This document shows, one piece after another, positions 1 through 44,787 of a stretch of DNA of 44,787 bases. The notes under the pieces were generated by a model. That model was not told where the DNA came from. It worked only from the letters and a program-made list of their open reading frames with translations, and did no database searches. How positions within the stretch are numbered: position 1 is the stretch's first letter; every line of letters begins with the position of its first letter. Location of the stretch: the NCBI GenBank assembly GCA_036149055.1, contig JAYZQJ010000160.1, positions 1 to 44,787 of the forward strand, read 5' to 3'. This stretch comes from Myxococcota bacterium (GTDB lineage: Bacteria; Myxococcota_A; Polyangia; Polyangiales; Sandaracinaceae). Both the position numbers and the translations under genes were made by a program.

Positions 1-2
1 GT

Positions 3-824
3 GATCGCGCGGCGGAGCCCCTGCGTCGGGTCCGCCTGGCCGACGCGCTGCCGGGCATCCGAGGGCCGGAGATCGTCCTCGGATACGACGCGGACGGCGA
101 GCTGCGTCGCATGGAGATCCGCTGCGAGGAAGGCGCGACGGGGTTCCGGCTCGAGCAGAGCGACGACGGAGGCGCGGCGTTCCTCCATCTGCCCATGTCC
201 GGTCACCGATCGTCTGCGCGGCCGCACCTGGTCTTCGTCGACTACTTCCTGCCCGAGCACCGCGGCCCCGAGCTCATCTTCGAGTACGAGCCGAACGGGC
301 CCCTGCGCGGAATCGAGATCCTCTGCCGCGAGTGGGGACCCGTGAGCGAGGAGGACGACCCGATCGTCCGACGGCTCGGGGATCGTGTCGTTCGCGTCGA
401 CGATGAGAGCCTCTGGGCGGCTCTGACGTCGGCGTTCCCCTTCGCGGCGGGGCGGCCCGAATGGAGCAAGGTGCCCGGAGCGCAGTTTCGGGCGGCGCCG
501 CCGGAGCGGGCCGCGGGGGCGAGCCTCGGGCCCGGGAGCCTCGACACGCGACGCGACGTCGAGGAGGTGAAGACCTTCTTCGAACGATGTGTGTCGGGCA
601 CCGAGACCCGGCCGGACGACTGGGTCGTGTACTTCGGTGACAACAGTGTCTGGGACTACAGGGTCGAGCTCGAGGCGGTGGGCGGGCTGCTGGACGAGAT
701 GGCCGAGATCCCGGAGAACAAATACGTCTTCCCGCCGGACGCCTCCTGGTGCTTCATGTGGTCGTTCGAAGACGACCTGTACTTCGGTCGGTGTCCGGCG
801 GGACGCCGAAGTCCAGCTGGCTGA
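3..824 (+). CDS. 5'-partial ORF: two tandem DUF2283-like repeats fused to a CdiI-like immunity domain
   Basis: The frame is open from base 3. Repeats 'LPGIRGPEIVLGYDADGELRRMEIRC' and 'LPEHRGPELIFEYEPNGPLRGIEILC'. From an in-frame GTG at 342: 'AFPF..GRPEWSKVP...VVYFGDN...IPENKYVFPPDASWCFMWSFEDDLYFG', resembling CDI-type immunity proteins. Confidence 0.55.
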   Translation, partial: DRAAEPLRRVRLADALPGIRGPEIVLGYDADGELRRMEIRCEEGATGFRLEQSDDGGAAFLHLPMSGHRSSARPHLVFVDYFLPEHRGPELIFEYEPNGPLRGIEILCREWGPVSEEDDPIVRRLGDRVVRVDDESLWAALTSAFPFAAGRPEWSKVPGAQFRAAPPERAAGASLGPGSLDTRRDVEEVKTFFERCVSGTETRPDDWVVYFGDNSVWDYRVELEAVGGLLDEMAEIPENKYVFPPDASWCFMWSFEDDLYFGRCPAGRRSPAG

Positions 825-843
825 ACGGCCCCAGAGGTGTCTC

Positions 844-1329
844 GTGGCAACCGCGTTCGAGGTCGAGCTGCTTCGTCCGATTTCTTTGCGAAGCGTCACC
901 ACCAAGATCGACGCGTTTTACCGCGACTGTTTTGGTGTCAACGTGTCTGTGTCGTGCTCGGTCCCGCTAGACACTCGACTCGACGGCACGCAGCTCCTCT
1001 TCGTCTGCTCTCTGGATGAGGATACTGTCATCAGCGTCGACGTGGCTCAGTATGGGGACGAAGTCGGTGGCGTGCAGCCGTTCTGGCTCGGGGCGCTGGT
1101 GGATCGCATGAGAAATGCACGATCCGCGCTCTTCGCGATCGTCTTCGTCAACAGCACAGCCCAGGTCGCGGGCTCGCAGTTCGTCGACGACGCGCTTCGC
1201 GTGTCCTCGACGGACGCGACGCTCGATCCAAGCGCCGTGGACGCCTGGCTGCGTAGTCTCACCTCCGAATCCTCGTTGACGAGCGCGTGCGAAGAGGTGG
1301 AGCGACGCCTCGGCTACCTCTGCCCGTAG
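844..1329 (+). CDS. hypothetical protein (immunity-array member)
   Basis: GTG at 844 follows AGAGGT, within ORF 589..1329. Globular-looking 161 aa with atypical codon usage. No family recognised. Confidence 0.55.
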   Translation: MATAFEVELLRPISLRSVTTKIDAFYRDCFGVNVSVSCSVPLDTRLDGTQLLFVCSLDEDTVISVDVAQYGDEVGGVQPFWLGALVDRMRNARSALFAIVFVNSTAQVAGSQFVDDALRVSSTDATLDPSAVDAWLRSLTSESSLTSACEEVERRLGYLCP

Positions 1330-1340
1330 AATGGTGAGAA

Positions 1341-1619
1341 GTGTTGATCGTCCAGGTCGGATGTCGGTCTTGCGAGTACGGTAACATCGGTCTCTACCGC
1401 TGCGATTCTGGCTGCATGGTCGCCATGTGCGACGAGTGCTCTCTCGTCTGGTCGAACCCTCGAGATCTCGCTGACGACGCAGCCACGTTTCCCGAGCCGC
1501 CGGAGTTCCGGGTGTCGGCTGAGTGCGTGCTGGGCTCCAACTCCGGGTGGGCCTCGACAGAGGAGGCAGAGCGCGCCCGCCTTCTCGATCTGGTTGTAGA
1601 GAGCGACAGCCAGCGTTAG
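1341..1619 (+). CDS. small Cys-rich (zinc-ribbon-like) protein, probable immunity protein
   Basis: CRSC...MCDECSLVWSNP...GWAS motif; starts 11 bp after the previous gene. Confidence 0.6.
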   Translation: MLIVQVGCRSCEYGNIGLYRCDSGCMVAMCDECSLVWSNPRDLADDAATFPEPPEFRVSAECVLGSNSGWASTEEAERARLLDLVVESDSQR

Positions 1620-1653
1620 CGAGCCATCCGAAGTGCCACGGAGATTTCGAGCA

Positions 1654-2871
1654 ATGACACCGCTGTCCTGCACACGCCTGGTCGCCCGCCTGCCGTCGGC
1701 GCTCACGGCCCTGATTCTGGTCGCGTCGTGTTCGACGGGGGCGGGCGCCGGTTGAGATGCTGATGAGACTCGCCGACGCGTGAGCGACAGCCTCGAGACG
1801 GAGTCACGTCACCCTCACACGTCCAGCGAAGTGAACGCTCCCGATGTCGTCTCTCTCTCCGTGTCGCCGACACATCTCTGCGTCAGACACCGTACGGCGG
1901 GGACCTCGTGTCTCGGCAGCAATCAGACCGGCGCTCTGGGGACGACCCGCGCCAACGACGTATCCCACCAGCTCACGGAGGACGACGACCTCGAGGTGCT
2001 CACGACCGGCGACGCCAGCTGTCTCGTGGGCGAGGCGGGCGTCCGGTGCGTCGGAGGTGGCGATCCCGCCGCGTCTCCCCGCTCCGCGCTGGAGGGGCTG
2101 ACCGGCCGTTGTGAGATGCAGGGCGGGAGCCACTGGGTCTGCGGCGTCTGCGGGGAGGAGATCCGATGCGTGCCGCAGCCCGATGCTCTACGGGACGAGT
2201 CGGAGCGACCCTACGGCTTCCCCCTGCCGACGCCCGGAGCGAGGATCGCGGTAGGGGATTCCCATCAATCGTGCGCGAGCGGGGACGGGAGCGCGTGGTG
2301 CTGGAGGGGGGCGCACCTGGAAGGTCAGCAGGGCATCACGCGTGTGGCCGAGTCGCATCGCGTCCAGCAGGTGGCGCCGGGGAGTCTGGGCTACTGCATT
2401 CTCGACATGGAGGGAGCGGTCTGGTGCGTCCCGCCCGCCGCCCGCACGCTACCGCCAGAGGCACACATCACCGATTGGTTGGCCGCTCAGTACGGCCGGC
2501 CGATCTACAGCGGCGCCCTGGTCCGCGTCGAGGTACCCCGTGCCACGGAGCTCAGAGCCGGGGCGGGGTTCTACTGCGCGCTCTCGGGCGACGCCGGACA
2601 CGAGCTGTGGTGCTGGGGATCCAACGCGTGGCGCAATCATCGGGAGGCGCTCGGGGAGCCGGTCGAGCGCCCCCTGGTGTTCGGCTCGGACGTGACCGCG
2701 TTCGATCTCGGGGCGTCAACTCTGTGTACGTATTCGGAGGCCTCTTCCGAGATTCGATGCTGGGGCGCGCTCCTCGCGGCGCTCGGGCGAGCTCGATACA
2801 GCTACGGAGGCGGTCCGCGCGGGGTCGTCGTCGCGCGCGTGACCGACAGCGGCGTCGACGTGGTGCAGTGA
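1654..2871 (+). pseudogene. RCC1-repeat lipoprotein interrupted by an in-frame TGA at 1753-1755
   Basis: ATG 1654 gives MTPLSCTRLVARLPSALTALILVAS-C (lipobox), then TGA, then continues in frame into 1780..2871. RCC1-like repeats: HLCV..TSCLGSNQTGALG, YCILDMEGAVWC, FYCAL..LWCWGSN, IRCWG. Confidence 0.6.
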
Positions 2872-2975
2872 CGCGTTCCAACCCGCATGGTCACGAGACC
2901 ACGTATGCGCCGCTTGGGACGCGATTCCACGATGCTGTGACTGGCGCACGCGAGACGCTTCACAACCTGAGGTGA
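2868..2975 (+). pseudogene. 35-codon remnant resembling an Rhs/YD repeat plus a C-terminal tail
   Basis: VTRSNPHGHETTYA resembles the YD-repeat consensus (vtdplGhtTtY). GTGA overlaps with both neighbours (2868-2871 and 2972-2975). Confidence 0.35.
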
Positions 2976-3394
2976 ACGGAGTGGGACGAGCGATAGAGGG
3001 AACGTCGAAGGCAGAGTCCGCCATGGGGCGGTGGGCTCCGAACGAGCTGGCGTTCATCGAGCGCTTGGAGTTCGGCAGAGGTTCTGAATCGGAGGCCACT
3101 GTGAAGCTGGTGGGCTTGTTCCAGAGGCGCGACGTCGGGGGGTGGCCGGCGATAGACGAGCCGATGCATCGCGTGACCCTGCTCTTCGATGGCGTACAGC
3201 GCCTCGAGATCGAGGGCTTTGGTAGCGCGCCGGTTCAGATCATGGGGTTCGACATTCGCTCGGTCGCTGACCCCGGCTGGGAAGGCGTGAACTTCGAGAT
3301 CGAGGACTACGAAGACGGGCGCATCCGTTTCTTCTGCGGTCGGGTACAGATTCTCGAGGTCGCCGAGGCGGACATCGATGATGTCTTGGACTGA
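2972..3394 (+). CDS. Imm50-like immunity protein
   Basis: VTLLFDGVQRLEIEGF...QIMGFDI...GWEGVNFEIEDYEDGRIRFFCGRVQI pattern, typical of polymorphic-toxin immunity proteins. Confidence 0.6.
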   Translation: MNGVGRAIEGTSKAESAMGRWAPNELAFIERLEFGRGSESEATVKLVGLFQRRDVGGWPAIDEPMHRVTLLFDGVQRLEIEGFGSAPVQIMGFDIRSVADPGWEGVNFEIEDYEDGRIRFFCGRVQILEVAEADIDDVLD

Positions 3395-3421
3395 GGCGAC
3401 ATCCCGGCTCGGTCTGCGTCG

Positions 3422-3637
3422 GTGTCGTCGTCGGCGTCGTTTGCACCACCGTCTCGACAGCTGCTCTTCAATCTAGATACCCCGGTGGAAGATTTTATCC
3501 CGGCATTCCGACGAGGCAGTATCCGTAGGGTGTTTCCCGGCGAGTTTCGCCGGCCGGGCGTCACGGTCGAACAGGCTCTCCGTGCAAGAGACTCCAGCGT
3601 CCGCAAACTTCTTACCGATGGGAGATTTGTTAGATGA
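3422..3637 (+). CDS. orphan polymorphic-toxin C-terminal tip (probable remnant)
   Basis: Short, basic 'FRRGSIRRVFPGEF..TVEQAL..VRKLLTDGRFVR'. ATGA overlap with the acidic DUF4288 gene; no clear RBS. Confidence 0.45.
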   Translation: MSSSASFAPPSRQLLFNLDTPVEDFIPAFRRGSIRRVFPGEFRRPGVTVEQALRARDSSVRKLLTDGRFVR

Positions 3638-3984
3638 CCGAGCGAACTTGGTTTAGTTCCACCGTGCGGCGCGTGTGCCTGGTGGAAGGTGAGGGATGCG
3701 TAATGGCGAATGACTCCGTGCTCCTCTTTCGAGCAAGTGACTTCGACGAAGCGTTCAGGAGGGCCGTTGAACTGGGACGTGCACTAGAAGAGGAATATCG
3801 GAACCTGGCGGGGCAGCTCGTGCGGTGGCGACTCAAGGAGGTTCTATCCCTCGACAGCATCCGGGCCGAGTCTCTCGACGGCGCGGAGGTCCACTCCAGT
3901 TTCGAAGAGTTCGATCCACCACACAAACTCGAAATGGATGAGGTATTTACCCCGGAGTGTTCGGAGCCACACCAGACATTCTGA
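3634..3984 (+). CDS. DUF4288 family protein
   Basis: WF..SVLLFRASDFDEAFRRAVELGRALEEEYRNLAGQLVRWRL..LDGAEVHS matches the DUF4288 pattern. Confidence 0.75.
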   Translation: MTERTWFSSTVRRVCLVEGEGCVMANDSVLLFRASDFDEAFRRAVELGRALEEEYRNLAGQLVRWRLKEVLSLDSIRAESLDGAEVHSSFEEFDPPHKLEMDEVFTPECSEPHQTF

Positions 3985-4077
3985 TTCCCGAGCTCATCTC
4001 CGGCCACCCGTATGGCGCACAGCACATCACCGGTTTCCAAGCCACAGGCCGCTCGAGCGTTCTCGGTTCGGCAGTAG

Positions 4078-4707
4078 CTACTTCGTGCCGAAGAGGCGGT
4101 CGCCGGCGTCGCCGAGGCCGGGCAGGATGTAGCCCTTCTCGTTGAGCTGGCGGTCGATCGCGGCGGTGTAGATGGCGACGTCGGGGTGGGCGTCGTGGAA
4201 GGCGGCGATGCCCTCGGGCGCGGTGAGGAGGCAGACGAACTTCAAGCTCTTCGGCTTGCCCTCCTTGATGCGCTCGACCGCGGCGATGGCGCTGTTGCCG
4301 GTGGCGAGCATCGGGTCGCAGACGATGACGTCGCGGTCGCCCAGCTCGCTCGGGACCTTGTAGTAGTACTCGACCGGCTTGAGCGTCTTCGGATCCCGGT
4401 ACAGCCCGATGTGGCCGATGCGCGCCGACGGGAGGAGCTTGAGGATGCCGTTCAGGATCCCGTCGCCCGCCCGCAGGATCGAGATGACGACGAGCTTCTT
4501 CCCCTCGAGCATCGGCGCGTCCATCGTCTCGAGGGGCGTGTCGATCGCCTCGACCGAGAGCGGCATGTCGCGGGTGACCTCGTAGCCCATCAGCATGCTG
4601 ATCTCTTCGAGGAGCTGCCGGAAGCTGCTCGTCGAGGTCGACGCGCGCCGCATGAGGGTGAGCTTGTGCTGGACCAGCGGGTGGCCGATGACGTGGACTT
4701 CGCCCAT
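4078..4707 (-). CDS. upp: uracil phosphoribosyltransferase
   Basis: [21 protein letters not shown]-binding [27 protein letters not shown]. 209 aa from ATG 4707. Confidence 0.97.
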
Positions 4708-4877
4708 GCCGCCCCTTCTAGAGGATGGGCGCCCCAGATGCCAGGCGCGGGCGACGCCTCGTTCCACCTCGTGCAGAACCCGTGCTCCCCTCTCCAGCCC
4801 GATGGGCGTGCCGAAGCGGTAGGTCGCCCGATCTGCCGCGCGCGGGCGCGTGTCGCTCCGGCGAGACTCTCCCCACG

Positions 4878-5339
4878 TCAGTCCGACAGCGACTTCATCT
4901 GCTCGAGCGCGGCCACGTCCGCCAGATCTTGCGGACGACCCGATGCGCGCTTGTTGACGATGAGGTCCTCCATCGACAGGACGAACACCGGTTGCCCCGC
5001 GTAGCGGCTCGGGACCCTTCGAGTCCAAGCGTTCTCGAAGTCGAGCCCGGACACCACCGTCAGGATGTCTATCCGGACCGGATTTACGCCGATCTGGTAG
5101 ACGATGTCCGGGACCGCGAAGTCGTCGACGCTCACCCGCTGCGTCGGGGCACCGAACGCATGCAGCGCCTGCATCACTCGTGCGGCGTTGTCGAGCGAAG
5201 GTCGGACCCAGATGTCGAGGTCTTTGGTCGCTCGGACGTGGCCATGCGCAGCCAGGGCGTGCGCTCCTACGACGAGAAACTCAACTCCCGCGTCGTTCAA
5301 CGCGGCACACATCTCTTCGTAGTCGGGTTGAGTCTCCAA
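4878..5339 (-). CDS. minimal Pol-beta-superfamily nucleotidyltransferase (TA-associated type)
   Basis: [24 protein letters not shown] (GG/GA...DxD), [22 protein letters not shown]. Start is TTG 5339 or ATG 5312. Confidence 0.85.
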
Positions 5340-5499
5340 GTTCTTCACTCCAGCGAAGGCATTCGCGTGTCGCCAGCCAGACCGCCGCGATTCGCTCCTC
5401 CATCGTACGCTCTGCCCACTGCTCTCTGTCCACGGCGCCGTGGTCGTCGTGCAGACGGATGATGCGTGCGGGCCAATGTCGTCTGGAGCGGCCGTCCAT
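5281..5499 (-). CDS. small helical protein upstream of the nucleotidyltransferase (putative TA partner)
   Basis: 72 aa, W..RTMEERIAAVW...RLRRDVCRV; overlaps the NTase start. Confidence 0.6.
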   Translation of the reverse strand: MDGRSRRHWPARIIRLHDDHGAVDREQWAERTMEERIAAVWLATRECLRWSEELGDSTRLRRDVCRVERRGS

Positions 5500-5577
5500 G
5501 CCGACAGCATAGCGCCTACGGGCCGTGGTCGAGTGGGCGTCGTCGAGACTTCCGACCCACACGGGCCGCGGAGGTAT

Positions 5578-7491
<1,914 letters not shown>

Positions 7492-7538
7492 GGCGCGGCC
7501 AAGGTAGCTCGCTTGGCCCGCCAGCGCTCATCTCGACG

Positions 7539-9728
7539 TCACACGGCGGATCGGTCCGCCCGTGCCTCACGGACGCGCTGGGAGACGGCGTCCACGAGCG
7601 TCTGCCGGTCGAAAGGCTTCTGGAGCACCCTCAGCTGATGACGGTGAATGTACTGACCGACCTCGCTGCCGAGAACCCCCCCCGTCATGAAGAGCATTCG
7701 CTGGGCGAGCCCCTCGTCCCGCTCGCGGAGCCAGGCGTGCAGGTCCGTCCCGCCGACGATCGGCATCATCACGTCGCAGAGGATGACGTCGAAGCCACCG
7801 TCCTGCTCCAGCACGCGCTGCGCCTCGGCCCCGGATCCCGCGGTGACGACCGCGTGCAACTCTCCCAGCAGCCGGCCGACGATCTTCAGGATCGCCGCCT
7901 CGTCATCGACCACCAGGACCTTTCCTCGGGCCGCGCGGCTGCTGCGTTGGGCCGACCTCGCGCGCTTCTTCGCCGGCGGCTCCCCATACGCGGGGAGGGC
8001 GATCTGCACCCGCGTCCCCTCGCCGACCTCGCTCTCGATGTCGATCGAGCCGCCGTGAGACTCGACGATGTCTCGGCAGATCGTCAGCCCGAGGCCCGTG
8101 CCAGACCCTCGGGGACGAGTCGAGAAGAAGGGCTCGAAGGCGCGCGTGAGGTGTGCCTGCGAGATCCCCGCTCCGTCGTCGCAGACCTCGGCGAACACCC
8201 GGTCGTCTTCATACCAGGTCCGAATCCGGATCAAGTGGTCCTGGACCGCGCCGGGCTCGATCGAGCGCGCCGCGTTGATGAGGAGATTGAGGAAGACCTG
8301 GGACAGCTGGCCCTCCGAGCCGAGCACGGTCGGCGTCGACTCCAGGCTCTGGATCAGCCGCGCTCGGTGACGAACCTCGTTGCAGCTCATCTCCACGGCG
8401 CTGCCGATGGCGTTGGAGAGGTCAACGGCGGCAGGCGCCTCGTCGTCCACGCGCGCGAAGGTGCCGAGGGCGAGCGAGATGTTCCGGATCCGCTGGGTCG
8501 CGTCTCGGCAGGCTCGCGCTTGCTCGCACAGCTCCTTCAGGGGTGCCGCTTCCAGTTGCGCGTGGTCCGCGCCGAGCCGCTCTCGTGCTCCCTCCTCTCC
8601 GAGGGCACGGCCGAGCTCGTAGAGCGCCGCTCGCGCCGCCTCGGCGACTCGCGGCAGCGCGTCGTCGAGGCTCTCGATGAGCATGAGCAGGTAGGTCAGC
8701 GGGTTGTTGATCTCGTGGGCGACGCTGGCCGCCAGCATCCCCATGCTCGCGATCCGGTCCTCTTGAGCCAGGGTCGCCCGCTCCGCGTCGAGGGTCGTCT
8801 GATCACGGACCGCCATGAGGAGGGCGGGCTCGCCCCCGATCTCGACCGGGCTGACCGCCACGCTCGCGTGGAACGGCGTGCCGTCGAGCCGCTGGAGCGT
8901 CCAGGCGTACAGCCAGGCGCCCTCGTGCAGGGATGGTGCGGTCGGATCGGAGCGATGCGCTCTCGTGGGCGCGGCGTCGTGATCCCAGAGGGTCAACGAG
9001 GCGAGCTCCTCGGCGCGCCCCGCGCCGAACAGCGCCAGGGCGGCCGCGTTGCCCTCGCGGACTCGCCATTCCGGGGGCCGCAGGATGAGCAAGGCGTCAC
9101 TCGAGTGTTGATAGAGCGCGCGGAACCGCTCCTCGCTCCGCTCGAGCGCGGCTCGGTACTTCCTCTGCTCGTCGACGTCGGTCACCGCGATCCGGAGGTG
9201 CTCGCTGCCCGGAGGCTCCACGACGTCGAGCCGAGCCCAGAAGGTCTCGCGCTCCGCGTCGACGAGGCGCAGCTCGCACCGCTGTGGGCTCCTGTCCCGG
9301 AGGAGACGCCGTCGGCACAGGTACCACGCGTCCTGATCCTCGGCCGCGACCAGGCGGGTGAAGGGGCGCCCGATCAGCGCGTGCGAGGGGAGCCCGAGCC
9401 GGTCTTGGGCCGTCGCGTTGACCGCCCGCATCCGCCCATCGGAGTCCACGCAGACGTAGCCGATGGGCGCACGGTCGAACAGATCGGCGTACCGAGCGCG
9501 GGCCCGCTCGTGGGCGTGCTCGGAGCGGCGCAGGCCCTCGTTCTGCAGCTCCAGCTCGATCTGATGCACCCGGAGCTCGCGTAGCAGGCGCTTCGCCAGC
9601 TGGGGTGACAGCTCGCCTTCGGCCTCTGGGTGGATGCTGGCCTGCGCGGCGGCGATCTCCTCTGCGCGCGACCGCAGCGCCACGGTGCCTTGCCACGGGG
9701 GGGGGCGTCCAGGCCCTCCCCTCCTCAT
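7539..9728 (-). CDS. PAS-PAS hybrid sensor histidine kinase/receiver (HK1)
   Basis: RELRVHQIELELQNE coil, two PAS domains, H-box AHEINNPL, N-box QVFLNLLINAA, DDGAG, GSGTGLGL, receiver VVDDE...CDVMMP...QKPF. ATGA overlap with the CheBR stop. Confidence 0.93.
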   Translation of the reverse strand: MRRGGPGRPPPWQGTVALRSRAEEIAAAQASIHPEAEGELSPQLAKRLLRELRVHQIELELQNEGLRRSEHAHERARARYADLFDRAPIGYVCVDSDGRMRAVNATAQDRLGLPSHALIGRPFTRLVAAEDQDAWYLCRRRLLRDRSPQRCELRLVDAERETFWARLDVVEPPGSEHLRIAVTDVDEQRKYRAALERSEERFRALYQHSSDALLILRPPEWRVREGNAAALALFGAGRAEELASLTLWDHDAAPTRAHRSDPTAPSLHEGAWLYAWTLQRLDGTPFHASVAVSPVEIGGEPALLMAVRDQTTLDAERATLAQEDRIASMGMLAASVAHEINNPLTYLLMLIESLDDALPRVAEAARAALYELGRALGEEGARERLGADHAQLEAAPLKELCEQARACRDATQRIRNISLALGTFARVDDEAPAAVDLSNAIGSAVEMSCNEVRHRARLIQSLESTPTVLGSEGQLSQVFLNLLINAARSIEPGAVQDHLIRIRTWYEDDRVFAEVCDDGAGISQAHLTRAFEPFFSTRPRGSGTGLGLTICRDIVESHGGSIDIESEVGEGTRVQIALPAYGEPPAKKRARSAQRSSRAARGKVLVVDDEAAILKIVGRLLGELHAVVTAGSGAEAQRVLEQDGGFDVILCDVMMPIVGGTDLHAWLRERDEGLAQRMLFMTGGVLGSEVGQYIHRHQLRVLQKPFDRQTLVDAVSQRVREARADRSAV

Positions 9729-12628
9729 TCGTCGCCCCCATCCCCCGCCCCCCCCAAACGACGCTCGGTCGTTGAGATACCGTACACCCCTCGGCCGTCC
9801 TCGGCCAACGCGGTAGCCGAGAGGCTGACCTCGACGACGGAACCATCTCTGCGCAATCGCGTCGCCCGGAATGGGGCGAGGGGAGAGGACTGCGTCGAGC
9901 TCATCATTCGTGTCAGCTCGGTTTGCCAATTGCCGTTCGGGATCATGTCGCGGATGTGCATCCCCACGGCCTCCTCCTCGGTCCACCCGTACAGACGCTC
10001 GGCTCCAGGGTTCCAGGCTTCGATGCGCCCCTCCAGGCCCAGCACCAGCACCGCGTCGTGGGCGTCTCGGAGCACCGCCGCCAGCCTGCGAAGCGCCTCC
10101 GATTCACGCATCATCTCTCGCGCTGTCTTCACCTCCGTGATGTCGGTGAAGGTGATGACCGCGCCTTCGATCAGGTTCTCCAGCGTGCGGTACGGTCGGA
10201 TCCGCAGCAGGTACCATCTCTCGCTCACGCTCTGGACCTCGACCTCCTTCGGCACGAGCGTCTCGAGCACGCCCCGCGTGTCCTCGACGAGCGAGGCGTA
10301 GTCTATGAGGTTTGATGTGATCTGGGCGATCGGGCGCCCCAGGTCGCTCTCGATCACGGGGACGATCTCGCGCACCGCGGGCGTGAAGCGCTGAATCGTG
10401 AGCGCGTGGTCGAGGAACAGGGTCCCGATGTCGGTGCCCGCGAGCAGGTTGCTGAGATCGTTGTTGGTGCGCGTCAGCTCGGTCACGTTCGCGTGCAACT
10501 CCGCGTTGACGGTGGCGAGCTCCTCGTTGACCGATTGGAGCTCCTCTTTGGACGTCTCGAGCTCCTCGTTGGTGGACTGGAGCTCTTCGTTCACCGATTG
10601 CAGCTCTTCGTTCGAGGACTGGAGCGCCTCCTGCGTCGAGCGCGCCGCCCGCTGCGTGCGTCGGATGTACTCGTCTTTGGCGGCCAGCTCCCGACGCAGG
10701 GCCGTCAGGGCGCTCCGCTCGTCCGCCTCGACGGCGACGCCTGCCTCCTTCGGCGCCGCCACGCGGGAGGTGGGCTCGAGCACGACGAGGGCCACGGGGT
10801 GCTCGTGTGACAGCTTCTCGCGCGCGACGGGCCGAGCCTCGAGGTTCATCGAGGTCGTCCGGCCGTGGGTCTCCAGCCTGAGCCCCTGGACCGAGACGGG
10901 AGCGCCCTCGTCGATGACGCGGTAGACGGCGCCCGCCAGCTCGTGCCGGAGACCTTCGTGCGCCATCTCGAACGCGTTCCGGGTCGCGCCCTCGCCCGGG
11001 GAGGGCTCGAAGTACAGGCCGGCGCGTCCGTGCAGGTACAGGATCTCGCCCTGAGCGTCCACCAGGAGCGCGACGGCGCGCCCGTGCTCGAGCAGCCCGC
11101 GTTCGGTCAGCTGTCGGGGCGATGCCTGCGGGGACTCCACCTCGGCCACCGCCGTGGGGATCCGGGCCGCGAAGCGCCGGGCGGACGACGATTGAAGGGC
11201 AGGTCGCCCACCGGCGTGGCGAGGGTGCTGCGCGTAGAGCCGTGCGCGGTGGTTGATGGTGCTGAACAGGTGATCGTGAGGCCCGATCGTCTCGGAGGGT
11301 CCGAGGAGGAGCACACCTCCCGGGTTGAGCGCGTAGTGAAACATCGGGATCACGCGCCGTTGGGAGGCGGCGTCGAGATAGATGAGCAGATTCCGGCAGC
11401 TGACGAGGTCGAGCCGGGAGAACGGCGGGTCCCGGAGCACGTCGTGCACGGAGAAGATCACCTTCTCGCGGATCTGGCTCCCGATGCGAAACGTGTCCGA
11501 CTCGGCGCGGGCCGTGAAGAACCGAGCCAGCCGAGACGTAGAGACGTCCTCGGCGATGCTGGCCGGGTACACGCCCGCGCGGGCGATGGCGACGGCGTTG
11601 GGATCGAGATCGGTCGCGAAGACCTGGTAGTCCAGCGCGACTCCCTCGGACGTGGCCCACTCGCTCAGCAAGATGGCGAGCGAGTAGGCCTCCTCCCCGG
11701 TCGAGCAGCCGGCCACCCAGGCGCGGAGAGGCGTGCCGCGGGGGAGCGCGGCCACGAGCCGCGGCAGGGCCTCCGCCCGCAGCGCCTCGAAGCAGTCGGG
11801 ATCGCGAAAGAAGCGGGTGACGCCGATGAGCATGTCGTCGAGCAACGCCTTCGCCTCGTCCTCGTCGCGCTCGAGCATCGTCAGGTAGGCGGGCAGGTTT
11901 GCGGCCGAGCGCACCGCCATTCGCCGTCGCAGCCGACGCTGTAGAGTGCTCGTCTTGTACCCCGATAGATCGTGCCCGGTCCTCTTCTCGAGCTCCGACA
12001 GGATGGCGCTCAGGAGCGACTCGTTGCTCCTCGCTCCTTCCGCCGGCAGCGCGGACCGCTCGTTCACGCGCCCGGCCAGCCCGGCCGGGGGGAGGACGTA
12101 GTCCACGTCTCCGGTGGCGATCGCGCTGCTCGGCATGCCCTGGAACTCGGCCGTGTCGGGCGCCTGCGCCATCGTCGTCCCACCCGCCGCGGCGATGGCC
12201 GAGAGTCCCGCCGTCCCGTCGCGCCCAGTGCCCGAGAGCACGACCCCGACCGCGTGGGGGCCGTGTATTCGAGCCATGGATTCGAAGAGGCTGTCGATGG
12301 GGCCGATCCCGTCTCGGCGGTCACGCTCTACCCACCTCAGGGCGTCACCCTCTACGAAGGGCGTGACCCCCGGCGGCACGACGTACACGCGCCCTGCCTG
12401 GAGGGCCTCGCCGGCGCTCGCGGCGACGACCTCGACGTGGGCTACGCGTCGCAGCAGCTCCGGCAGCAGGCTCTCGTGGTCCGGAGCCAGGTGTTGTACG
12501 ACCACGAACGCGTGCGCGGAGGCCGCCTCCGGGCTGAGCGCGGCGAAGAAAGCCTCGAGGGCCACGAGCCCGCCGGCTGACGCCCCGACGCCCACCACGC
12601 CATGCTCGCGTCGATCGGGTGTAGACAT
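9725..12628 (-). CDS. CheB methylesterase-CheR methyltransferase fusion with coiled coil and PAS domains
   Basis: CheB triad GASAGG / VQHL / SGTGRDG. CheR motifs [32 protein letters not shown]. EELQSxNEEL repeats and C-terminal PAS domains. Confidence 0.95.
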
Positions 12629-12684
12629 GTCGCGAGCCTACGCCTTGCCGCGCCTCCGCGTCGGTGCAATCCCGGCGGGCCGGA

Positions 12685-14883
12685 TCAAGCGGGCGTCTCA
12701 GGTCGCGAGGTGCGGACGATGCACGAGATGCAGTCGGTCAAGGTCGCGCGGTCCAACGGCCTCTGCAGCACGGTCAGAGCGTTCTGTCGGATATAGCCGC
12801 CGGCGTCACCAACGAAGAGTCCGCCGGTCATGAAGAGCATTCGCCGAGCCAGGTCTGGACGGCGAGCCTTCACCCACGCGTGAAGCGCGGTCCCACCCAC
12901 GATTGGCATCAACAGGTCGCAGAGGATGGCGTCGAAGGAGGCGTCGCGCTCGAGAATGCCCATGGCCTCGATGGCCCCGGCCGCCGTGACGACGTCCTGA
13001 TGCGCCTCCAGCAGCCGACGGACGCCGGCGAGGATCACGGGCTCGTCGTCCACCACCAGGATCCGGCCCCGACTCGACGCCCGGTTGCCAGAGGGGGCCT
13101 GGGACGACATCGGCGGGATGCGCTCGTGGGCCGGGAAGCTCAGCCGCACCCGTGTTCCCCGCCCGCGCTCGCTCTCCAAGGAGATGCTGCCCCCGTGTTC
13201 CTCGACGATGTCTCGGCAGAGGGGGAGACCGAGGCCGGTGCCCGCGCCTGGGGGGCGGGTCGAGAAGAAGGGCTCGAAGGCACGGGAGAGGTGCTCCGGG
13301 GCGATTCCGCAGCCGTCGTCACGGACCTCCGCCTGCACCCGTCCCCCGTGCATCCAGGTGCGGACCGAGACGTGATGTGCCTCGACGTCGCCCGACGGGA
13401 ACGACTGCGCCGCGTTGACCAACAGGTTCAGGAAGAGTTGAGCGAGCAGCCCCTCGGAGCCCAGCACGCACGACGTGGCCCCGAGATCCTGACTGAGCCG
13501 CGCGCGGAGCTGTAGCTCACCGCTGCTCATCGCGACCGCGCTGGACACCGCGCGAGCGAGGTCGACGGGCTCTCTCGGGCCATCGGTGCGCGCGAACGCC
13601 CCCAGCGCCAGGATCACACGGCCGATGCGCAGCGCCGCGTCGAGGCATCCCTCCGCCTGGCCGCCGAGCTCGGAGAAGCGCTCGTGTGACAGCTGGTCGA
13701 ACGCGGCGGAGAGTCTCTGTCGCGCCCCCGTCTCACCGAGCGCTCCTACCAACTCCCCGACCGCCGCCCTCGCCGACACCTCGACGCTGGGCAGTCCTTC
13801 CGAGAGCTGCTCGGCGAGCATGGTGAGGTACGTGAGGGGGTTGCCGATCTGGTGGGCCACGCTGGCCGCCAGCATGCCCATGTTGTCGACTCGGTCCTGG
13901 CGAGCGCGGCTCGCGCGTGCGGCCTCGAGGTCGGTCTCGTCGCGCACTCCGACCAGCAGCGCCGGCCCGCCGTCGATTTCGAGCGGGCTCGCGATCAGGC
14001 CCGCTCGAAACCGCGATCCGTCCAGGCGGCGGAGCGCCCAGGCGTATCGGCACGCAGCTTCGGCGGTCTCCATCGTGGGGGAGCGCGGTGGCGACCGGGG
14101 CGGCGCGTCGGCGTCGTGGTCCCACAACGCGAGTGACGAGAGTGCGGCGACGTCTGGCGCGCCGAACAGGCGGAGCGCGGCAGGGTTGGCCAAGGTCACC
14201 CTCCAGTCCGGTGGCTGAAGGACGAGGAGCGCGTCCGCGGAGCCCTCGAAGAGGGCGCGAAAGCGAGCCTCGCTCTGGTGCAATCGAGCTTGCTCGCGTC
14301 GATGCTCTCGGATGTCGGTCACCCCCACGCGGACGCGAATCTCGGACTCTCCAACCTGCTCCGCGACATCCAGGCGGACCCAGACGGGTTCGCCCTTCAC
14401 GTCGAGCAAGCGCAGCTCGCACCGCTGCGGAGCTCGATCGCGGCGCAGGCGATGGCGACACTCCAGCCACCGACACTGGTCGCTGGGCGCAACGAGGCGT
14501 GTGATGTGAGTGTTCGGTAGCCGCGACGCCTGGAGGCCCAGCACGGCACTCACCGCGGCGTTGGCCTCGACGATCGCGTCGCTCTCGTCGAGACACAGAT
14601 AACCGATCGGCGCCTCGTCGAAGATCTGAGCGTAGCGCTCCCCAGCGCGGGCCTCGGCCCGACCCACGCGCCGCAGGTGTTCGTTCTGCAACTGCAGCTC
14701 GATCTGGTGCACTCGCAACTCTCGGATGAGGTCACGGGCGGCCGAGAGCGGAAGCTCGTCTGTGTTCTCGGGGTGCAGTTTGGATTGCGATGAGGCGATC
14801 TCTTCCGCGCGTGTTCGCAGCGACGGAGAGCCGTCCCACCGCGGCGCGATCCACGTTCGAGCGTCTTCAGCTGCGTTCCCCAT
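12685..14883 (-). CDS. PAS-PAS hybrid histidine kinase paralog (HK2) with degenerate motifs
   Basis: Collinear with HK1 throughout, but H-box is AHQIGNPL and receiver end is LQRPL. Start is ATG 14883 (GTG 14928 possible). Confidence 0.9.
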   Translation of the reverse strand: MGNAAEDARTWIAPRWDGSPSLRTRAEEIASSQSKLHPENTDELPLSAARDLIRELRVHQIELQLQNEHLRRVGRAEARAGERYAQIFDEAPIGYLCLDESDAIVEANAAVSAVLGLQASRLPNTHITRLVAPSDQCRWLECRHRLRRDRAPQRCELRLLDVKGEPVWVRLDVAEQVGESEIRVRVGVTDIREHRREQARLHQSEARFRALFEGSADALLVLQPPDWRVTLANPAALRLFGAPDVAALSSLALWDHDADAPPRSPPRSPTMETAEAACRYAWALRRLDGSRFRAGLIASPLEIDGGPALLVGVRDETDLEAARASRARQDRVDNMGMLAASVAHQIGNPLTYLTMLAEQLSEGLPSVEVSARAAVGELVGALGETGARQRLSAAFDQLSHERFSELGGQAEGCLDAALRIGRVILALGAFARTDGPREPVDLARAVSSAVAMSSGELQLRARLSQDLGATSCVLGSEGLLAQLFLNLLVNAAQSFPSGDVEAHHVSVRTWMHGGRVQAEVRDDGCGIAPEHLSRAFEPFFSTRPPGAGTGLGLPLCRDIVEEHGGSISLESERGRGTRVRLSFPAHERIPPMSSQAPSGNRASSRGRILVVDDEPVILAGVRRLLEAHQDVVTAAGAIEAMGILERDASFDAILCDLLMPIVGGTALHAWVKARRPDLARRMLFMTGGLFVGDAGGYIRQNALTVLQRPLDRATLTDCISCIVRTSRPETPA

Positions 14884-14962
14884 CTCGCGCCCCCGTCCGC
14901 GACCCCAGGTCGCTGAATCACTGTACACATCATCAGGGCCGAAAGCTCACCCACGTCGCCCA

Positions 14963-17900
14963 TCAGAGCGCGGGGGGGAACGAGGTGGGCGTGGTGATCG
15001 GGGTGGTGATCGCGGGGTCGAGGAGGTCGTAGGCGGGGCCGGTCGCGTCGACGGAGGCCTGGAGGGTGAGGGGCTCGAGGTGGGTCGCCGCCGGGCACCA
15101 GACGATCAGGATCTCGACCGGGGTCGCCCCGCCCGCGCCGGTGAACTGGACCTGGTTCGGGGTGGCGTCGGCGTTGAAGAAGTCCTGCACCTCGAGGAAG
15201 AGGTCCTCGGTGCGCATGCTGCCCACGGCGCTGCCCGCGAAGACCCAGAGCCCGGAGTCGTTCACGTCGTCGTCGGTCTCGCGCATCCAGAAGCCCTCGG
15301 TGTGGGTGAGGGTGCCGGTGTAGCGGACGACGAAGTCGAACTGGTTGCTGAGCGCGGTGCCGCCGAGGCGGTCGAAGCCGTCGACGTCGGTGACGCTCCA
15401 GGCGCCGAGCCCGCTGTCGACCCACTCCTCCACCGCCACGCCGGCCGCCAGGTCGTAGCCGGTCTGCTCGCTCATGGTGCCGCGGCCCCGCGCGAACTCC
15501 CAGATGAGGCGGCGATCGGCGTCGGTGATGTTGCTGCCGCGGCACGCCGCGTCCTCGACCGCGCCGCCCGCGGCGAAGACCCGCAGCTCCGCGGTGAGGC
15601 CGGTGGTGGGCGCCGGGATCGCGCCCTCGGTGAAGGTCTCGGTCGCGCCGCTCTCGTCGGTGATGCGCAGCTCGCGCGGGGCGCCGTCGACGACCTCGAA
15701 GGTCCAGGTGTCGCGCTGGCCGTTGAGCTCGGGCGGGGTCTCCCAGCCGGACGGGATCATGACCACGCTCTCCACCGTCTCGCCGTCGCGCTCGACGCTG
15801 AACGACCGGAAGATGCGGCGCCGGCCCGGGCCCCAGGGGTTTCGGATCTCGGCCCACTCGAGGGTGGTGGCGTCGAAGCGGAGCTCGTAGGCGCGCTCGA
15901 CGAGGGCGCCGGCCTCCGAGCGGGTCTGCAGGCCGCTCCAGACCGAGGTGCCGAGGGCGTCGAGGAGGGCGCGGCGCGGGTCCGGGCCTGCGTCGGGCGC
16001 CTCTCCCGCGTCGCCGGCGTCGACCGGGTCGACCACGCCGGAGTCGCCGGGCCCGGCGTCCGCTTCGTCGCCGGCGTCCATCGGGACCCCCGAGTCGTCG
16101 AAGCTCACCTCGCCGTCGCAGCCGACGAGGAGGAGCAGCGCCGCGAGCCAGCGGGCGCTCGCGGATCGGGGAGGTCGTCGCCGCCTCCGGGCGCCGAGCA
16201 CGAGGAGCGCGAGGGCGAGGAGGGCGAGCGGGGCGGGGGAGGATCGGCCGGGGACGGCGCAGCCGCAGCCCCCCTCGTCGCCGCCGGGGCCGCCGCCCGG
16301 GCCCGCGTCTCCCGGGGCGCCGCCGTCGCCACCGCCGGGGCCGCCGTCGGGGAGCGGGGGCGGCTCGGGGAGGCCGGGCACGGTGAGGCGACGGCAGGAG
16401 GCGTCGCCGCTCGCGTACTCCGGCGGGTAGGCGCGCGAGAGCGAGCCGTGCGGGTCCGCCATCAGGTCCTCGAGGCCGACGAGCCGGCAGTTGGGCACGC
16501 TCGGCGCGCCGAAGAGCTCGAGGTCTCCGTCGTGGCACTCGACCGGCGCGTCCCCGTCGATGCTCGCCATGTGAAAGGTCTCGCCGTCGTGCACGCTGAG
16601 GAGCGGCCCGATGCCCGTGCCCTCGGGGAAGACCGCCGCCTGCAGGTAGTCGCAGAGCCCGAGCTGGGTCCACTCCATCGTGTAGGAGGCGTCGAAGCTC
16701 GCCGCGCCCGCGCCGATCGGGTCACCCGAGAGCAGGACCTGGTGGTTCGCGAAGGTCGCCGCGGTGATGTTGAACGAGTACGACCAGAGGCCGGACTCGG
16801 GCAGGAACTCGAGCGCGTGGCCGCCGAGCGTGGCCGGGGCGCTCTCGTCGAGGCGCATCTCCAGGCGGTCGGAGAAGCTGTCCCGGCCGACCCGATACTC
16901 GCGCGCGAGGTCGACGATGTAGGTCTCCGCGGTCTCGCGCACCCGCTCGGTCAGGACCTCGCGCACCTCGCGGAGCAGCGGGCCGAGCAACCTCGCGAGC
17001 GCGTCGGGGATGCTGATCGAGACGCCGAAGCGGTCGAAGAAGTCGCTGAGGTTCTGGTACCAGACCGGCGTGACCGCGCGGCCGAGCAGCTCGTAGTCGA
17101 CGCTGGTGGTGCGGGTCGCCCAGTCGTCCAGCGGGGCGAAGATGGCGGCGACGTCGCTGGGCATCACGTCGAAGCCGTGGTCGGCGTCGTCGGTGATCGG
17201 CGCGTTGAGCTGGGCCGAGAGGTTGCCGATGACCTGCATCAGCGCCGGGAGGAAGAGGTTGAGGTCGTCGCCGAGCCGATCGCTGATCGCGTCGAACGCG
17301 CTCGGCAGCTCCCGGCCGCCCGCGTCGGTCCGCGGCGCGAGCAGGTTCACGTAGACGTAGTAGCGGCCGAAGAGCGTCGGGCAGCTGCCGCTGCAGGCGG
17401 TCTCGTCGTCGGGCGTGCCCACCACGCCGTCGTCGCCCGCGGTCACCCCCAGCTCGGCGCCGCGGGTCGAGCTCGGGTCGGCCATGTCGGCGATCTCGGC
17501 CTCGATGAAGGCGCGCAGCTCCACCCGCAGGCGCTGGATCTCCGCGAGGTACACCGGCGTCATCGCCACGTGCTCCCAGGACGCGAAGCCCGCGGCCCCG
17601 GCCCAGCTCAGCAGGTTGCCGTCCGGGGAGGCCGCGCGCGCCGCCTCCCAGCGGATCACCGCGTCCTGGGCGAGCCGCTGCCAGAGGGGGCTGTCCACGT
17701 CGTAGTAGGCGCGGAGCACGAAGCTCTCCGGGATCGTGTGGCGGAGCGAGGCCTCGTCGAACGCGCTCGGGTCGCTCTGGCGCACCGCGTCCTGGATCCG
17801 GCTCTCGGTGACGATGTGCCCGACCACGTTCTCGAACGACGACAGGCGCCGCGCGCTGCGGGGCGTGAGCGTGAAGGTCTCGCCGGTCTCGTGGTTGACG

Positions 17901-18304
17901 AAGTGGTGGGCCACCGCGTCGGTCGCGCCGTGCAGGAAGCAGCCGAGCGCGTAGGCCCGCTCCGGCTCGGTGATCGCCTCCTGGTAGAGCAGCTCGCACT
18001 GCCCGTAGGGGTCCTGATGCACCCCGTGGCTCGCGTCGGTCATCCCGGGGAAGACGGTGTTGTCGGGCCCGATCGCGCCGGCGCGGAAGGCGAGCGGCTG
18101 GTTGACGATCGCCTCGGCGTCCTCCTCCGGGAGGCGCACCACCGCGCCGCTCCAGCGCAGGGTGAGGGTGCCGTCGCCGCTGGCGATGAGGCCCTCGCGG
18201 ATCTCGTTCGCCATCACGATGTGCACGCGCGTCGTGTAGGCGGAGGCGGCGCTCGGCAGCGCGAGCAGCGCGAGGCAAGCGGTCCAGAAGCGAAGGGAGG
18301 TCAT
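14963..18304 (-). CDS. secreted Zn-dependent phospholipase C-like protein with internal MYXO-CTERM, fused to a second lipoprotein-like module
   Basis: Signal peptide ..SAASA|YTTRVH, then GAIGPD, GCFLHGATDAVAH, GHIVTE (PLC/P1-nuclease Zn ligands). Internal GGCGCAV..LALLALALLVLGARRRRR, then RWLAALLLLVG-C. PA14-like FVVRYTG..DDD near the end. Confidence 0.8.
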   Translation of the reverse strand: MTSLRFWTACLALLALPSAASAYTTRVHIVMANEIREGLIASGDGTLTLRWSGAVVRLPEEDAEAIVNQPLAFRAGAIGPDNTVFPGMTDASHGVHQDPYGQCELLYQEAITEPERAYALGCFLHGATDAVAHHFVNHETGETFTLTPRSARRLSSFENVVGHIVTESRIQDAVRQSDPSAFDEASLRHTIPESFVLRAYYDVDSPLWQRLAQDAVIRWEAARAASPDGNLLSWAGAAGFASWEHVAMTPVYLAEIQRLRVELRAFIEAEIADMADPSSTRGAELGVTAGDDGVVGTPDDETACSGSCPTLFGRYYVYVNLLAPRTDAGGRELPSAFDAISDRLGDDLNLFLPALMQVIGNLSAQLNAPITDDADHGFDVMPSDVAAIFAPLDDWATRTTSVDYELLGRAVTPVWYQNLSDFFDRFGVSISIPDALARLLGPLLREVREVLTERVRETAETYIVDLAREYRVGRDSFSDRLEMRLDESAPATLGGHALEFLPESGLWSYSFNITAATFANHQVLLSGDPIGAGAASFDASYTMEWTQLGLCDYLQAAVFPEGTGIGPLLSVHDGETFHMASIDGDAPVECHDGDLELFGAPSVPNCRLVGLEDLMADPHGSLSRAYPPEYASGDASCRRLTVPGLPEPPPLPDGGPGGGDGGAPGDAGPGGGPGGDEGGCGCAVPGRSSPAPLALLALALLVLGARRRRRPPRSASARWLAALLLLVGCDGEVSFDDSGVPMDAGDEADAGPGDSGVVDPVDAGDAGEAPDAGPDPRRALLDALGTSVWSGLQTRSEAGALVERAYELRFDATTLEWAEIRNPWGPGRRRIFRSFSVERDGETVESVVMIPSGWETPPELNGQRDTWTFEVVDGAPRELRITDESGATETFTEGAIPAPTTGLTAELRVFAAGGAVEDAACRGSNITDADRRLIWEFARGRGTMSEQTGYDLAAGVAVEEWVDSGLGAWSVTDVDGFDRLGGTALSNQFDFVVRYTGTLTHTEGFWMRETDDDVNDSGLWVFAGSAVGSMRTEDLFLEVQDFFNADATPNQVQFTGAGGATPVEILIVWCPAATHLEPLTLQASVDATGPAYDLLDPAITTPITTPTSFPPAL

Positions 18305-18341
18305 GCCCCCCATCAAACCCGAGGACGGGCGCGGAGGCAAT

Positions 18342-19331
18342 TCACGCGAAGAGCGCGCTGAGCACCTGCATCTGCGCGTGGAGCGCCTGCTCCTTGTGGC
18401 CGAGCAGATACATCTGCGAGAGCAGCGGCGAGGCGTTGATCTCGATGAACGCGGCGCGGGCCGGGTCGGCCTCGAGGCCCTCGAGCTTCAGGTCGACGCC
18501 GAAGTGCCGCAGGCCCACCGCCTCGCCGGCCCGGGCGCACACCTGCCGCAGCCCCTCGGGGATGCGCTCGACGATGCGGGCGGTGCTCGCGCCGTTGAGG
18601 TTCTGGATCGGCCCGTCGAACGACAGCGCCGCGCCCTCGGGGGGCACGCTGGTCATCGTCCAGCCGCGGCGCTCGACCGTCTGGCGGAAGCGGCGGTCGC
18701 GGGTCAGGCGGCGGAGGCGCTCGGCGTCGGCGAACCGGGGATCGCGCGCCGCGAGCAGCTGGCCGAGGCTGCGCTTTCCGTCGCCGCGCACCTCGATCGG
18801 GCGCCGCTCGTAGCCGACGAGGAAGCGGCCATCGAGGAAGTCGAGCCGGAAGTCCCGCCCGTCGATGCGCTCCTGCACCAGCGCGATCGCGTCGAGCTGC
18901 CAGGCGGCCCGGACGGCGCGGCGCAGGGTGCCCTCGTCGTCGGCGAGCGTCACCCCGCGGCCGTGGCTCAGGCGGTTGGGCTTGACCACCACCGGGTAGC
19001 CGAGCTCCTTCGCGAACGCGACGCCCGGCGTCATGCCCGCGCGGTCCCGGTAGGACGCCATCGACGGGTGCTCGCGGGAGAGGCAGCGCGTGGTCCGGGG
19101 CGTGCGAAGGTCGGCGCGCTCCAGGAGCATGCCGGTGTAGTGCTTGTCCTCCGCCAGCCGGGCCGCCACCGCGTCGTTGAGCGGCGAGCGCCCCCCGAGC
19201 ATCGCCTGCCGCCGCTCCCCTTTTCGGAGCTCGAAGAGGTACCCGTACTCCGGATCGAGCACCGACGCCTCGAGGCCCAGCCGCTTGGCGGCCTCGAGAC
19301 AGAGCTGGGTGGCGGTGGGCAGCGTCGACAA
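18342..19331 (-). CDS. stand-alone ATP-grasp ligase (cyanophycin-synthetase/RimK-like)
   Basis: LAEDK, YPVVVKPNRLSHGRGV, LVQERIDGRDFR, FGVDL, IEINASP. Confidence 0.85.
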   Translation of the reverse strand: MSTLPTATQLCLEAAKRLGLEASVLDPEYGYLFELRKGERRQAMLGGRSPLNDAVAARLAEDKHYTGMLLERADLRTPRTTRCLSREHPSMASYRDRAGMTPGVAFAKELGYPVVVKPNRLSHGRGVTLADDEGTLRRAVRAAWQLDAIALVQERIDGRDFRLDFLDGRFLVGYERRPIEVRGDGKRSLGQLLAARDPRFADAERLRRLTRDRRFRQTVERRGWTMTSVPPEGAALSFDGPIQNLNGASTARIVERIPEGLRQVCARAGEAVGLRHFGVDLKLEGLEADPARAAFIEINASPLLSQMYLLGHKEQALHAQMQVLSALFA

Positions 19332-19393
19332 AGCGCCGATGCATGCGTCACCCCAGCCCCGTTGGCAAGCATCGATTCGGTTACTCTCCCGGC

Positions 19394-20305
19394 ATGTCGC
19401 GAGATCGACGCGAGCGCTGGCGACGCGCGGCCCGGGAGGCCCGCCTGACCCCGGACGAAGAGGCGGCGCTGTTCGAGCACGCCATGCCGATCTTCCGGCG
19501 CCGAGGGTCGACCCCCGGCCCCGGCGGGCTGGGCGGACACCGCATCGGAGGGCGCCCGGATCTACCGCCCGAGCTCGCCTGGCCCAAGGACGGCGACGCG
19601 CACCTGACCTTCGTCGCCCAGGTGGACCTCGGCGCGCTCGAGCCGGGGTGGGTGCCGGAGCTGCCCGACGCGGGGTGGCTCTGGTTCTTCCTCGGCGTCG
19701 ACCAGCCGGCGTCCGACGTGACCCACCGGGTGCTGTTCTGGGAGGGGCGCCGGGACGCGCTCGCGCCCGCGGATCCCCCGGGGCCGCCGGTGGCCGTCGA
19801 CCGCCCGGCGTTTCGGCCGATCGTCCCGCGCTTCGAGCCCTCCTTCACCTTCGAGCGGGACGTGGAGCGCGAGCTCGGGCTCGAGGAGTTCACGCTCGAG
19901 CGCTTCGAGCCGGGAGGCACCGAGCTCGGTGGGCTGCCGGTGTGGTGGATGGCCGACGCGCGCGAAGACGCGCAGCTGTTCGCGAGCGGCCTCGGCCCGC
20001 TGCTGCACCACACGCACCAGACCCCGGCGAAGCTCCGGCGCTCGACCGAGGCCGCCCGCAAGAGCGGTGACCCGGCCCGGCTGGCGGCGGCGGAGGAGCG
20101 GGAGCGGCTCCTGGAGCGGTACCGGGCGGACGAGACCCGGCACCGGGCGGAGGCCAAGCGGTGGCGCTGCCTGCTCACCCTCGGATCAGAGCCCGCCGCC
20201 GACATGTGCTGGTGGGACGCCGGCTACCTCCACTTCCTGATCCATCAGGAGGCGCTCTGGATGCGAGACTTCCACGAGACCTACTGCTGCGTCGCCACGA
20301 GCTGA
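19394..20305 (+). CDS. DUF1963/YwqG family protein
   Basis: RIGGRPDLP..WP..LTFVAQVDL..LPDAGWLWFF...WWDAGYLHFLI...RDF. Confidence 0.85.
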   Translation: MSRDRRERWRRAAREARLTPDEEAALFEHAMPIFRRRGSTPGPGGLGGHRIGGRPDLPPELAWPKDGDAHLTFVAQVDLGALEPGWVPELPDAGWLWFFLGVDQPASDVTHRVLFWEGRRDALAPADPPGPPVAVDRPAFRPIVPRFEPSFTFERDVERELGLEEFTLERFEPGGTELGGLPVWWMADAREDAQLFASGLGPLLHHTHQTPAKLRRSTEAARKSGDPARLAAAEERERLLERYRADETRHRAEAKRWRCLLTLGSEPAADMCWWDAGYLHFLIHQEALWMRDFHETYCCVATS

Positions 20306-20392
20306 GCTGACGCGGTGGCACGGTCCGGCATGGGCTCGGGCGGGCGGCGCCGGGGGGCGCGGGCTGGCACCGGATGTGCTGCAATGGCGGGG

Positions 20393-21859
20393 ATGCGTCG
20401 CGCCTGGCTTCTCCTCCCCGTCCTGGTGGCCTGTGCCTCTCCCGAGGGTGAGGCCGCGTATCGGCCGCTCGCGTGCGGGGAGGCGGCGGCGGGGGAGGTG
20501 ACCGAGGTCGCGTCGTTCCTCGGCAACGCGCGCGGCCTCTCGATGGGGGAGTGCGGCCATCTCAGCTGGACCACGCCGGACGGGGACGTGGTGCGTCTGG
20601 AGCCCGGGCTCGAGGGGCCCGAGACCCTGGCGACCGCCGCCGCGGGAGCCACCCTCTCGCAGGCCGGCGACCAGCTGCTGCTCCGCGACACCGAGGGCGG
20701 GGTGACCTGGCGGCGGCTGCCCGACGGGGAGGCGCACCGGGTGGAGGCCAGCGCGCAGGGGTTCGCCCGGCTGGGCGACCGGGAGCTCGCCTGGGCCTGC
20801 GGCGGCGGGGAGATCGGCGTGTTCGACGAGGAGGGGTTCACCCCGCTCGTGGACGACGTGGCCACCTGCGCCGGCCTCGCGCTCGCGCCGGGGGCGCCGG
20901 TGCTGCTCTACGTGGGGCCCGAGGACCTGCTCCGCCGGATCCGGCTCGACACCGGGGCCTCGATCGGGCTGCCGGAGGTCCCCTTCATCGCGGTGCGCGG
21001 CGATCAGCTGAGCCTGAGCCGAGACGGACGCCTGCTCGTGCATCGGCCGGTGCGCGCGTCGCAGCACGTGGGGCTCTTCGATCTCGAGGCCGACGAGCGC
21101 TTCCTCGGCGCGATCGAGGTGCGCTCGCACCAGGTGCTCCAGGCCGGCGATCACACGCTCGCGATCTACGGGACCGAGGGCGCCTACGTGGTCACCCCGG
21201 ACGGCTGGGTGAACCTCTACGAGGGCGGCGACGTGTGGGCGCTGTCGGAGGACGGCGAGCGGGCGCTGATCTACTTCGAGGGCACCGACGCGGAGGACCG
21301 ACGCTTCGAGGTGGCGACCCTCGACGACTTCACCAGCGAGCGGCTCGAGCTGCCGACCCACGGGGTGCTCGGCCTCGCCGGTCGCTCCGAGGACGGTGGG
21401 GCGGTGGTGATCCAGCTCCGGACCGCGGACGGCGACGTGCGGCTGTTCCGGGGACGCTGGACCGACGGCGCGCTCGAGGAGCTCACCCCGCCCGGCCTGA
21501 ACCCGCGGGTCTACTGGGTGGCCGACGACGGCGCGACGCTCGTCCACGTGAACGACGACGCGGCGGCCCTGGTCGATCCGTCGGGGGAGATCGCGGCCCG
21601 CTTCGCCAACGTGGGCACCCTGAGCGCGCGGGCGACCGCCCGAGGCGCGCTCCTCCAGATCCGGGACCGCGACTTCAGGGAGCAGCGCCTCATCGCGGTG
21701 CGGGGCGACGGGACCCAGCGGACCCTCTTCAGCGGGGAGTCGCTCCAGCAGGTGCTGCTCGACCGCGGCGGCGCGCGGGTGGCCTTCACCACCTTCGGGC
21801 CCGACGAGGCCGATCCGACGATGTTCCGGACGACGGTGTGGGCAGGCGCCCCACACTGA
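20393..21859 (+). CDS. lipoprotein, probable beta-propeller
   Basis: MRRAWLLLPVLVA-C lipobox; repeated LSxDGxxL beta-rich motifs. Confidence 0.7.
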   Translation: MRRAWLLLPVLVACASPEGEAAYRPLACGEAAAGEVTEVASFLGNARGLSMGECGHLSWTTPDGDVVRLEPGLEGPETLATAAAGATLSQAGDQLLLRDTEGGVTWRRLPDGEAHRVEASAQGFARLGDRELAWACGGGEIGVFDEEGFTPLVDDVATCAGLALAPGAPVLLYVGPEDLLRRIRLDTGASIGLPEVPFIAVRGDQLSLSRDGRLLVHRPVRASQHVGLFDLEADERFLGAIEVRSHQVLQAGDHTLAIYGTEGAYVVTPDGWVNLYEGGDVWALSEDGERALIYFEGTDAEDRRFEVATLDDFTSERLELPTHGVLGLAGRSEDGGAVVIQLRTADGDVRLFRGRWTDGALEELTPPGLNPRVYWVADDGATLVHVNDDAAALVDPSGEIAARFANVGTLSARATARGALLQIRDRDFREQRLIAVRGDGTQRTLFSGESLQQVLLDRGGARVAFTTFGPDEADPTMFRTTVWAGAPH

Positions 21860-21972
21860 TGGGGTGAACCGACCTCGGGGTGGCGGCTGGAGTTGTCACC
21901 GGGGCGGGCTGGTATCCCGAGGCGGAGGCTGGCACAGTCGCTGCTCCCGAACAGCTTCGGAGTATACGCAGC

Positions 21973-23670
21973 ATGAAGCGCCTGACTTTCCTCGCCCTCT
22001 CCTTCGCCCTCGGATGCTCGGCCGCCCCCGGCCCGGGCTCGGGCAACCGCGACTCCGGCGCCCCGACCGAAGACGCCTACGTCCCGCCCCGCACCGACGC
22101 CGGGCCCGGGGACGAGTGCGGCAACGGGCTCGACGACGACATGGACGACCGCGTCGACGAGGGCTGCACCTGCTCGCGTGGCGACCGTCAGCGCTGCTGG
22201 CCCGGCGATCCGGCCCAGGCGGGCGTCGGGGCGTGCGGGTGGGGCACCCAGGACTGCGTCGCCGACATGGAATTCGGGCGATGGGACCGCTGCGTCCTCT
22301 ACGGCCGCGCCTCGGACGAGGTCTGTGACGGGGTCGACAACGACTGCGACGGAGAGCTCGACGAGGGCTGCGAGTGTCGCACCGGTGACACCGAGGACTG
22401 CTACACCGGCCCTGCCGGCACCGAGGGCGTCGGCCTCTGCGCGGCCGGCAGCCGGAGCTGCGAGGCCACCGCGGACGGATCGGCCTGGGGCAGCTGCTCG
22501 GGCGACGTGCTCCCCGCCGCCGAGGTGTGCGACGGCTCGGACGACGAGGACTGCGACGGCCGCATCGACGAGGGCTGCACCTGCGTCCCCGGCGAGAGCC
22601 GCTCCTGCTACTCCGGCCCGGCGGGCACCAGCGGCCGCGGTGAGTGCCGCGCCGGCGTGCAGCGCTGCGAGGGCGATCCCTCGACCTGGGGCAGCTGCGT
22701 GGGCGAGGTGACCCCCGGCGGCGAGGTCTGCGGCAGCGGCCGCGACGAGGACTGCGACGGCCTCGTGGACTGCGCCGACTCCGACTGCGAGACCTCGAGC
22801 GCCTGCTGCACCCCCTTCGACGAGACCCTCGCGGTCGTGCCGGCCGAGGGCGAGCTGCTCTTCGTGGTGGACCGCTCGGGCAGCATGGACTGGCCCGCCT
22901 CCTCCGGCGTGACCCGCTGGCAGGCCCTCCGCGACGCGATGGACACCGTCCTGCCGTCGCTCACCGACCTCCACATGGGCCTGCTGACCTTCCCCGAGAT
23001 GGACGGCACCTCCGAGCGCGACAACTGCATGGTGGCCGGCAGCCCCGACATCGCGATGTCGCTCGGCACCGGCAGCTCCATCTCGTCGCGCCTGGTCACG
23101 GTGGACCCCCGCGCCGGTGACACGCCGACCCCGGCCGCCTTCTCGACCGTGCAGAGCTACCTCACCGGCGCGCCGTCGACCCGCGAGCAGTTCGTGGTCC
23201 TGATGACCGACGGCCTGCCCGAGCCGAACTGCGGCGCCACCGTGCCGGCCACGGTCACCGCGATCGCGAACCTGCGCAGCTCGCTCGGCATCGACACCTT
23301 CGTGCTCGGCATCGTCGGGCCCGACAACATGGGCGACACGAGCGGCATCCCGGCGCTCCGCGACGCGCTCAACATGTTCGCCGACGCCGGCGGCCGCGCC
23401 CGCCCGGGCTCGACCCGCTACTACGAGGCGCTCGACGGCCCCGCGCTCACCCGCGCCCTCCGCGCCATCATCGCCGCCGCGACCGACTGCCACTTCGAGC
23501 TGTCGACCGCGCCCGGCCGCCCCGGCTCGGTCACCGTCCGCCAGGACGGCGCCGTCGTCCCGGCCAGCGGCTACAGCCTGAGCGGCACCCGCCTCGAGTT
23601 CACCGGCTCCTACTGCGACAACATCCAGGCCGGCCTCGTCAGCAGCATCCGCGTCTCGGATGGGTGCTGA
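21973..23670 (+). CDS. Cys-rich-repeat lipoprotein with C-terminal vWA domain (adhesin-like)
   Basis: LALSFALG-C lipobox; EVCDGxDxDCDGxxDEGC repeats; complete MIDAS (DRSGS, GDTPT, LMTDG). Confidence 0.88.
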   Translation: MKRLTFLALSFALGCSAAPGPGSGNRDSGAPTEDAYVPPRTDAGPGDECGNGLDDDMDDRVDEGCTCSRGDRQRCWPGDPAQAGVGACGWGTQDCVADMEFGRWDRCVLYGRASDEVCDGVDNDCDGELDEGCECRTGDTEDCYTGPAGTEGVGLCAAGSRSCEATADGSAWGSCSGDVLPAAEVCDGSDDEDCDGRIDEGCTCVPGESRSCYSGPAGTSGRGECRAGVQRCEGDPSTWGSCVGEVTPGGEVCGSGRDEDCDGLVDCADSDCETSSACCTPFDETLAVVPAEGELLFVVDRSGSMDWPASSGVTRWQALRDAMDTVLPSLTDLHMGLLTFPEMDGTSERDNCMVAGSPDIAMSLGTGSSISSRLVTVDPRAGDTPTPAAFSTVQSYLTGAPSTREQFVVLMTDGLPEPNCGATVPATVTAIANLRSSLGIDTFVLGIVGPDNMGDTSGIPALRDALNMFADAGGRARPGSTRYYEALDGPALTRALRAIIAAATDCHFELSTAPGRPGSVTVRQDGAVVPASGYSLSGTRLEFTGSYCDNIQAGLVSSIRVSDGC

Positions 23671-23771
23671 TCGGGCGACCGGGGGACGATCCCAGCCGGC
23701 GGCGGCCTCCACTCCGTCGCCCTCTGCGTCTCTGCGCCTCTGCGAGAGACGATCGGTCGTAGAATCGCAGC

Positions 23772-24926
23772 ATGCTTCGGTTTCTGTGGCTGGGTCTCGC
23801 GCTCTCGGTGGTTCCGTTCTCGGCGCGCGCGCAGGGGGTCGAGAACACTCCGTCGCTCTGTCAGAACGGGGAGGACGACGACGGGGATGGTCTCGTCGAC
23901 TGCGCGGACGACGGCTGCGCGCAGCTGATCTTCTGCGCGACCGGATCGCCGACCGCCGAGGTCTGTGACGACGGGGACGACGACGACGGGGATGGGCTGG
24001 TCGACTGCGACGACGACGACTGCCGACAGCAGTGCTCGCGCTCGATCGCGATCGACGGCCAGCCCGGAGACCGCCCGATCTATCAGCCGCGCGTCCGGCC
24101 GGAGCCCGAGCCCGAGGTCGGCTTCCTCGAGCACGACGATCCGCGGCGCTACCCGACCCGCGCCGCGCTCCAGCCGCAGACCTACCTGAGCGGCATGCTC
24201 GTGCCCCGGCTGGGCTTCGCGCTGTCGCCCTTCGACATCTTCCGCGACGATCACCTCGCTCAGCTCGGGGTGGGGCTCACCTACGGCATCTTCGACTTCT
24301 GGCAGGTCACCGTGCTCCTGCCGGTGCTGCGCATGGCCCCGAGCGTCGACTTCGAGAACCCGGCGCTGAGCACCACCCTGCGCATCTTCGAGAGCGAGGT
24401 GCTCGAGCTGTCGCTCTACGCGAACCTCGCCTGGCCCATCGACCGGGCGAGCACGCTCGGCGATCCGGAGCCGCTGCCGACGCATCACCTGCTGGCCCGC
24501 TCGCGCTTCAGCGACGTGACCCACCTCGACGGCGGCTTCCTGGTGCGCGTGCACGCGGGCGAGTGGGTGCGCCTCGACGCGACCGTGCCGGTGGTGACCG
24601 CGGTCTTCGCCGACTCGGTCCGCGGCGACGTGACGATCGATCTGCGGGCCCTCGTCTCGCTCGGTGACTTCGCCTACCTCGGCGCCTACTCCGGGATCAT
24701 CCTGCCCGGCCCGAACCTCGACCGACCCAACGTGCCCTTCGGCTTCTTCGCGGGCGCGATCGTGCCGGGGCCGACGTCGCGGGGCCCGCTGATGGACCTC
24801 ACGCTGCGCTTCGGCTGGCCGGTCTTCTACGACGGGGCGCCCGGCCTCGGGAGCGGCGGCGCGGTGGTGACCGACTTCTGGCAGCTGACCTTCGAGGCGC
24901 GCCTCTTCACGTTCCTGCTCCCATGA
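23772..24926 (+). CDS. secreted protein with Asp/Cys repeats and a probable outer-membrane beta-barrel
   Basis: Signal peptide ..SARA|Q; two CxxGxDDDGDGLVDCxDxxC repeats; alternating amphipathic strands ending FEARLFTFLLP. Confidence 0.65.
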   Translation: MLRFLWLGLALSVVPFSARAQGVENTPSLCQNGEDDDGDGLVDCADDGCAQLIFCATGSPTAEVCDDGDDDDGDGLVDCDDDDCRQQCSRSIAIDGQPGDRPIYQPRVRPEPEPEVGFLEHDDPRRYPTRAALQPQTYLSGMLVPRLGFALSPFDIFRDDHLAQLGVGLTYGIFDFWQVTVLLPVLRMAPSVDFENPALSTTLRIFESEVLELSLYANLAWPIDRASTLGDPEPLPTHHLLARSRFSDVTHLDGGFLVRVHAGEWVRLDATVPVVTAVFADSVRGDVTIDLRALVSLGDFAYLGAYSGIILPGPNLDRPNVPFGFFAGAIVPGPTSRGPLMDLTLRFGWPVFYDGAPGLGSGGAVVTDFWQLTFEARLFTFLLP

Positions 24927-26227
24927 ACGCCCGGGTGGGGCTCGCCGCGCTCGCGTTCTTCATGGTGACGAGTCGCGGGCTGACGGTGGGCGACGCGGCC
25001 GTGCACCTCGACGTGGCCGACGGGCTGGTCTCGCGGGGTGACCTCGCGCTCTCGTTCGACGTCGGGCCGCTCGCGGTGAGCACCGAGCCGGTCGCGGGGG
25101 CGCTCCTGCACACCGACGCCGAGGGCCGGGTCCGCTCCTCGCTGCCCCTCGGCATGGCCCTCGTCGGCGCGCCGCTGGTGGCGGTGGGCGGGCTCTTCAC
25201 GGACCGCCCGCTCGCCGACGTCATCGCGCCGCTGTTCGACCCGGAGACCCGCGAGCTCGGGGCGGCCCTCGGGCCGCTCAACCGCGATCCGCGCGCGCTC
25301 GCGTTCGCGCTGCTCGGGCCGATCTCGGGCGCGATCTCGATCCTCTGCGTCTGGCTCCTCCTGGACGACGTCTCGCGCCGGGCCCGACTCGCGGCCGTGA
25401 TCGCGCTGGCGCTCTCGCCGCTCGGGGTGTTCGCCGGCACGGGCTGGACGCAGAGCGTGACCGCGGCTTGCCTGGCCTTCGGCGCCTGGCGCGTCCGCCG
25501 CGGCCAGGCCTGGGAGGTCGGCCTCGCGCTCGCGCTCGCCACCCTCGTCCGCCCGGACCACGCGCCGCTCGCCATCCCCTTCGCGCTCGCCGTCGACAGA
25601 CGCCCCCGCGACCTCGCCGCCGTGCTCGGCCCGGTCGCCGCCGTCGGCCTGCTCTACGCCGCGCTCGCCCCGACGCGCTACGGCGGCGGCTACGCCTGGG
25701 CCACGGTGATCGAGGGCCTGAGCGGCCTCCTCTTCAGCCCCCTGACCGGCCTCTTCGTCTACGCCCCGTTCGCCCTCGTGGGCCTGCTCGGCGCGCCGCG
25801 GCTCGGCCGCCTCCGCTGGCTGCTGCTCGTGCCCGGGATCCAGCTCGCCACCTACGCCGCCTGGTTCGACTGGTCGGCGCACCTCGCGTACGGCCCTCGC
25901 TTCCTCGTGCCCTCCCTGCCCATCCTGGCGGTCGCCTTCGGCCTCGCCTTCGAGCGCCACCGCGCGCCGGCGCTCCTCGCGATCGCGGTCGGCGCCGCCC
26001 TCGCGATCCCCGGCCTGCTGCTCGCGCACGCGCGCATCCCCGAGGTCACCGCGTGGGCTCATCCGACCTTCGTCGACGCGTGGGCCGCGCTCCTCCGGGC
26101 CGGCGTCATCGACTGCACGTCGACCTACGTCCCCGCCCAGGCGGTGGGGACGCTCGTCGTCATATCGTCATTCGCGCTGCTCTCCAGGCGGCGCGGACCA
26201 GGGCCGCGCTCCACCACGCCGCCGTGA
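24923..26227 (+). CDS. multi-pass membrane protein, GT-C-like glycosyltransferase candidate
   Basis: About 10 TM segments, N-terminal loop 'GD', LVRP, GLLFSPLTGLFVYAP and YGPRFLVPSLP motifs. ATGA-coupled to the upstream gene. Confidence 0.6.
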   Translation: MNARVGLAALAFFMVTSRGLTVGDAAVHLDVADGLVSRGDLALSFDVGPLAVSTEPVAGALLHTDAEGRVRSSLPLGMALVGAPLVAVGGLFTDRPLADVIAPLFDPETRELGAALGPLNRDPRALAFALLGPISGAISILCVWLLLDDVSRRARLAAVIALALSPLGVFAGTGWTQSVTAACLAFGAWRVRRGQAWEVGLALALATLVRPDHAPLAIPFALAVDRRPRDLAAVLGPVAAVGLLYAALAPTRYGGGYAWATVIEGLSGLLFSPLTGLFVYAPFALVGLLGAPRLGRLRWLLLVPGIQLATYAAWFDWSAHLAYGPRFLVPSLPILAVAFGLAFERHRAPALLAIAVGAALAIPGLLLAHARIPEVTAWAHPTFVDAWAALLRAGVIDCTSTYVPAQAVGTLVVISSFALLSRRRGPGPRSTTPP

Positions 26228-26417
26228 GCGCCACGAGCCCCGCGCCGCCGACCCGGACGAGCAGGAAGACCCCGGCGATGAGCGCCTGATCGACCGAGGC
26301 GCCGCCCGGAGAGAGGAAGGCCGCCGCCGCGTTGGTGTCGACGGCGAGCCCGGCGAGGAGGCGGTCGAGGCCCAGCGCGACGAGCGAGATCGCCGCGAGC
26401 GCGATCCCGGTCTTCAT
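26160..26417 (-). CDS. small membrane protein
   Basis: 85 aa, MKTGIALAAISLVALGL..., two hydrophobic segments. RBS GGAGG and ATGA overlap with the upstream gene. Confidence 0.65.
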   Translation of the reverse strand: MKTGIALAAISLVALGLDRLLAGLAVDTNAAAAFLSPGGASVDQALIAGVFLLVRVGGAGLVALTAAWWSAALVRAAWRAARMTI

Positions 26418-27547
26418 CGCGCCTCCCAGCGCGAGGGCGGCAGCGCGGTCGTCAGCGCGAAGAGCAGCGCGTCGCCGAGCGGCCCACCGAGCGCGTGGCG
26501 CCCGTCCACCGGGCCGCCGAAGAAGCTCGCCGTCGCGAGGTGCGCCCGGAACGTCTCGCGGTCGCCGTGGGCGCGCGCGAGGCCGATCACGAAGCCGGTC
26601 GCGCTCACCCCCTGGCCGAGGATCACCGGCCCGGAGTCCACGTCCCCCCAGCCGCCGCTCGGCGCCGGGTACTCGCGCGCCGTCCCGAAGCCCAGCGTCC
26701 GGGTCAGCATCCCGGCGCGGAGCGACCGGTGGAGCGCCAGGCTGAGCGCGCCGTCCGAGAACGACAGGAAGTACGCCGCGAGCGCGGTGCCGGATCCGCG
26801 CGGGCCGTCGAGCGGCGCGCCGTCGTCGGGGTCGACGCGCTGGTAGAGCAGCCCGGTCCGCGGATCCCGGTAGCGAGTCTCGAGCCTCCGCGAGAGCCGC
26901 CGCCGCAGCGCGCCGTGGTCCTCGCCGGTCACCGCGTCGTGCACCCCGAGCGCGCCGAAGAAGGTCGTGTTGTCGGTCGGGTAGACCTCGCCCGGGTAGG
27001 TCTCGAGCAGCCCGAGCTCGCTCGCCGACGCGCGCTGCACGAGGTGCCGCATCACCCGCTCCTCCATCTCGACGTGCCGGGACGTCGGGCTCACCGCCCG
27101 CGCGACCGCCAGCGCCAGCGAGAGGTAGCCGAGGTAGCCGACGTGATCGCGGACCCCGCCGAGGTCGCTCAGCGCGTCGCGCCCCCAGGCCTCCCTGTCG
27201 AAGGCGCGGGCCTCGGGCGCGAGCATCGCGTCGAGGCTCTCGTCGATCCGCGCGGCGTGCTCGGCCCGCAGCTCCGGGTGCTCGAGCGCGGTCTGCGCGT
27301 AGCCGAGCACGGCCATCAACCGCGTGACGAAGAGCCACTCCCCGTCGAAGCGGGCCGCGCCGGTGGAGAAGTCCCCGCGGTCGAGGTCCGCTCCCGTCCA
27401 CGCGTCCATCGCCCGCGCGCGCTCCCGCTGCGCCTCGAGCTCCCCGTCGAAGAGCGCGTCCGCGTCGCGCCCGTGCCACGCCGCGAGCCCACGGACCGCG
27501 AGCAGGAAGCCGATCAGGGCGGCGAGGAGGGACGACGCGCGACGCAC
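26414..27547 (-). CDS. exported (alpha/alpha)6-barrel protein, linalool dehydratase/isomerase-like
   Basis: N-terminal signal/TM; ETYPGEVYPTDN, PRGSG, REYP..GDVDSGPVILG..SATGF motifs. Confidence 0.55.
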   Translation of the reverse strand: MRRASSLLAALIGFLLAVRGLAAWHGRDADALFDGELEAQRERARAMDAWTGADLDRGDFSTGAARFDGEWLFVTRLMAVLGYAQTALEHPELRAEHAARIDESLDAMLAPEARAFDREAWGRDALSDLGGVRDHVGYLGYLSLALAVARAVSPTSRHVEMEERVMRHLVQRASASELGLLETYPGEVYPTDNTTFFGALGVHDAVTGEDHGALRRRLSRRLETRYRDPRTGLLYQRVDPDDGAPLDGPRGSGTALAAYFLSFSDGALSLALHRSLRAGMLTRTLGFGTAREYPAPSGGWGDVDSGPVILGQGVSATGFVIGLARAHGDRETFRAHLATASFFGGPVDGRHALGGPLGDALLFALTTALPPSRWEAR

Positions 27548-27643
27548 GGTCAGCCTACGTACGGGGCCCCCGGTCCTGTTTCCGCGCTCTGTCCGGACGG
27601 TCGCGAGACGGCGGCGAGCGGTCGCCGCGCGCCGTCGAGCGGA

Positions 27644-28627
27644 TCACTCGCGGGTCAGGTGCACGCTGGGCGCGTCGCGATGAGCCTGGTGCGCGCGCAC
27701 GACCTCGGCGAGCGCCCCGCGCCCGAGCGCGTCGTAGGCGCGGGCCATGACCTCGGCCGCCGCCGGGTGGGCGTCCTGGCAGTCTCCCCGCGTCCACACC
27801 GCGCGCGCGAGCCCGAGGGCGCGGCCGGGCTGTGAGGCCCCGCGCGCTTCGGTCATGACCGCATCGCAGGCGCCCTCGCGCAGGCGCCGCTCGATCGCTC
27901 CGAGGTCCAGGCGTGGGCCGACCTCGGCCTCGTCGACCACGAGCCCCATCCCGTCGGGGGTCGGGACGGTCGGCCGGCGGCGCGGCGGGGAGGGTGGCCA
28001 CACGTCCGCGGCGCGCGCCGAGGCGACGAGGGCCTCGCGCAGGGCGGTCGCGGCCTCGATCTCGGCGCGGTACTCGTCCGCGTAGTCGGGGTCGTCCTCC
28101 TCGTTCTCGCGGCTGCCTTCGATGCGATCCTCCGCCCAGCCGATGAGCGCCCCGTGCAGGGAGGTCGCGTCGCCTCCGATCTCGTAGGCGTCTGGCGCCC
28201 ACCAGCGCGCGACCGCCGAGGGCGACTCCGGGGTGTCGAACCAGTAGCCCCACTGGAGGCCGTCCGTGTCGCCGGACGCCACGGTGAACAGCTCGGGCGG
28301 CGCGTAGGTGAAGCGCCAGTGGAGCGACATCGGCAGATCCTCGGGCGGGCGCTCGCCGGCGAGCAGATCGAAGGGCCCGCAGAGCACCACGCCGAGCGCG
28401 TCGAAGGCGCGGCGAGGGGCCTCGGGGCGCAGCTCGCGCGCGAGCCTCCACACGGCGAAGAGCTCGTCCGGGAACCGAACGGCGTAGAGCGAGTCGAGCC
28501 GGGCGCGATCGGGGTGGTGCATGGCGGGTGAGGGAGGAGTCGGAGCGGGCTCGTGCGCCGCGCCGCAGCCGCAGCCCACGAGGGTCAGCGCGACGGCGGC
28601 CACGAGGCGCGCAGGGCTCGGTGACAT
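27644..28627 (-). CDS. bacterial HPF1 (DUF2228/C4orf27) homolog with lipoprotein-like N-terminus
   Basis: LYAVRFPDELFAVW, LGVVLCGPFDLLAG, LHWRFTYAPPE, GYWFDTP, TPDGMGLVV and AYDALGRGALAEVVRAHQAHR parallel HPF1 blocks along the whole length. Confidence 0.85.
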   Translation of the reverse strand: MSPSPARLVAAVALTLVGCGCGAAHEPAPTPPSPAMHHPDRARLDSLYAVRFPDELFAVWRLARELRPEAPRRAFDALGVVLCGPFDLLAGERPPEDLPMSLHWRFTYAPPELFTVASGDTDGLQWGYWFDTPESPSAVARWWAPDAYEIGGDATSLHGALIGWAEDRIEGSRENEEDDPDYADEYRAEIEAATALREALVASARAADVWPPSPPRRRPTVPTPDGMGLVVDEAEVGPRLDLGAIERRLREGACDAVMTEARGASQPGRALGLARAVWTRGDCQDAHPAAAEVMARAYDALGRGALAEVVRAHQAHRDAPSVHLTRE

Positions 28628-28680
28628 CGCCGGACCCTACGCCGCTGGCGCGGTCGGCGTCGAGACCCCACGCATACGGA

Positions 28681-28965
28681 ATGGAAGGCTGCGCACTGTG
28701 CGGGCGGGATCGACCGCTGACCTTTCATCACCTGATCCCACGCACCCTGCACCGGAAGAAGCGATACCAGCGCGCGCTGTCGAAGGACGAGCTGCAGCGC
28801 GGGGTGTATCTCTGCCGCGACTGTCACGACGCGGTGCACCGCTTCGTCTCGGAGAAGGAGCTCGGCGCGTCCTACCGCACCCTCGAGGCGCTGCGCGCGC
28901 ACCCGGACATCGCCAAGTTCGCGCGCTGGGTGAGCACGCGCGGCGGTCGTCACCGGATGCGCTGA
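28681..28965 (+). CDS. small HNH-type (YisB-like) Zn-binding protein
   Basis: CALCGR..LTFHHLIP...LCRDCHDAVH..SEKELG..YRTLEAL. Confidence 0.85.
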   Translation: MEGCALCGRDRPLTFHHLIPRTLHRKKRYQRALSKDELQRGVYLCRDCHDAVHRFVSEKELGASYRTLEALRAHPDIAKFARWVSTRGGRHRMR

Positions 28966-29060
28966 GGCTCCCTCGCCTGAGGCCGAGCGTAGGGGTTGCA
29001 CACGAATTCGCCGATGATTATCGGATCCAATCGAGACGACATTCGAGGTGAGGCCGGCCT

Positions 29061-29131
29061 GCGCGGCGTCGCTTCCGATGGCGACGAAGCGCGGCATCAC
29101 GCCTCCCTCCCCGACATGGAGGTATGCGATG
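29061..29131 (+). promoter_or_regulatory. candidate RNA thermometer in the hsp20 5' UTR
   Basis: Hairpin 1: GCGC-gg-CGTCGCT/GGCGACG-aa-GCGC (29061-29092). Hairpin 2: GCAT-cac-GCCTCC pairs with GGAGGT-ATGC, burying the SD (29118-29123). Confidence 0.5.
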
Positions 29132-29581
29132 CTGACACGAATGGGCATGGGCCGGAGCCGACCTGCGATCGGCTTCGACGACCGCGTCTTCGACCAGATG
29201 TTCCGCCTCTTCGGCGACCTCGACCGGGGCTTCTCTCCGGCGTGGCAGACCGCCGCGGCGATGCCCCGGATCGACCTCGTCGACGCCGGCGCGGAGCTGA
29301 AGCTCTTCGCCGAGCTCCCGGGCTTCTCCGAAGAAGACGTGGACATCACGATCGAGCGCAACCGGTTGACCCTGCGCGGGCAGCGGAAGCTCGAGGTCCC
29401 CGAGGGCTACCGCGTCCGCCGCAGCGAGCGCGGTGACCTCGCCTTCGCGCGGAGCATCACGCTGCCCTGCCGCGTGGACGCCGACGGCGTCGAGGCGACC
29501 CTCGAGCACGGCGTGCTCCAGCTGCGCCTGCCCAAGGCGCCCGAGGAGCAGCCGCGTCAGATCACCATCAAGAAGGCCTGA
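29129..29581 (+). CDS. Hsp20/alpha-crystallin small heat-shock protein
   Basis: PRIDLVD..AELPGF..LTLRG..FARSITLP..LEHGVLQLRLPK; SD GGAGGT. Confidence 0.95.
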   Translation: MLTRMGMGRSRPAIGFDDRVFDQMFRLFGDLDRGFSPAWQTAAAMPRIDLVDAGAELKLFAELPGFSEEDVDITIERNRLTLRGQRKLEVPEGYRVRRSERGDLAFARSITLPCRVDADGVEATLEHGVLQLRLPKAPEEQPRQITIKKA

Positions 29582-29593
29582 AGGAGGTGCGAC

Positions 29594-29971
29594 ATGACCG
29601 AACAGACCGCGCTGACACGCACCAACGGGCACACCGCGAACGACGTGATGACGACGATGCCCGCGGTGCAGCCGAACGTGGACATCTTCGAGAACGAGCA
29701 GGAGCTGATCGTCGACTGCGATCTCCCCGGAGTCGCGCAGGACACGCTGTCGGTTCACCTCGACGGAACGCAGCTCACCCTGGAGGGCGAGCGGGCGGCC
29801 TACGAGGGCTGGAGCGTCGCGGCGCGCTACCGGCGGACCTTCACGGTGCCCGAGCACCTGATCGACGCCGATGGCGTGGAGGCCGAGCTCCGTGGGGGCG
29901 TGCTCAGGGTGCGTCTGCCCAAGCGCGACGACGCCCGGCCCCGAAAGATCACCGTCCGATCGGTGGACTGA
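29594..29971 (+). CDS. Hsp20/alpha-crystallin small heat-shock protein
   Basis: PNVDIFE..DLPGV..YRRTFTVP..LRGGVLRVRLPK; SD AGGAGG. Confidence 0.95.
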   Translation: MTEQTALTRTNGHTANDVMTTMPAVQPNVDIFENEQELIVDCDLPGVAQDTLSVHLDGTQLTLEGERAAYEGWSVAARYRRTFTVPEHLIDADGVEAELRGGVLRVRLPKRDDARPRKITVRSVD

Positions 29972-29989
29972 TCAGGCTGGAGGTGACCC

Positions 29990-30376
29990 ATGAGCTCCCG
30001 AGCCTGGACTTCGATCCGGCGCGGCTGGGAGCACCTCACGGCGAGCCTCGCCGGGCAGGCCGTCCCCGTGCGGCGCGGCGTCTCCCTCAGCGGAGCCCGC
30101 GCCGACAGACGGCCGAGCTTCGACGTCCTGGAGTCCGAGCACGAGCTGCTCGTGCGGTGCGACGTCCCGGGCGTCAGGCGCGACGCGCTCGACGTGTGCG
30201 TGGACGGTGACCGACTCGTGGTCACCGCCGCTCCCGACCGCCTCGGCGTCATCCGACTTCCGTGCGCCGTCGCCCCACGCGGCGGCTTCGGCCGCCTCCG
30301 ACGAGGCGAGCTGATCCTCGAGCTCCCCAAGGCGCGGCCCACGGCTGCGCCCGTGGTGAGCGGCATGGCTCTCTGA
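29990..30376 (+). CDS. divergent Hsp20-like protein
   Basis: PSFDVLE..CDVPGV..IRLPCAV..LRRGELILELPK; SD GGAGG. Confidence 0.75.
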   Translation: MSSRAWTSIRRGWEHLTASLAGQAVPVRRGVSLSGARADRRPSFDVLESEHELLVRCDVPGVRRDALDVCVDGDRLVVTAAPDRLGVIRLPCAVAPRGGFGRLRRGELILELPKARPTAAPVVSGMAL

Positions 30377-30397
30377 AACCCCTCCCACCGCCGGGGG

Positions 30398-31423
30398 GTG
30401 GAGCGACGGCTCCGCCCCCCGGCATCCCTGGCAGTGAGGTACGATCCGTCGGTGCTCACCCGCAGCGAGAGGCTCTCCCGGCTCCGGCGGCGCACCGGGG
30501 CGGTGCTCGTCGACGGCTTCTTTCGGGGAGCGTCCCGAGTCGGGCAGCTTCACCCGCTGGCGCGGCCCGAGCGGCACGGGGTGGAGGTGATCCGCGACCT
30601 CGCCTACGCCGAGGAGAGCCGGCGGCGCGAGCACCGCCTCGACGTCTACCGCCCGCGCGACGCGACCGGCCCGCTCCCGGTGGTGATGTACATCCACGGC
30701 GGGGGCTTCCGGATCCTCTCCAAGGACACGCACTGGGTGATGGGGCTCGCGTTCGCGCGGCGCGGCTACCTGGTGTTCAACGTGGGCTACCGCCTCGCGC
30801 CCGCGCACCCGTTCCCCGCCGCGGTCGAGGACACCTGCCGCGCCTTCGAGTGGGTCGTCGAGCACGCCGCGCGCTTCGGTGGAGATCTCGACCGGCTGGC
30901 GATCGCGGGCGAGTCGGCGGGCGCGAACCTGGCGACGAGCGTGACCCTCGCGACCGTCTACGCGCGCGAGGAGCCCTTCGCGCGGCGGGTGTTCGAGACC
31001 GGCGTGGTCCCGAAGGCGGTCCTGCCCGCGTGCGGCATCTTCCAGGTGAGCGACGTGGAGCGCTTCGCCCGACGCAAGGCGCGCTTCTCTCGCTTCTTGC
31101 TCGATCGCCTCGAGGAGGTCGAGCGCGGCTACCTCGGGGGCGCGGAGCACGGCGCCGCGATCGACTTCGCCGATCCACTCTCCTGGCTCGAGCGCCGCGA
31201 GGACCCGGACCGCCCGCTCCCGCCGTTCTTCTTGCCGGTCGGCACCAAGGACCCGCTCCTCGACGACACCCGCCGCCTCGCGAGGGCCCTGCGCGCGCAC
31301 GGGGCGACCGCCGAGGACCGCTACTACGAAGGCGAGATCCACGCCTTCCACGCGTTCCCCTTCCTGAAGAACGCCCGCCGCTGCTGGCGCGACACCTACG
31401 CCTTTCTCGAGCACGCGCTGTGA
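30398..31423 (+). CDS. alpha/beta hydrolase, HSL-family esterase/lipase
   Basis: HGGGF oxyanion motif, GESAG nucleophile elbow, DPLLDD, HAFH. Exact start uncertain. Confidence 0.9.
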   Translation: MERRLRPPASLAVRYDPSVLTRSERLSRLRRRTGAVLVDGFFRGASRVGQLHPLARPERHGVEVIRDLAYAEESRRREHRLDVYRPRDATGPLPVVMYIHGGGFRILSKDTHWVMGLAFARRGYLVFNVGYRLAPAHPFPAAVEDTCRAFEWVVEHAARFGGDLDRLAIAGESAGANLATSVTLATVYAREEPFARRVFETGVVPKAVLPACGIFQVSDVERFARRKARFSRFLLDRLEEVERGYLGGAEHGAAIDFADPLSWLERREDPDRPLPPFFLPVGTKDPLLDDTRRLARALRAHGATAEDRYYEGEIHAFHAFPFLKNARRCWRDTYAFLEHAL

Positions 31424-31427
31424 CGGG

Positions 31428-32888
31428 TCAGCGGCCGTAGGTCGGCGTGTAGGGCCCGAGGGGCTCGACGCGCCACCACCGGCCCGTCTCCAGGAGCAGC
31501 GCCCAGTCGCCGAAGCGGTAGTCGGAGACGCGGGCGCGCACGTAGCGCGGCGGGCGGCCGTCGAACGGATCCTCGGCGAAGAGCGCGAGCACGCTCGGCT
31601 CGGCCTCGAGCAGGCGGCGCATCAGGCGGCCCAGCCACGGGCTCTGACGGTGGTCGCCGAGGGCCGCGAACCACATCTGCCAGTCGAGGCGCGGCATGTG
31701 CGGGGCGCTCCAGCCGGGCAGCTCCGTCGGGTCGCTCGGCTTGTGGCGGAAGCGGTAGGCGCGCCAGGTCTCGCCGTCGAGGCTGCCTTCGAGCTCGATC
31801 TCGCGGCGCGTCGTGGTCATGCGGGCGAAGAGCCCGTAGGTGCTGGTGACGTGGAAGGCGCGCGCGTGGGTGAGCGCCTCGTGGGCGACGTCGGGCAGCG
31901 ACGGCCCGCCGCCGAGGCCGAAGATCAGCGCCAGCGCGCCGAGGCCGATCGGCACGGTCGCGAGGCCGCTCGCCGCGCGCGAGGCCGGCTTCGAGCGCGC
32001 CGGGCCCACCTCGAGCTTCGGGATCCGGGCCAGCCACGCGTCGTCGAGCATCGGCAGCGCGATGACGATCGTCAGCAGGTTGAAGAAGCCGTAGTTGCCG
32101 GTCAGCGCGATGATCCCCATCAGCCCGATGAAGCCGACGCCGGCGACCCGGAGCGCCCAGCCCGCGAGCGCGTCGCGTCTCGACAGCGCGGCGGCCGCGG
32201 CGAGCGGGATCGCGAACGGCAGGACCAGCTCGACCGCGAAGGTGAGCAGCGCCCCGAGCGCGTGCACCCAGCCCGGGAGCTGATGCGCGAGCCAGGAGAG
32301 CGGGCCGGGCAGCGGCTGGGTCCAGTAGTGGAACGAGAGCGCGTCGAGCCCGCGCCAGACCGGGTCGCCGCTCATCAGCTTCACCGCGCCGCTCAGCAGC
32401 ATCAGGCGGAACATCAGCGCGTGGATCGCCCAGCGCGCGAGCGTCGGCATCGGGGTGATCGCGCCGGGCCGATGCAGCGCGCGCCACGGCAGGGCGATCG
32501 CGCCGAGCCACCCGGTCTCGACCAGCAGGATGTCCCACTGGAACGCCATGAACGGCCCGCCGACGTGGCGGAGCGAGAGGTAGAGCAGGGTCGCGATCAG
32601 CGCCGAGGGGCCGGGCGCCGCGCCGAGCAGGAGCGCGAGCGAGGCGAGCTCTCCGAGCAGACAGATCGCGGTCAGCGCGCCGTCGTCCGCGCCGAGCCAC
32701 CAGGTCAGGGTGGGCACGTCCAGGTAGCCGAGGCCCCGCGCCTCGAGGGCCCGCATCCACTCGACCGCGGGCGTGATCCCGCGCTCGCCGATCAGCCCCG
32801 CCTGTTGGAGATGCCACGAGACGAACGCGACCCCGAACACGAGGCCGAGGCCGCGCCCGAACAGGTAGCTCCCCTTGGCGTGGGTCAC
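31428..32888 (-). CDS. lipase maturation factor (LMF1) family membrane protein
   Basis: FQWDILLVETG, FRLMLLSGAVK, YWTQPLP, TGNYGFFNLL, YGLFARMT, PHMPRLDWQMWFAAL. GTGA overlap with the mscS stop. Confidence 0.92.
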   Translation of the reverse strand: MTHAKGSYLFGRGLGLVFGVAFVSWHLQQAGLIGERGITPAVEWMRALEARGLGYLDVPTLTWWLGADDGALTAICLLGELASLALLLGAAPGPSALIATLLYLSLRHVGGPFMAFQWDILLVETGWLGAIALPWRALHRPGAITPMPTLARWAIHALMFRLMLLSGAVKLMSGDPVWRGLDALSFHYWTQPLPGPLSWLAHQLPGWVHALGALLTFAVELVLPFAIPLAAAAALSRRDALAGWALRVAGVGFIGLMGIIALTGNYGFFNLLTIVIALPMLDDAWLARIPKLEVGPARSKPASRAASGLATVPIGLGALALIFGLGGGPSLPDVAHEALTHARAFHVTSTYGLFARMTTTRREIELEGSLDGETWRAYRFRHKPSDPTELPGWSAPHMPRLDWQMWFAALGDHRQSPWLGRLMRRLLEAEPSVLALFAEDPFDGRPPRYVRARVSDYRFGDWALLLETGRWWRVEPLGPYTPTYGR

Positions 32889-33688
32889 GCGACCGAGCGG
32901 TGCAGCACCGCGGGCGCGCCGACGCCCTCCCGCGAGAACGCCTCGAGCACCCGCTCGGTCACGTCGGTCTCGAGCGCCTTCTCGTAGCGGACGTCGACCA
33001 CGTAGACCTTGGCGCGCAGCCGCACGGCTACGAAGTCGTTCTGCTGCACCTCGCTCACCACGATGTTCCAGGGCTTCTTGAGGTAGGTGAAGCGGCTGGA
33101 GGCGAGGGCCTCGCGCACGATGCGCTTGGCGAGCGGGATCGACTGGTCGATGCCGATGAAGAAGTCCATCTGCACCAGCATGTCGAGCGCGCCCGCGTTG
33201 CCGCTCGAGACGATGTCGGTGAGGAACTTGTTGTTCGGGATGGTCACGAGGTTGTCGTCGAGGGTGACGAGGCGGACCGCGCGGAGGCCGATCTCGATCA
33301 CCTCGCCGTAGACCCCGCCGTAGCTGATCCGATCGCCCACCTGGAAGGGCTTGTCGATCAGGATCGTGATGCCGGCGATGATCGACGCGACCAGATCTCG
33401 GAGCGCGATGCCGATGGCCACCGCCAGGGTCCCGCCGAGAGCGAGGAGCGCCTCGTCCGAGAGCTGGAAGACGAGCGAGACCGCGGCCGCGAGCCCGCCC
33501 AGCCAGAGCATCAGGCGGAGGATCGCCTTCGTCTGGTGCAGGGTGAGGCGGTACTCGGTGAAGCGCGTACCGGCCCGCTCGAAGGCGCCCTCGGTGAGCC
33601 GCGCGAGGAACCACGCCACGCCGAGCACGATCGCGGCTGGCAAGAGGCCTTGCGGCCGGAAGAACTGGAGGATGCTGGGGTCGTCCAT
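32885..33688 (-). CDS. mscS: small-conductance mechanosensitive channel family protein
   Basis: Three TM segments, then AIGIALRDLVASIIAG..DKPFQVGDRI..YGEVIEIGLR..DDNLVTIPN. Confidence 0.93.
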   Translation of the reverse strand: MDDPSILQFFRPQGLLPAAIVLGVAWFLARLTEGAFERAGTRFTEYRLTLHQTKAILRLMLWLGGLAAAVSLVFQLSDEALLALGGTLAVAIGIALRDLVASIIAGITILIDKPFQVGDRISYGGVYGEVIEIGLRAVRLVTLDDNLVTIPNNKFLTDIVSSGNAGALDMLVQMDFFIGIDQSIPLAKRIVREALASSRFTYLKKPWNIVVSEVQQNDFVAVRLRAKVYVVDVRYEKALETDVTERVLEAFSREGVGAPAVLHRSVA

Positions 33689-33698
33689 CGCCGTGACC

Positions 33699-36600
33699 TC
33701 AATCGAAGAGCAGCCGCTTGCGGCGCAGGTAGCGGATGATCGCGCGGTACCAGTGGGTCGTGAGGCGCCAGCTCCCGTGCTCGTCCCGGAAGACGTAGCG
33801 GCGGCCGGCGAGATAGGCGAGGACCGCGGCGCACTCGCGGCGATCCATGTGGGTGGTCAGCGCCGCCTCCGCCTCGGTCACGTTCTCGTGGAGCGCCACC
33901 GCGGCGAGCAGGAAGCGGCTCTGCTCGTGCAGCTCCTCGAGCGCCTCGACCTCGGGCGCGCGGAAGAGCTGGACCCGGAGCTGGCCGTTCTCGACGTCGA
34001 GCGAGTGCAGCCAGTAGTGCATCGCGATGCGCGGGTTGCCCTGGGCGTAGTCCCAGAGGAGGCGCAGGTACTCGCTCTCGGTGCGCAGCACCGCGTCCTC
34101 GAGCGCGCTCCCGGCGAGGCGATCCACCACCAGGTCCCGGAACGACGCCTTGCGATCGAGCGCCTTCATCCGCGTCCGGATCAGCGCCGCGATCTGCTCC
34201 TCGGGCCAGCCGGTCAGCTGCACGCGGTCGGAGAAGAGATCCTGCGCCTGGCGGGCGCGCTCGAGGTAGAGCCAGGTGTAGCGGGAGAAGGCGCAGACCC
34301 ACACGATCTGCTCGGCGGTGCGCGCCGTGATCTCGACCAGCGTGTCGAGCGCCCGGGTCCCGCCGATCGCGCGGAGGACCAGGTTCTGCCCGTGGTCGAG
34401 GAGCACGATGCGCTTCGCCGTGGCCTCCTTCACCTTGGCGTCGAGCTCGTCGACGGTGCTGCAGGGATCGATGCCGAGGATCTCGGCGCTGATCCAGCGG
34501 GTGACCTGCTCGGGCTCGGTCAGCCCGTCGGGCACGTCGACGATCGCCGCGTGCACGTCGGTCCGCTCGACGAGCTCGCGCATCCAGGTGGTCTTGCCGA
34601 TGCCGCGCTCGCCGATGAGCGCCACCGAGAAGCCTTCGCCTCCGTCGCGCCAGCGGGCGACCTTCTCGGCGATCGCGTCGAGCTGCGGGAAGTGTCCGAT
34701 CTCGAGGTCCCGGTCGCCGGGCGTCTCGCGGAAGGCCTCGCGCACGTCCTCGGGCAGGGCCTCGATCTCGCGCTCGGGGCGGCGCGTCTCGGTCGCCTTC
34801 TCGAGCCGGCGACGGAAGAGGAAGGCGAACGCGCGCCGGGACTGCTCGAAGCGGAGCGCGAGCTCCTTGAAGGCGGTGGTCGCGCCGACGTAGCCGAGCT
34901 GCGCGGCGGCCGGCGGGGTCAGGAGCCAGCGGCGCACCCGCGAGGGGGGCTCACCGATCCGCGTGGCGACGAAGCCCTCCGGGTAGCGGTCGGCGTGCGC
35001 CTTCACCACGTCGTCGTTCCAGCGGTGGATCAGCGTCGCGGTGAGCGGCACCAGGCCGAGCCACGCGATGTCGACGACGATCGAGTAGAGGTAGCCGCGG
35101 CCGACGAGCAGCTCGCTCAGGCGCAGGAAGGTTACGGCCACGAACACGTAGCCGAGCACCAGCCGGGTGGAGGTGAAGATGCGCCGCGAGAGGGTGGCGC
35201 GGCCGGCCCCGTGGCGGAGGCGGGAGACGAAGAGCCGCGCGGTCGCGGTCACCGCCACGATGAGCCACGCGAAGCCGAGCACCACGATGCGCAGCCCGTC
35301 GACCAGCAGCGAGTCGGTCAGCGCGTCGAGCAGCCCGAAGATCAGGTGCAGCGCCAGGACCACGAAGAGCGGCACGAGGAGCGCGCCGAAGACCGCCCAG
35401 AACGGGCGGACGAGGGCCGTCCACTGCCGCTGCCCGGTGCGCTTGTGCAGGGCCTCCCGCAGGCGCGCGGTCAGCGTCTCCCGGCGGCGCCAGACGACTA
35501 CGATCGCGATCGCCAGGGCGAGCAGCCCGAGGATCTCGTTGCGGGTCGTCGAGAGCGCGAGCATCGCCCCGAGCGTGGCCGGCAGCCGAGGGAGCTCGTG
35601 CCAGGTGCGCAGCCCCCAGTAGCGCCCCATCAGGCGGATCTGGTTGAGCTCGCGGCCCAGCTGCTCGCGCCCCTCCGGCCCGAGGCCGAGCATCGTCTCC
35701 CGCGCCCGCCGCGACATGCGCGGGAGCAGCCGGATCCGGAGCTCGTCGAGCTGACGCACGTCCTCGGCGATCCGGCTGGCGCGCTCCCAGCGGAGCCGCC
35801 GCTCCGCCTCCTGGGCCTCCCGCAGGTGGGTGCGGTGCGTCTCGATCGCCTCGTCGAGCCGCTCGCGCGCCTCGAACTCGCCGTAGATCGGCTCGCCGAG
35901 GTCGATGCCCGGCTCGTAGGTCGGCGCGTCCGATGGGCTGCCGATCGCGTCGAGCGCCTGGTCGAGGCGCCACCGATCGCGTCGCAGCAGCAGCACCACC
36001 TCGCGGTAGCGGCGGTCGGCCTCGGCCTCGTCGATCCGGCCGCGGGCGAGGGCGCGGGTGAGGGTGTGCGCGACCTGCAGGCGCTCGGCGCTGCGGAGCG
36101 CGACCGCCTGCCGCTCCCGCGCGAGCCGGGCCTGCCACTGGGCGAGCTCCTCGCGCGCGGTCTCGACCCGGGCGCGCTCGGCGAGCAGGTCCCGCTCGAT
36201 CGCCGAGGCGGTGGCCGCCGCCCGATCGAGGGCCTCCTGCCGCGCGGCTTGCGCGCGCTGCGCCTCCTCGCCGGCCCGCCGCTCCTCGGCCCGGGACGCC
36301 TCCTGCTCGGCCGAGATCCGGCGCCGGGTGCGCACCGCGTCGAGCACCGCGGCGCGCTCTTCGGTCGGCAGGGTGAGGAAGCGGAGGCGGAGGCGGTCGC
36401 GCTGGAGGCGGAGGGCCTCGAGGTCGACGCTGGGCGCCGTCTCCGGCTCCGAGTCCGAGCCCGGCGCCGAGTCCGAGTCCGAAGCCGAGTCCGGGTCCGA
36501 GTCCGGGTCCGAGTCCGAGGCGGGGGCCGGGCCCGCGTCCGCGGCCGTGCCCGCGTCGGTGGGGGGCGGTCCTGCGTCGGGCGGCGGGCCGGCGTCGCCC

Positions 36601-36992
36601 GGGGCTCCGGCGTCGGTCGGGGGCGGGGGAGGCGGCGGCGCCTCGCGGGCGGCGATCGCGGCGCGCAGCGCGTCCACCCGGGCCGAGTGCGCCGCCTCGT
36701 CGAGGAGATCCACCTCGAACAGCGTCTGCGGGTCGAGCTCGGCGGGGAGGCGGCCGGCGAGGAGCTCCTCGAGGGCGTGAATCTGGGCGCGCAGGGTCTC
36801 GGCCGGATCACGCGGCGGGGGAGGGCCGGCGTCCGGCACCAGGCCTCCGTCCACCGGCGGGCCGGCGTCCTCCGTCGCGCCGGCGTCTCGGACGCGGCGC
36901 ACCCCGGCGTCGGGCGCGGGAGGCGGCGTGGCCTCCCCACAGCCCAGCGCCAGCGCGACCAGCGCGAGACGGAAGACGACGGACGGACGCAT
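33699..36992 (-). CDS. large lipoprotein-anchored coiled-coil/multi-TM protein with C-terminal P-loop NTPase
   Basis: ALALG-C lipobox, Pro/Asp linker, long coiled coil, 5-6 TM segments, Walker [10 protein letters not shown], Walker B IVLLDH, GNPR, HTH-like tail. Confidence 0.85.
36448..36519. repeat. imperfect hexamer tandem repeat (TCCGAG/TCCGGG) encoding an SD/PD linker
   Basis: gagtccgagtccgaagccgagtccgggtccgagtccgggtccgagtcc encodes [17 protein letters not shown] on the - strand. Confidence 0.8.
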
Positions 36993-37039
36993 GCGACCGC
37001 CACCGTATCAGCGGGGGTCCGAGCGCCCGAACTTCCCCG

Positions 37040-37996
37040 TCAGCCGGAGAACGAGACCGTCAGCGTGGCGCCGCCGCGGGGCCCCGAGGTGCCGATGCGG
37101 CGCGAGACGAGGGCGCCCGAGATGCACCGGGCCACCGCGGTGTTCCCGGTGCTGTTGTTCACCACCCGCGAGGTGGTGATGCGGCCGTCGTGCGCGACCG
37201 AGATCTGCACGCTGACGGAGCCGTGGGCGCCGCTCTGCTGGAAGCACTGCTGAGCGGCCGAGCGCACCGCCGAGCGGACGCGGGACTCGTAGGTCTGTCG
37301 CGGGCGAGCCCGCTCACGCGGGGGCGCGCTCTCCTCGGCCGGCGCCGCGACCTCCTCGGCCGGCGGCTCCTCGGCGGGCGGCTCTTCCGCGGGCGGCGCC
37401 TCCTCGACCGCGGCTTCCTCGGCGGGCGGCTCCTCGACCGCGGCCTCCTCGGTGGGGGGCTCCTCGGCGGGCGGCTCCTCCTCGACCGCGGCCTCGGCGG
37501 TCGCCTCGGTCGGCACCTCCTCGGGGGTCACCTCCTGGGCCGCCTCCTGGGCCGCCTCCTGCGCTTGGGCGGCCGCCTGCTGGGCCTCCTCGATCGCGTC
37601 CTCGGCGTCGGCGACCGCGCCCTGCTGCTGCGACGGCACCCACCAGAAGAAGTAGGCCGCGGCCGCGCCGCCCGCGCCGGCGAAGAGGAAGAACACGAGC
37701 ACCAACAGGATCAGCCCGAGGCCGCCCTTCTTCTTCTTCTTGGGGGGCGGCGCCTGCTGGACCGCGGCCGCCGGGGGCTGCGACGGCGGATGGCTGAAGC
37801 TCGCCGGCGGCTGCGAGGCGCCGGGGGGCGGCGGCTGCGAGACGGGAGCGCCCATGCCCTGGGGATGCGCGGCGGTGGCCGGGAACTGGCTCGGGCTCCC
37901 GTGGCCGGGCGCGGTTTCGCGCGCGAGGCCGGCGCCGCAGCGCTCACAGGCCTGGGCGTGGGGAGGGTTCGCGTGACCGCACTGGGCGCAGAGCAT
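37040..37996 (-). CDS. zinc-ribbon/TM/Glu-Pro linker protein with TonB-C-like (AgmX/PglI-type) C-terminal domain
   Basis: [18 protein letters not shown] followed by a TM segment, EEPPAEE linker, [15 protein letters not shown]...VARCI. Confidence 0.8.
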
Positions 37997-38071
37997 GGCC
38001 GCGAGCATATCCCCCGCGCCCTGGCCCGGCGCAAGCTCGCGTCCCATCCGCTTTGGTCCCAGCGTGTGGGC

Positions 38072-39565
38072 ATGGAGCGCACGGACGTGGCCGTGATCGG
38101 CGCCGGCTTCGGTGGGCTGGGCGCCGCGCTCGCCCTCGCGGAGCGGGGCGCGGACGTCACCCTGCTCGAGACCCTGGCCTACCCGGGGGGCTGCGCGAGC
38201 ACCTTCCGCCGCCGGGGCTGCCGCTTCGAGTCGGGCGCGACCCTCTTCAGCGGGTTCGGCGAGGGGCAGCTCTTCGCGGAGTGGATCGCGCGCCACGGGC
38301 TCGACGTGCACGTCGACTTCCTCGACCCGGTCGTGACGCTGCGCGCGCCCGGGCTGGAGCTCGCCGTGCCCGCCGAGCGCGAGGCCTGGGTCGACGCGCT
38401 CGCGGCGCGGGCGGGGGAGCGAGGCCCGGCGGTGCGGGCGTTCTTCGACACCCAGGGGCGCTGCGCGGACGCGCTCTGGTCGCTCTTCTCGGACCCGGAC
38501 CTGCTGCCTCCCTTCGGCTTCGGTGGGTTCTGGCGCCACGTCGCCCGCGTCCCGCGGTATCTCCCGCTGCTCTCCTGGGTCGGCAAGCCGCTGCGCGCCC
38601 TCGTCGACGCCCACGGGCTCGGTGATCTCCGGGCGCTCACCCTCTTCCTCGACGCGGTCAGCCAGATCACCGTGCAGGCGAGCGCGGCCGAGGCGGAGGC
38701 GCCCTTCGCGATGGCCACCATGGACTATTACTTCCGCGGGACCGGCCACGTGCGCGGCGGGATCGGGGAGCTGGCCTGGGCCCTGACCGGCGCGCTCGAG
38801 GGGCTCGGCGGGCGGGTCCGCATGACCGACCGGGTGAAGGCGCTCCGGCGCGAGGACGGAGTCTGGCGGCTCGAGACCCGGCGCGGCGTGCTCGAGGCGG
38901 AGACGGTGGTCGCGAACCTCCTGCCGCAGAGCGTGCAGCAGCTCCTGCCCGAGAACGCCGACGTCGAGCCCAGGCTGCTCGAGCTGGCCGGCGCGGTGGA
39001 GGAGGGGTGGGGCGCCGCGATGCTCTACCTGCTGGTCGAGCCGGACGCGATCCCCGAGGAGGGCGCCCATCACCTGGAGCTCGTCGCCGACCCCGACGCG
39101 CCGTTCCTCGAGGGCAACCACGTGTTCTGCTCGATCAGCGCGCGGGGTGAAGAGCGGGCCCCCGACGGCGGCCGCACGGTCACCGTGTCGACCCACGTCC
39201 CGATGCAGCCGCGCGAGGATCCGGCGACCTACATCGCCAGCGTCCAGGCGCGGATGCGCAGCACCCTGAGGCGGCTCGCCCCCGGGCTCGCCGAGGCGGT
39301 GCGCTCCGAGATGACGGCCAGCCCGCGGACCTTCGAGCGCTTCACCGGGCGCCACCGCGGCTTCGTCGGCGGCGTGCCCCGCCGCTACGGCTGGCACAAC
39401 TACGAGCACATGTGGCCGTCGCCGGTGGCCGAGGGGCTCTACCTCGTCGGCGACACCGTCTTCCCGGGGCAGAGCACCCTGGCCACCGCGCTCGGCGGGG
39501 TGAAGCTCGCCGACCACCTCGCTGGCAGATCTCGTGCAAAAAAGACTTCCGCCCGATCGGCTTGA
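38072..39565 (+). CDS. FAD-dependent carotenoid desaturase family protein (CrtD/CrtI-like)
   Basis: [55 protein letters not shown]. Confidence 0.88.
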
Positions 39566-39595
39566 CGCGTAGGGTCACCGGTCGGAGGGAAAGAC

Positions 39596-41575
39596 TTGAA
39601 ACAATCCGTTCTGGCAGCAATCTGTGCGCTGACCGCGCTCGCGCTCGGCTGTGACCCGGCCCCGATGAGCCCCACCACCGACGCGGCGACCGACGCCGCG
39701 ACCGACGCGGCGACCGACGCCGGCGTCGTGGACTCGGGCACGACCCCGCTCGATTCGGGGGTCGATCCGGACTCCGGCCTCGACCGCTGCGCCGACGTGG
39801 ACTGCACCGAGCTCGACGGGCCCTGCACCGTCGGGGAGTGCGATCCCACCGACGGCGCCTGCGTGGCCACCCCGCTCGCCGACGGAACGGCCTGTGACGA
39901 CGGAGATCTCTGCACCACCGCCGACGCGTGCGCGACCGGGCTGTGCGCCGGCGTCGCGGTCGACTGCTCGGCGATGACCGACGGCTGCAACGCGGGGGTC
40001 TGCGACCCGACCGACGGCTCCTGCGGCGCGGTCCCGGTGGCCGACGGCACGAGCTGCGACGACGGCGATCTCTGCACCACGGCCGACGCCTGCGCCGCGG
40101 GCGCCTGCGCCGGCGCGGCGGTCGACTGCTCGGCGCTCGCCGACGGCTGCAACGCGGGGATGTGCGACCCGAGCACCGGCGCCTGCGCCGCGGTGCCTGC
40201 CATGGACGGCACCGTCTGCGACGACGGGGACGGCTGCACCAGCGCCGACGCCTGCACCGCCGGCGTGTGCGGCGGGAGCGCCGTCGACTGCTCCGCGGTC
40301 GCCGACCAGTGCAACGCGGGGGTGTGCAGCGGGGGCGGGTGCAGCGCGTCTCCGCTCCCCGCGGGGACGGCCTGCGACACCGGCAACCTCTGCTCCTGGG
40401 CCGACCGCTGTGACGCCGGCGCGTGCGGCGGATCGGTCGGCGCGTGCGAGGTGATCCGCGTGACGGTGCCCGACGAGGTGGCCACGCCCCTCGGCGGCGG
40501 CCCCGGCGGCGGAGCCTTCGTCGACGACTGCCCGCTCGGCCAGGTCCCGATCGGGCTCGACGCGCGGGTCTCCGCCGGCTTCTACGATCGCATCCTGACC
40601 CAGGTGGCCACGCGCTGTGGCCGCGTCGAGGTCAGCGGCGGCGTGGTCGGCGTCTCGGCCGGCGACCGCGTCCCCGCGACCGGCGGGCGCGGCGGCACGA
40701 CCTCCGGCACCTCGTCGTCGACCACCTGCCCCGCCGACCACGTGGTGGTGGGCTACGGCCTCGAGCGGGCGGGCAACTTCGTCTCGCAGATCACGCTGCG
40801 CTGCGCGCCGCTCACCGTGACCGGGTCCGCCGCCGCCGGCTATGGCCTCTCGGTCGGCGCGCCGGTCTCGGCCGCGCCGATCGGGAGCCGGACCGGCACC
40901 TCGGTCGGCCCCACCGACTGTCCGGCCGGCATGGTCGCGCGCGGCAGCGCCGGGCTCTCGGGCGACGTGCTCGACGCCTACGGGCTGCGCTGCGGCACGC
41001 CGCGCCTCGACCTCGTCACCACCGCGCCGATCGGCGGCGGCGAGACCGGCGGGGAGCGCTTCGACGACTGCCCCGCCGGGCAGGTGCCGGTCTCCGTCAC
41101 CGCGTCGGAGTCCATCGGCTTCTACGCCGGCACGCTCGCCCAGTACTCGATGCAGTGCGGCACCCTCGGCGTCGCCCCCGATGGCGCGGGCGGCTGGACG
41201 ACCTCGATCGGCGCGGGGGACCGGGTCCCGGCCACCGGCGTGCGCGGGGTCTGGACGTTCACGGGCTCGTCGATGACGGCCTCCTGCCCCGCCGGCGAGG
41301 CGGTGGTCGGCGTCTCCGGAGAGGCCGACGGCAACGAGGTCCGGATCGTCACCCTCCGCTGCGCGCCGATCACCGTGACCGGGGACGAGACCGCGGGCTT
41401 CACCGTGAGCTACGGCGCGACCAGCACCGCCACCGTCGGCACGCGGCCGGGCACGGCGTTCGGGCCGCACGACTGCCCGGCGGGCACGATCTCGAGCGGG
41501 TTCCGCATCCGCGCCGGCGAGATCCTCGACGGCATCGCGCTCCGCTGCCGTCACCCCGAGATCAGCGCGCCCTGA
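39596..41575 (+). CDS. Cys-rich-repeat lipoprotein with two tandem beta-prism/lectin-like domains
   Basis: TTG start after GGAGG; ALALG-C lipobox; about four CDDGDLCTTADAC repeats; two collinear ~190-aa domains (GGG..FDDCP.GQVP...LRCAP...DCPAG...LRC). Confidence 0.8.
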   Translation: MKQSVLAAICALTALALGCDPAPMSPTTDAATDAATDAATDAGVVDSGTTPLDSGVDPDSGLDRCADVDCTELDGPCTVGECDPTDGACVATPLADGTACDDGDLCTTADACATGLCAGVAVDCSAMTDGCNAGVCDPTDGSCGAVPVADGTSCDDGDLCTTADACAAGACAGAAVDCSALADGCNAGMCDPSTGACAAVPAMDGTVCDDGDGCTSADACTAGVCGGSAVDCSAVADQCNAGVCSGGGCSASPLPAGTACDTGNLCSWADRCDAGACGGSVGACEVIRVTVPDEVATPLGGGPGGGAFVDDCPLGQVPIGLDARVSAGFYDRILTQVATRCGRVEVSGGVVGVSAGDRVPATGGRGGTTSGTSSSTTCPADHVVVGYGLERAGNFVSQITLRCAPLTVTGSAAAGYGLSVGAPVSAAPIGSRTGTSVGPTDCPAGMVARGSAGLSGDVLDAYGLRCGTPRLDLVTTAPIGGGETGGERFDDCPAGQVPVSVTASESIGFYAGTLAQYSMQCGTLGVAPDGAGGWTTSIGAGDRVPATGVRGVWTFTGSSMTASCPAGEAVVGVSGEADGNEVRIVTLRCAPITVTGDETAGFTVSYGATSTATVGTRPGTAFGPHDCPAGTISSGFRIRAGEILDGIALRCRHPEISAP

Positions 41576-41606
41576 CCCCGAGCGAGCCGATCCGCCGCCC
41601 GAGGGC

Positions 41607-41732
41607 CCCCAGCCCCGTCGCTGGGGTCGCGGGGCCAGCGCGTCAAGCGCGCGAGGCCCCGGCGGGGTCGGGAGGGGGCCCCATTGGCGCTTCGCCCAAT
41701 GGTTGGAGGGTTTGCACCAAACCCTCCAACCA
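41607..41732. repeat. cluster of four hairpins between convergent genes (REP-like element or bidirectional terminator)
   Basis: CCCCAGC/GCTGGGG; GGGGCC..GCGCGT-caa-GCGCGC..GGCCCC; CCATTGG..CCAATGG; perfect 15-bp IR TGGTTGGAGGGTTTG-cac-CAAACCCTCCAACCA (41700-41732). Confidence 0.7.
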
Positions 41733-41734
41733 AG

Positions 41735-42586
41735 TCACCGACAGGCGCCGCCGCGGCAACGCCGTCCGGCGGGGCAGGCGTTGTCGCAGGCGCCGCAGTG
41801 ACGCGGATCGCTCAGGAGGTTGGTGCAGGCGCCGTCGCAGGCGCTGAGGGAGGCGTCGCAGGCCTCGCACGCGCCCGCGACGCAGACCTGATCGCCCGGG
41901 CACGCAGCGTCGCAGGCGCCGCAGTGGGCCGCATCGCGCTCGAGGTCGACGCAGGCCCCGCCGCACCGCGTCGCGTCGCCGCAGTCGGCGCCGCACGCGG
42001 AGTCCACGCAGACCTGTCCGGGGTCGCACGTCACGCCGCACGCCCCGCAGTGATCGGGGTCACCCCGTAGGTCGACGCAGGTCCCATCGCAGCTCGAGTA
42101 GGGCGCCTCGCAGGCGCAGGCTCCCTCGACGCAGGTCTCCCCGCTCGCGCAGCTCGCGCCGCATCCGCCGCAGTGGACGGCGTCGCTCTGGACGTCCACG
42201 CAGGAGCCGCCGCACTCCACCCGCGGCGCGCTGCAACCGCAGCGTCCCCCCTCGCACGCCTCGCCGGCCGCGCAGGCGACTCCACAGGCGCCGCAGTGCA
42301 GCCCGCTCGTGGACAGGTCGACGCACGCCCCGTCGCACGGCGTCGTGCCCTCCGCGCACTCGCCGCCGCAGACGCCGGCGGCGCAGACCTGGTCGGACCC
42401 GCAGGCGTCGCCGCACGCCCCGCAGTGCGCGGGATCGGACGACAGGTCCACGCACACCCCCTCGCACACGGTGCAGCCCGCGTCCTGGCCGCGCCCCAGC
42501 GGAGGTGGCGGGTCCTCCCAGCCGCACGCGCTGGCCACCCCCAGCACGGCGAGGAGCAGCGCGGAGTCTCCCGAGCGGGCCGTCAT
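41735..42586 (-). CDS. lipoprotein made almost entirely of CVDLxxDxxHCGACG (MXAN_6577/STIG1-like) repeats
   Basis: LGVASA-C lipobox followed by six repeats. Confidence 0.85.
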   Translation of the reverse strand: MTARSGDSALLLAVLGVASACGWEDPPPPLGRGQDAGCTVCEGVCVDLSSDPAHCGACGDACGSDQVCAAGVCGGECAEGTTPCDGACVDLSTSGLHCGACGVACAAGEACEGGRCGCSAPRVECGGSCVDVQSDAVHCGGCGASCASGETCVEGACACEAPYSSCDGTCVDLRGDPDHCGACGVTCDPGQVCVDSACGADCGDATRCGGACVDLERDAAHCGACDAACPGDQVCVAGACEACDASLSACDGACTNLLSDPRHCGACDNACPAGRRCRGGACR

Positions 42587-42601
42587 TCGTATGACATACG
42601 A
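42587..42601. promoter_or_regulatory. perfect palindrome TCGTATG-A-CATACGA filling the divergent spacer (candidate operator)
   Basis: AT-rich 7-1-7 inverted repeat between start codons at 42586 (-) and 42601 (+). Confidence 0.45.
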
Positions 42602-44106
42602 TGCCGTGCTCCCTTCGGATACTCCTCGCGCTCGCCTGCGTCGGTTGCGCGTCCGAGCTCGGGCCCTGCGACGAGGTGGCCGCGACCTCGCCGATCTACT
42701 TCGACGAGGGCGGTAACCCGGCCTACCCCGGGCAGGCGCTCACCGACGTCTCGTGCGGCGCGGGGACCTTCTGCCACGCCTCCGGTGTCCCGAGCGAGGA
42801 CCGCTTCGGTGCGCCGGCGACCCTCGACCTCGACGTCGGGGTGGCGCTCGAGCCGGCGGAGCTCGAGCGGCTGAGGCGCGCTCGCCGCGCCGCCTGGAAC
42901 ATGCGGCACGCGGTGTACGAGCAGGTGGCCTCGGGGGCGATGCCGCCGCCTGGCGCGGCCGGGGACACCGCGTTGTCGTCGGCGCCTCGCTATCGGGCGC
43001 ACCTGGGCACCGCGGACGAGCGGGCGCTCCCGCAGATCGCCAGCCCGGAGGGGCTCGAGGTCCTGCGGAACTGGCTGGCCTGCGGCGCGCACGTGATCGA
43101 GGCGACGGAGGGGGAGTCCACGGGGATCGGGGACATCGTCGCGCGAGCCGAGGTCTGCCCCGAGGGTCAGGCGGCGTGCGACGGGGCCTGCGTCGACGTG
43201 CTGGCCGATCCCGCGCGCTGTGGGGGCTGCGGCGTGACCTGCGGCGCCGGCCAGAGCTGCGTCGACGGACGCTGTGCGTGCGACAACGCGCTCGCCGCGT
43301 GCGGCGCCGACTGCGTCGACCTCGAGACCGACGTGGCCCACTGCGGCGCCTGCGGCGAGAGCTGCGGTGCCCGGGTCTGCGCCGGCGCCACCTGCGCGGA
43401 CGCGTGTCCGGCCGAGACGACGGACTGCGGGGGCTCCTGCGTCGATCTCCAGAGCAGCGTGGCCAACTGCGGCGGCTGCGGGAACGCCTGCGGCGCGGGC
43501 GAGGCGTGCGCGGCCGGTACGTGCAGCTGCAGCGCGGGGCTCGAGCGCTGCGCCGGGACCTGCGTCGACCTCCAGAGCAGCGCGGCCCACTGCGGCGCCT
43601 GCGGGGCGGCCTGCGGGGCGGGCGCCGTCTGTCAGGGCGGACGCTGCGGCTGCGGCGCCGGTCTCACCGAGTGCGGCGGCGGCTGCGTGGACGTGTCGAG
43701 CGACCCCGCGCACTGTGGCGGGTGCGGCCGGGCCTGCGCGGCCGGGGAGGGCTGCGTGGACGGGGGCTGCGTGGGCTGCGGGCCGACCGTCTCGTTCGGG
43801 GCCGACGTCGAGCCGGTGCTGATGAACCGGTGCACCGGCTCGGGGTGCCACTCCGGGGGGCGCCCGGCGGCGAGCCTGAGCCTCGAGAGCGGCCGGTCCC
43901 ACGCCGAGCTGGTCGGCGCCCCCGCGAGCTGCGGCGGGCACACGCTCGTCGTTCCCGGTGACGTCGAGGGCAGCTACCTCTGGAGCAAGCTCATCGGCGA
44001 GGGGATGTGCTCCGGGACCCAGATGCCGAAGCGCGGCGAGTCGCTGCCCCCCGCGGAGCTCGACCTGGTGCGGAGCTGGATCTGCCGCGGCGCGCGAGAC
44101 GATTGA
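42601..44106 (+). CDS. Cys-rich-repeat lipoprotein with N- and C-terminal cytochrome c-like domains
   Basis: LACVG-C lipobox; CGAGTFCH...MPP...NWLACGA; five CVDL..HCG repeats; VSFGADVEPVL..CTGSGCH...QMPK...SWICRGA. Confidence 0.75.
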   Translation: MPCSLRILLALACVGCASELGPCDEVAATSPIYFDEGGNPAYPGQALTDVSCGAGTFCHASGVPSEDRFGAPATLDLDVGVALEPAELERLRRARRAAWNMRHAVYEQVASGAMPPPGAAGDTALSSAPRYRAHLGTADERALPQIASPEGLEVLRNWLACGAHVIEATEGESTGIGDIVARAEVCPEGQAACDGACVDVLADPARCGGCGVTCGAGQSCVDGRCACDNALAACGADCVDLETDVAHCGACGESCGARVCAGATCADACPAETTDCGGSCVDLQSSVANCGGCGNACGAGEACAAGTCSCSAGLERCAGTCVDLQSSAAHCGACGAACGAGAVCQGGRCGCGAGLTECGGGCVDVSSDPAHCGGCGRACAAGEGCVDGGCVGCGPTVSFGADVEPVLMNRCTGSGCHSGGRPAASLSLESGRSHAELVGAPASCGGHTLVVPGDVEGSYLWSKLIGEGMCSGTQMPKRGESLPPAELDLVRSWICRGARDD

Positions 44107-44145
44107 CGGCTTGCGCGGGGGCGCCCGGCGCTCAACGGTTCGGCC

Positions 44146-44628
44146 ATGAGCGGCTCCATCTACGACATCGAGGTCGAGACCCTCGACGGAGAGACCAAGA
44201 CGCTGCGGGACTACGAGGGTGAGGTGCTCCTCGTGGTGAACACCGCCAGCCAGTGCGGCTTCACCCCGCAGTACGCGGGCCTCCAGAAGCTGCACGACGC
44301 TCTCCACGACCAGGGCCTTCGCGTCCTCGGCTTCCCCTGCAACCAGTTCGGTCAGCAGGAGCCGGGGGACGCGGGGCAGATCGGGAGCTTCTGCCAGAAG
44401 AACTACGGCGTGAGCTTCCCGATGCACGCCAAGGTCGACGTCAACGGGCCCGAGGCGCACCCGCTCTTCGTCCGGCTGAAGGGCGACAAGAAGGGCCTGC
44501 TCGGCTCGAGCCGCATCAAGTGGAACTTCACCAAGTTCCTCGTCGACCGGAAGGGCAACGTGGTGAAGCGCTACGCGCCGACCACCACGCCGGCCAAGAT
44601 CGAGAAGGACATCCGCGCGCTGCTGTGA
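44146..44628 (+). CDS. gpx: glutathione peroxidase (Cys-type)
   Basis: VNTASQCGFTPQY, LGFPCNQF, KWNFTKFLVD. Confidence 0.96.
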   Translation: MSGSIYDIEVETLDGETKTLRDYEGEVLLVVNTASQCGFTPQYAGLQKLHDALHDQGLRVLGFPCNQFGQQEPGDAGQIGSFCQKNYGVSFPMHAKVDVNGPEAHPLFVRLKGDKKGLLGSSRIKWNFTKFLVDRKGNVVKRYAPTTTPAKIEKDIRALL

Positions 44629-44689
44629 GTTTCGGGGGGGGGGGGGGGGCACCCGCCCCCGCGGGGGGGGCGCGGGGGGGGGGGGGCGG

Positions 44690-44787
44690 GCCGGCGGCGC
44701 GGCCCTCGACGTGGAGGCGCTGACCGCGATCGGCTGGCCCGGCGAGACCATCCTGGAGAAGTCCGCGAGAGCCCGGGTCTATGTCGG
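44690..44787 (+). CDS. partial ORF running off the window; 5' part obscured by poly-G
   Basis: AGGAALDVEALTAIGWPGETILEKSARARVYV resembles a myxobacterial winged-helix-like 'GWPGE...RVYV' domain. Confidence 0.4.

Follow-up and report, generated by a model that had tools for sequence, protein, structure and literature searches.

The window analysed here, a 44,787-nucleotide stretch of contig JAYZQJ010000160.1 from a Sandaracinaceae member of the Myxococcota, carries on its reverse strand a fused gene in which two protein halves meet at a hinge formed by two sorting motifs set back to back. Its host is a marine myxobacterium. The gene contains the following features.

14963..18304 (-): fused ORF of 1113 amino acids, ATG at 18304, with full-length homologues
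18239..18304 (-): N-terminal Sec/SPase I signal peptide, residues 1-22, ending A-S-A (from sequence; cleavage predicted)
16355..18238 (-): N-half, residues 23-650, predicted helical Zn-dependent PLC/P1-nuclease-like region (PF00882, conserved columns, AF2 pLDDT 91.5)
16277..16378 (-): Pro/Gly/Asp low-complexity linker, unconserved in the alignment
16175..16276 (-): internal MYXO-CTERM (TIGR03901, 31.8 bits, cut-off 20)
16259-16270 (-): GCGC motif of the MYXO-CTERM (C680, C682)
16190-16231 (-): transmembrane segment of the MYXO-CTERM
16199..16201 (-): in-frame GTG (V702), candidate internal start without a Shine-Dalgarno sequence, not conserved
16175-16189 (-): Arg5 of the MYXO-CTERM
16118..16189 (-): internal lipoprotein signal, with Arg5 and a spacer as n-region, matching the N-terminal signal of split orthologues
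16121-16150 (-): second h-region, that of the internal lipoprotein signal
16118-16120 (-): Cys codon (C729) of the lipobox L-V-G-C
15971..16117 (-): acidic/Gly tether after the lipobox Cys, variable in homologues
15620..15970 (-): predicted lipocalin-like β-barrel, residues 779-895 (AF2 pLDDT 93.1)
14966..15619 (-): predicted PA14 carbohydrate-binding-like domain, residues 896-1113 (Foldseek, VIA)

The region translates as a single open frame, for which a TTG further upstream, at 18340, is less plausible as the start codon, and GC3 stays at 0.90-1.00 in each 60-codon block, the hinge included. Translation and the TIGR03901 match bear out a preliminary description of this DNA, which had read it as one uninterrupted ORF with a Sec signal, a Zn-PLC-like enzyme, a MYXO-CTERM and a lipobox. 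That description had also proposed verifying the reads at the junction; in each of runs X4 and X14 one contig covers 14958-18400 with 0 gaps, 0 indels are listed at the locus across the four assembly runs compared, and locus L111 is 99.5% identical to the gene and gap-free. Loss of a stop and a start through faulty sequencing or assembly might be suspected from the relatives, described below, whose two genes overlap at ATGA and stand a frameshift apart from the fused form, but it is ruled out to near certainty by these independent contigs, by L111 and by more than 100 fused homologues. RNA contigs (run X17) cover both halves and leave the hinge uncovered, and are uninformative on expression or transcript structure. 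The N-half and C-half are unrelated to each other, and a search of the source genome (G000) found no paralogue of either.

At the hinge, the internal tag ranks second in the genome by TIGR03901 score. It shares with canonical MYXO-CTERM/myxosortase systems (TIGR03901, NF040914) the Cys motif, the transmembrane helix and the Arg cluster, above the model's cut-off, together with an N-terminal signal (whose A22 is nearly invariant in the alignment of homologues) and a genome that encodes a myxosortase and a T2SS. It differs in position: closeness to the C-terminus is a listed MYXO-CTERM signature (bioRxiv 10.1101/2023.06.07.544157), whereas this tag sits 403 residues before the C-terminus.

The segment that follows has the basic n-region, uncharged h-region, lipobox Cys and polar tether of Sec/SPII lipoproteins (Lgt/LspA), and 384 residues lie downstream of C729. 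Lipoboxes follow the consensus [LVI][ASTVG][GAS]C, and lipoprotein biogenesis assumes an N-terminal signal, whereas this one starts at residue 706 and not at an initiator Met. As first described, no ATG, GTG or TTG lies between the Arg cluster and the second hydrophobic segment, which holds up to the lipobox; the GTG of V702, overlooked at the time, is four codons ahead of the Arg cluster.

The N-half is predicted to be a zinc PLC/P1-like enzyme. Its own PF00882 match, at 22.4 bits for the whole protein and 26.5 bits for the core, falls below the gathering cut-off of 26.8, yet the profile reaches E<=0.1 in 34/35 family members, with 1.7e-8 as the best value, consistent with the Zn-PLC-like assignment made earlier. 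From the mature N-terminus onwards it carries a conserved His/Asp/Glu set that may correspond to that of the Zn-dependent PLC/P1 nuclease superfamily (PF00882): H28, D81, H93, H125, D129, H133/H134, H163 and E167, which we take to be candidate metal ligands from PLC/P1 patterns, not from superposition. In mature numbering, H6, D59, H103, D107, H111, H112, H141 and E145 are invariant in 35/35 members and H71 is kept in at least 90%. Solved PLCs differ, with about 12% identity and without the large helical insertions of the N-half. VIA placed the PLCs 1ah7, 1olp and 8cqm at ranks 6-8 (rmsd 3.8-4.6, 159-168 residues aligned, from residue 1-2), with Z scores of 6.5-6.7 that are weak and within the noise for a helical 628-residue model. 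Foldseek with the whole N-half model returned no match at E<=0.001, and PDB sequence searches with profiles of the N-half, the C-half and the catalytic core returned nothing credible.

Judging from its models, the C-half is predicted to bind lipid and sugar. The barrel matches APCDD1, TP0435 and lipocalin-like proteins in VIA (Z 8-9), and the end of the C-half is predicted to adopt a PA14 β-sandwich fold: Foldseek matched PA14 domains at E 1e-6 to 1e-5 (prob 1.0) and PA14 structures took VIA ranks 1-6 at Z 11-13.4, including 5a3l (Z 13.4, rmsd 4.6, 177 aligned) and 6m8m (Z 12.8, rmsd 3.2, 164 aligned). Pfam gave no match on the C-half, PA14 included, and the ESM Atlas gave no usable one. PA14 domains have an Asp-Asp motif, and the position that presumably corresponds to it is E-D or N-D in this family.

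Homologues keep the hinge. The fused state is found in 88/132 loci, a count that includes duplicates and the window itself, with 22 loci cut by contig ends; among homologous proteins, 105/121 have the hinge by rule and 11 stop at the tag. With lipobox and signal calls made by an in-house regex rule on junction sequences, the lipobox is present in 73/74 distinct fused junctions (72 by a stricter rule), which together with the 88 fused loci answers affirmatively the question raised earlier of whether orthologues retain the fusion. The named isolate Paraliomyxa miuraensis (L045) has the hinge in this family. The last nine h-region positions hold no charged residue in 73/73 junctions, and the 156-residue junctions average 3.3 Cys, approximately the 2+1 motif Cys alone. 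Retention of the lipobox in 73/74 junctions within a hypervariable linker exceeds what chance would give. From the first Arg to the lipobox Cys the median distance is 20.5 residues in fused junctions; the Arg tail itself would thus usually be the n-region of the second signal, as the preliminary description had suggested. No family-wide gene neighbourhood was found; among the 15 neighbour clusters with most members, none contained the neighbours from the window, and the strongest genuine neighbours were Ser/Thr kinases of a generic kind, at 19 loci, and a gene confined to one clade, at 12 loci.

These patterns bear on whether the precursor is processed at all. A hairpin whose cytoplasmic loop is basic is an ordinary way of anchoring a protein in the membrane, and this one could stay uncut in the inner membrane with two helices and two periplasmic domains, its motifs being relics or mere lipidation sites. 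Four homologues (P0108, P0118/L100, P0141 and P0147) show that the hinge can be remodelled: their junction has collapsed to a lone hydrophobic segment that closes with a lipobox-like Cys and is followed by basic residues, an arrangement that the two-helix topology does not explain. Relics would decay, however, whereas 73/74 lipoboxes persist, as do C680/C682 at 90% or more across homologues; all seven internal tags of the genome share the same second signal, and fused and split states interconvert (both below). A protein that is never cut is therefore rather improbable.

Eleven loci (L043, L047, L049, L051, L053, L059, L066, L082, L093, L103 and L151) carry the halves as a pair of adjacent genes that part precisely at the seam: gene 1 stops at the tag, and gene 2 opens with its own lipoprotein signal; in 6/11 the genes overlap at ATGA. 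Left out of this count were L069, L102 and L110, which have frameshifts away from the seam, and L096, in which gene 2 has its own signal and gene 1 is frameshifted. The tree requires three fused/split state changes and an AU test rules against a single clade of split loci (p 5e-56), suggesting that the state has switched at least twice; L048, which ends at the tag with 160 bases left, was treated as split in the first tree and omitted from the second, and L151 is in neither. Relatives with a stop and a separate start, named at the outset as evidence against a polyprotein, thus exist in a minority of loci, but since 88 loci are fused they support modularity and not an artefact, and these natural split orthologues define the same two products. 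Stand-alone lipoproteins corresponding to the C-half also occur. At L039 and L109 the N-half lacks a C-half partner for about 6 kb around it; pairing at 1:1 is therefore not a requirement.

The C-half might instead arise as a separate lipoprotein from an internal start such as the GTG at 16201, the long product being a by-product. V702 would yield a good signal peptide, and 43/72 junctions have an ATG, GTG or TTG between eight codons before the Arg cluster and the h-region. A conserved internal start was rejected, as 29/72 junctions lack any candidate codon, positions are scattered and an SD-like motif occurs in 1/72; moreover, because there is no stop, ribosomes translating the N-half would in any case continue across the hinge. 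Separate initiation is accordingly a very remote prospect.

The hinge is not confined to this gene. In the source genome 7/74 MYXO-CTERM tags are internal and 7/7 of these run into a lipobox, whereas 9/31 genes lying close downstream of terminal tags encode lipoproteins (Fisher p 0.0009; 0.005 when five families are counted). One hinge paralogue family there has three fused copies and one split (C76), and in a second family the hinge occurs in 119/120 homologues among the matches listed, including Sandaracinus amylolyticus (P0233). Recurrence extends across the phylum Myxococcota. No conclusion here draws on the unpublished genome G023. The genome encodes a myxosortase core (131.6 bits, cut-off 100), two LspA, six Lgt loci and two GspD. 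Locus L185 has a similar architecture with a second signal of SPase I type.

An internal MYXO-CTERM is itself not new, contrary to the uniqueness implied at first: MXAN_5598 of Myxococcus xanthus has one, ascribed to gene fusion, and its N-part has been proposed to be processed and surface-anchored (Guo, Haft & Wall, mBio 2025, PMC11980579). Its C-part is an outer-membrane barrel with an OmpA domain, unlike the C-half here, and the passages on this protein regard it as a rarity, offer no experiment on it and mention no second signal, lipobox or LspA step (PMC11980579). By that description, L185 resembles MXAN_5598. In Haloferax volcanii, the two-gene fusion HVO_0405 has a central tripartite sorting tag cut by its sorting protease, as seen by Western blot (PMC7157517); it differs in being an archaeosortase/PGF-CTERM case and a strain-specific fusion rather than a conserved family, and the account of it describes no second export or lipidation signal (PMC7157517). 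The NCBIfam family 'midcut-by-XrtH' (NF033207), whose model gave a sub-threshold match, and the Bradyrhizobium fbcH cytochrome b-c1 polyprotein are bacterial precursors that contain an internal signal; a literature search for fbcH gave no paper. Each involves one internal cut by a different enzyme, and neither is known to carry tandem lipidation signals.

A further reading has a single cut: myxosortase would free the N-half and leave the C-half in the inner membrane on an uncut hairpin, C729 possibly lipidated by Lgt but not cleaved by LspA; or LspA would cut and myxosortase would not. Internal h-regions, with a mean Kyte-Doolittle value of 1.92 (n=73), are milder than those of free signals, at 2.31 (n=20; p 5e-4, with kin not independent), and published models of mid-protein tags, as set out for MXAN_5598 and HVO_0405, cover the sorting-tag cut only (PMC11980579, PMC7157517). 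In the (mainly open-access) literature searched, no paper was found on an internal lipobox, its cleavage by LspA, such a bacterial polyprotein, or Lgt/LspA action behind another transmembrane helix. Against this, both Cys motifs are retained down to about 40% identity while flanks drift, and in the split orthologues both pathways have conventional substrates, which makes a single cut unlikely, though worth some weight.

Because relatives keep the seam or encode the parts as neighbouring genes, the gene likely encodes a secretory polyprotein that myxosortase and LspA would cut into two separately lipid-anchored envelope proteins. The hairpin reading first put forward is thus supported, from conservation of the fusion, the split orthologues, the unconserved internal start and the enzymes encoded. 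Sec would export the N-half and SPase I would free Tyr23 as the predicted metal-binding N-terminus; the MYXO-CTERM helix would stop transfer with Arg5 left in the cytoplasm, and the second h-region would restart export so that both halves face the periplasm. Cleavage by MrtX depends on the Cys of the tag and also takes place in E. coli, and lipidation of that Cys is a proposal (PMC11980579). E. coli has Lgt and LspA as well. As proposed for ordinary MYXO-CTERM proteins, the GCGC Cys would be lipidated and myxosortase would then cut after it, the N-half passing to the surface via the T2SS. Lgt would modify C729 and LspA would cut before it, giving a lipoprotein with the lipocalin barrel and PA14 domain, and the hairpin peptide would be discarded. 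Speculatively, the products may be a surface phospho-esterase and a lipid/glycan-binding partner, co-produced from one message.

More broadly, and with somewhat less assurance, the hinge is probably a general secretory-polyprotein device of the Myxococcota, in which the Arg tail of a MYXO-CTERM serves as a lipoprotein n-region, one ORF gives two lipid-anchored proteins, Lgt/LspA act hundreds of residues inside a precursor and genes flip between fused and split; it would account for about one in ten MYXO-CTERM genes of the source genome, in at least five unrelated families. If so, Lgt and LspA would be able to process a polytopic precursor whose conserved lipobox lies internally, after a further membrane helix; bacteria would resort repeatedly, and not as an isolated oddity, to polyproteins in the style of eukaryotes and viruses when making envelope proteins; and the annotation of hundreds of myxobacterial proteins would change, many 'MYXO-CTERM proteins' being two proteins.

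The internal MYXO-CTERM-lipobox hinge is real, conserved and recurrent. The open reading frame (ORF) at 14963-18304 on the reverse strand is open throughout its 1113 codons, with GC3 of 0.90-1.00 everywhere along it, and an NCBIfam search places its MYXO-CTERM tag at residues 677-710 (31.8 bits, cut-off 20), 403 residues ahead of the stop and hence not C-terminal. Five arginines are then followed by 8 spacer residues, an uncharged h-region and the lipobox L-V-G-C729, and the positions that the preliminary description assigned to the Arg cluster, second h-region and lipobox Cys agree with the translation. Production of the part following C729 (the C-half) from an internal start is very improbable: the sequence contains, as had been claimed, no ATG, GTG or TTG from the Arg cluster to the lipobox Cys (a single in-frame GTG lies 4 codons upstream of the cluster), and among 72 junctions 29 lack any candidate codon and only 1 has a Shine-Dalgarno-like motif. 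A sequencing or assembly artefact is more improbable still, next to inconceivable, since contigs from two independent DNA runs cross the gene without gaps, as does a 99.5% identical metagenome copy (L111); the four runs compared have no indels at the gene. The runs containing it are mostly marine, and its nearest named homologues among the matches listed are from Sandaracinaceae.

Whether orthologues keep the fusion, a point raised earlier, was answered at 88/132 loci by both halves lying in one frame; elsewhere the halves are in different frames (15), run off the contig end (22), or consist of the N-half and a stop (7). Among the best 120 of 131 homologues plus the query, 105/121 proteins contain tag, Arg cluster, h-region and lipobox by rule and 11 stop at the MYXO-CTERM, the remaining five comprising one hinge overlooked by the rule, two collapsed junctions and two truncated or frameshifted proteins. 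The lipobox is present in 72/74 distinct fused junctions under a strict rule and 73/74 under a relaxed one, and the first Arg precedes the Cys by 13-47 residues (median 20.5), so that the Arg tail itself forms the n-region in most homologues. None of 73 internal lipoprotein signals has a charged residue within the last 9 h-region positions, and their h-regions are, at 1.92, somewhat less hydrophobic than those of 20 free signals, at 2.31. In P0108, P0118 (locus L100), P0141 and P0147 the junction is collapsed with the C-half still in frame, the Cys motif leading into one hydrophobic segment that ends in a lipobox-like Cys, followed by basic residues.

Clean two-gene loci account for 11 of the 15 with different frames; the other 4 are frameshifted away from the seam and were left out of the split count. 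Gene 1 terminates at the MYXO-CTERM and gene 2 opens with Met (Val at locus L059) and a lipoprotein signal, the genes overlapping by ATGA in 6/11. The stop and separate start that had been considered for relatives thus exist at these 11 loci and are missing from the 88 fused ones. The C-half also occurs as a stand-alone lipoprotein. In trees of the N-half (95 rows, FastTree; 29 rows, IQ-TREE LG+G4) the fused state is spread over Sandaracinaceae, Nannocystaceae and Polyangiaceae. Where a split row bears a family name, it is without exception Polyangiaceae. Three changes of state are required, two of them forced by starred branches, and a single split clade is rejected (AU test, p 5e-56). The trees, being unrooted, are neutral on direction; the simpler interpretation is that the ancestor was fused and later underwent fission.

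The hinge is also found in other proteins. The genome containing the window (G000) has 74 TIGR03901 matches above cut-off. Sixty-seven are terminal, no more than 21 residues from the stop; each of the other seven is internal and runs into an h-region and lipobox. Apart from the fused ORF of the window, the internal tags sit in six ORFs (L155-L160; C14, C215, C125, C128, C227 and C187), which encode an M23 peptidase that has cell-wall-binding repeats, an Amidase_3 protein bearing a TolB-like propeller, a protein of 1376 aa with no Pfam match and three Cys-rich repeat proteins. The first two are peptidoglycan hydrolases, each joined by the hinge to a small lipoprotein. A close co-oriented gene follows 31/67 terminal tags and is lipoprotein-like by eye in 9/31, compared with a lipobox after 7/7 internal tags (p 0.0009; p 0.005 counted as five families). 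One split pair in this genome comes from the Cys-rich family that also supplies three of the fused genes; a second pair would be fused but for one in-frame stop.

The proposed phylum scan, carried out with a junction profile on 120 other genomes, found the hinge there too, with at least 40 stop-free full-length matches in at least 29 genomes (hand count, best 150 of 186 rows). Inspection of 18 loci gave 13 lipobox hinges and 3 with a stop. In the remaining two the internal MYXO-CTERM runs into an SPase I-type signal ahead of a barrel-like domain (L185, G113:C201), a layout resembling TraA-TraB or MXAN_5598, or into a Tad/pilin-like helix, TadE/G-like by eye (L183, G072:C72); judging by these sequences, the Arg tail can carry other export signals. 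The 1376-aa family (L157:2636-6763, reverse strand; P0193-P0312; ~1380 aa, no Pfam match) has the hinge in 119/120 homologues among the matches listed. It occurs across the phylum, including Sandaracinus amylolyticus, and makes up 7/18 inspected loci.

AlphaFold models of both halves are confident (pLDDT 91.5 and 93.1 for the N- and C-half). The PF00882 match to the N-half is weak but consistent (34/35 family members), and its His/Asp/Glu set is invariant, beginning at mature residue 6. Its model aligns with solved PLCs at Z 6.5-6.7, which is only suggestive, and a Foldseek search with it gave no match to solved PLCs. In PLC/P1 enzymes the free N-terminal amine ligates metal, which would account for the anchoring of the N-half enzyme at its C-terminus. 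The C-half is predicted to form a lipocalin-like barrel and, after it, a PA14 domain. At what appears to be the PA14 sugar site, the remote stand-alone lipoprotein kin of the C-half P0179, P0185 and P0190 have the complete Asp-Asp pair.

No conserved gene neighbourhood was found around the fused ORF family. The surroundings in the window include:
7535-14957: 7.4-kb block of a CheB/CheR-PAS fusion plus two PAS histidine kinases that resemble each other
18342-19331, reverse strand: ATP-grasp ligase with cyanophycin synthetase/GshAB-like C-domain, directly upstream of the fused ORF on the same strand
19343-20305, forward strand: DUF1963 gene (19381-20287), absent from L111
21880-23670, forward strand: predicted lipoprotein that combines Cys-rich repeats with a vWA domain
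The 7.4-kb block is likely a strain-specific island directly after the stop of the fused gene: L111 (99.5% identical strain) has ~0.9 kb of other DNA in its place, and sequencing runs X4 and X14 also diverge from the window at 14958. The ATP-grasp neighbour is retained in a same-genus genome, not family-wide.

Cleavage by MrtX requires the tag Cys and also works in E. coli (Guo, Haft and Wall, PMC11980579). The same paper notes internal tags as rare and proposes N-part processing for its example, MXAN_5598, which has an internal tag like the present ORF; the available portions do not mention a lipobox. Fused HVO_0405 is cleaved centrally by archaeosortase (PMC7157517, consulted in excerpt). 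The accessible parts of two Haft preprints contain nothing on internal or fused tags or on a lipoprotein signal at the tag, and those of PMC6372800 and PMC4158809 nothing further on the hinge. A search mostly of literature outside subscription journals found no publication on an internal lipobox or such a polyprotein; within it, the internal lipobox is the unreported element relative to known sorting systems.

Among the genes of G000 are a myxosortase core (131.6 bits against a cut-off of 100), two tandem LspA and six Lgt-family loci (C7, C40, C206, C19, C210 and C74) and two GspD, the extra Lgt paralogues being candidates for lipidation of the MYXO-CTERM Cys. The milder internal h-regions, the collapsed single-helix junction of four homologues and two loci with the N-half only argue against a clean two-cut model. 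That only a single cut is made is unlikely, and that the protein is never cut somewhat less likely again. Probably, as read from sequence, the ORF encodes a two-cut secretory precursor: it would be exported via Sec, the tag helix would act as a stop-transfer element, the second h-region would re-initiate export, and one cut by myxosortase and another by the Lgt/LspA pathway would yield two lipid-anchored proteins.
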